From assembly GCF_001194135.2 (NCBI RefSeq), contig NC_068999.1, positions 24,745,505 through 24,801,143 of the forward strand: a DNA stretch of 55,639 nt. The letters are read 5' to 3'. The DNA comes from Octopus bimaculoides. Lineage: Eukaryota. The notes beneath the pieces were generated by a model. It was given only the letters and a program-made list of their open reading frames with translations, searched no databases and was not told where the DNA came from. Below are positions 1-55,639 of the stretch, one piece after another. The position numbers and the translations under genes were made by a program. Within the stretch, counting starts at the first letter, position 1. Each line of letters opens with the position of its first letter.

Positions 1-392
1 TTTATCTCTTAAAAACATTTAACTCAACGGTAGACCACTGGTTTCTCAATCAAATACAGAAAATCTGTGAAGTAACCTGTATTCTTTTGTTCATCAGTAC
101 ACGTATGGTCAAGATATATAAAAATAAACAAGAATCAACCTACCACGATGTAGCCATCACAGCACGATGACTTTTGTTCACAATTATATATCCATGAAAG
201 AGATTTGAATTTATCCGGTTGCATCTCAGTAACATGTGCTTATACAGAATAATATTCAGCACTGAATATATTGTAATTATTTATAATATAATATAGGATA
301 AGTTCTTTATAAAAATTTATCAAGTAGTCAGCGTGAAAAAAACCTCATAATGAAAAAATAATGAAAAATTTCGTAATGAAAAAATTCATCAT

Positions 393-431
<39 letters not shown>

Positions 432-480
432 ATAGAGGATAAAAATTATTTAAAAAAATTTTATCGTGAAAATTATATGT

Positions 481-718
481 ATAATTATAATAAGGGCTTA
501 GAAAAAATTTTCCAGCCTATATACTGAGAAATAGATGCTAAATCGTCTCACCACTCAAAGAAGTCACAAACACACCTGTTGAATTTGACACAACAAGCTA
601 ACAGAAATCGTTGAATTCAGCATGTGTGTTTGTTACTTCTGTTAGTGGTGAGACGATTTAGCATCTATTTCTCAGCATATAGGCTAGAAAACTTTTTCTA
701 AGCCCTTATTATAATTAT
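481..718. repeat. Palindromic (foldback) element, ~105-bp arms with ~25-bp spacer
   Basis: ataattataataagggcttagaaaaa...tcgtctcaccact is mirrored by agtggtgagacga...tttttctaagcccttattataattat. Confidence 0.85.
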
Positions 719-1203
719 ATATATATATATACACACACACATACAAACATACATGTAAGAATAAGCTGTTTTTTTCTCCTACATAAGTAGAAGTGAAAAG
801 AAAAGTAACAATTACTTAACCAGTTTCACAGTTTTCATGATTTTCAAAATGAATGAAATATGGTAGTGTTATTGTTTTTTCAAATATTTTATCAAAGATT
901 CCCAAATAATGTTATGTTTGGAGGACTCAATAGGGTAAGAACATTTTATTGATGCAAAATGATTGTTTAGCTGTTCTGTGCTAAGCATACAGTTAGTCAA
1001 ACCTCTGATGATGGCAGCACTTAATTCAGAAATTCACGTATGTACTTATCATAGATTGTATTATTAATTTCCAAACAATTTCCAAATGTGACCCTAATAC
1101 CAGACAGATCCCTTAGACAGAGTCTGGGGCATATCTTTTCCATTTAGTCTGATGGGGCCACGAGCAGTCTGATTTGCAGGAAATTGTCCAATGCCATCCT
1201 TAA

Positions 1204-1423
1204 CCCTCTAGCATTCAGATTATTCTGTCAAATGTGATGCTTATTTATTCACATTGTTTTAAATTAATTATTCATTATCTTGTAACCATGAGATTTTGAC
1301 AATGTGATTGTTTATGTTCAGAATGACATTCTAGGGTAGATGTGAGATATCACATCTAGCCAGTTATAACATAAAAGAAGGAGAATATTTTGGCTGGATA
1401 TGGCTGGTTTAAATGCTAAAGGG
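1204..1423. mobile_element. piggyBac-like MITE
   Basis: ttaa|CCCTCTAGCATT ... AATGCTAAAGGG|ttga; TTAA-type target site. Confidence 0.75.
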
Positions 1424-2097
1424 TTGAATACCTAGATTCATGCACTAATTTATTTTAATTCTGCCATAATAACATTCATTCTCTGAAGAACATAATGAAG
1501 CTATTTTTGTTTCTATTGTAAAAGTAGCCCCTTACACATATATGCAACAAATGTGTCCCTATGTATTGTCTTTGTTCTCATGAACTGCTTATTAAATAAG
1601 GACAAGCAAACAACAAGTTTATTACATAGGATAAACCATGACAGAATAAGATACAGCAACATATTGTGCAGCTTCCGGCCTCAAATATGGAACTGTAATG
1701 CTTTCTTTGGAAGTAATTGTAAAAATCACTTCCGAACAAAACAAAGAAACAAAAAAGACCAAAAAGAAATATCAGAAAAGACATCTGAGATAAACATCAA
1801 TGAAAAATTTGGTCAACAAAAATATGATACAGCCCAAGGAGACTACTTATTTCACTAGTTCTGAACATGTCATTAATACTGTGAAACCAATTAAATGATT
1901 GTAAATATATTTTCTGAAAATGGATTTTCGGCTTATTTTCAACTTAACTTTACTTAAAATGTATATCTATCTATCTACCTATACACACACACACACACAC
2001 ACATATATACATATACACAGGAATATATATATGTATATATCCATAAAATATATATATATATATACATACATATATATATATATACATATACATGCAT

Positions 2098-2197
2098 NNN
2101 NNNNNNNNNNNNNNNNNNNNNNNNNNNNNNNNNNNNNNNNNNNNNNNNNNNNNNNNNNNNNNNNNNNNNNNNNNNNNNNNNNNNNNNNNNNNNNNNN
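2098..2197. other. Assembly gap flanked by (TA)n/(CA)n
   Basis: 100 N. Confidence 1.
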
Positions 2198-2231
2198 TAT
2201 ATATACACACACACACACACACATATACATA

Positions 2232-2735
2232 CAGGGTGCGATGGGTAGATTCTCGCCATTTTATATATTTAATTTTATTCATGAACATTATTTGTTCCTG
2301 ATTTTGTTGACTGCACAGTATATTAGGGTCAGTTGAGCACCCTCTCTGAGAAAAATAGCACCATGACACAATTCACTCTGCCAGGAATTTGGAAATGATA
2401 TGCTGTACTGCTTGGCATTTGAACCAGAAGCTCTAATATGAATATTTCAGTGTTTGGGTATCAATCTGAGGACAAGTACTGAGAGTGATAAAAATCAAAC
2501 ATCCACTCAACATTATGGTGTTTGGAGTGAGCACTAGTGATGGCTATGTTATGCCTCCATTCATCTACTCACATGGTCTCAGACTCAACACAGAGACCCA
2601 TTCCAAGTGCCTGGAGGAGGTGCTCCCCTGGGTCAAGAGGGTGGCTGCTGGAAGACCTTATACCTGGCAACAGGATTCTGCACCATGCTACACAATTTCT
2701 GCGACCATGTCACCCACAGGTGACCGCGTCACCTA
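2232..2735 (+). mobile_element. Tc1/mariner transposon remnant with transposase catalytic-domain fragment
   Basis: ta|CAGGGTGCG left end; ORF 2485+ reads KHPLNIMVFGV..SDG.VMPPFI..HGLRLN.E...LEEVLPW......RPYTWQQDSAPC, typical of DDD/E transposases; truncated into (TA)n. Confidence 0.85.
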
Positions 2736-2737
2736 TG

Positions 2738-2739
<2 letters not shown>

Positions 2740-2773
<34 letters not shown>

Positions 2774-2956
2774 TACACACACATATATATATCCGTAGAC
2801 ATATATATATATATGTGCATGTACATATGTATGCATGTAAGTATGTATTATTGTATATATTTATGTGTATATACATATGTATATATGTGTGAATACATAT
2901 GTTAGTATATATATGTGTGTGTAGAAATACATATATATATATATAGATAGATAGAT

Positions 2957-2999
<43 letters not shown>

Positions 3000-3230
3000 T
3001 AAATGCTGTTTCTATGTTCAATTATAATAAAAACAATTTCACATTAATCTGATGGGTTATACTCTAACTTTGTAAAGTACAAATTTATTATTCTTAAACA
3101 AGAATGTTGCTGATAGTGACTTCGAAGTTTCAGCCAGCTGTACGTACATATAAATAAATGAATGCATGGCTATATATATGTGTGTGTATGTCTGTGTTTG
3201 TATGTGTGCATGTTTCTGTGTATGTGTGTG

Positions 3231-3292
<62 letters not shown>
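2740..3292. repeat. Compound microsatellites: (TA)n, (GATA)n at 2944-2999, (TA)n at 3233-3292
   Basis: Direct observation. Confidence 0.95.
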
Positions 3293-3297
<5 letters not shown>

Positions 3298-4564
3298 ACA
3301 AGAACTTACTGTAGAGTACCTTAAATGTATGCTAGCTTTTGTGGTAACTTTTCCTTTTGTCTTTGTTCTGTTTACAATCTCAATGAAATAACAGTGGAAG
3401 TTGAAACTTGTCTCAGTCACAATGATTATACAGCATATTTAAATTGCAATGTTTGGATTTTGTTAATGTATCCAATACTTTATATTAAATAAATGCAGGG
3501 TAAAAAAAAAATCAAAAACAAAATTACATTTCTTGAAACCATTTTGGTTAAATATATAAATAATATATATATAGTGTATATAATAGAAAATAAAAAAAAT
3601 AAAAATGTATATTAATTCAAGTTGTTTTGTTTACCTTTTGCTCTACTTTAAGCTGGAAATATTTATCACAGATACATACTTATATAGATTGATTATTTTT
3701 TTGTAAATAACAAACATTGATGGCACTGTATTGTGAATAACATGATTGAAGAAAGATATCAAATGTTAAGATATCTGAAGATATGAATAACAACATAGAT
3801 ATGATATATCAATAATATCGAATATGTAGGACATAGTCGACAACCAGGCCGTAAGTAATGGAATCTTTTGTTGGGTTGTAGAGGCAGTTCTGTGCTTATT
3901 TTTTCTATAAAGTGTCTAATTTAATTAATGCTTATATTTATAATTTGTTAGAAGAAATTTCTTTTATTAGCTGGGCAGCTGAGGTGGTTGGTTTCCGTTA
4001 CCTTAACAACCTTGCCCACAATCAAAAATAAATAGTCAAAATGAAAATGTGTTTTGCAAAGTAATAACTTTGTTAATTAATTAATTAATTAATTTAGTTG
4101 TCAGTAAATATAAACACCAGATAAGTTTAGTATCAGTTGTTTTCAGTAAAAGAGAAAACATAATTAAAAAATATGCATCATCATCATCATCATCATTAAT
4201 TAATTCATCACAGGTATTCCCCTCATTATTAACAGGTGTTATACAAGTTTAGAAGCAAAAACAAAAAAATCTGTGAGACTGATTTTTTAAAAATATGCCA
4301 GAAAATATGAAGTTCAGGACGGATTTGTCTAAAAAAATTAAAGAAGGGTACATAATAGCTAATGAGTGACATGTGGAAGATGGGTATATCAATGCTCTTG
4401 GTTTCCTGCTCCTGTACAATGTTACTCAATACATTATCACAGAATATTATTTTCTATGCCATTCTGCTGACACTAACATTTTTAGTTCACTGTAGAATAA
4501 ATAATGCATTATGAAGACGGAAAAGATCATGATTAATTTAGTTCTTCAGACCAAAAAATTATTA

Positions 4565-4609
<45 letters not shown>

Positions 4610-5261
4610 TATTTTTTTAAAGCAAACTTTCTGCTTATTTTGCTGGGTATGATGGAAAGTGTCAGCTGTCCACTGCCAGCAGATTAAGGTGACACTTGTT
4701 TTACTGGTCATGCTTCAAAAACCCTGTGAAAAATTCTTGCAGTTCCAAGCAATGCTGATTTTTGTAGGTGTTCTATCTTTACATTTGTACCAATCTTTTT
4801 GTGTTACGTTGGTAGTTGAGTGCTGATACTTTCAAGTGCACCATTTACTATTGGTACCATGACTGTTGGTATCATGACCACAACCTTCATTATTATTATT
4901 ATTAATATTATTATGTTTATAAGAATGAGCATTAAAACAAAAAAAAGGTCAACTTTCTATCAAAGATTGCCACAATGATCAATAACAATTTTCACTATTG
5001 ATAGAAGCAGGATAGTTTCTTTTCTATTTTCAAATATTATGGCTATTTAGCCTTCCTACTGTTAATTTCTCAACAGAATTTCTCATTCATACAAATTGAG
5101 GCAACAGAGACTAATAACTTGGATGGGACAATTAGATCAAGAGGTTATGTTCAGGTGGTTCATTGACAATTTTAATATCAAAGAATTATTACTCAAATAG
5201 AGTTGACTAAGACAAGGAAAACTCCTCTAAGACAACAATAGCCACATCTTTTATCTCTTAT

Positions 5262-5592
5262 TTTTTACTTGTTTCAGTTATTTGACTGTGGTTTGAAGAG
5301 TTTTCATTGAACAAATCGACCCAGGACTTATTTTTTAGGCCTGTACTTATTCTATCAGTTTGTTTTGCTGAACTGCAAAATTATGGGGGACATAAATACA
5401 GCAACACCAGTTAAGAAGCGGTGGTGGAGGACAGACATAGACACAAAGATACAGGCTAACCAAATCCACTCACAAGGCTCTGGTTGGCCTGAGGCTATAG
5501 CAGAAGACACTTGCCCAAGATACCATACAGTGGGACTGAACCCAGAATCATGTGCTGGGAAGCAAGCTTCTTACACACACCATGCTTGTGCC
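5262..5592 (-). mobile_element. tRNA-derived SINE family A (long, internal microsatellite)
   Basis: Similar to the copies at 30318 and 35938. Confidence 0.8.
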
Positions 5593-6668
5593 ATAGTAGT
5601 AGTATTTTCAGTCAAAATTTAAGGTAAGTAAACCAATGCTTGATCTGCTACAAATAATAACCAAATTTGTTTCAAATCTCATCACATTATCTTATAAATA
5701 AAAGAAAAAGAAACTATACAGTAGTCCTCGTTACCCCTAAAAAGACAGAATGGTTAATTGCTGGGATACATTTGATCATAAATCTGATGAATCAAAGCTA
5801 ATCTAGGATTAAACAACAACAACAACACTGTTGAAAAGCTAAATGAGTAAAATGTCAGTCCATGTGGAGAGAAATTCTTACAATGTAAATGATAACTAAA
5901 ATTGAGTCTAAGACAAAAATGTTTTCACAGAAGTTCTGTGATATTAACTACAATACAAACAAAACAATAAAAGTTCACTTATAATCAATCAGTCACATAT
6001 TTTAAAGTTTAAAACAAAGAAAAAAAAAAAAATCTATCATAAAACCTACTTTTTGTTTTCAGCATTATTGTTAGTGCAAATTATTGTATGAAAGAAAATA
6101 TAGTGTAATAAAATAGAGAAAAACGCTAATAATACTATCAGTTGTTAAAACTGGTAATGAAATCCCATCCAATGTAGCTCTGCATATCAGCGATAACAAT
6201 GGGTGATGATGATGATGATGATAGTGACAAGATAGTCCTTAATCATTTTACTGTGGAGTTACATTAACCAACAACATCTATAAAAATGGAGGGAACCACT
6301 ATGTGGTCAGTTGATTTGTTAAGAAGGAAAAAAAGATAAAATTCCTTCAGATCACTTCTTACTGTCTTTAAAAAAGGATGGACATTGGATAATGTAGTAT
6401 TAGTATATAAAAAAAATGATGGATTTACTAAGGCTGGAATGTCTCTGATCATAGGCCTGCTCAATGAGAGCTAACCTGGGGTTAAACAACAACAATTAAC
6501 AATATTAACAATTCATAAACAATATTAATTGATAAAATTAACCAACATTATCATCATTATTATAGATAATGAAAAACCAACAATATTTTCAAATATTAAT
6601 CAATATTTTTACAAAGATGTAGGATCGCAAGATGCTTTATGTCTCTTCTTCTCAATATTCTTCTCAAT

Positions 6669-6882
6669 CCCTTTAGCATTCAGATTATTTTGTCAAATGT
6701 AATGCTTTTTTATTCATATTGTTTTGAATTAATTATGCATTATATTGTAGCTTTGAGATTATGATGATTGATTGTTTATTTTTAGAATGACATTGTAGAA
6801 TAGGTGTGAGAGGCCAGATCTCTTTGAACATAAAACAGGCAGGATATCTGGATCGTATATGGCCAGTTTAAATGCTAATGGG
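6669..6882. mobile_element. piggyBac-like MITE (same family)
   Basis: CCCTTTAGCATT...AATGCTAATGGG|ttaa; internal sequence similar to 1204-1423. Confidence 0.75.
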
Positions 6883-8325
6883 TTAAATATAAGTGAAGTA
6901 ACAATAGTTGCACACAGCACTAATAACCATTTATAATAACTAATATTATGTTAATATTAATCAACAATATTAATTGACCTCAATGTTAACTGCAGATATA
7001 AACCACTAGCATTAACTAATGTTATTAACCCTCATTACAAACCCCAAGTAAAAAATAGATATATGGAATCAACAAAAAAACTATGGAGAAAATGTAAAAT
7101 TTGCATTAGAATTTAGGTACAATATACAGTTGGATTTATAAAGTGTTTGGGATTAACTGAATATTTATATGTGTATTTATATATCCTGTTTTAACAGGAA
7201 AAAAAGAAGTAACCAAAAATTTATTCTGGAAATTGTCTTACATCGCAGCTATAAACCAATTCTTATGATAGACTAATGTAAGAGCTTTAAACTGAATCTT
7301 ATAACAGATTAATGTATTAGCCATAAACCAGTCACAGGAAAACTGCTGCTCACAGGATTTTCTGAATGATATGCTTAATGGGAAAGTACTTTGAATTTGT
7401 TTATTAGTGCAGCCTGTTTGATGATGAGCCATGTCTCATACAGCCCATTTCTCAAAATGATTACCCATGAATGCTTTAAATCAATTTGAGAAACTGATAA
7501 ATTGATATATACAAATTGTCATAATGGACAATGTTATGTTCTGACAATAATAAATTCCCTTTTTATATTTAGGCAATACATCTGTTTTTAAATTTACATT
7601 TTCTCCCATTATATTGATGAAGTACTGAAGTTACCAGTGAAGTACCACATGTGAATAAATGACTATATATTTGAGTTCAAATCCTACCAGGGATGAAAAC
7701 AGCTACCAGTAACAGTTCTATAGAACATATTTCTTTATAAAATAATCTATGTCCAATTAATATATAATTACATTAATTATATCAATATATAAATACATCA
7801 AGTGAGACCAGACTAAAATACAGTTATATTAGCACCGGGTGGCTACAGACAATGAAGACGACAGTGATGCTGATGATGATAGAGAAGAGAGACTTAAGCC
7901 AACTTCAGTTTGAATGGTTCTAGTGGTTGTTGAAACAAATTTACCATATGATAATTTGATATACAAAACAGTGGCAAAGATCAGAAAAAATATATACGAT
8001 TGTTTATAAGACAAAAAAAAGCACTAAAAAAATCACCTTGTGTCTTACATATGAAGTTGTTATCTTCAAGCTCACATAATTGGAGGGATTTGTGGGGAAA
8101 TGGAATAATCAATGGAGTTTAAACTAGTTAATAAAAACTACATATTTTATCAATCCCAGAGGAATAAAAGGTAAAAATGACCCAGTAGGATTTGAACCCA
8201 TGTCATAGAAGTAGCTAAATCTATAAGACTCTACTGCTTTTGACAGCTGCCTTCATTATAAACTCATATAACAACAATAACACACTGATATATATTAGCA
8301 GTAACAACTATATATATATATATAT

Positions 8326-8498
8326 NNNNNNNNNNNNNNNNNNNNNNNNNNNNNNNNNNNNNNNNNNNNNNNNNNNNNNNNNNNNNNNNNNNNNNNNNNN
8401 NNNNNNNNNNNNNNNNNNNNNNNNNNNNNNNNNNNNNNNNNNNNNNNNNNNNNNNNNNNNNNNNNNNNNNNNNNNNNNNNNNNNNNNNNNNNNNNNNN
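8326..8498. other. Assembly gap
   Basis: N run after (TA)n. Confidence 1.
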
Positions 8499-8544
8499 TA
8501 CATACACATAAAGACCATTTCTGTAGTATGGAAGATATCAAATT

Positions 8545-8755
8545 CTTTCTACAAAAGGCACAAGGCCTGAAATTTGGGAGAGGGGATTAGTCAAATACAT
8601 CAACTCCAGGACTTAACTGGTACTTATTTCATTGACTCCAAAAGGATGAAAGGCAAAGTTGACCTTGGTAGAATTTAAATTCAGAACGTTAAGCCAGAAG
8701 AAATGCTGTTAAGCATTTTGTCTGGTTTCCTAACAGTTCTGTGTGTTCACCACCT
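8545..8755 (-). mobile_element. tRNA-derived SINE family B
   Basis: Reverse complement of the ggcagaatcgttagca...gagttcaaattc...ctttcatccttt family. Confidence 0.75.
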
Positions 8756-8845
8756 TTATGGGAGATATTAAATTAACCAAGCTATATTATTAATACAAAA
8801 GTTTAATCCAGAGCACAGAGGGACAATGCTAAATGCTGTGTGGCA

Positions 8846-8851
8846 TTTATT
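8846..8851 (-). promoter_or_regulatory. Candidate TRAPPC14 polyadenylation signal (AATAAA)
   Basis: Canonical AATAAA hexamer on the minus strand about 500 nt after the stop codon; no transcript evidence. Confidence 0.3.
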
Positions 8852-9195
8852 TACTCTGATGCTCCACTGTTTCCAAAAACTTGCTGCCCTTATTATCAAC
8901 ATTAACAATAAACCATTTAAAAAGAAAAAATTAAGTAATATTAACACCTATTTACAAATAAATTGCAGTTTAAGAGTTAACACATTTTTCTCTAATCCCT
9001 GCAACAACATGGATTTTGAGGTCCTGAGTAAGTAGGCAATTGTACTCTATGTACAGCCACCAAATCAAGATTTCACTAATGTAACACATGAAACACAATA
9101 TCATCTAGTAACATTCAGTATCACAATAGCAATTAGGGTTTGATTTGCTGTTCAAGAAAACAACATGAAAGAATTTTAAATAAACTTAATAAATT

Positions 9196-9227
<32 letters not shown>

Positions 9228-9355
9228 GATTTTAAAAAAAAAGGTATATTTGTCTTGTGTTGAGTAAAATGTTTATATTTGTGAGAGCAAGTATTAGCTC
9301 TATGCAGTGCAAAATATATTTATAACTTCGGTAGATGTTCCTGATTAGAAGTTGA

Positions 9356-9500
9356 TTAGAGAATTTGTGGGAGATAAAGTTGGTAACTTTCCTTCAAAAA
9401 GTTTCGAGGGTTTGTAACAATTTGTTCGGCGCGAGATAACTTCCTAGGTGGAGGTGGTCGAGGTGGAGGAAGCCGTGGTGAACGTTCAATGTTTTTAAAC
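9356..9500 (-). CDS. TRAPPC14: TRAPPC14 last coding exon (FKNIERSPRLPPPRPPPP...YLPQIL*)
   Basis: tttcag acceptor, 145 nt ending in TAA, phase 2 start. Confidence 0.85.
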
Positions 9501-12500
9501 CTGAAACAGTAACAAAATTCTTAGTGCTGAATATATTTTTAAACATATAAATATTGGCTCATTTTTGATAAGGACTGAATTGTCTTGCAATTGCTTTGAA
9601 TGCATTGTTAATGGCAGGTATGAAATATAGCTGTAAATAATAACTGGTCAAATCAATATCAACAAGAAAGAACTCTTAAAATTTCATCTGTCATTAAAAA
9701 AGATGCCACATAAAGTAAGAAAGAAGCAATACAATCTTACAAAACAGTTAACGCTCAAACTCAGAACAAATACTAGAAGGATTTGATTGGTTAGAAAAAT
9801 TTCCAATAAACAAATTTGAGAATAGATTCAGGCACCACTTTGATATCCTAAAACAACCTCAATACAAAGAAGTTGTCATTGACATGTTATGTCTATTTAG
9901 TGTAAAAACAATAAACTAAACTATTTTCCACTTACTACTGAATCAGTAATCAATGCAAAAGTTATTAATCAGTATATTGTTAATCTTATCTTACCAGATA
10001 ATGGATTAGTTATAAACAGAAAAACCAACCAATGACATTGCTAGAAAGAAATACTTACTTTCTATGTTTCCCTGTATCTGATTCACTGGAAGAAGCTGGA
10101 CCAAGATCACCAAAAGAGTAAGACTTGGTAGCATATGATCGCCTGCGTTCATCACAGGACAAAAAGCCAGCACTACGGACGGAAGAAGTGCTCCCACTAC
10201 GTTCTCTCCACAATTCTTCAGATGCCATTAGTTGCTCATCAGGAGAGAGTGTAGACATTGAATCAGTTGGGCTGCTGATTTCATGTTGTCGAGATTCAGT
10301 GGACGAAGGTAAAGCATATCTCAAATTTAGTTTCATATGCTGGCCAAGCTATAAAGAAATATAATTTCTCATTGAAAATAGTATGGAGCAGGAGAACAAA
10401 AACATTAATATTTAACCAGTTTTTTTTATGGTCACTGAGTGTGTGTGTGTGTGGGGGGAGGGGGAGGATTGGAAGAGGACCCAATCACAAATAAAAGCAT
10501 TCAGTTAAATATTAATACCAATTAGATATTTACTTCTAACATGAGTAAGCAAAAAGTAGTCAGCTGTTGTTGTTTTAACCCAAATCTGTCAAAGCATTCT
10601 AACCCTGACCATCCATCCGTTTAGAAGTATGGTGGGGGAGGGGGTTACAAAGTTAAATATTTCCTGTCCTTATATAAGATGATAGGATATGATTCAAGGG
10701 AGAATTGGTTGCTATCTTTAGCAGGTCTAGTAACCTTGTAGAGATATCCTTGTTAGCCTGTAATAATCAAAAAAGGTGTTAAGACTAATTTTTATCTATA
10801 ATAATAAAACACGAATTCTGTCTGTCTGTCCGTCTGTCCAGGACCCCTGTATCTCAGTCTACATTTGCTCTACATAGGATGATCCCAGGATTGAAAATCT
10901 GCCCTTTATTTGGTTCTTGAACATCCAGCACTGGGATCAGGTCTGGATGAGGATTTGTTATATGCTAACAGCTGATAATTCAAATTTCAAAAGAACTCCA
11001 AAAATTTGTGAGTTTACAAGTTTGTCATTTAAACTGAATTTAAAGTAATACCATATTTGGTAGGGTACCAATAAATGCTTTATTATTATTTCTCTCTTTG
11101 TTTTGGGGCTGCAAAAGTATAATTTACTATTACACCATTTAATTACATATAATGGACATGAAATAAGAAGCACTGATTCAACAATATGTTGTAGTCACCT
11201 AACAATATTTGAGACTATTATAATGAAACATCATAGAAATTCATATTTTGCCTCAGTTAATATTGATTTTAAACATGGCATAAGGTTTCAAATTAGGGAG
11301 AGGGTATAGTCAATTATAATAACTCAGTACTTGACTGGTAATTATTTTATTAACCCTGGAAAAAATAAAAGGCAGGTTGACTTCAGCAAGATCAGAGCTC
11401 AGAATGTAGAGACATAAATAAATAACACTCAAGTGTTTCTACTAATCAACTGCTCTCACAGCCAATATTCATATATACCTATTGCCATTTTGCTATAAAA
11501 ATACAGCCTTAGCTAACAGCCAAACATCTCATCCAATTTTCTTAGAGCTGGCCAAGCAAAAGGATTGACAACTGTATGCAGCTTGTCTGTAATACAGTGT
11601 TGTGTTCAGAGCAAAGACAACTCTTGATAGAGTAGAGCACTGGAAACAATAGAGAGACTAACAGCATAATTAATATTTTGTCAATTCTTAGCTATGATTG
11701 TTCTTTTTAAAATCGGCCATAATCAAGGAGTTTTTTTCATATTTGAAACATTAGAACTGGAGGGCACTAGCTATCAATCTGTGTTGGCAGATAGTAAATA
11801 GGAAAACTTCACAAAGTGGAATAAATTAGTTCACCAAAGCAAGAGAACTGTGATGTTCTGGGCAAAAAGTGGCCCTATCTAAAACATCACATCTTTCCTT
11901 TATGGCAAATTCACTTATTTCACTTTGTGAGGCTGTTTTTAGCTTTCATTTTAAATAATTCAACTTAAAAAACAACAAAATGATAGATAGAAATATTGTT
12001 ATGACATTATTTTTGGATTGTTTGTCAGTTCATAACAATTGAAATTCTCTTTGGAAGTCATCATCACTATTTTGAAGTTAAACAAAAAAAGGACATTTGA
12101 TTAAATACATATGCATTATAAATTTTCTATGTCGAAAAGTGGGCCGAGGTGGGGGGGCACATATTAATACATATATTAGAAACTTTCACATCTGATTATG
12201 TAACAAAATTTTAATTTTTTTCTTGTCTTTGGTCAGTAAGTATTATTTCCTATTTGCTTCTATCCTTTCAAGCTTTGCTTTTGTGACCTGGACATCCAAT
12301 GTTTTCAAACTGACTTATTTTCCATTACATTTCAGACAAATTCAGCTCTGAGTTGCTGAAGCAGAAATATCGTTATAGCAAATATTCTGCTCAATACCAC
12401 AGATTTACTTGTCAGTTGCTGGCTTGATCATAAACACTTGAACATGTCCCTCAGTGGCTGACAGTATGTGCATCTCTGATCATGAGCAGGAGTTGTGGGG

Positions 12501-15500
12501 AAGCATCAAAGCCATGTGTTGAGAGGGATTCTTTGGGGTCTGAATAAATGTAACAAAAACAAAGTTTGAAGGAAATATCAGCTGTTTTTCATACTTTTTT
12601 GGGGTAAGCAAATAGGAAATAACAGTTGCTACCCAAGGACAAAAACCGTGTTACACAGTGTTATATACAACTTAGTTTGATCTTTTTGTTAAACTCCGAG
12701 ATTGAAAATGACTTACTTCAAATAAACCAGGATGTAATACCTGAAATCGAACATTGGCTGTCATAGTTGAGCCTTTTGGACAGGACCTGCCGAAGAAAGC
12801 CACATGTAGGAAGCATTATAAGTAGATTCTTTAACACACAAAAGCAAGCCTCAGCAAGCAACAGATCATAGGCTTGTGTTAATTTTATAAGTAGCTATTA
12901 TTGTAGGGTTCTGCGGAAAGAGTGACATGCACAGTTTGACCATGCTTGACCATGCAAAAACCCACTTTTTGCTTGATCATTTTCATGTACAATTTTTCTG
13001 TGGACACTTATACAGGGTGGGCCAAAAGTAACGTGCCAAAACATCTGACATTTGATTCATATTATGTTATGATTATTTATTTTGTTCATCATGTATGTGT
13101 GTATTCATCATTATTTTATTCAATTTTAGAAAACTTGAAGTATGTTTTGACAATTCATTGAGTGTACTGAACCTATTTTGTGTGTGACTTTTGGCCCACC
13201 CAATATATCATTTGAAAGTTCTGGGTGTGAACTTTCTTCTCATATACTTTTGATCAAAATCCAACACTTACATATACTAGGACCCCTCAATTACCTTTGT
13301 ATTTCCAACCATTCACAAAGTTTGTCCCGTTTTGGTTTTTGACTGCTGAACAGTAGCGCTAGTTCTAGTACAAAGTGCTGGAATACTGTAACTTGATTTA
13401 TGTTGAAAATGGAAGTCATGAAGAGGACTTCTTTGTTTTACTTTGATATAAATATCGATGGTGGGTAGGTCATAAATTTTTCAAATTTTTCTTTCAAAAA
13501 TAGCTTCCTGTCATCATTTTGAATGTCATGAAGAAAAAAAAATTGGAAAAATCCCCATCAAAATGGAGAAACTGAGAAGACACGTCAAGCTAAGTAAAAC
13601 TATGACCATCCATACATATGGGCATGTCTTCTACATCTCAGTCAAGAGGTCCTTGTTCTGAGGTTCAGGTGTCACATAAAAAACACTCATGCCAGTGCCA
13701 TGTAAAATCACCTATGCCAGTGCCACATGGTGGTACTCATGTTAGTACCATAAGAGTTCTAGTGCCATATAAGAGTGCCCCTGCCAGAACCACATAAGTG
13801 CATCCATGCTGGTGTCACGTAAAAGTGCCTGCACTGGTGCCAAGTAAAAACATCCATGCTGGTTCCTCATCAAAGCACCCATGCTGATGCCATATAAGAG
13901 CGTCCATGCCAGTGCCACATAAAAGCACCCATTCCAGTTCCATGTAAAAGTGCCCATGCTGGTGCCATGTAAAAAACACCCAGTAAACTTTGTGAGGTGG
14001 CTGGCATCAAGAAGGGCCATAGAAGCCTTGCCAAAGCAGACAATTGGCACCTGGTGCAGCTTGTGTCAAACTGTCCAACCCATGCTAACATGGAAATCAG
14101 ATGTTAAATAATGATGATGGTGTTTATTTTCATAATAACATTATAATGGAGAGGGAAATGTAACATTAATAATTTTTCTTAAGAGACATGAGCACAGCAT
14201 CAAATCAAGTGATAAAGTATTACTAATAAGATTAATGATGATTTTAAGGCAGCAAACTGGCAGAATTGTTAGCACGCTTGGCAAAATGCTTAGCAGCATT
14301 TCATCCATCTTTATGTTCTGAGTTCAAATTCCATCAAGGCCAGCTTTGCCCTTCATCCTTTTGGGGGTTGACAAAATAAGTACCATCTGAGCATTGGAGT
14401 CAATGTAATTGACTTACTCCCTCATAAAGAGATGGAAAAGAATTAAGTGAACAGCCAATAGTGAGAATATCTGTAGATATGGGAACTAAAAATTATGGAT
14501 CAGTGGTTAGAGATTGTGTTTATGGAGGAAGAAAAGTATGAAAGCCATAATTTAATTATAATAAAATCTGTAAAGCTGACTAAGGAAATATGACGTGAGA
14601 AACTTTTTTCATCTTTTTCTTTAGCATTCATATTCCATGCTGGCATGGCCTGAACAGTTTAACAGGATTCAACAGGTCTGAGGACTGTGTTGAGCTGCAG
14701 TGTCTGCTTTGTCATGGTTTCTATGAGTGGATGGCCTTCCTAACATCAACCATTTTACACTCTTACATGAGACTGGTATGGGTGCTTTTATGCGGCACTG
14801 GCATGGGTGCTTTTATGTGGCACTGGTACCGGTGCCTTTACATGGCACTGACATAGGCGCTTTTATGTGACTCTAGTACAAGTACTCTTAAATGGCACTG
14901 GCGTGGGCATTGTAATGTGACACTGGCACAAGTACTGGATGTTTCTATGTATCCTTGGCACTTATGAGGTTGCTAGGTCGTTCACAAGACAAAACCCCTT
15001 GAGTGAGGGTGGGGATTTAGTATTAAGGGAGGTGATTTATGTCAGGTGATAAGAGATAAGAGTATGATAGATGGATAAGAACAGGTGTCTTGCTGAGAAA
15101 CATGGCTAACCTAGCTGGAAAAGGAGAGAAAACAGCAGCAAAAAACTTCTATGGGAGAAGAAATGAGAAGTGATGATAGTAATAATAATAAAGTGGAGAG
15201 AGTAGTAAGGATAATAACAAAGATAATGAGATGCATAAAGTAAAGTATTAACATTTTAAATACAGTTCTATATTTAAGAGATGAAGAATTATTTACATTA
15301 TTTACATTTGACGGATATTTGTCCTCATCTTGTTTGTTGTTAACACGTTTCTGCTGATATACCCTCCAGCCTTCTTTGAGTGTCCTGGGGAAATTTCGAA
15401 CCTGGGTTCTCATTCCGAAGGTATTTTTTAATGGTATTATTATTATTGTTCAGGTCACTGCTTGGAATCGAACTCGGAATCTTGGTGTTAGTGGCCCGTG

Positions 15501-18500
15501 CTCTTAACCACTACGCCATATGCTCATGGGTATTTGGCATATGGCCCATAGGCATATGGCATAGTGGTTAAGAGCACAGGCTACTCACCCCAAGATTCTG
15601 AGTTCGATTCCAGGCAGTGACCTGAATAACAATAATAATAATATCGAAAAATACCTTAGAATGAGAATCCAGGTTTGAAATTTCCCCAAGACACCTGATG
15701 AAAGTTGGAGGGTATATCAGCTGAAACGTTGTGTTAACAACAAACAAGATGAGGACAAATATCTGTTAATTGTAAATAATGTAACATTTTAAAATTAAAA
15801 ACCTCTAGTCTTTGAGGCCAACTATTATGGAACTAAAGAACTACAGATGATTTCAAGTGTGAATTATATAACTGAATACCGGAAATCTTTTTCTCTTATC
15901 GGGCATCCAGTTGCCCTTCCCCTTTTACATAGGTAATCTTGCCACCCTCTCCTTTCTCTCTGGACTAACTAAACCAGATAGCAACCCACTTACCCTCTTT
16001 TTTTTTTTATTTTTACATTTATATCTGCAGCATCAGTAATGCTTACACCCACAATGCTCATAATGCTTATAATGCCCCAAACACTTTCATATATAATGCT
16101 TCCTTACTCCCAACCCCCAGTAGAGGCAACAACCTTAGCAATTCTAACATGTTTGAATGACGGTAGGTTAAAAGCAAGAACAACTATTATGATGTCTGTG
16201 ACCAGACGATCATGTGAACCTTCTTTTCAGGTGCTGAATAACATCTCTCCTTCCTGTGTTATCTCCCATATCTCTTTCCCAGTTTTCAGAGTTGGCACTC
16301 TAAATGTAGGCACATTGAAAGGTAGGTCTAGTGAGATTGTAGAGTCGCTTGAACGGAGATGTGTTGATGTATGTTGCGTACAAGAGGTAAGGTGGAGAGG
16401 AGCTTCAACCAGAGTCATCACAGGCAAAGCACATAGGTATAAACTCTTCTGGAAAGGTAATAGTGATGGAATAGGGGGTGTGGGCATACTTCTTGCAGAG
16501 AAATGGGTGGGTAAGATCATAAAGGTAGTGGGGGTGTGCGATAGAGTACTTAAACTCAGGCTAGTCTTGCAGAAAGGTATAGCTACAATTATCTCTACCC
16601 CAACAAGTGGGCCTTCCAAATGAATAGAAGGATCACTTTTATGATATTTGTCTGCAGGCTATCTCAAAGACGAGTGACAATGATCTCATCTTTGTAGCTA
16701 GAGATTTTAATGGGCATGTCGGACAGCAATCTGATATCTTCCATAGTGTACATGGGGGCCATGGAGTTGGTACCAGAAATGAAGAGGGAACTAGGCTCCT
16801 GGAGTTCTGCAATGCAAATAACCTATTGATTTGCAACACCAACTTCAGGAAGCCAGCTAGCCACCTGATAACCTATCAATCAGGCGACTCTACTAGCCAG
16901 ATTGATTTCATTCTCACCAGACAGAGGGATGCATGGTTGCTCTTAAATACAAAGACCCTCGCTGGTAAAGAATCCCCCCCCCCAACATAGACTACTAATT
17001 AGTGACTTTAGACTCAAGGCCAGAAGGATGCCAAAAAGCAGACCAATCTGGAAAAAAAGGACTGGAAGCTTAAGAAACCTTCACATGGTCAGAGATTTAG
17101 GGATACCCTTACTGAGAAATTTGATGATAGGGAGGAGGAGCTACAGTCCTGTGACAGAAAAGGCAGCTGGGAATTCCTGCGAGACAACTTGCTGAGTACC
17201 ATAGACCAAATCTGTGGCTGGTGCAAAGTCCCTTCTAGATCTAGGGTAACATGGTGGTGGAACAATACTGTACACAGGGCCATTAGAGCAAAGAAACAGG
17301 CTTGGAAGGCCAGGAAGAGTGGGGGTAGTAGGTAAAAAGCACTATCTGAACGTGATCGATGCTAGGCCCACCTGACTGACTCCTGTACAGATGGCATGTA
17401 CACTCTTGGAGTGGCTGGCGTTAGGAAGGGCATCCAGCTGCGGAAACATTGCCAGACCAGATTGGAGCCTCATACAGCCGCTGGCTCTCCAGACTTCAGT
17501 CAAATCGTCCAACCCATGCCAGCATAGAAAACGGACATTAAATGATGATGATGATGAATAGTGAGAAAATATTTTCAAGCAAAATAATTCTAATGGGAAA
17601 TACTTGTTATAAATGTAGAAAGCAAAATATTCAATATTTACCCAAGAAGTACATCTGGATCTTGACATATGATAGAGTTCATAACATTATGCTTGGGTGC
17701 TTTAATATTTATATAGCCTGAAAAATGAGAGAAAAGCAGTTTCAATTCTGTATTCTTTTGTAAAGGAATCTTCTTGTTTTCTTTTTCTTTTTTGATCCTC
17801 AATAATTTAGAGTTTATTAATAACATTTAAATACAAAGAATCAAAGAAACAGAAAAAGAAAAATAAGTAGGGGGGGGGTTAAGCAGCAAAGGGGAGGGGG
17901 CAATGGTCCACATGCCCCAGAACAAACGGTGTGCTCAGCCATGTATCATATTAGAATGTGTGTGCTGGTGAATATTTAAAGTCAAAGATATTCTGTAATT
18001 TGGGAATATAGATATCTGAAGTCTGTTTAATAAGTAACTCAGTTATGACAATAGAAAATTCTGGCTTTAAATGCACTAATAATTAATTTAAAACAAAACA
18101 TTGAGCATTCTTTTTATTGTTATTTATATTTTGGGCTCAAAATTTTTAATGCAACACACACACACACACACACACACAAACTGCTGGAATATAATTTGTA
18201 AATAGCCAATCGTTACATTGTCCTTTAGAAAGTGAAGTCAGGCTAAAATCAAGACATTGTTAGAGAAAGGTGTGTTCAAAATGACAACAGCACATAGCTG
18301 TTCCCTAATGATGGGAAGAAAGAGGCATGCAAATGTTATTCAAGAGATAACTGAAGGAAGAAAATGTGTGGAAAGAAGAACTACTATTTCATGTACACCA
18401 AAAAGAAGGACTGGCTTTTGAAGTGGGGTGTAATATAGTGAAAATTGCTATTAAAGATATGAAGGCAAAAAAGCAAGTAGGGTTCAAGCTAGTCAATCAT

Positions 18501-19996
18501 ACAATCATCCAGCTAACACAAAGAGGTGCCATACAGGCATAGCAGTCATTGGGTATTGCACAAGAACAAAAGAGATGCTCTGGAAAAAAACAACTACAGA
18601 GGCATCTGATTGATGGGCCAAGTTATGATTGATTAGGAAGGGAATTAGTTTAGATGAGAAACTATTCAGATTTATGCTAGGCCACAGTACTATCAATGTT
18701 CTTTCTATAGTGAGATATCTACAAGAAAATTTTTTAGTTATAAATAAGCCTATTTAACTTGCAAATCCTCTGCATTCAAGCTCACGTTTCACTACCATGC
18801 AGGAGATGCCAAGGAACTATGATGACTGACAACACAGAGCTGAAGATGACCTGCACACTTGCACAAACAATGGAACACGAAATCTAAAATGGTAGTGATG
18901 GTGATGGATACTGGGATATATATAACATAACATTATATATAATATAACATACATATAACATAACATTTATGTTCTTTGCTTTATACCTTCCTTTTAAGTC
19001 TCCATCTTTTGACCTCCCCCACACATCTTGACCTCTGTCACTACCCATCTTTTTTTAGCAAACATGAATCTACCATCAATGTTTCTCTTCATTACTCTCT
19101 CCCATTACTGTCTTTCTGCTATTGCTCCTTCCTCTACCACAACCTTATTCTAATCACTCCCATCACATTCTCTTTCACCTCTCACCTCAGTACAACACTC
19201 TCTTCTGTTTTTTTATCATTCTTTTAATCACTTTATAAATTTATAATATATATATATATATATAGATAGATAGATAGATGTTGTTTTTGAAACATTGGAA
19301 CTTGAGGCACATCACACAAAGTTATAAATAATAGCATGAAAAACCCTTCTGGGTAGAAAAAGTTGAAGGCTGTCAATGGGATTTGAACCCACGTCTCCTG
19401 TAGACATGACAAGTGTTCTACCATTGGACCAAAACAATCTTTCGAGTTTTTTTTTTATCTGTTTCAAAAACTTTAATCTTACTAGCAAGAATTGTATGTT
19501 TAGATGCTATTATTTATAGCTATATACAAGGCATGGAACTGGCAGAGTCATTAGCACACCGGGTGGAACGCTCACTGATATTTCCTCCATCTTCATGTTC
19601 TGAGTTCAAATTCCACCAAGGTTGGCCTTGTCTTTCATCCTTTCAGGGTTGATGAAAAAAGTACCAGTCAAGCACTGGGGTCAATGTAATCAACTATCCA
19701 CCCCACCCCAAATTTCAGGCCTTGTGTCTACAGTAGAAATGATTATTTATAGCTATATGTGTTTTGAGATCCAATGTTCCAAAAAAGAATTATTTCATGT
19801 TCTCTCGAAAGTTTATAAAATTCTTATCACACATACACACACACACACACATATAGTTGGAGTCTGGACAGCTCTCTGCTACCCAGCTCTATGTCAAACC
19901 ATCCAGCCCATGCCAGCATGGAGAGCAGACATTAAACAATGATGATGATGATGATGATGATATATGTGTGTGGGGTGTGTGTGCATGTATATATAC

Positions 19997-20037
<41 letters not shown>

Positions 20038-20282
20038 NNNNNNNNNNNNNNNNNNNNNNNNNNNNNNNNNNNNNNNNNNNNNNNNNNNNNNNNNNNNNNN
20101 NNNNNNNNNNNNNNNNNNNNNNNNNNNNNNNNNNNNNNNNNNNNNNNNNNNNNGTATAGTAATGCCCTTAATATAAATAAATATATTTATAGGGAATAAT
20201 TAATAAATTTTTCCCTTATGAGGTTTTTTCACACTAACTACTTGATAAATTCTTATAAAGATTTTATCCTATATTTAAATTG

Positions 20283-20340
<58 letters not shown>

Positions 20341-22863
20341 TACATTTGTGAAAAAGGAAAAGAAATGAAGAAACATAAGCAACCCAGGTTAATATATATT
20401 TGTTGATATCAAAAGTCCTGTTTAGAAATAGAGGTAAAAAATATATGGCTACAAACCTTCCTTTGTTTCTACAATGCTGGATGAAGGTGTGGGGTTCCAG
20501 TAGAGGCGAAGAGCCAGAAAATCTTGCAATTTGTTTGAAATGGTGTAGAGAACATTGAAACTGTAGAGCAAAAAAATTCAACTTTTAGATTTCTGAATTT
20601 TACAATCTAAATTTTAAATTAGAACTAAAAACAATCATTTGAAATGTGTTTAGTTGTGAGGAAGTAATTATTGGTTAAGGATCAAAGAACCTTAATGTAT
20701 CAGGATTTAGATTAATTGGCACTCTGCTAGTTATGACAAGGGTTCCAGTTGAGCTGACTAACAGAACAGCCTCTTGTGAACTTAACATGCAAGTGGTTGA
20801 GCACTCCACAGATATGCATTCCCTTAACATAGCTCTCAGGGAGATTCAGCGGGACACAGAATGTGATGAGGCTGACCTTTTGAAATACAGGTAGTACTCC
20901 TTTTTGATAGCTGAGTGGACAGGAGCAATGTGGAATAAAGTGTCTTGCTCAAGTACACAACACACCATGAGGAATTAAACTCGTGACCTTATAATCATGA
21001 GCCGAATACCCCTAACCACTAAGCCATGCACCTTCAAAATTCAGATTAAAAATAATAGAGAAATGGTGATTTCAACTGTAATCTAGAGGTATATGCATCA
21101 ATGGAAAATCAAGTGATTTAGAGATGCAGATGTGATAACTGACTGAGCTTATAATACCAAGATATCTAGTTTCAAGTTCAATGTAGGCCAAGGAAAACAG
21201 GGCCCCAAGAAATGAGGGAGATGTTGAAATCATATAATGTTTCTCGATTTAGGTATTTAAGCTGCAAAAGTGCTGGTTTCTTTCCCATGAAATGCCTCAT
21301 ACAGGCTCACTAATGCAAAGACAATTGCTAATATTTATAAAATTTAGGCAGCAAGCTGACAGAATAGTTAGCACACCAGGAAAAATGCTTAGCAGCATTT
21401 CAACTGTCTTATGTTCTGAGTTCAAATACCACCAAGGTCCACGTTGCCTCTCATCCTTTTGGTGTCGATAATATAAATCCCAGTTGAACACTGGGGTTGA
21501 TGTAGTTGACCTGGCCCCTGCTCTAAAATTGCTGTCCTTGTATCAAAATTTGAAATCACCACATTGCAAAATTTTTAGTCAAATTAATTGACTCCAGTTT
21601 TTATTTTTTGTTAAGCCTGGTACTTATTCTATTGGTCCCTCATGCCAAGCTGCTAAGTCACAGGGATGTAAGCACACCAACACCAGTTGTCAAGTGGTGG
21701 TGGGGGACAAACACACACACACATAGGAAATGAAAGATGGAAGATACATATACACACACACACACACATGATGGGCTTCTTTCAGTTTCCACCTACAAAA
21801 TCCACTCACAATCCGCTTTGGTCAGCCCGAGGCTATAGTAGAAAACACTTGCCCAAGGTGTCACACAGTGGGACTGAACCTGGAACCATGTAATTGTGAA
21901 GCAAACTTCTTAGCACACAGCCATGTTTGCACTTATTACATGCTTATACAAACAGAAAAACATAAGGAGCAAAAACTCTGTTACCTGCGACCAACAGTAA
22001 TTTCATCTTTACAAGAAACAGAAACAACAAATGGTGGATGATGAAGTTTGATGTTTGGAAGGCTGCAAGAAGAAATCAATATTTCTATCAATATTATATT
22101 AAGAAAGCAACGAGCACAAAAAGAAGACAACATAAAAAGGACAAATCTTAACAAATGTTGTATTATTTTAATGCTTATTTTTAATGTTTCTGGTTTGGAT
22201 ATGAGCTGAGAGATATTTAGAAAAATAAACAGAAACAAAGAATAAATATTAGAGAAAAATACCTGTAAGTGGTAACTGTTTTGGGCTCATCCATTAGTTT
22301 AGCTTGCTGACTACACCAACTGATGTGTGCTGCCAGAGAAAACATCTGCAACAAAACACAAACATTATTGCAATAATGATTTCTTGCAATGGAGCAGGGA
22401 AAAATTAGTAAATCCTTGGCAATCGTTTATTGACTGAACAGACACGATTTGAACTCAGAATCCAGAGGAAGGACACTAAGTACTAAAAGGCATTTAAGCC
22501 TATTTCTAACACTCAACTACTTTTGAGCAATTTCTATATGCATCAGTATTGAAAACATAGTTTTTTGTTTTTGTATATCAAGAGTTTGTTTGGAAAGATA
22601 TAAGATTGAAAGGTATGGAGTATATTCAGAAATGTTGATAGTGGATAATGTTAGCATTGATAGATAAAGTTGAGAGAGGGGAGCAGGTAGAATATTGTAC
22701 AGAAGACATAATGGAAACATATGTAACCAAAGAAAGATAGTTATCAATCAATAGACAACGAATATATTGCAGTTGCAATCCTAAACTGTAAGTAAAAACA
22801 GAGCTCTATCAAAGTAAAGATTTTGAAGGTGAAAAGTTAAATGTTTCTAAAGCTTTTGTTGAG

Positions 22864-22904
<41 letters not shown>

Positions 22905-23919
22905 AGGGGGGGGGTGAAATAAGTGTCAGAGATATAGAGGATGAAACGTAGCATTCCAGATACGAGACAAAACAGGATTTGATAACTTGGAAGGGTTTGT
23001 TAAGCATGCAGAAGTCATGCTAAACAGTGTAAAGCAACTAACATACAATTTTTTTTTTTTTGTTTGCTCATGTTTTCTTTTTGTTTTATGTGGAGGAAGG
23101 GGCTGCGGCCTTAGATTTTTGCAAACCTTCTGCGACAAGTTAGACTGACAGTTTGATGAAATAATCAAAACTGGTATAAACTTACCATATTTGGACCCTC
23201 CAGTTCTTTTTGTTGTACAGTAAATACAAGGGAGAGTACTTCTCCTGGACTTAAATACAGCGGAAATGTAGAGTTGTCGGTTTTAAGTAAAGAGACTTTT
23301 TGACTATGTTGGTCACTTTCACTATAGAAAAAAAGATGTTAGTTTTTTTTTTGTTCTGTTTTATACAGGCACAAGACACCAGTTTTAATGAAAAGTATTA
23401 ATAATATAAGTGAAGTGAAATATTTTCAATTAAATAGTGCAACTGAGTTGGTAGACAACTTGAGATAAAAATTCTTAACCATGAGTAGAACATTTCCAAA
23501 TAGAAAATGTAACCATATTAAGAACTTGTTTTACTGATTTAATTATCAAAAATTCAACAAGACAGAAACATCTTTCCATTCAGTTCAAGTGTTACATATC
23601 TATCTATGTACTCTGTCCAATTGTGACAAGCTATCCCTTCTACAAACATACAAGCTATATCTAATATTTCTTTTCTGATACACAAATCTCTAACTCATCT
23701 GCTCTAATCCAAACTATACCTTATATAGATACATTAGTGAAATAAATAGCTTACTATATCAAGATGGTCTCCCTGACCATCACAGTCCCAGAAGGATCTA
23801 TTTATTATTATATGTGCAATAATCTTTGATCCCTTACCAAGTTCTCTATTAATCACAAAATTCTCCTATCAACCACCCTCAACAATGATGATACTGCAAT
23901 CTCATCATTTTGCTGCTGT

Positions 23920-23962
<43 letters not shown>

Positions 23963-26900
23963 GCTGCTGCTGTTTTAACTCTTCTTTTCAATCCCACCAT
24001 ATTTACACTATTACCAAATCAGTAAACATGATTTTTTTTCCAGCCCAGCATGAATTCTAATCCTAATGGTGTACTTTCCTTCAGCATCAGTGTGCTTTTG
24101 AGTTATTTTCTATTCCCACAAAACTTTTCACTTTTTCCTGTCTGGACATTTAATCCAAGTACTTCCAGTAACAAAATATCCCAACCCCAGGAAAGGCAAT
24201 TTCAACAACCCTACTAAGAACTAACTTGTTATTTTCAACACGTGAATGAATGTTACTCCTTACAATCTATTTACAGAGCAAATATGTTATTTACCAATAG
24301 TAGCACTATTTCTTGAACGTACAAGTTGTGGAACCAATATGTATCTGCTTCTACCACTTTCAACATATTCAATGAGTTTCCTTCTTCTATGAAGACCATA
24401 TTAAACATTTTTCTCAATCCTTTCTCCTTAAGACAACAACTCTTTGCAACTATCAAGTTTTACAGATATCAGCATATAAAACTTCAAGTGAAACAATTAC
24501 ATTCTCATTAACCAGTGTTAGAGAGTGTACAAAGGTAATGTCCATACCATCTATTTCAGGATTAAATGATAATGATTACAGAAAATGCTAGTAAAAGATG
24601 CAGGATTACATTGCAAATTATAACAGATATACATTTAAGTGTTAGTGATAATGTAACATATAGAAGAGGTTAGAGGAGTCTTCAGGCATACTATAAGAGA
24701 ATGTCTATGTAGAAAGGAGAACCTAACAAGGATGGAAAGTTCATTTACATTGCAATGCATTTTTGGCACGAGAGAGTGGTAAGAGTCGCTAAAGGAAAGA
24801 GGTGGCATACTACTGAAGAGAAAATTTCAGTTCATTCCCAGATTGTATTTTTAATACCACTAGATCTCCAATGTAGAAACATGATTAACATATGTCAGCT
24901 ACATTACCTTGTTATATCAAATCACACATTCTGTTTATTCAACATCCCAAAAACATGTTTTTTTTTCTTTTCATTGTAATTGAAGGCAACTGTATTCCAC
25001 ATAACTAACAAATATCCTACACTGCTTCTAACTAGGCTATACATAATACTGACTGCCATCACCAGAATCTAAATGTAGTTTCCTACTAATTCCTTTCATT
25101 CACTCACTCCAATAACATCAAGTATTTCTTACTTAGTTCATTATTCCACCTCTTATCCTAGTCTCTTAACCCTTTAGCATTCAGATTATGCAGTCAAATG
25201 TAATGCTTATTTATTAACATTGTTTTGAATTAATCATGTATTATCATCTTGCAGCTTGGAGATTTTTATGATGTGATTGCTTATTTCTAGAGGGACATTA
25301 TAGGGTAAGTATTAGAGATTGCATCTGGCTGAGGCAGGATATAGCCAGTTTGAATGCTGAAGGGTTAATGTATATTAGTATTGGATAGTGGCATGTGGAA
25401 GTCAACCTCAAACGTTTTCTGCAACATCTTTAACTTCTGCCATCTCTTTCTTTGATAATTCTATTCATAATGTTAACGACTATATTTCTTCAACTTTTAC
25501 CAGATTAAATCTAATTTTATTAACTGCAAGCCTATGTTAGATTACAGTGGAGGTGATTGGTACACACATTTCTCACTATGGATAAATTTCATGCTCATAA
25601 TTATTCCAATGCTTCTATTCACGGGGAGAATAAAATTTGGCTTTCAGTCTGTGTTATAGATAAAACTTCCAAGACTTCATATTCTCTTCATCCTGGTGAC
25701 ATGATCAGTAGTACTTCCATACACAGCAGTATATTTATTCTGGTGCTTTTAAATATTGCAATCATAATTTTAACATGTGTTACATTATACTGGCATGGGT
25801 CATATTAATCTACAGTATAGCAATTTTTATTGTTGCCTTCAACAATATGATGGGAAGGCTGATGCACTTTTCTACATGACTATGTACAGAACATTATATA
25901 TATGTATATATATATAAGTTGCTAATAGTTTAATATAGCTACTACTTTCCTGCCTCTTATCTTTCATCATACTTTCATTAGTATTAGCTTTTCGGGAAAA
26001 ACAAAAAAAAAAACAACAACACAAAACAAGGTGACTGAAGAGGATACATTATGATGGTTGATGCTTACTCCATTGCTACTACCTACAGAACCAATATAAC
26101 ACATGAAAGCCACATTCATGTAGTTGACAATATTTGTAATTTTTCTATGTTGCATATTTGGGTTGGCAGAATTTCTGAGGCTTGCTGTCTTCTTTATCGT
26201 CTACACAGTTAATGTCTTTATTAAAACACAATAACCAGGAAGGTTGTTTTTATAAAGTAAGATCATTTTCATCCTCCATATATGTTGGTCATACTTTGCT
26301 ATATAAATTGCTGTTGTTACAATGTGAAGAGCTATGTACGAGAGTGTGCAGACACACATGTACACATATCAATAACTATTTGACTATTATTTTTATAAGG
26401 TAGTATGTTTATTTAAAATGCAATTATAGTGCAGCTGTGAGGATGCATTATGTGCACTTGAGAGATAAACATACCAAAATGACTGGCCAAAAGACCTGCT
26501 GTTGGAAGAGCTTGAACTATAGTCTGTTCTGAAATTAAATGGCTGATCAAAGCTGCTTGAAAAAAACAAAACAAAAACATAATGACTACTACTGTTTTCT
26601 CTTTCAAATGTGAAACTGTTAAGCTACTGAAACACTTAACTGAATAATAAAGTATTGAATTAATTGAGAACTTCCAACAATAAAGTTTAGCTGCTAATGA
26701 AACAAATAAACCAAACATTGATGTTGTTATTAGCTACAGGTCAGTCCTGATAGATGAAACTTTTGGTCAAAACATCTCAGTCTTGCCCATTCTATCTTTT
26801 ATATAAACAGAATACATATAGGAATATATTTTCCAAAGCAAAATGTGATATGAGGGAAATTTGGTTGCTATTCCTAGCAGATTTATCAATCATATTGATG

Positions 26901-29900
26901 CTCCTTTGTTGGTTCAATAAATGGTACATATAAACGCAAGGCAGTTACAAGACTTTTACTATTTAGTTTATGAGTTAAATTTCTCCTTGAATGAATTGTT
27001 TGTCTATAGATATAAACAATGAATGAACACTTTTCTTTATCTTTTGCATTTATACTTGCATTTCTAGAAACATAAACTGCCAAAAACTAATTTTCCACTC
27101 ATCTTTTGCTTTGATAATATTATTCTAAAAGCAAACTGACAACCAATTAAATGAAAACACTCAGTGCAATGAGTGGTTGGAACAAAAGTATTTATTCAAG
27201 CATAAATATAATCCTAATCGTTAGAAAATAACAACATTAATTGCATGGATATAAGTTGTTCGCCTGGTTTGGTGTTGAATGAAGTCAAAAACATTTATCT
27301 ACTGGACCACATAAGAAATAAAATTAAAAAATGACTAAATAACAATGATGATCATAGATAGTTACTTCACTAATTACATTGTGTAACAAAATCAAAAATT
27401 TTTTGTGTCTTTGGTCAGTAAGTGTTATTTTCCTATTTGCTTCTATCTAGAAATCAAAGGAAGTGACTACTATTCCCTTAAAACTTTGCTTTTGTGATCT
27501 GGACATCAATGTTTTGAAACTCACCTATTTTCCATTACATTTCAGACCAGATCACAAGCAAGACTAGTGGGGGAGCATCAGAGCCAAGCTAGATTTATAG
27601 GGGTATGGAGAGGGCAATTGCTCCGGGTACCTAAATATTTGAGGGGGGGGGCTGCTACGATGTGTATGTAGAACTTAATACTGCCCCCCCCACACACACA
27701 CCTTCAAGCAATCAGGCATGAAGAGGCTCTGTTTCAATATACAAAATGTAATGGATTCTCTTTTATGATAACCACTTTAGAGACACCAAATAATTCAACT
27801 AAAAAACCCAGTCCCAAAGCACTTACAATTTCCCTTGGGAATTGTAACTGCTTTTGGGACAACAGAGAAAAGGGAAACAACAGAACACTCCTGAAAATGT
27901 ATATATGTATGTATGTATCTGTGAGTGTATGTGTGTAAGTATAAATGTATATTAAGATAAAGAGATTGATAGAAAAATGTTATTGTTTCTAGGCCAAATT
28001 CCTTCTTTCAATACATGACTGACCTTGACCTTGGCTTGACCAATAGCAGTTAAAGGCACACACACACACTTCTAAACTTATTTCAGTGAGGCTTTGAAAA
28101 CTAGTCTTATTTTATGAAGCAAGTAAGTAAAGAAATCTTTTGAATTTAGTTTTAATTATAAAATTACATCTCTCAACAGCTAAAAACATTCCTTTTCATC
28201 TTTAGAATTATTGTATATATATATTCAAATGTTTCATTAAATTGAACCTCTTTTCTTTCTTATTTTTTCATATATTTTTCGTCATTCTGTCAAACACTTG
28301 GAATCATTATATGGAAGTGGGGCAAAATGAATAATTTCTGATTTCTTGTTGTTTTCTCTCATTTTGCACCATTTCATCATCTTTGGGAGTAAAATTTGGC
28401 CAGCATAGTGTACATAGTTGTTGAAGTTGAGAGTTTAAAATGTAGGTGACAGGTTCTATTTTCAAGAAATTTTTCGTCAAATTTGACCCAGTTGTAATTG
28501 AGGTAGCTAATAAAATATCTGAATAATTTTTGGTGAAGAAGCTATAAAGAATATTTTATGTTGAGTTTCATTAATTTCATATGTGCTATTTTTCCATAAT
28601 CCTCTTTCATTTGAACAAGATATCTTAAATTTTGTTGCATTTCTGATGTCTAAGGATGGGTGTTTATGTGTATGATCTCTTCAAATTTAATTCTGGAGAA
28701 CCAGAAAGGTATATTTACTTTGTTTTGTCTTACCCATTTTACCCTGCCTAAATTTGTCTTTTATATGCTCAAAAAGAACAGTGATAATTTTCTGAAACCG
28801 TGTTCTGAATATGTTATAGGTTTTACTGTATTTAGAGAAGGTCTTTACTTCCTTGATATAGTTTTGGCAAGGTAGTGAACATTTGTAAAAAATATATTTT
28901 CTTCAAAGTCAAAAATGCAGTAAATATTACTTATAGTGCCCAGCTACTCTTACTGGAAACTGGAAATGTAGACTTTCGGAAAAAGCTGTTCAAATTTCCG
29001 TGTTTTTGTCGGGGTTTTCCCTGCTTTTTATTTTTTTCACACATAGCAAAATAATGAAGGGAAGCCGTTTTAAAAGAAGAATTTTTTAAATCCATGTCTT
29101 TTAAATGTTGGTATCTCTACTCCCACTTTCTCTCTCTCTCTCTTACTCACACACACACACACAGACACATGCACACACACACACACACACACACATCATG
29201 ACTTTGGAACAACAACCACAAAAATGATTTTTTTTCTTTTTTGTAATTTTCTGTCATTTTATCTTATTCTACATTCTGAAACATATGTAACTCACAATAA
29301 AAGAAAAAAAAAACCTTACCCCACTTTTCCCTTCTTCATTGTATTTTTCACAATGAAGAAAAAGTCAAACACTGCAAGTGGATGTGTAAAAAATGAAAAT
29401 TGAATTTTGAAAAACTGTCTCTATAAAGCAACATTTCCAGTCATTTATTTAAACTCTCTGCTAACTCACTAAATTCAATTATTTGAAACAGATGGGTTTT
29501 GAGATTTAAATTTGGTAATTTTCTAAGGTTTTAATTCTCATGTATAAAGGGCCCGCCAAACTTGAAGTGCCCTAGGCCCCCCATGGTTTAAATCCGGTAC
29601 TGATCATAGCTATGTGTTGAGAGGGATTCTTAGGGGTTTGAATTAAATGTAACAAAAGCAAAGTTTGAAGGAAATATTAGCCATTTTTCATACATTCTAA
29701 GAGTAAGCAAATAGGAAATAATGGTTGCTACCCAATAACAAAAATCATGTTACACATGGTTATTATTTAAACATAGTTGTAGTTACAATTTACTTTAAGA
29801 CATTTTTATTGAATATAATAACTTAAATCAATTACATACCAAATATGAAATAAGTCTTAATTATCATTGAACTCATATTGGACAATCTGGAGATCTTTTA

Positions 29901-30468
29901 TGACAAAATTAAAACAGTTGTTATTCAGAAACTGTAATGGAGGCAAGAGAAAAAATGTATGAACAAAATAAGAGATATTTACCATTCTTTGCTGTTGTGT
30001 TCACATAAGGGTTCTGTTGGACTTCGTGTAGCCCAGTGACAGGAACTTGGTAACACCCAACAATTAGATATGGTAACATCTTCATATGTAGAGTTGTGCA
30101 CTGATAACAGAAATGATGCTGATTAATAATAATAATAATAATGATGATGATGATGATAATAATAATAATCCTTTCTAGTGTAGGCACGAGGCCTGAAATT
30201 TTGTGGCAAGAGGTTTAGTCAGTTACATTAACCCAGTACTCAAGTGATACATATTTTATTGACCCCGAAAGGATGAAAAGCAAAGTCAACCTCAGCAGAA
30301 TTTGAAGTTAGAACACAGGTGTGGCTGTGTGGTAAGAAGCTTGCTTCCCAACCACATGGTTCCGGGTTCAATCCCACTGTGTGGCACCTTGGGAAAGTGT
30401 CTTCTACTGTAGCCTTGGGCTGACCAAAGCCTTATGAATGGATTTGGTAGACGGAAACTGAAAGAAGC

Positions 30469-30549
<81 letters not shown>

Positions 30550-33500
30550 GTATGTATGTAGATGGAAACTGAAGGAAGCCTGTCATAGATATGTGTGTGT
30601 GTGTCTTTGTTTGTCCCCAACTATCACTTGACGACCAGTGTGGGTGTGTTTATGTCCCCGTAACTTAGTGGTGCAGCAAAAGAGAATAAGTACCAGGCTT
30701 AAAAAGAGAATAAGGACTAGGGTCAATTAGTTTGACTAAAATTCCTCAAGGCAGTACTCCAGTATGGCCACAGTCTAATGACTGAAACATGTAAAAGATA
30801 AAAGTAAGTATGGATGGTTGCAATTTTACTTAGCTTGATACATGTCTTCTCAGGCACAGCAAACCACTACAAGTCTCAGTCACTTGCTATCTCCTCTGTG
30901 AGACCCAATGTCCTTTCTCACCACTCTGAACCATGCCTTCTTGGGTTAACCCCTTCCACATGTTCCCTCCACAATTACAGATTGGCACTTCTTGATGCAG
31001 CTGTCCTCATCCATACACATCACATGACCATATCAGTGCAGTCTTCTTTCTTGCACACTACAACTCATGCATCACATACACAATTTTTCTCTCAAATTAC
31101 TTACACTCCGTCATTACCCATATATTACGCACACTGATATTACCCATCCAGCAGAGCATGCTGGTTTCATTTCTTTTAAGCCTTCATATGTCCTCTGTAG
31201 TCAAAGCCCGTGTTTCACTGCCATGTAGCATAGCTGCTTGTGCACAGGTATCATACAATCTGCCTTTCACTCTTGGGGAGAGACCTTTTGTTACTAATAA
31301 AGATAGTAGTTCTCTGAACTTTGCCCAGCCCATTCTTATTCTAGTAACTACACTTTCAGAACTACCCCCTCCACTGCTAATGTGGTCATCTAAGTAATGG
31401 AAACTATCTAATACTTCTAAGGATCCCACTCAGACATTTGACAAAGTTAATTTTCTGTACATTCTTAGTGTTTATTGTATCAGTACATCTGCCACACACA
31501 AAGACTACTTTCTCTGTTAACCTTCTTATGATATCACTGCACCTCTTATGTGTCCATAGCTTGCACTGGGTACACCATATGAAGTTTCTACCAATACCTT
31601 TTCCACGTATTGCGTAGGGCCAACCCCCTGATGGGATCAGCGATCTGTCTGTTTTCCTACTCACTTTGGTCTTTGTTAAATTAACTCTAAAACCTTTCGA
31701 TTCCAGACCTTGCTTCCACATCTGAAATTTCTTTTCTAATTCTGCTAGTGATTCAGCAATAAGAACCATAGTGGTACTTCCAAACCTCCTTCTTTGCAGA
31801 ATCATCAAATGCAAGTGAGCCATCATCCAGGTAAACGCACTTCTCTCCTATAACATCATGGTTGTCTCTGATGCAAACCTTTTTGGTAACACTAATGATT
31901 CTTTCAACAAAAACATTCTAAAAATTATATTGCAAAAGATCATAGAACCATTTAATTGCTTTCCCATTCATATTACAAATTCAGGATCAGTCCATTCGCC
32001 ATCACTGCCATTCGCACTTGATCCAACACTAAATTCTATCTCCTCAAATTAAGTATCAAAAATGATTTCTGCTATTTTAACCTGTATAATTCTACCTTCT
32101 CAGATACTTCATGTCAGCACAAATTATCTTGGTCAGTCTAATCCTGTATGTAGACAGAATACCTCTAGGAATAGATTTTCCAATGTGTCCTTTCTTGTAA
32201 GGAAAGGACAAGTGATAGGAGGGAGATTTGGCTGTTGTTTCTGCTAAAGGCTAAATTAGGAGAAACAAGTTACAATACTTAATATGAGATGAAATATCAA
32301 ATTACGAACAATAAATGAGTGATTTGATTGCTGCTATTGGTAGACCTCTTATATATGTCAGTATCAGACGAGTGCTTAAATGTCTAATATCACTTTATGT
32401 TAAAATCCCTGTCAATTAATATAACATTTATGTTGTTTTCATGCTAATTTGGATAGGTTTATATTACAGAAATGCTTTTTATGTTTCAGTTCTGTAACAT
32501 TCAATGTTATTGAGTAAGATCTGATATTTCTAAATTTCTGGTAACTTGTCAGCTGACAGATATTCTGTATCATAGTTTTTGCACCCATTCGTTGTATTGA
32601 CATTAGCATATATGGCTCTTTTCTAGTCTTGTCTTCTATATAGAAAATAATGAAATACTAATTTATACAGTAATTAGTTTAAACATGTTTTATCTTCTTA
32701 AGGAGTTTTGAAAACATGTTTGATAATCTCAATGTATAACATTGATAACAAAATAAATCTGAGTTGTATAGAAATGGAAGTGGTGATGTTCATTTCTTTT
32801 CCAAATCATTAATGAGAGAAGTAGAGCATTATCAGAGAAGAATAACAGTTAAATGCACAGCTAATAATTGATGCTGTAAAAACAGATGAAATACTAGTGA
32901 CTTTGTTCTTTGTAATAAGAAACTGACCTTCCAACAGAATGAATTGCTTGCCTGCAGCCTGAGCCAGATGACACTTCAGTTTCGGAGGTTGGATTAGGTT
33001 CAGAAGACAACTTACTGTAAAGACAAAACAGAAGAAAAATTGAGAAAATAATTTCAAATTAAGATGAAGAGAATGAATTACAGCAAAAAGACTGAATTAA
33101 TTTATTAGTAGAATCAAACATTAATTTGTTTAATGGCGTATTAGTATATTCCAGTTTGTCAAAAGTGAGAGACGGATCAGCGTAAAATAGGTATGCATTA
33201 CGTAGTTTTATGACCAAATAAATAATACAGTTATAGTCCATTAGCAATTTCAAATGAGAATGTTAGATGATAATCCATATCAAAGTAGATGTAGTACTAG
33301 TAGTAGATAGCAAGACAGGGAAGAGTGTGTATTAATGGTAGTAGACAGGGAAAGAGAGCAATTCCATATAAGGTAGCACAACCAAATAACAAACAATGAC
33401 TGTTATTAGTATGAGATGATATCACAGGGTGAAGCAATCATGTACAGAAGCAGCAATGTATAGATGGACATAATCTCTGACGTAAGCAGATAGACAATAT

Positions 33501-36500
33501 TGACAGTATCAAAATGATACATTTAAGTTCTTCAATTCAAGATGTAGTTAGGATGTTACTTACAAGATTGCTTTGTAACAGTCTTTGGAGTAGGAGGAAG
33601 TCCTGTAGATGAATCAGGACTAAGGCAGAAATCCTTTTCAAGTGCCATCCATTCTGTTGGAGTTGGTGTCTTAGAGAGCCAGACGGCTACTGAGAGCAAC
33701 ACTTGCTTGCAACCACCTGGTACAGAGGTGAGACTTAGGTTCAGAGGAATTACATAGATGTTACCTTTAGAAAAGTAAGGTTTTTCTTTCTGAAAAAATC
33801 AAACAAAACAAAATAAAAAGGCTTAGTATCTATACAACATTTATTTTAGTTTGAAGAACTGCAGCTATTTAGTTGTATATGTACTTTCCAATCTTTTATT
33901 TTGTGTATTTATCTATTTTGTGTTTGTGAGGTTGTCTACATGCATCCTGTCATGATTTGACTGTTTATGATCTTTGTAATTTATGGCAAAATTAGGGGCC
34001 CAAAATAGATTGGCATAATCCATGATGTATTTAATGTATTGTCAGTTCATAAGTATTATGCCTTCTTTGAGTTGATCAAATGTAACTGAAAATGTTCTAA
34101 GTATGTGTCTGTATTGTTTTGATTTCTTTATTGTCCCCTATATGTGGTGTGTATGCTACAAAGTTGGTGGTGTGTAATTTTATTATTTTTTTTAGGTGTG
34201 ATATATTTAAAATGTTGTTTAGCCCATTTTGGTCCAGATCGAGCAGACCTATAAGCAAATGTGTTCCAGTAATGACCATCTTGTCTCTTTTCAGACACAT
34301 GCAATGAAGACATATCTCATTCATATAATGAGGCAATAGGGTGTAAATTTAGGAAGCTTTGGTTGCTATTTCAAATAGGTGAAGAAACTTTCTAGAGGCT
34401 CAAGTTATGGTGTGTAATGGTTGCTTGTATTTGATGTTCTTTGATGCTATGGTTAAAAAGGTAGATGGTAGATTCTGTAGGTACTACTTGTAGTCAATTT
34501 ATTTGAAACTGCATTTTTAGGTGGTAGGTTGTATATTGGTGAAATTGTGCAGCTGTGTATGAAGAATGATGTAACTGTAATAGCATTTACATATGGTGCT
34601 GTGCATATTAACTGCTAAGGTTGATGTGAGTGTAGGCTATTAGTTAAAAGGAGTGGATAAGAAGATAGAAAAATACAAAATAGCTGATAGTTAGCAAGGT
34701 GAGACACACATAAGAAAGAAGAAAGCAAAGGACCACTGATGAGGTCACAGAAGTGTGACGAAAGAACTCTGGCCGAAATAGGATTAATGTAATATAATGT
34801 AATATAAAGCTGAAGCAAATTAACACCAAATATACAGTGTGTGTGTTTTTATTGGCTAAACTGGCAATATGACCATTCCCAAGTACAACAACAAGATAGA
34901 TTTATTCTTTTTGTAAAATTTCATATTTTAAGTAAGCTGTATACTAATTAAGTTTGACAACATGAGAGGTAGTTTAGATACGTTCTTTTTAAAGAGATGT
35001 TTTGTGTATAAGTGAATGGAGTCAAAAGCTCTACAATATTCATAGATTTTGAATTTCCATGAGAAACACAATATTTCAAAAACTAAACAAATGGAAGACA
35101 AAGCCCTGATACACAGTGAGCCAGTGCAATCTAAAGAATGAGAAATTTATTTAATGCTTAGTGCAGAGAGAAGAGCAGTGCCTGTGATCCTTTGTAGGAT
35201 CTCCAAAGCTAGAAGGACAAAGGGAGAAAGATATTCTCAAACTGGAAATCTGGCCCAAATGATTGTAATAGAATAGACTTCACTAAAGTTACCCAAGTGA
35301 CCAAATGGTAGTGTTTAATTGATTGACAAATTAGGTATCCTGCCCAAATGGGCCATGGTATTATTTGAATTTAAAATGCAAAAGCCACAAGTTATATTGT
35401 CCGATGCTCTTATAATTCTCCAAGTGTGACTTGTCTAAGATTACAATCTATATTTCCATCTGTTACTTTCCTCTATTTTCAACTAACAAAATAGCTGTAA
35501 TTTTGTCATTTATCTAGGAGTATGCAATCTGGACAAAGAACACTACATGTCACAAAAGATACGTCTTGAAGAACATGATATCTTGATACAGAAATAAAAC
35601 CTCTGGCCACAACATTATGGTAAAAACTACAAAATGTCAAAGGATGTCTATTGGTTTGGTAACAGTTATTCTAAAATGCTGGGTGTCCGAAAGTCCTCTT
35701 ACACAAATGACTCAAGTGTGTTACGGACACACAAATTCCTCTGAAAGAAGTTGTTCTCCAATTATCTCTCTTATGTTGACTCTCCCTAGGGTGTCCAATA
35801 TCAATGGGGGGAAAAAATTAGAATGTCCATTGGTAACACCATACATACAAAATGAAAACACTGAATGTTATTTCTTACAGAACTCGGCTTCATATTTAGA
35901 GTGGAAATTAACCAGCTGATTGACCCACACAAATTCTTTTATTCTTTTACTTGTTTTAGTCATTTGACTGCAGCCATTCTGGAGTACCGCCTTTAGTTGA
36001 GCAAATCGACCCCAGGACTTATTCTATCGGTCTCTTTTTACCGAACAGCGAAGTTACTAGGGACGTAAACACACCAGCATCGGTTGCCAAGCGATGTTGG
36101 AGGGACAAGCACAGATACACAAACATATATACACACATAGATATATATATATATATACATATATACGACGGGCTTGTTTCAGTTTCCGTCTACCAAATCC
36201 ACTCACAAGGCTTTGGTCAGCCAGAGGCTATAGTAGAAGACACTTGCCCAAGGTGCCACGCAGTGGGACTGAACCCAGAACCATGTGGTTGGAAAGCAAG
36301 TTACTTACCACACAGCCACTCCTGCGCCTAAAATGTTAAAATGTAAATTACGGCTCGGCTTTAAAATGTAGGTTACAGGGGCATACCTACACAAGTGCCC
36401 CCCACATCTCCCGCATCGACTTTGTTTCCTCAATACTTCCAGAAAAACGGATATTTTTTAAGGAAATTTTCTACAAATATGTTTCAGGTAGTGTACATTC

Positions 36501-38439
36501 CGATTATATCGGAATTTGTTGTGAAAACAAATTTTCCGTGGGTGGGGAGAGGAGATTCAGAAAATTCACACGAGTTAGCTTTGTTTCCCTATAACATTTT
36601 TTGAAAAATGGGTACATTTTTTAAATGAAATTTCTTACCTTTGAGAGTGTATAGATTACGATTATCGGAATTTAATATGAAAAAAAAAAAAATTTATAAA
36701 TAAATAAAACGGTGAACAAGCACACATAACATACTGACACATCACAATTTTTTCCCGAAATTTCAAGTTTCATTTTGTAGATATGTGATCTGTGTCAGTA
36801 CGTATATGCGCGAGTCCACCATTTATTATTATTATTATTATTATTATTAAATTCCGATATAATCAAAATCTATACACTCTGAAAGGTATTTGCTGAAAAT
36901 TTCATTAAGAAATACCCATTTTTCTGAAAGTTATGAGGAAACAAAGCTGACTCGTGTGAATATTCCGAAACCCATCCCCCAACTCACAGAAAAATCTTTT
37001 TCACATCTGAAGCGGATTTGTTGGAAATTTCGTTAAAAAATATCCATTTTTCTGAAAGGTGTGAAGAAACAAAATGGGGCACATTTGTGTAGGTATGCTG
37101 ATTACAGGTAACTGTTGATTTGCTTCGCAATAACAACAAAGTGAGCACTGTCAAATGTTGAAGTTTGACATATATGAACACACTAATCATGTTGTTAACC
37201 CCAGATAAAGTCTGATAAAGCAGATCCATAATCAAAAGCAGTCTAACTAAGACCATCTCGTCTTATTTTCTTCTCGGACTGTAAAGTATCTAGATTTACA
37301 TTATGCAGTGAATCCTTACATTTTATTAAAAAGTCAGTAAGGTATAATTTGAGGGAGATATGACTGCTATTTTTAAAAAGTCGAACGGCTACATAGAAAA
37401 GTGGGTTACATACCCAATTTATTCACAGCAAAGGACCTAATTTCGTTTAAACGAATTTTTCCTACGGACCCTAAATTTACAACAAATACGTTTTCACAGT
37501 CTCATACCTACATTGAAAGGTAAATGTAAATGAATTGTTAAAAACGACTAAGTAATAATTATATATCATACACAGCAACCTTTTAAAATTTTGAACAGAG
37601 TGGCGTAGCGCGAGGTGCACGGCATGTTTGTTGTAGTCGAAGGTATGTTACATTTACGGCTGTGAGCAGGGCAGCCAAATCCCACTGCCCCACTTTTCAG
37701 GGGCCTGCAGACCCCCAACGTTAGGAACAAAAGTGGTTCCTTTTTAGGCTCCAATAAAATAAGCGAGCATTGGAAGAACGAGATAATGTGACAATATAAA
37801 AAGAATAAAATTAGAGAATAAATTACTGTGAGAAATTAATTACTTAGCTGATGACATAAGCGTGAAGGTTGTCTAATGTAAACAATAGAATCAAAGCGAA
37901 ATGAGCAACTTCAACAGAGCTCAACAATGTGTTCACGGAGGAATAAAGTACATAGAATATGTAAACAATACTGAAACAAAAAGATCTGTCAATTTAGACA
38001 CGACTGTAATATTGCTGTGAAGAAAATATATGAAAATAGGGTGGAAACCTACCAGATGGAAGTGAGACACTGTTCTGGAATCAGATCCCTCAGTAAAACT
38101 GAGGCAAATTTTACATTCGCCAAAGTGCCAGCTATGATCAACAGAAGGTTCTTTGCTCGTAAGTCGGCATTCATCATTGTTTCTTTCAGTCTCCGGGGCA
38201 GGGGTCAGACAACCGTGCACGCCGAGTTGACATATTCGAGAGCGCCAAGATTCTAAATCCGAGTACTTATCGCGCTCAGGACAATACTTAACTAATACGA
38301 ATACATCAATTGACTGCCCGATGTAAACAGATTTGAGCTGTTGATATGCGTCATCATCAGTAGAAAACGGTTTGTTTTTATCGGACACAATGAGTTCTAA
38401 TGACGATGCTTCGTCCACATTGTCTGCATGCTCTTCCAT
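9356..38439 (-). CDS. TRAPPC14: TRAPP II complex subunit 14 (C7orf43/MAP11) orthologue, complete spliced CDS, 13 exons, 626 aa
   Basis: Exons (minus): 38053-38439, 33564-33789, 32928-33014, 29983-30100, 26475-26555, 23186-23321, 22263-22345, 21985-22062, 20457-20560, 17642-17717, 12717-12786, 10059-10348, 9356-9500. All are GT-AG, phases are compatible, total 1881 nt. Motifs VYIGQSIDVFVLV, IPLNLSL..VP, LLNLIQPPKLKC..AGKQ, YSLPNIKLHHPPFVVSVSC, FNVLYTISNKLQDFLALRLYW, FQVLHPGLFELGQHMKLNL parallel recalled human TRAPPC14 (LYLGETVRFLLVL, FPLTVSL..LP, LLTLLPPPVLRC..AGKH, YRLPSVRLDRPCFVMTASC, FTVTYTLLNNLQDFLAVRLVW, FQALRTGLFELSQHMKLKL). Confidence 0.9.
10059..10348 (-). CDS. TRAPPC14: TRAPPC14 exon 12 (LGQHMKLNLRY...SYSFGDL...)
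   Basis: tttatag acceptor, AA|GTAAGT donor, 290 nt, phase 0->2. Confidence 0.92.
10793..10960. mobile_element. Possible non-autonomous Helitron/HINE-like fragment
   Basis: atctataataataaaac start followed by (TCTG)n. Confidence 0.35.
11290..11465 (-). mobile_element. SINE family B, decayed
   Basis: actcagtacttgactggta...aaaggcaggttgac...gagctcagaatg. Confidence 0.6.
12194..12660. mobile_element. Non-autonomous DNA element with (CAC)TGTGTAACA/TGTTACACAGTG ends
   Basis: Terminal inverted repeats; a second, interrupted copy lies at 27377-29759. Confidence 0.65.
12717..12786 (-). CDS. TRAPPC14: TRAPPC14 exon 11 (SCPKGSTMTANVRFQVLHPGLFE)
   Basis: cggcag acceptor, GAA|GTAAGT donor, 70 nt, phase 2->0. 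Confidence 0.92.
13013..13203. mobile_element. Tc1/mariner-type MITE
   Basis: ta|CAGGGTGGGCCAAAAGT...ACTTTTGGCCCACCCAA|ta. Confidence 0.8.
13660..14118 (+). mobile_element. RTE LINE 3' UTR fragment with ~25-30-nt tandem units
   Basis: Repeated ccatgccagtgccacataaaagcac units, then gtccaacccatgc..atggaaa and (GAT)n. Confidence 0.8.
14267..14420 (+). mobile_element. SINE family B
   Basis: ggcagcaaactggcagaattgttagcac...gagttcaaattcc...ctttgcccttcatcc. Confidence 0.8.
14615..14965 (-). mobile_element. RTE LINE 3' UTR fragment
   Basis: Reverse complement of the same tail with tandem units. Confidence 0.75.
15295..15782. mobile_element. ~490-bp palindrome of two head-to-head tRNA-headed elements, each ending in a hammerhead-like motif
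   Basis: Arms 15295-15530 and 15545-15782 are reverse complements; right arm has A-box TGGCATAGTGG and B-box GAGTTCGATTCC. Confidence 0.88.
15690..15735 (+). ncRNA. Minimal type I hammerhead ribozyme motif (Penelope type)
   Basis: GACAC-CTGATGA-A-AGTTG(gagggtatat)CAGCT-GAAA-CG-TT-GTGTT. Confidence 0.72.
16210..17556 (+). mobile_element. RTE-clade LINE, internally deleted: AP-endonuclease domain joined to the 3' tail
   Basis: FRVGTLNVGTLKGRSSEIVE...VDVCCVQEVRW, DFNGHVG, QIDFIL, TWWWN motifs with frameshifts; RT absent; (GAT)n tail at 17540-17556. Confidence 0.92.
17642..17717 (-). CDS. TRAPPC14: TRAPPC14 exon 10 (GYINIKAPKHNVMNSIICQDPDVLLG)
   Basis: ttttcag acceptor, GG|GTAAAT donor, 76 nt, phase 1->2. 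Confidence 0.88.
18310..18760 (+). mobile_element. Heavily decayed RTE RT N-terminal fragment
   Basis: Residual KIAIKDMKAKK, NYRGI, FRFMLGHST..V.SIVRYLQE motifs. Confidence 0.6.
19280..19441 (-). mobile_element. Decayed tRNA-like head (19370-19441) with downstream body; SINE or tRNA pseudogene
   Basis: TGGTCCAATGGTAGAAC D-arm, CTTGT/ACAGG anticodon stem, GTGGG-TTCAAAT-CCCAT T-arm; acceptor stem broken. Confidence 0.55.
19532..19735 (+). mobile_element. SINE family B
   Basis: Same head and core as 14267. Confidence 0.8.
19856..19960 (+). mobile_element. RTE 3' tail fragment
   Basis: tcaaaccatccagcccatgccagcatgg...(GAT)n. Confidence 0.7.
20038..20153. other. Assembly gap
   Basis: N run after (TA)n. 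Confidence 1.
20457..20560 (-). CDS. TRAPPC14: TRAPPC14 exon 9 (FNVLYTISNKLQDFLALRLYWNP...)
   Basis: ctacag acceptor, G|GTTTGT donor, 104 nt, phase 2->1; best-conserved block. Confidence 0.93.
20715..21032 (-). mobile_element. tRNA-derived SINE family C
   Basis: Minus strand begins ggtgcatggcttagtggttagggg...gagtttaattcc (A and B boxes), then cttgagcaagacact...ccactcagct core. Confidence 0.75.
21345..21560 (+). mobile_element. SINE family B
   Basis: Same head and core as 14267. Confidence 0.8.
21598..21930 (-). mobile_element. SINE family A
   Basis: gggactgaacctggaaccatg head (reverse B-box region), cacttgcccaaggtg core, internal (CA)n. Confidence 0.8.
21985..22062 (-). CDS. TRAPPC14: TRAPPC14 exon 8 (LPNIKLHHPPFVVSVSCKDEITVGR)
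   Basis: cttgcag acceptor, AG|GTAAC donor, 78 nt, phase 2->2. Confidence 0.92.
22263..22345 (-). CDS. TRAPPC14: TRAPPC14 exon 7 (MFSLAAHISW...VTTY)
   Basis: ttgcag acceptor, AG|GT donor, 83 nt, phase 0->2. Confidence 0.88.
23186..23321 (-). CDS. TRAPPC14: TRAPPC14 exon 6 (ESDQHSQK...FPLYLSPGEVLSLVFTV...PNM)
   Basis: tttctatag acceptor, ATG|GTAAG donor, 136 nt, phase 2->0. Confidence 0.88.
25170..25364. mobile_element. piggyBac-like MITE (same family)
   Basis: ttaa|CCCTTTAGCATT...AATGCTGAAGGG|ttaa; intact TTAA duplication. Confidence 0.8.
26475..26555 (-). CDS. TRAPPC14: TRAPPC14 exon 5, Ser-rich, possibly a cassette exon (SFDQPFNFRTDYSSSSSNSRSFGQSF)
   Basis: Long polypyrimidine tract + caag acceptor, TG|GTATGT donor, 81 nt, phase 2->2; no recognisable human counterpart. 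Confidence 0.6.
27377..29759. mobile_element. Second copy of the 12194 family (27377-27584 + 29603-29759), split by a nested insertion
   Basis: Both halves align to 12194-12660. Confidence 0.75.
27585..29602. mobile_element. ~2-kb nested DNA transposon relic with hAT-like ends and 8-bp TSD
   Basis: TSD atcagagc/atcatagc (atcaaagc occurs once in the empty copy at 12507); ends caagctagattta / taaatccggtactg; decayed coding-like interior. Confidence 0.7.
29983..30100 (-). CDS. TRAPPC14: TRAPPC14 exon 4 (VHNSTYEDVTISNCWVLPS...)
   Basis: ttatcag acceptor, TG|GTAAAT donor, 118 nt, phase 1->2; resembles human VLNSSSQEEISIWDIRILP. Confidence 0.85.
30175..30315 (-). mobile_element. SINE family B, 3' part, abutting a family A copy
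   Basis: ggcacgaggcctgaaatttt...gaccccgaaaggatgaaaagcaaagtcaacc. Confidence 0.7.
30318..30805 (+). mobile_element. SINE family A, near full length
   Basis: ggtgtggctgtgtggtaagaag...ggttcaatccc head, internal (TA)n, ctccagtatggccacagtc..actgaaac tail. Confidence 0.88.
30850..31875 (-). mobile_element. RTE LINE ORF2 C-terminal fragment with RT core deleted
   Basis: VIGEKCVYLDDGSLAFDDSAKKEVWKYH linker fused to MVLIAESLAELEKKFQ.WK..LESKG.RVN..KTK, a PHD-like finger, and YLDD..SSGG...SVVTRIRMGWAKFRELL...AMLHGSET. Confidence 0.9.
32928..33014 (-). CDS. TRAPPC14: TRAPPC14 exon 3 (LSCLLNLIQPPKLKCHLAQAAGKQFILLE)
   Basis: tttacag acceptor, G|GTCAGT donor, 87 nt, phase 1->1. Confidence 0.9.
33564..33789 (-). 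CDS. TRAPPC14: TRAPPC14 exon 2 (KEKPYFSKGNIYVIPLNLSL...TVTKQS)
   Basis: ttttcag acceptor, T|GTAAGT donor, 226 nt open, phase 0->1. Confidence 0.9.
34733..34772 (+). ncRNA. Minimal type I hammerhead ribozyme motif
   Basis: CCA-CTGATGA-G-GTCAC(agaagt)GTGAC-GAAA-GaaC-TC-TGG; core intact, perfect 5-bp stem II. Confidence 0.72.
35938..36328 (-). mobile_element. SINE family A, near full length, CpG-rich (young)
   Basis: Reverse complement of the 30318 family, starting ggcgcaggagtggctgtgtggtaag. Confidence 0.88.
36380..37099. mobile_element. Long-TIR foldback element, Mutator-like (~300-bp arms, 9-bp TSD)
   Basis: GGCATACCTACACAAGTGCCCC...GGGGCACATTTGTGTAGGTATGC; flanks ggttacagg / gattacagg. Confidence 0.75.
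38053..38439 (-). CDS. TRAPPC14: TRAPPC14 coding exon 1 (MEEHADN...SHFHL)
   Basis: ATG at 38439; 129 codons; donor CTG|GTAGGT, phase 0. Confidence 0.85.
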
Positions 38440-38940
38440 TCTTCCATGCAGCCAGAGTCGCAGGGTATCACTTTCCTCGAGCCACGATTACAACATTTCT
38501 CACATGAAGTCTTCATTCGAACTACTATACAAACTAAATTTTTGTTGCGATTCACTATTCTGTATTGATTCAAACCCGTTAGTACTTAGAACGTTGGATT
38601 TACTGCATCACGCTATTTGTTTCAACTCGCAGCGCTTTGAGTTCAAATCCTGACTCATCCTTTTTGATAAAGTTTCGTCCAAAGCGATGGACTCGTTGAA
38701 TGTTTGAACGTCGAAGGATATCTCTTGCAGTATCTGCTTCAGCTCGTGGGATTTCCGACTTCGAATCACATCCTCGTCACCGAGAAAAAAGGCGAGGGTC
38801 TTGCGGGGATCGGCAAAGACTGAGTCCTTAACAAAATGTTCGAGTAGTATTTCAACCGATCGCTTACCATCCTAACAACAAGAGTGCAAAACGACTTCAA
38901 GTCTTGCGTACTCAACGAACGTTAGATACAAATGTTATAT

Positions 38941-39199
38941 CAATTGTTCTCAACTAGGGTTCATAAGGTCCTTGGGGGTTCATATAAGATTTTGTTGCTT
39001 ACGTTTATGTGCAATAAACTGGATATATTTCTATAATACATATAATATTTAAACATTTTCTAAAATACAATTTCTAATAATATTCAATCACAAAAATATA
39101 ATAGGAATTTTAGACATCGAATGGCTATGAGGATACTCACCTCCTCGAGTAAAATAGGAATTAAAGGGTTCATAGTCAAAAAATGGTTGAGAACCACTG
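38941..39199. mobile_element. hAT-type MITE upstream of TRAPPC14
   Basis: CAATTGTTCTCAAC...GTTGAGAACCACTG with 8-bp TSD tgttatat/cgttatat. Confidence 0.82.
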
Positions 39200-39276
39200 C
39201 GTTATATACACAATGACTCGTAGGGACACAGTATTATCGTTATGCAACCACAATATACTATAAAATATATTAAACG

Positions 39277-39420
39277 TTCCCCGTAACTTAGCGGTTCGGC
39301 AAAAGAGACCGAAAGAATAAGTACTAGGCTTCCAAAGAATAAGTCCTGGGGTCGATTTGCTCGACTAAAGGCGGTGCTCCAGCATGGCCACAGTCAAAAG
39401 ACTGAAACAAGTAAAAGAGT
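39277..39420 (+). mobile_element. SINE family A, 3' half
   Basis: cccgtaacttagcggttcggcaaaagagacc...gactgaaacaagtaaaagagt. Confidence 0.8.
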
Positions 39421-39745
39421 ATAAGTCAATACTGTTCTACTGCGTTAGCAGTGTGCTTTACAAAATATGTAATAGTCAGTGTTCACGAGCCCGTGTCCTT
39501 GTAAACCTCACTTTACTGTAGTATGTTTTACGATTTTTTCTTTCATTTTTCAATTTGTGATATGTAAATTCTGGATAAATTTCTGTTTTACCCCCACTCA
39601 TACCTGTTATTCAATTGCGTTACTGCCTTACAACAGTAAGCATTTGGATATAAATACATAGGTATATATCCAGTAGTATATTGGATATCTATTATCCCTT
39701 AAATGGTTGTTTAACCTCTAACTAATATAGACGTATGTATGTATG

Positions 39746-39780
<35 letters not shown>

Positions 39781-40499
39781 NNNNNNNNNNNNNNNNNNNN
39801 NNNNNNNNNNNNNNNNNNNNNNNNNNNNNNNNNNNNNNNNNNNNNNNNNNNNNNNNNNNNNNNNNNNNNNNNNNNNNNNNNNNNNNNNNNNNNNNNNNNN
39901 NNNNNNNNNNNNNNNNNNNNNNNNNNNNNNNNNNNNNNNNNNNNNNNNNNNNNNNNNNNNNNNNNNNNNNNNNNNNNNNNNNNNNNNNNNNNNNNNNNNN
40001 NNNNNNNNNNNNNNNNNNNNNNNNNNNNNNNNNNNNNNNNNNNNNNNNNNNNNNNNNNNNNNNNNNNNNNNNNNNNNNNNNNNNNNNNNNNNNNNNNNNN
40101 NNNNNNNNNNNNNNNNNNNNNNNNNNNNNNNNNNNNNNNNNNNNNNNNNNNNNNNNNNNNNNNNNNNNNNNNNNNNNNNNNNNNNNNNNNNNNNNNNNNN
40201 NNNNNNNNNNNNNNNNNNNNNNNNNNNNNNNNNNNNNNNNNNNNNNNNNNNNNNNNNNNNNNNNNNNNNNNNNNNNNNNNNNNNNNNNNNNNNNNNNNNN
40301 NNNNNNNNNNNNNNNNNNNNNNNNNNNNNNNNNNNNNNNNNNNNNNNNNNNNNNNNNNNNNNNNNNNNNNNNNNNNNNNNNNNNNNNNNNNNNNNNNNNN
40401 NNNNNNNNNNNNNNNNNNNNNNNNNNNNNNNNNNNNNNNNNNNNNNNNNNNNNNNNNNNNNNNNNNNNNNNNNNNNNNNNNNNNNNNNNNNNNNNNNNN
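39781..40499. other. Assembly gap in the divergent promoter region
   Basis: 719 N between (TA)n tracts. Confidence 1.
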
Positions 40500-40699
40500 A
40501 TATATATATATATAAAGATTAATCTTTGGTTAAGCAATTTCACGCTATTTCTTTCTCATATAAGTGATTTCTAGATGCGGTCAAGAGACTAGCAAGGAGA
40601 GACTTAATCACAGCACATAACGAGTCTTATTAATATTGGAGTATACTGTCCATTCCACGCAAACACCACCCCGTTTAGTTAGCTAGATTTTAGGTAATA

Positions 40700-41270
40700 T
40701 AATTATTATTGATGCAGCACGAAATTTTGTTAGTGAACAGGTTGCGGTCTCAAAGCGAAGAAGATATTTTGACAAATTAAATTTAAATGTTGAAGTGAAT
40801 CTAACGTTTTTTTTTTGTGTGTGTGTTTTTAAATGGCTTATAAACACCTTCCACGCTGCAATTGATTTTGTTTCAGCACACGATCTCAGATCAGGTCAAT
40901 TGCTATGCAAGTACATCTCCGTAATTATTACAAGTTTTTTTGCAGAAGAATAATCTTAGCCATCTAAAACTCTCCTTTCACTCTCATTAATTTTCCGACA
41001 ATACTGTTTACTATGAAGTGTCAGAAAGTTTCGTCGCACATTTGTGAAGGGATCACTGCCTTTGTGTAAGTTACAAGATTGAAGAAGAGCGGCAAAACTA
41101 TTTGACACTTCACTAGTAGCCAATACCCTTTGATAAACAAAAAAGAAAGTGACAGTTCTGTTTATTTCTTTAATGACCAAAATGCTCTTCCACAATGTAA
41201 TTGTCAGTTTTAAACATACGGTCTCAGGCAAGTCTCGCCAAACGAGTACATCACCGAAAAATAATTATTA
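40700..41270. repeat. CpG-retaining interspersed-repeat-like block, class unresolved
   Basis: Composition differs from flanks; decayed ORF-like reverse strand (40956-41231) with no recognisable domain. Confidence 0.35.
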
Positions 41271-41472
41271 TAACATACTATCTATCAGAGATAACCTTCG
41301 AAAGATAATATTGAATTAATATTTGCAAATTAATTGTGGTTAGAGTTCATATGATTTGGAACATTAAAACAAGGAAAATAGAATGCTGATTCTTGGATTC
41401 GACAGTATTTGGAGTTAATTCTCTACTCCAATTTATTCTTCAAATAGATTTTTTTCTTTAGATGCTTTAGAG

Positions 41473-41619
41473 TAGTGGTTTCCAACCTGTAGACCGCAAA
41501 GGTCGTACCGGGGGTATGTGAACATGTTAAGCTGACTGACCTTTCAATATCCTGGGGTCTGTGGGAAAACTCATTCAAATAAAAGGGGTCCTTGGTAGTG
41601 AAAAGGTTGGGAACCATTG
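41473..41619. mobile_element. hAT-type MITE about 500 bp upstream of the PCID2 ATG
   Basis: TAGTGGTTTCCAACCT...AGGTTGGGAACCATTG with perfect 8-bp TSD ctttagag. Confidence 0.87.
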
Positions 41620-42124
41620 CTTTAGAGTATAGAAAGAGAATTTTGTGAGTGCTCAACATATTTGTTTTCCAAACTATGATCAAATCTCGTTAGTGCTTAT
41701 CAAACTAGTGGACCTTCAAATGCTTGCCATGTAGCAGACATGAAGATGAAGCTCCTCTGGATATTTTCTAATTTTCTGTCAATTTAAAAATGTAAAAATA
41801 TTTTCCATTTTAATTTGTTTAGAAGTGACAGGAAAGAATACTTGAATTTTTTTTATTGTCCATGATCCCGATTTATTAATGTGTTGTTACCAATTCATTA
41901 TCTTACTGTACTAACTTTTAGTAGAAAAAAGTTTGATAATTTGAAACAAATATTTGAACCAAACAATAAATGATCTAAAAGCTTATCATATATTTCTGTA
42001 ATTTGTTACCTGATTAAGAAAGTAAATTAGAAAAGAAAGTGAATCAATATTACGAAACTGTTTTGCTGTTCGGCTCCGACCAGCTGGTCATATCATCTGT
42101 AGTTTAACATCATCTAAATCAAAA

Positions 42125-42160
42125 ATGGCGCACCTTTCGCTTAATCAATATCTGACCAAA
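42125..42160 (+). CDS. PCID2: PCID2 exon 1 ([12 protein letters not shown])
   Basis: aaaaATGG start, AAA|GTAAGA donor, phase 0. Confidence 0.93.
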
Positions 42161-44532
42161 GTAAGAAATTAGTCTTTTTTTACTAATAAAATTATTTTTT
42201 AATGTCATCTATTTTAGTAGAAAATTATAAGCAAAATCATTAGATTATTTAGTATGATGAATATTTGAAATAGTTTTGTTTTTATGATTATAAACGCATT
42301 CAGCTTGAATCAACTCCCGTGTAATGTTTATATTTTACTATAAAATAAAACTTATTTATAATTATATAGAATTGCTGCAGTGTTTTTAGTTTGCATCCAA
42401 TCTGTTAATTGTGCATTAACAAATGTAGTTTTCACTTCACAACATTAGAAATATCTGAGAAAATATGAAAATCAGAATTATTTGATTTTTAAAAATGTTA
42501 TTTAGACATTTTATAATTTATTGTAATTGGTTTGCAGGTCCAAAATGCATTCCGAAATGGAAATGGATTAGCAGCTGCTGTAAGTATAAAAATTAACTTC
42601 TAACAATATCATATTTTATTTTAAGATTTAGTGTTACTATCGTACATTGCAATACTGTCCAGATATTACTAAACTGCTTGGTTTAAACCAGTTTTCTGTG
42701 AAACACACTTATGGCCATTGGGAAATATTGCTAGTAAATAGGTGAGGGTTAGTGACAGGAACAGCTTTTGGCCACAGAGAGTCTGCTTCAGCAAATTTAA
42801 TCTAACCCATGGAAACATTGACTTTAAAATGATGATAGGAGTTTGGGACGTAATTCTCTTGCAAAGGTTAAATATATTGTAAATAACATTAACAACAATG
42901 TAACAACTTCACAATAAACGTAAAATAAATCCATAATCTGTGAGATATTCTTATTTGGTTCATAATTTTTCAACGTATTATTTTTTGCCCATGGAAGTCG
43001 AGAGCAACCTAACATGAGGAAGGTCTGATTAGAACATTTTAATACTGTTATTCACGATAAACTAATCATTTCACTCTATTTTATTCATTGAAGCTTAAAC
43101 GACTGTTAGTATACTTGTGTTTGTATCATGATAAACAGACTATTATTGCACGTTCACAGTGATTGGTGATAAGAAAGATGTCCAGTTGTAAATATATCAT
43201 GCAAAACACTTGCTAGGAACGGAAAATATGTCAGCAAAGCCTACTCAATGTGTTGGTGCTTCGTGTGGTAATAATTGAAATATATAGAAGACAAGTTTGT
43301 CCAACTAAGACGTGCATGGCGATGCAGGTGTAAACTGATGATAATGATGCTGGTTGTCATAAAAGAACATTTTAATTACTGAGTAGCTGATTTGCGAAAT
43401 AGCCCTTAACTAATTTACAGTACTCCTAAAGATACTGCTGTCATTAAAAATCAACTTTTTTTTCTCTTCACAGAATCATAATTTTAACTCCACTTTTGCA
43501 CATGTGAAATGGGCTTTATTTCATTGTTTTGGCAATTGCTAGAAGTATGTAGTACTCACCCTGCTACATACCTTTCTCACTTAGGTATCAACACTTGGAT
43601 ACCCTTTTTACTATTAACCACTCAACTAGAATGTTACTAATGAAACTAGATTTTTGTCGATTTGGCAAACTGGGCCAAGCAGAGTTATGTACCTTACTGA
43701 AGGGTAAAGGACTATGACTTAAATAATTTATGACCATGTCAATCACAACTTCTATGATATTGATAGTACTTTCTTCTTTACTTATCTTGTAAACCATGTT
43801 TTACTTTCAGACGTTGTTTTCTTTCAAACATGCTCATGTTGCAAACAGACGTTTGCAGTTGGAGAAACCAGAATCCGACTGTCAAAATTATTTTGACCCT
43901 CCATATGATGAATTAGTTGCAGCTCATCTCAAGTAGGTACTCTTTTATTCTTTTATTGGTTTCAGTCATTGGACCGTGGCCATGCTGGGGCACCACTTGC
44001 TTATAAGTTTATAAGTTGATCGATCATATCCACTCCAGTTCTTATTTATCAATCTTCATCTGTTGCCTGACCAAGTTAATTTTTTAGTTTTTAATAAAAA
44101 GGGACGCCACTCAATATACTGATAAATGAACATACTGGTGTGCATATAATACACACACACGTACACACGTGTGTGTGTATCGTCATTGTTTTAATATCCA
44201 CTTTTCCATACTTCCATGGATCAGAGAAAATCTATTAAAGCAGATTTTCTGCAGCCAAATGCCCTTCCTATCACCAACCCTCATCTTTTTCTAAGTAAAG
44301 TAATATTTCTCTTGGCTAGACATACCTTTCACTGAAGTTTGGAAACAAACATCACTTGTATGATGATGATGATGCTTGTTTACAGTCACTATATGATGTT
44401 AGACAAGTGTATACACACATACACACACATATGATAGGCTTCTTTCTGTCTTCCAAAATCCAGTCACATTGGATTGGACTCAAGACCATCATAGTTGATG
44501 AGCAAGATTCTTAACCACCAAGTCACACTTGC

Positions 44533-44578
<46 letters not shown>

Positions 44579-44956
44579 NNNNNNNNNNGTCCTCAGTCAA
44601 ATCGTCCAACCCATGCTAGCATGGAAAGCGGACGTTAAACGATGATGATGATGATGATGATGATATATATATATAGTAAAACTCCAAAAATGAAGAACAA
44701 ACACAAAACAAAAACAACGCGAGGACGTGGTACATGTAAAGTATTAGCAGATGCTCAGGGAAGGAAAGAAAGGTGGTTTAACGTTTTGAGCAAAGCTCTT
44801 CTTCAGAAACAGAGGAAAATCCAATAGAAAAGGAAGGCGAAGGAAAAAAAATCGCCAACAATTCACATGTGGTTACATCACGGAATTCTTTCTACCATCG
44901 GATTACATTACCTTGTTCATTCGGAATACAGCATTTCTGCACTTTGATTGTGAATC

Positions 44957-44989
<33 letters not shown>

Positions 44990-47900
44990 TAGACTGTATA
45001 ATGCATGTGTATGAACAGCCATGCTACATGGCAGTGAAACATGGGCCGTGACTGCTGAGGATGTGCATAAGCTTGCAAGGAATGAAGCGAGTATGCTCCA
45101 CTGGATGTGTAATGTCTGTGTGCATACACGACAGAGTGTAAGTGCCCCGAGAGAAAAGTTGGATTTAAGAAGCATCAGATGTGGTGTGCAAGAGAGACGA
45201 CTGCGCTGGTATGATCATGTGTTGCAAATGAATGAGGACAGCTGTGTGAATTAGTGCCACACCCTAGCAGTTGAGGGAACCCGTGGAAGAGGTAGACCCA
45301 GGAAAACCTGGGATGAGGTGGTGAAGCACGACCTTCAAACATTGGGCATTACCGAAGCAATGACTAGTGACCAAGACCTTTGGAGATATGCTGTGCTTGA
45401 GAAGACCTGACAAGCCAAGTGAAACCATAGCTCATGGCCTATGCCAGTGGGTGTAACCAGCCCATTTATGAATACCTCTCATTCATTGGACAATAAACCT
45501 TGCTTGTGAAGACATTAAGGCAAGTAAAATCAAAGTCGAAATTGCTGATGTGGCCGATGACTACCGCCTGATTGGCACTCTTGCCAGTGGAACGTTAAAA
45601 GCTCATTCGAACGTAGGGTGTAACCGGCCCACGTATGAATACCCCTCATTCATTGGACAATGAACTCTGCTTATGAAGACCTATTGTGGAAAGTGTAAAC
45701 AAATCAAAATCACTGATGTGGCCAATGAAAGTACTACCTAAGTGGCACTCGTGCCAGTGGAATGTTAAAAACATCCAAGCGTGATCGTTGCTAGGGCCAC
45801 AGATTGGCTCCCGTGCCAGTGACACGTGAAAAGCACCATTCGAGCATGACCAATGCCAACATCGCTTTACCGGCTTGTGCTGGTGGCACGTGAAAAACAA
45901 CATTTGAGCGTGGTTGTTGCCAGTGCTGCTGGACTGGTTCCTGTGCAGGTAGCACATAAAAACACCTTTTAAGCATTGTCGTTGCCAGAACCGCCTGACT
46001 GGCCCTCATGCCGGTGGCATGTAAAAGTGCCCACTACACTCTTGGAGTGGTTGGCATTAGGAAGGGAATCCAGCTGCAGAAACTGTGCCAGATCAGATTG
46101 AGCCTGGTGTAGCCTCTGGCTCATCAGTCCTCAATCAAACCGTCGAACCCATGCCAGCATGGAAAGCGGACATAAAATGATGATGATGATACTAGCCGAA
46201 AGACTACCCTCTGGGTGGCTTTCTGCTTGCCACTCCATAATATTTCCACATTTGATTCCCAATTCTAATAATTTTTGTATATTAAGTCTAATTAGTTTTT
46301 GTATTATAGTGCTCACTTGTTTAGTAAATATTGCTTTCATTATTTTATCACAGTCATAATCTATCTTTTTTAAACAAACATCAAGGTAGTCCAACTACAT
46401 AAGTTGTCCAATATAATTTATTTTCAGTATGTATAAACAATAAACTGAGGGCATTTACACAGCAAATTTAAGTCAACAGAATACCTGATTTCCTCATCTG
46501 AAATAATGAAATATAACTTGAAATGAAAAAATTGCAATGAATATATATTAGGTAGATTATTATTAATAAAAATATTTTCAGACAGTCAAGCTTTTAATAT
46601 TGCTTTCTTTTAGTACTTTTAGTAATTGTTACATATTTAATTAATAAGCAGCTTTCTCCATTATAGTACACACACACACACACACACAGCCAAAAGTCAT
46701 GCACCAAAACTTTTGACTTTTATCATTATTCATTTTGATCATCATGTACAAGTAGCCGTGCATTCTTTCGTCATTATTTTATTTAATTTATTCAAATTTA
46801 GAAAAATTGAAGCATGTCTGACAATTCTGGACCATTCTGAACCTATTTTTTGTCTTGGGACATAACTTTTGGAATGCCCTTTATGTGTGTGACATGTTTC
46901 TGTACAGTTTCTGCCTACCTAATTCTGTCCATAATACATTGGTCAATCGAATGTACATGATACAGTACATGATACAGGCCCAAAGTACTATACTGTGAGA
47001 ATGAACATAGAACCACTTGATTGTGAAGTGTAGTTGTTAATCACATGGTTCTGTGTGTGTTTCTATAATGTTTATGACATAACTTTTTCTTAATTAACAG
47101 AGAAAAGATTAAAAGAAAATTTGTATACACAAATATGAAATAACTGAATTTGTCTTTTGCATTTCAGATGTTGCTGGGCTGTTGCAAACAGTGACTTCTT
47201 AAGTGCTTATGGTTGCCAAGCACTGGTTGTCCAATATCCTTTGAAATATTAATTTATTCATTATATAATCAATTGTTTATCGCTGTCCTGGCCATGATCA
47301 TCCTGTATTTTCTCAGATTTATTTTATACTTTTATTGATTTCAGTCATTGGACTGTGGCCTTACTGGTATACCACCTGCAAGAGTTTATAAGTTGATCAT
47401 ATCCACTTCAGTTCTTATTTAACAATCTTCATTTATTGATTGGCCAAGTTAATTTTTTTTTTAGTAAAGGATGCAACTCAATACACTGAGAAAGACAAAT
47501 AGACATACCTCATCATCATCATTGCTTAACGCCCACCTTCCATGCTAGCATGGGTGGGTGTGCAATATATTATTATCAGCATTATTGTTTGACGTCTGTT
47601 TTTCATGCTGGCATGGATTGGACAGTTTAACTGAGGACTGGCAAGCCAGTAGGTTGCACCAGACTCCAATCTGATCTGGCAAGGTTTCTACAGCTGGATG
47701 CCCTTCCTGATGCCAACCACTCTGAGAGTGTAATGGGTACCTTTTATGTGCCACCGGCATGGGAGCCAGTCGGGGGGCACTGGCATCAGCCACATTTGGA
47801 AGGTGCTTTTTATGTGCCATCAGCACAGGAGCCAGTTGGGAGGCACTGGCATTGACCACGTTCGGATGGTGCTTTTTATGTGCCATCGGCACGGGAGCCA

Positions 47901-48460
47901 GTTGGGGGGCACTGGCATTGCTTTTTACGTGCCACCAGCATGGGGAGCCAGTCAGGCAGCACTGGCATTGACCCCACGCTTGAATGGTGCTTATTATGTG
48001 CCACCAATACGGGTGCCAGTCAGACGGCACTGGCATCAGCCATGACTATGGTTTCACTCGACACAACAGGTCTTCTCAAGCACAGCATGTCACCTGGTGA
48101 TTCAAGGGTACCTTTAGATGGGCTGGTTATGCGACACTGGTATTGGTCACAGCTGCGATCTCACTTTACTTGCCAGGTCTTCCCAATCACAGCATATCTC
48201 CAAAGGTCTCGGTCTCTTGTCATTGCCTTTGTGAGGCCCAACATTTGAAGGTCGTGCTTCACCACCTCATCCCATGTCTTCCTGGGTCTACATCTTCCAC
48301 AGGTTCTTTCCACTGTTAGGATGTGACACTTCTTCACACAGCTGTCCTCATCCATATGCAGCACATGACCATACCAGCGCAGTCATCTCTCTTGCACACC
48401 ACATCTGATGCTGCTTATGTCCAATTTTTCTCTCCGGGCACTTACACTCTATCGTGTATG

Positions 48461-48494
<34 letters not shown>

Positions 48495-50064
48495 ATATTA
48501 TATTGAGGAAATATCAAAACCAAGGCAGAATGAGTATCTCAAGTCATTTAGAATAATTCAATTAGGGTAAGATGAATTTGAAGTCTTACAGCTATTTCTA
48601 GGATAACCCAAGTGGTTAGTTAGCATGTCCGTGCACTGGGTATTCCATCATCAGAGACCCAGTATACTGACATGCTAACCAATCACTTGGGTTATCCCAG
48701 AAACAGTTGTAAGACTTCAAATTCACCTTACTCTGATTAATTTATTCTAAATGACTTGAGATACTCGTTCTAATATAATATATACATGCTACAACAGAAC
48801 CCTAACATGGAGATCCAGCCTTAGTTGTGATCTTGGAACCTAATGGTCAACCAACTATAGCACTTACCCAGCTACCTATTCATTTAGATCACAAGTTGCA
48901 AGCAGTCAGGCCTCATCTCCAGTTTGATGATAACTTCCCTCCACCTAGTTTTGGAAGCCTTAAGAGAAAGAATGAAAAGGAATGTCAGTAGAATGTCATG
49001 GTTGGAAATAGATGATATGAATGTATTAAATACAAGTGTCTGCATTAATGTGTTTGTCATTTGCATTCATGAGTTATTATTCTTGTATGTGTGTGTATCA
49101 GAAGGTAGTTGAGATATAAAAACAAATAAGGGTTTCACCTCTCGCTTTTTATATTTTTATACAATTAACTCTTAGACTTTGCATTTCTATAAAATAAAAT
49201 TTAAAAAATAGATGGAAATACCTGCATATCAGGTATTGGATGAGTTTATTATATGATGTATGATTGCACATAGTTTTGAAGTCCCTGAATTAAAGTTAAT
49301 TAAAGACACTTAACTGTTAAAGACTGTTGATTGATGAATATAGATGACTGATGATACTTTATAACATTCAAGAAGACCCATCCACTACAATAGAATTGAC
49401 ACTGGGGCTGGTGCCACATAAAAAGCATTCAGTGTACTTTGTGGAGTGGTTGGCATTAGGAAGGGCATCCGAGTGTAGAAACCATGCTAGAACATACAGT
49501 GGAGCTTATTTAGGCTCCTGGTCTTACCAGCTCCAGTCAAACTGTCCAACTTATGCCAACATGGAAAACAGATCTTTAGATAATGATGCTGATTAGAGAT
49601 TAATGATGATGATGATGATGATGATAAGACTTAGCCAGCAGTCAAGGAGTATGTGGACTAATTTCTATTGCTGTTTACCTTTTACTAGTTCTCATCATAT
49701 GTTGCGCGTTTTTTTTCTGCTTGTATAATTTCAGAAAAATTCTTAGCAATTACCACCCCAATATCACATGTCAAACATTTATTTATTTAGTGTTTTATTT
49801 CTTTTTTTCTATGCTAATATTGACAGAATGGTTTTGCATGCTATTGAAGTAATGATGCTTTTATGAAGTAAGTGGGAAACCTCTTGTTAGAATGACAGAT
49901 GTAGTACTTGAATTTGTGACCATCAGGTCACTTTTCCATTCCGTTAACTTCATATCCATGAGTGTACCCCTCCCAAAATACACACACACACGTACACGCA
50001 CACAAGTGTGCACACGCATGCACACACATACACACAAGTGCACACGCATGCAAACAAACACGTA

Positions 50065-50113
<49 letters not shown>

Positions 50114-53100
50114 ATATATAGACATGCACTCACTCATGCACATGTAGTGGTAGCTAAATAGTTGAATGATCTCCCTTGCAAGAAAGATTATAGAGTAACC
50201 TCCCTTTATAAGTTTCTTGAAGCATCTGTGTCATGAGACGTGATTCTTAATTATTCAAGAAGCTTAGTGTTTCTCTTGGAAGTTTCTAGAATGTCTAGCG
50301 TTCCATTAATAAAAACAGCTTGCTAACCCAGCTCTTTGCTTTTTAGTCAATTAGACTGAGGGCCATTCACGTCATTGCTATGTCCGTCTATTTCTCCACA
50401 CCACATGACTGAAAACTACCACTTAGCTGTTATTTCTATATTTCCTATCTCTGAACTTTCTTGCATAGATTACTTCATTCAACTACATTCTATATTTAGA
50501 TTTTGTATCATCATTGACCAGTAAATAAAATATATTTTTATGTAGTAAATATATAATTCTTGAATTTATTCTTCATCTCTATACGAACTCTTATAATCAT
50601 ATACACGCGGCCACATCAACACCTGGTACTGACTATATATAACCACTACACACACACAAAAAAAAAAAGTGAGTAAAGTATAAATAGACTTTTTAGCTCC
50701 TGTTTATTGTGATGTGTAGCATTCAATGATTGTACTGTGTATTAATTACTTCATTGGTTGCAATAGTTTATACTTAACCTTCCAAATAGCTTGCACCAAA
50801 GCTCTACAAAGCCAGAAAGATGAGAATTGGTTTCTTCCAGTAATGTTTGAAGTTTGTTTAGACCTTCGTCGTTTTGCAATCCGAGTAAGTTTTCTTTTTG
50901 TACTTAATTCAAATCTAACAATGAAATGGTTTTTCATTTGTCAAGAATGGATTGGTGATAACATCATCATCATTTAATGTCCACCCTCCATGCTAGCATG
51001 GGTGGGAATAACTTCTTGTAATTGTGTCTTTGTCTGGATGTGTCCTTTACATATAAATCACTTTCACAAGATCCTTTCCAATATTTATAGTTTGTAGGTA
51101 TATACTATGGGACTGATTGAATGCATATATTCCAAGGTAGTTCTGTCTGCCAAGGCTCAACTTGAGCTGTGCCACATCAGCTGTGTTTATACAACACTGT
51201 CTCTCTGTATCTATCATAATTCTGTTTGTGTCTGTCACAACACTAATTGATTATACCATATCATTGATTGATTATATACAAATACTAATGTTGCAGTCTT
51301 TGGTCATAGGTGACTGGATATAAGTTGACTGGGATATTTTAAAGCAATTAAAGTGGGAAAAACCCCCCAAAAAACTAGGAATGTCTTAAGAAACACAAAC
51401 ATTGATTTTTTTTTTGAGTGACTTTAGTTACATTTAACCCTTTAACATTGAGATTACTCTGTCAAATGCAATGCTTATTTATTCGCATTGTTTTGAATTA
51501 AGCATGCATTATCTCATATCTTTGTGATTTCAAGGATGTGGTTGTTTATTTTTAGAATGACATTGTTGGGTAGATATGAGATGCCAGATCTGACCAGTTT
51601 GAACATAAAACAGGTTGGGTGTTTGGGCCAGATTGTAATGCTGATTGCATCCCTGTTCTTGAAGGCAAAGCTGTATGAATAATAGTTTAATACTGTGGCA
51701 TGACATTTTGGCCACATGTTTTCTACTATAAATCAAGTGTACGAATGCTCTGAGAGAAAACTTTGTTTGAGAGGATCCCTATCATAAATAATATATATTT
51801 TATATAAGGTGGGCCAAAAGACATGCACATTTGATTATAAGTCAAAGGACATACTTCACTTTTTCTAAAATTGAATAAAATAAATAAAATAATGATGAAT
51901 ACATACATACTGTACATAAATAAAATGTGAAATGTTTTGGTGCATGACTTGTAGCCCACCTGTTGTTTTTTTATCACTGATCTATATTAACAAAAGATGT
52001 AAAACATCATTGCTTTTAAATAGAAATTCTTTCTGTGACATGTGTCTGGGATCTAATTGCACAGAGAACCTGTTGCTACTTTTCTTGTCAGTGAACTTGT
52101 AATTGACCTGTAACTATTGATGTTATTGTTTTTAACTAAATACCATATTAAATATAATTAATAATAAATTAATGGTGATCATTTTTAAAGTAGTTTTTAA
52201 AAAATAGTGAAAAACTAGAGATGTCTGAAACTCAGACATTGAAGATTTATTTGTAAAAAGTTTTATTATTTTCTAGGCTGATGTTCAGACAGTAAAGAAA
52301 GGCAAAGGTCGAAGTGGTGAAAAATTAGAGAAAGCAGCTGACTTACTGATGGGCTGTTTCCGAGTGTGTGCCAGTGATAGGTTTGTCTTTCCATGAAACT
52401 AGCTTACAGTTGATTCATTTAACATTTCATAGTCTCACAGTACTTTTAAGGTTTTCAAAGTTTGTTCAAAGAATTCATTCTTGTGTGTGAAAATTTAGTG
52501 TCAACATTAACTATTAAGTACTAAACAAATCAATGAAAGAGCTTCTTTGTAGTCTTTCAGTCTGCTAGAAATAGCAACCAAAATCTCTTTCAAAACACAT
52601 ACTTGTATTGCCTGAAAGCAAGGACACATTAGATAATGTCTGGAGTAGAAAATATTTAAAAAATGTGATAGTTATGGCTGAAATGTCTTTGATTACAGTT
52701 TCACCTGATCCAGGTTAAGTTAAATAACAACCAAGTATTCCTCGATATTTTGTTTATTCATTGTAACATTTCTGAGTTGTAGTTTCTCTTTTCTTATCTC
52801 TCCAGTTGTCAATTGAGGCAGCAAATCAGGTACTTCTTTGCTTTCTAGCATCAACACAAAACCAAAATTGTGATTTGTTTCTGCTAGAATGTTGCTCTGG
52901 ACACCTCTGAGACTAAAAGTCTCCTTCCAAACGCTCACTCATTCACATAGAACTTATAATGTAAATTTAGCTTATGTTGCTAAACACATACATTGTGATG
53001 TAAATTTAGCAGTTATATAAATCTTCATTAAAAAGGCTTAGAACATTCATGATACATATATATTGCTATCTTAATTATTATTTAATTAATATTGTTTATT

Positions 53101-53424
53101 TCATTAAGACCGCGGGCTGCCAGAATTGTTAGCATGCCGGGCAAAATGCTTAGAGATATTTTGTCCGCCTTTACATTCTGAGTGCAAATTCTGCCATGAT
53201 TGACTTTGCCTTTAGTCCTTTCGGGATTGATAAAAGAAGTACCAATTAAACACTGGGGTTGATGTAATTGATTCTCCCCCTCCCCTACACATGCTGGCTT
53301 TGTGTCAAAATTTGAAACCAATATTGTTTATTTCATTATGTTAATTAGTCGAGCTGCAACAGAAGATTCCAAGAAATGGGGCATGCTGAATTTAGTGAAC
53401 CAATTATTCAAAATTTATTTTAAG
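42125..53424 (+). CDS. PCID2: PCI domain-containing protein 2 (TREX-2 subunit), N-terminal 181 aa, 7 exons; gene continues beyond the window
   Basis: Exons 42125-42160, 42538-42579, 43811-43932, 47168-47233, 50788-50884, 52277-52380, 53349-53424 give [10 protein letters not shown]...[12 protein letters not shown]...[13 protein letters not shown]...ENWFLPVM...LDLR.FA...[18 protein letters not shown]...[21 protein letters not shown]. This is collinear with recalled human PCID2 (MAHITINQYL...[21 protein letters not shown]). Confidence 0.96.
42538..42579 (+). CDS. PCID2: PCID2 exon 2 ([14 protein letters not shown])
   Basis: ttgcag acceptor, GCT|GTAAGT donor, 42 nt. Confidence 0.9.
43811..43932 (+). 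CDS. PCID2: PCID2 exon 3 ([12 protein letters not shown]...AAHLK)
   Basis: tttcag acceptor, AA|GTAGGT donor, 122 nt. Confidence 0.95.
44579..44588. other. Assembly gap
   Basis: 10 N between (TA)n and an RTE tail. Confidence 1.
44589..44662 (+). mobile_element. Young RTE 3' tail beside a 10-N gap inside (TA)n
   Basis: gtcctcagtcaaatcgtccaacccatgctagcatggaaagcggacgttaaac(gat)n. Confidence 0.8.
44776..44810 (-). ncRNA. Minimal hammerhead motif, G12>A mutated
   Basis: GTTT-CTGAAGA-A-GAGC(ttt)GCTC-AAAA-CG-TT-AAAC. Confidence 0.55.
44990..46190 (+). mobile_element. 5'-truncated RTE LINE (ORF2 end + full 3' UTR)
   Basis: [31 protein letters not shown]...LRWYDHV..MNEDSCV...[14 protein letters not shown], then tail and (GAT)n. 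Confidence 0.92.
46688..46880. mobile_element. Tc1/mariner-type MITE (13013 family, decayed)
   Basis: gccaaaagtca...ataacttttgg; shared body. Confidence 0.6.
47168..47233 (+). CDS. PCID2: PCID2 exon 4 ([22 protein letters not shown])
   Basis: tttcag acceptor; ends at a U12 donor CA|ATATCCTTTG; 66 nt. Confidence 0.9.
47575..48470 (-). mobile_element. 5'-truncated RTE LINE inside the PCID2 U12 intron
   Basis: [13 protein letters not shown]...[17 protein letters not shown]; 3' UTR with ~60-nt tandem units at 47740-48040. Confidence 0.9.
48527..48771. repeat. ~245-bp palindrome (~115-bp arms, 17-nt loop) inside the PCID2 U12 intron
   Basis: agaatgagtatctcaagtcatttagaat...cactggg [tattccatcatcagaga] cccagt...attctaaatgacttgagatactcgttct. 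Confidence 0.88.
48583..48658 (-). ncRNA. Hammerhead motif embedded in the palindrome
   Basis: GTCT-CTGATGA-TGGAATA...TATCCTA-GAAA-TAGCTG-TA-AGAC; stem II imperfect with a long loop. Confidence 0.55.
49395..49625 (+). mobile_element. RTE 3' tail fragment
   Basis: gtggttggcattaggaagggcatcc...gtcaaactgtccaac...atggaaa, (GAT)n. Confidence 0.7.
49980..50120. repeat. Compound (CA)n-like and (TA)n microsatellite
   Basis: Direct observation. Confidence 0.9.
50788..50884 (+). CDS. PCID2: PCID2 exon 5 ([32 protein letters not shown])
   Basis: 97 nt, CGA|GTAAGT donor; 5' boundary is either 50788 (AT acceptor) or 50797 (AC acceptor). Confidence 0.9.
51438..51645. mobile_element. piggyBac-like MITE (same family, right end decayed)
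   Basis: ttaa|CCCTTTAACATT and the shared internal body. Confidence 0.65.
51806..51962. mobile_element. Tc1/mariner-type MITE (13013 family, reverse orientation)
   Basis: AGGTGGGCCAAAAG...AGCCCACCTG. Confidence 0.65.
52277..52380 (+). CDS. PCID2: PCID2 exon 6 ([11 protein letters not shown]...CFRVCASD)
   Basis: ttctag acceptor, AG|GTTTGT donor, 104 nt. Confidence 0.95.
53113..53320 (+). mobile_element. SINE family B ending about 30 nt before PCID2 exon 7
   Basis: Same head and core as 14267. Confidence 0.8.
53349..53424 (+). CDS. PCID2: PCID2 exon 7 ([25 protein letters not shown])
   Basis: attag acceptor, AAG|GTAAAA donor, 76 nt. Confidence 0.95.
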
Positions 53425-53810
53425 GTAAAATGGATTTGTTTCTGTATATTTGCTTTTTATATTTATTGTCTTGAATTAATGTTGAATGTCTTGTATTTGT
53501 GTCTGTCTGTTTGTCTTACCCTGTTTTTGCAGTACTTCTATTTCTTTCCTAGTCTCTGTTGTCATGATCATAAAAGTTTCTAAATGGTAAATCAGTAAAA
53601 TGTGTTCAATTCATCTTTTATTGCATGTTTTAAAGATGGTTTGGAGTTCTAAACTAATAACTGTTCAAGGATGTAACTCTCCAATGTTCTATTATTGTTA
53701 CTTACTATGATCTAAGCAACTACAGTTATAATATTATAATTGAACATTTAACAATATTATGGTTGGTAATACTAATAATGCTTGATGATGAATCAGTAGT
53801 TTCTTTAGGT

Positions 53811-53917
53811 CCGGCCCCACAGTGTGGCACCTTGGGCAAGTGTCTTCTAAATTAACCCTGAGTTGACTAAAGTTTTGCAAGTGGATTCGGTAGATAGAAA
53901 CTGAAAGAAGCTTCTTG

Positions 53918-53954
<37 letters not shown>

Positions 53955-53968
53955 GTGTGTGTGTGTGT
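53811..53968 (+). mobile_element. SINE family A, partial, interrupted by RTE tails
   Basis: ggcaccttgggcaagtgtcttc...gaaactgaaagaagc followed by (TA)n. Confidence 0.75.
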
Positions 53969-55100
53969 ATCATCATCATCATTTAATATCCGCTTTCCAT
54001 GATAGCATGGGTTGGACGATTTGACTGGGGACTGGTGAACCAGATGGCTACACCAGACTCCAATCTGATCATATATCATCATCATCATCATCGTTTAACG
54101 TCCGCTTTCCATGCTAGCATGGGTTGGACGATTTGACTGAGGACTGGTGAAACCGGATGGCAACACCAGGCTCCAGTCTGATTTGGCAGAGTTTCTACAG
54201 CTGGATGNNNNNNNNNNNNNNNNNNNNNNNNNNNNNNNNNNNNNNNNNNNNNNNNNNNNNNNNNNNNNNNNNNNNNNNNNNNNNNNNNNNNNNNNNNNNN
54301 NNNNNNNNNNNNNNNNNNNNNNNNNNNNNNNNNNNNNNNNNNNNNNNNNNNNNNNNNNNNNNNNNNNNNNNNNNNNNNNNNNNNNNNNNNNNNNNNNNNN
54401 NNNNNNNNNNNNNNNNNNNNNNNNNNNNNNNNNNNNNNNNNNNNNNNNNNNNNNNNNNNNNNNNNNNNNNNNNNNNNNNNNNNNNNNNNNNNNNNNNNNN
54501 NNNNNNNNNNNNNNNNNNNNNNNNNNNNNNNNNNNNNNNNNNNNNNNNNNNNNNNNNNNNNNNNNNNNNNNNNNNNNNNNNNNNNNNNNNNNNNNNNNNN
54601 NNNNNNNNNNNNNNNNNNNNNNNNNNNNNNNNNNNNNNNNNNNNNNNNNNNNNNNNNNNNNNNNNNNNNNNNNNNNNNNNNNNNNNNNNNNNNNNNNNNN
54701 NNNNNNNNNNNNNNNNNNNNNNNNNNNNNNNNNNNNNNNNNNNNNNNNNNNNNNNNNNNNNNNNNNNNNNNGCCAGCAGGGGTAAGAGCTCTCTAAACTT
54801 TGCCCAGGCTATTCTTATTCTAGCAGCTACACTTTCAGCGCACCCACCCCCACTACTAACTTGATCGCCCAGATAGCGGAAGCTATCGACTACCTCTAGT
54901 TTTTCACCCTGGAATGAGATAGAAGTTGTTTCCTGTTTGTTTGCAGTCTTTATTGCACCTGAACATCTGCCACAAACAAAAACTAACTTGCTAGTTAACC
55001 TGCTTTTGATGTTGCTGCACCTCTTATGTGTCCATAGCTTGCACCGGGTACATCTTATAGAGTTACTACCTACTCCTTTTCTACATACTGAGCAGGGCCA
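53968..55100 (-). mobile_element. RTE LINE (probably one young copy spanning the gap) plus an adjacent older tail copy
   Basis: Two tandem tails at 53968-54070 and 54076-54207; after the gap the ORF2 segment reads WPCSVCRKGVGSNSIRCTRCKLWTHKRC...YLGDQVSSGGGCAESVAARIRIAWAKFRELLPLL. Confidence 0.88.
54208..54771. other. Assembly gap within an RTE element
   Basis: 564 N. Confidence 1.
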
Positions 55101-55639
55101 TATATATATGCAGTTACCATGGAGAAAAAATACTCTCTTATGGAAAAATGTGTAAAAACATCATATCTGTCCAGTACTGCCCCCTGTCAGATTCCCAGAC
55201 ATGTTTCTAGCTCTAGCTGTTATCAATGGGAAATACCAAAGTGAGGCAACTCTGGACAGACTTATTTAAAGCCATAACTTCAACAACATTGACTAAGTTG
55301 TACCAAATAGACAGCAGATATTGATATATATATATATATATATATATAATAGAGTTATTAATATTTCTAAGTCTCTCTAAAGGAGACTACGGCAGCGGTA
55401 CTGGAAATTAATAGTTATTGCCAAGCCAACATGGCAGTCCCAAAATTAGGACGAAAGCTGCCGTGAATTAGCTCCAAGAAGCCATCGCCTCTAGCTAGCT
55501 ATGTGACACACGAAACCTGTGTCCTTTATAACCTTCGACCAGGGGAGGTCAGCAGTGTCCCCCTGCTGGTTTGGCATCTGCAGACTAGACTAGTTTCAGG
55601 GTGTTGCCCCTTGTCAATGCAGAGTAGCCAAGCCTTAGC

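Follow-up and report, generated by a model that had tools for sequence, protein, structure and literature searches.

A probable AT-AT U12-type intron in Octopus bimaculoides PCID2 with an AT-AC ancestry

The PCID2 gene of Octopus bimaculoides contains a minor-spliceosome intron whose 3' end offers three candidate acceptor dinucleotides, AT, AG, and AC, within 10 nt, which raises the question of where this intron ends. The original prediction put forward two answers: either the intron is genuinely AT-AT, or its three acceptors form a regulated switch. Based on our analysis of the window, i.e., the whole 55,639-nt stretch of DNA under study, we consider it highly probable that PCID2 intron 4 (47234-50787) has AT at both ends, belongs to the A-type (AT-AN) class of U12-type introns, and is spliced constitutively, and that it descends from an ancient orthologous AT-AC intron in which the final C was replaced by T.

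The gene in the window is O. bimaculoides PCID2, of which exons 1 to 7, all on the forward (+) strand, were recovered with a joint coding length of 181 aa. The exons are exon 1 (coding part 42125-42160, 12 aa, followed by the donor GTAAGA), exon 2 (42538-42579, 14 aa, flanked by ttgcag and the donor GTAAGT), exon 3 (43811-43932, followed by the donor GTAGGT), exon 4 (47168-47233, ending ...GTT GTC CA in phase 2), exon 5 (50788-50884, followed by the donor GTAAGT), exon 6 (52277-52380), and exon 7 (53349-53424). The exon upstream of the intron had been numbered as exon 4, which this list bears out. No PCID2 exon beyond exon 7 was found in the window, and the remainder lies past 55639 or inside an N gap (54208-54771). 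When spliced via the AT acceptor, exons 1 to 7 are identical at 181/181 residues to RefSeq XP_014777786.1, which is itself a computed model.

Exon 4 ends with ...GGTTGTCCA, and intron 4 (+ strand, 3554 nt) opens with ATATCCTTTG at 47234. The U12-type 5' splice site ATATCCTTT (47234-47242, +) is a perfect match to the consensus, and its context GTCCA/ATATCCTTT, where the slash marks the boundary, agrees with the U12 criterion /RTATCCTT. The 9-mer is not significant alone (1 match vs 1.16 expected in shuffles). Its non-random feature is its position, at a homology-defined exon end and in a codon phase that matches the ATATCCTT donors of seven other genomes (O. sinensis, Argonauta, cuttlefish, Lottia, Haliotis, Lingula, and zebrafish). 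Near the 3' end, the U12-type branch-site motif TACTTAAC (50771-50778, +) fits TCCTTRAY with one mismatch to TCCTTAAC, and the candidate branch A is 50776 or 50777. The motif is followed by cttccaaAT (AT at 50786-50787), AG (50788-50789), cttgcAC (AC at 50795-50796), and caaagct, all on the + strand. The terminal AT, which we take as the productive acceptor, places T50787 10 nt past the second branch-site A and 11 nt past the first, a short distance as expected of U12 introns; AC50796 is 19-20 nt from the branch A. The pyrimidine fraction from -23 to -4 is 0.65, as compared to 0.55-0.70 in the five GT-AG introns of the gene, and is non-discriminating in this AT-rich sequence. The interior of the intron consists of repeats and SINE-like sequence, and the three intron ORFs that were scanned (≥90 aa) gave no Pfam match. 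The donor, branch site, and three acceptors thus lie exactly where the original prediction had placed them, with one correction to the extent of the intron: the intron itself spans 47234-50787, and the end given previously, 50796, is that of the AC alternative.

The translations predicted earlier for the three acceptors were all reproduced. Use of AT yields ...VVQ-ACTKALQ..., for which the human counterpart QSFLRAFQ had been aligned correctly. Use of AC yields VVHKALQ, which is 3 aa shorter, with Ala-Cys-Thr lost and Gln replaced by His, and use of AG leads to a frameshift with 11 aa and then a stop. Among 248 retrieved PCID2 models, 155 homologues contain both anchor motifs; the 34-residue spacing of the AT reading is found in 117 of the 155 and the 31-residue spacing of the AC reading in none. 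Within those 117, the Thr of ACTK is common to 25, including other molluscs and annelids (Leu is found in 65), and the following Lys/Arg is present in every one. The sequence QACTK is also read by RefSeq isoforms X1 and X2 of O. bimaculoides, by O. sinensis XP_029648114.1, and by the Argonauta GenBank model, and the match extends to QACTKALQ in X2, O. sinensis, and Argonauta. An exhaustive pairing of in-frame GT, GC, and AT donors with AG, AC, AT, and AA acceptors returned no conventional GT-AG pair that would yield the required length. A boundary shifted by +1 (TA..TA) would give the identical mRNA but would not be a recognised splice-site pair. The AT-AT junction is based on the identity with XP_014777786.1, on the conserved segment length, and on positional homology to orthologous acceptors.

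This homology is seen when the orthologous introns of other species are aligned: the octopus AT matches the position of the canonical AC of Argonauta and four other genomes, at a fixed distance of 10-12 nt from the branch site. The intron ends with ...CTTAACCTTCCACAT/AG (CCACAT/AG) in O. sinensis and with ...CCTTAACCAAAATTAT/GG (TTAT/GG) in the cuttlefish Acanthosepion, both of which carry T at the terminal base. The corresponding ends are ...CCTTAACCCTCCATAC/AG in Argonauta (AC termini), ...CCCTAC/AA in Lottia, ...TGACAC/AG in Haliotis, ...ATTTAC/AA in Lingula, and ...CTGAAC/AT in zebrafish, so that the base homologous to T50787 is C in these five genomes and, by inference, in primates. A U12-type intron occurs at the identical codon and phase in Lottia, Haliotis, Lingula, and zebrafish, and apparently in primates; in amphioxus, the orthologous intron is absent. 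The orthologous branch sites are CCTTAAC (Argonauta, Acanthosepion, and Lingula), TCTTAAC (Lottia), CCTTGAC (Haliotis), and CTTTAAC (zebrafish), and the distance from the branch A to the last intron base is 10-12 nt in 8/8 genomes. Taken together, the AC at the same position in orthologues, the conserved spacing, and the AT in octopus and cuttlefish indicate that this U12 intron is of ancient AT-AC origin and has since exchanged its last C for T. The presence of AT in Octopus and Acanthosepion and of AC in Argonauta suggests two changes at this base within coleoids.

Transcripts from other cephalopods are consistent with this assignment. In 10 SRA runs, of which at least one is from Sepia esculenta, spliced mRNA contigs contain the junction GTCCA/AGCATGCACC, and four contigs from a third cephalopod contain GTCCA/GAACTGC; both junctions lead to the same protein register as the octopus AT reading. 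The cuttlefish genome that was read belongs to a sister species of Sepia esculenta, and exon 5 starts with G in that genome but with A in the Sepia mRNA, so we infer the junction there across species. One contig from another cephalopod (L023) carries a frameshifting junction with 2 additional nt, vs four normal contigs (L014-17), which shows that the PCID2 junction can be imprecise in that cephalopod. Overall, the spacing, the RefSeq models, the positional homology, the T in relatives, and the Sepia esculenta junction strongly support the genuine AT-AT intron of the original prediction.

The established model of U12 splicing suggests a mechanism in three steps. U11 would recognise ATATCCTTT, U12 would pair with TACTTAAC and bulge the A at 50776 or 50777, and the 3' splice site would be set mainly by how far it lies from the branch point, the last base itself counting for little. 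Such a distance-based choice would place cleavage after T50787 and join GTCCA to AGCTTGC, giving ...VVQ-ACTKALQ.... The octopus intron is the orthologue of an ancient AT-AC intron that lies at this codon in other molluscs, in a brachiopod, and in vertebrates (primates among them); both Octopus and cuttlefish have T in place of the final C, while the splice site has stayed where it was.

It is unlikely, in our view, that the minor spliceosome alternates between AT (full-length), AG (a frameshifted NMD substrate), and AC (loss of 3 aa) to tune PCID2 output. Such a switch could draw on the close packing of the three dinucleotides and on AG50789, which is 12-13 nt from the branch A and therefore within the 11-13 nt optimum (PMC3584512), making some use plausible. 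It could also draw on the frameshifting L023 junction and on human PCID2, a listed U12/U2 twintron gene with alternative products (PMC3564746). However, AG and AC are wholly accounted for by codons, the AG being the first two bases of exon 5, i.e., the third base of Gln CAA and the first base of Ala GCT (CA/A GCT), and the AC being the first two bases of the Thr codon ACC (50795-50797). AG also follows the canonical AC acceptors of Argonauta and Haliotis, and it is missing in Acanthosepion (GG), the third cephalopod (GA), Lottia, Lingula, and zebrafish. The in-frame AC is lost in Acanthosepion, where AAC is out of frame, and no conservation of the AG and AC sites beyond coding need was found in these comparisons. 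The L023 junction adds 2 nt rather than removing any and is thus not among the proposed switch events. Among the 248 retrieved models, which are models rather than reads, there was no isoform with the frameshift product and, among those with both anchors, none with the AC spacing; isoforms X1 and X2 of O. bimaculoides differ at the N-terminus only. Alternative use of U12 3' splice sites has itself been considered possible splicing error in the review literature (PMC3584512). Given the codon explanation, the failure of decapods to keep the sites in frame, and the lack of a database isoform, the regulated three-way switch of the original prediction is unsupported, and AG and AC are by-products of the exon 5 Gln-Ala and Thr codons and, at most, occasional error sites.

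A related reading, which we consider just as unlikely, is that the PCID2 U12 intron of coleoid cephalopods has a relaxed 3' end. The terminal base would have switched between C and T two or more times, and imprecise cleavage, as in the +2-nt variant or with possible use of AG50789, would generate enough frameshifted NMD transcripts to brake the dosage of this mRNA-export factor. Such a brake would have a parallel in the twintron and retention isoforms that PCID2 produces in primates.

Very improbable is an ordinary AT-AC intron that ends at 50796 and encodes a protein with His for Gln and without Ala-Cys-Thr. An AT donor is canonically paired with AC and the frame would be kept, but the resulting 31-residue spacing occurs in 0 homologues vs 34 residues in 117, and this reading would break the Thr-Lys pair on which several homologues agree from 50795 on. 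Moreover, this AC is 19 nt from the branch A vs 10-12 nt in every orthologue, the Argonauta AC that is truly orthologous lines up with AT50787 and not with AC50796, and the RefSeq models read QACTK.

More improbable still is a shift of both sites by 2 nt, giving an AT-AG intron at 47236-50789 (ATCCTT...ATAG) and full-length VVQSCTKALQ. Besides AT-AT, the enumeration yielded only this pair as a plausible one that is in frame and full-length, and the L023 variant is readable as 5' cleavage 2 nt downstream. Against this, the RefSeq and Argonauta models have QACTK and not QSCTK, the Sepia mRNA has CAA GCA and not CAA TCA, the U12 donor consensus sets cleavage ahead of ATATCC, and AT-AG is disfavoured (PMC3584512). 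No more probable than this shift is an assembly or sequencing error or polymorphism that hides a C at 50787 and hence a canonical AT-AC intron with unchanged boundaries, for which one C-to-T difference would be enough and the several N gaps in the window do indicate draft quality, but T is also present at the homologous base in the independently assembled O. sinensis genome and in Acanthosepion, which argues that T50787 is no sequencing error.

The AT-AT termini of PCID2 intron 4 are a rare but already documented variant, already implied by public RefSeq gene models, and the octopus intron adds no new mechanism. Its main value is practical, as this intron repeatedly breaks automated gene models. 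PCID2 is annotated as two split genes in O. vulgaris, the old JGI model of O. bimaculoides skips exon 4, and the Acanthosepion model reads through the donor; such failures make the intron well suited to testing how non-canonical U12 termini are annotated. In addition, AC in Argonauta vs AT in Octopus and cuttlefish, where donor, branch site, and spacing are all unchanged, provides a clean natural example of how the minor spliceosome may set the 3' cut by branch-point distance and tolerate a C-to-T change at the last base.

The closest known system is the U12 intron of vertebrate PCID2, which interrupts the same gene at the same codon and phase (after CA of the Gln in ..VVQ/). The ATATCC donor is also the same, as read directly in zebrafish and as deduced in primates from a 453-aa in-frame retention isoform (VQ/YPLSF...SLGT/SFLR). 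The Q-Y-P signature of read-through at this donor is found in 40 of the 248 models, of which 38 come from vertebrates. Vertebrates have a short intron with AC at its end (98 nt in zebrafish, an inferred 162 nt in primates), whereas octopus has one of 3554 nt that terminates in AT. When retained, the primate intron preserves the reading frame, whereas the octopus intron runs into a stop after 5 codons (VVQYPLKY, then stop). Minor introns have been reported in Octopus sinensis in a pan-eukaryotic survey (PMC10639083), and the octopus intron fits the AT-AN definition of the A-type, CENATAC-dependent minor introns (PMC8280824). U2-type NAGNAG and other tandem acceptors similarly present close candidate 3' sites, here with one located 3 codons from the main site, but the octopus intron is U12-type, its sites include non-AG dinucleotides, and one option is out of frame. 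AT-AT U12 introns number six in human and six in mouse, and switching between AT-AC and AT-AT among orthologues is documented (Sheth et al. 2006, PMC1557818). Those introns (e.g., human ERCC5 and IK; mouse Gpaa1, Slc9a8, and Zc3hdc6; PMC1557818) share with PCID2 intron 4 the U12 AT donor, the branch site near the 3' end, and the terminal AT. They differ in gene and phylum, and here AT is present in two cephalopod lineages, with Argonauta AC vs Octopus AT as the counterpart of the subtype switching between human and mouse.

The PCID2 gene was mapped in the window as seven forward-strand exons (42125-42160, 42538-42579, 43811-43932, 47168-47233, 50788-50884, 52277-52380, and 53349-53424), the fourth of which ends in GGT TGT CCA at 47233. 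When spliced, exons 1 to 7 encode 181 aa that are identical to the N-terminus of O. bimaculoides XP_014777786.1, which identifies the window as this species. Introns 1-3, 5, and 6 are of the ordinary GT-AG kind, while intron 4 (47234-50787) is very probably a genuine AT-AT intron. An eighth exon could be hidden in the assembly gap at 54208-54771, one of six runs of N that total 1682 bases (the others are 2098-2197, 8326-8498, 20038-20153, 39781-40499, and 44579-44588); several long ORFs from the mechanical list span these gaps and are artefacts. Outside of PCID2, a 140-aa ORF on the reverse strand (31404-31826) has a borderline PHD-finger match (PF00628, E = 7.9e-5, 23 bits against a cut-off of 24) and may be an exon of a neighboring gene that lies upstream of PCID2 in the opposite orientation. 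A 194-aa forward ORF (16039-16623) has a weak, below cut-off endonuclease/exonuclease/phosphatase match (PF03372, E = 0.0085) and may be a decayed LINE fragment.

The donor of intron 4, ATATCCTTTG, begins directly after 47233 and the U12 branch motif, TACTTAAC, is located at 50771-50778. The branch motif is followed by cttccaa-AT-AG-cttgc-AC-caaagct, where AT (50786-50787), AG (50788-50789), and AC (50795-50796) are the candidate acceptors; the letters and positions of all of these elements in the original prediction agree exactly with the window. With AT as the acceptor, splicing from exon 4 gives Q-A-C-T-K-A-L-Q. The two products foreseen for the other acceptors were reproduced in the same manner, AG leading to a frameshift and AC to an in-frame product that is shorter by 3 aa (VVHKALQ...). 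The donor 9-mer, ATATCCTTT, was rejected as a standalone statistical signal since one match was found against 1.16 expected, and its weight derives from its position and conservation. The polypyrimidine-tract criterion was uninformative for this intron. When all in-frame donor/acceptor pairs in the window were listed exhaustively, none of the conventional GT/GC-AG pairs had the right length. The sole other plausible full-length pair, AT47236 with AG50789, predicts QSCTK, at odds with all of the models and mRNAs. Coding potential within intron 4 was rejected: none of the three scanned ORFs of at least 90 aa matched a Pfam family, and tandem repeats overlap the ORFs at 47545-48248.

Four independent lines of evidence point to AT50787, namely protein length, public models, orthologous genomic introns, and transcripts. 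Protein length was assessed as the spacing between two flanking anchors, HL[RK] and NW.LP, in the retrieved PCID2 homologues that contain both (n = 155). Of these homologues, 117 have exactly the 34 residues expected from the AT reading and none has the 31 expected from the AC reading; the spacing is longer in the remainder, some of which are retention or read-through models. The window residues align column by column with QAFTK in Haliotis, QTFTK in Lottia, QVYTR in annelids, QSFTK in termite, and QSFLR in mammals. The gap-free match of QACTK to the mammalian residues had been anticipated from the human junction, which was itself confirmed against primate database sequences; in the searches, human PCID2 served solely to guide tblastn and to lengthen queries. 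Protein searches were run with a 155-aa spliced fragment, for which the targets listed were no longer than 270 aa and included no cephalopod, and with 399-aa chimeric queries in which the window N-terminus was fused to the human, then the cuttlefish, C-terminus. Several tblastn matches begin at 50795 with T-K, which is the Thr codon lost under the AC option. Furthermore, VVQACTKALQ is present in RefSeq O. bimaculoides models X1 and X2 (X2 differing solely at its N-terminus), in O. sinensis XP_029648114.1, and in an Argonauta hians model.

The orthologous introns provide the third line. All eight genomes compared share the donor /ATATCCTT (slash, splice junction) and its codon phase, and in each the last intron base is preceded by a U12 branch motif at a distance of 10 to 12 nt. 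The intron ends as AT-AT in O. bimaculoides (ACTTAACCTTCCAAAT/AG), O. sinensis (ACTTAACCTTCCACAT/AG), and the cuttlefish Acanthosepion pharaonis (CCTTAACCAAAATTAT/GG), and as AT-AC in Argonauta hians (CCTTAACCCTCCATAC/AG), Lottia (...CCCTAC/AA), Haliotis (...TGACAC/AG), Lingula (...ATTTAC/AA), and zebrafish (...CTGAAC/AT). This alignment, which had been proposed as a check, places AT or AC at one homologous position, so that T50787 corresponds by position to the terminal C of the canonical introns. The Acanthosepion genome has no in-frame AC or AG alternative, and therefore AT is the sole productive site there. In Branchiostoma belcheri (locus L020, ~1875-1950), the intron is absent and the exon is continuous (GTT CAG TCT CTC ATC AAG), the U12 intron having been lost in the amphioxus lineage. 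Intron length is 3554 nt in O. bimaculoides (47234-50787), 4514 nt in O. sinensis (L012, 3646-8159), 504 nt in Argonauta (L013, 3289-3792), and 340 nt in cuttlefish (L011, 17489-17828). The Octopus expansion holds 66/118-nt tandem repeats (47742-48036), simple repeats (50000-50120), and SINE-like sequence. A short interspersed repeat (TTTCAGTCATTGGAC[C/T]GTGGCC...) also has copies just within introns 3 (~43955-43990) and 4 (~47335-47375).

Lastly, ten runs yielded ten spliced Logan mRNA contigs with the junction GTCCA/AGCATGCACC, at least one of these runs being Sepia esculenta larval RNA-seq, and GTCCA/GAACTGC was found in four contigs from a third cephalopod. Both sets have the same register, reading QACTK and QNCTK, respectively. 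One further contig of the third cephalopod (runs SRR27666069-82 and SRR24189501), L023, reads GTCCA-AT-GAACTGC and is 2 nt longer than the four normal contigs (~285-300, against ~275-290 in the normal contig L014). With the extra AT, an in-frame TGA arises (GTC CAA TGA), breaking the ORF into pieces of 97 and 311 aa. P0246 had been expected to represent an intron-retaining contig that would reveal the 3' end of this species' intron, and proved to be a spliced +2-nt variant. The two added bases may come from either end of the intron, being its last two if 3' cleavage fell 2 nt early or its first two if 5' cleavage fell 2 nt late. L023 shows that junction imprecision occurs at the PCID2 intron and says nothing of regulation.

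The original prediction offered two alternatives, an AT-AT intron or a regulated three-way switch between AT, AG, and AC. The former is supported by protein length, public models, orthologous introns, and the transcripts of other cephalopods; the latter found no support and is, in our estimation, quite improbable. The imprecision seen in L023 keeps a switch slightly open, and AG, at 12 to 13 nt from the branch A, lies inside the 11 to 13 nt optimum (PMC3584512). However, this AG is composed of the third base of Gln CAA and the first base of Ala GCT, it also follows the canonical AC acceptors of Argonauta and Haliotis, and its position varies elsewhere (GG in Acanthosepion, GA in the third cephalopod, AA in Lottia and Lingula, AT in zebrafish). 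AC opens a Thr codon (ACN), is out of frame in Acanthosepion, where the codon is AAC (Asn), and at 19 to 20 nt from the branch A lies beyond the optimum (PMC3584512). No retrieved protein matched the AG or AC product. In addition, AT-AG pairs are disfavored and alternative use of U12 3' splice sites may reflect error instead of regulation (review, PMC3584512). RNA editing as the source of T50787 was dismissed since coleoid RNA editing is A-to-I and since three species carry the T in their genomes.

For the AT-AT intron, the present analysis shows the sequence elements and the register of the junction and that these are conserved, and we infer the remaining mechanism from the established U12 pathway. 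U11 would bind the 5' splice site, U12 would pair with the branch site, and distance from the branch point would select the 3' site, with variation in the terminal base tolerated. Under such distance-based choice, a change from AC to AT would be nearly neutral, and two changes at the terminal base within coleoids would fit this. Independent C-to-T changes in Octopus and cuttlefish, or one change with reversion in Argonauta, are equally parsimonious with present sampling.

The intron has also been a source of annotation failure. PCID2 of O. vulgaris is split in two (CAI9736506 and CAI9736505; P0243 and P0226), the JGI O. bimaculoides model A0A0L8GVG9 (P0248) lacks exon 4 and continues across the branch site, and the Acanthosepion pharaonis model (P0149) reads through the donor (VVQYPF). 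The Q-Y-P signature, which marks CA/ATATCC in vertebrates and cephalopods, is present in 40 of 248 retrieved PCID2 models. A catalogue of gene-model failures at this intron and a clean natural AC/AT comparison within octopods are useful by-products.

AT-AT U12 introns are documented in human (six) and mouse (six), and AT-AC/AT-AT switching between orthologues has been tabulated for ERCC5, Gpaa1, Slc9a8, and Zc3hdc6 (PMC1557818). AT-AN introns constitute the A-type, CENATAC-sensitive class (PMC8280824), and O. sinensis is one of the species surveyed in PMC10639083. Human PCID2 is already included in a list of U12/U2 twintron genes (PMC3564746). A primate 453-aa PCID2 isoform, labeled 'U2-a' in that paper, has an in-frame 54-codon retention that begins Q-Y-P (CA/ATATCC) and ends in a Thr codon (AC+N), and implies a 162-nt AT...AC intron in the same place as octopus intron 4. 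The isoform, one of a set of 450-453-aa primate PCID2 isoforms that includes P0055, looks like in-frame retention of this whole U12 intron, with 54 extra residues between VQ and SFLR. Retention is in frame in primates, whereas in octopus it would meet a stop after 5 codons. Octopus intron 4 thus adds one more case to a subtype already described, in a gene for which the intron was also known, and its junction is already implied by RefSeq protein models.
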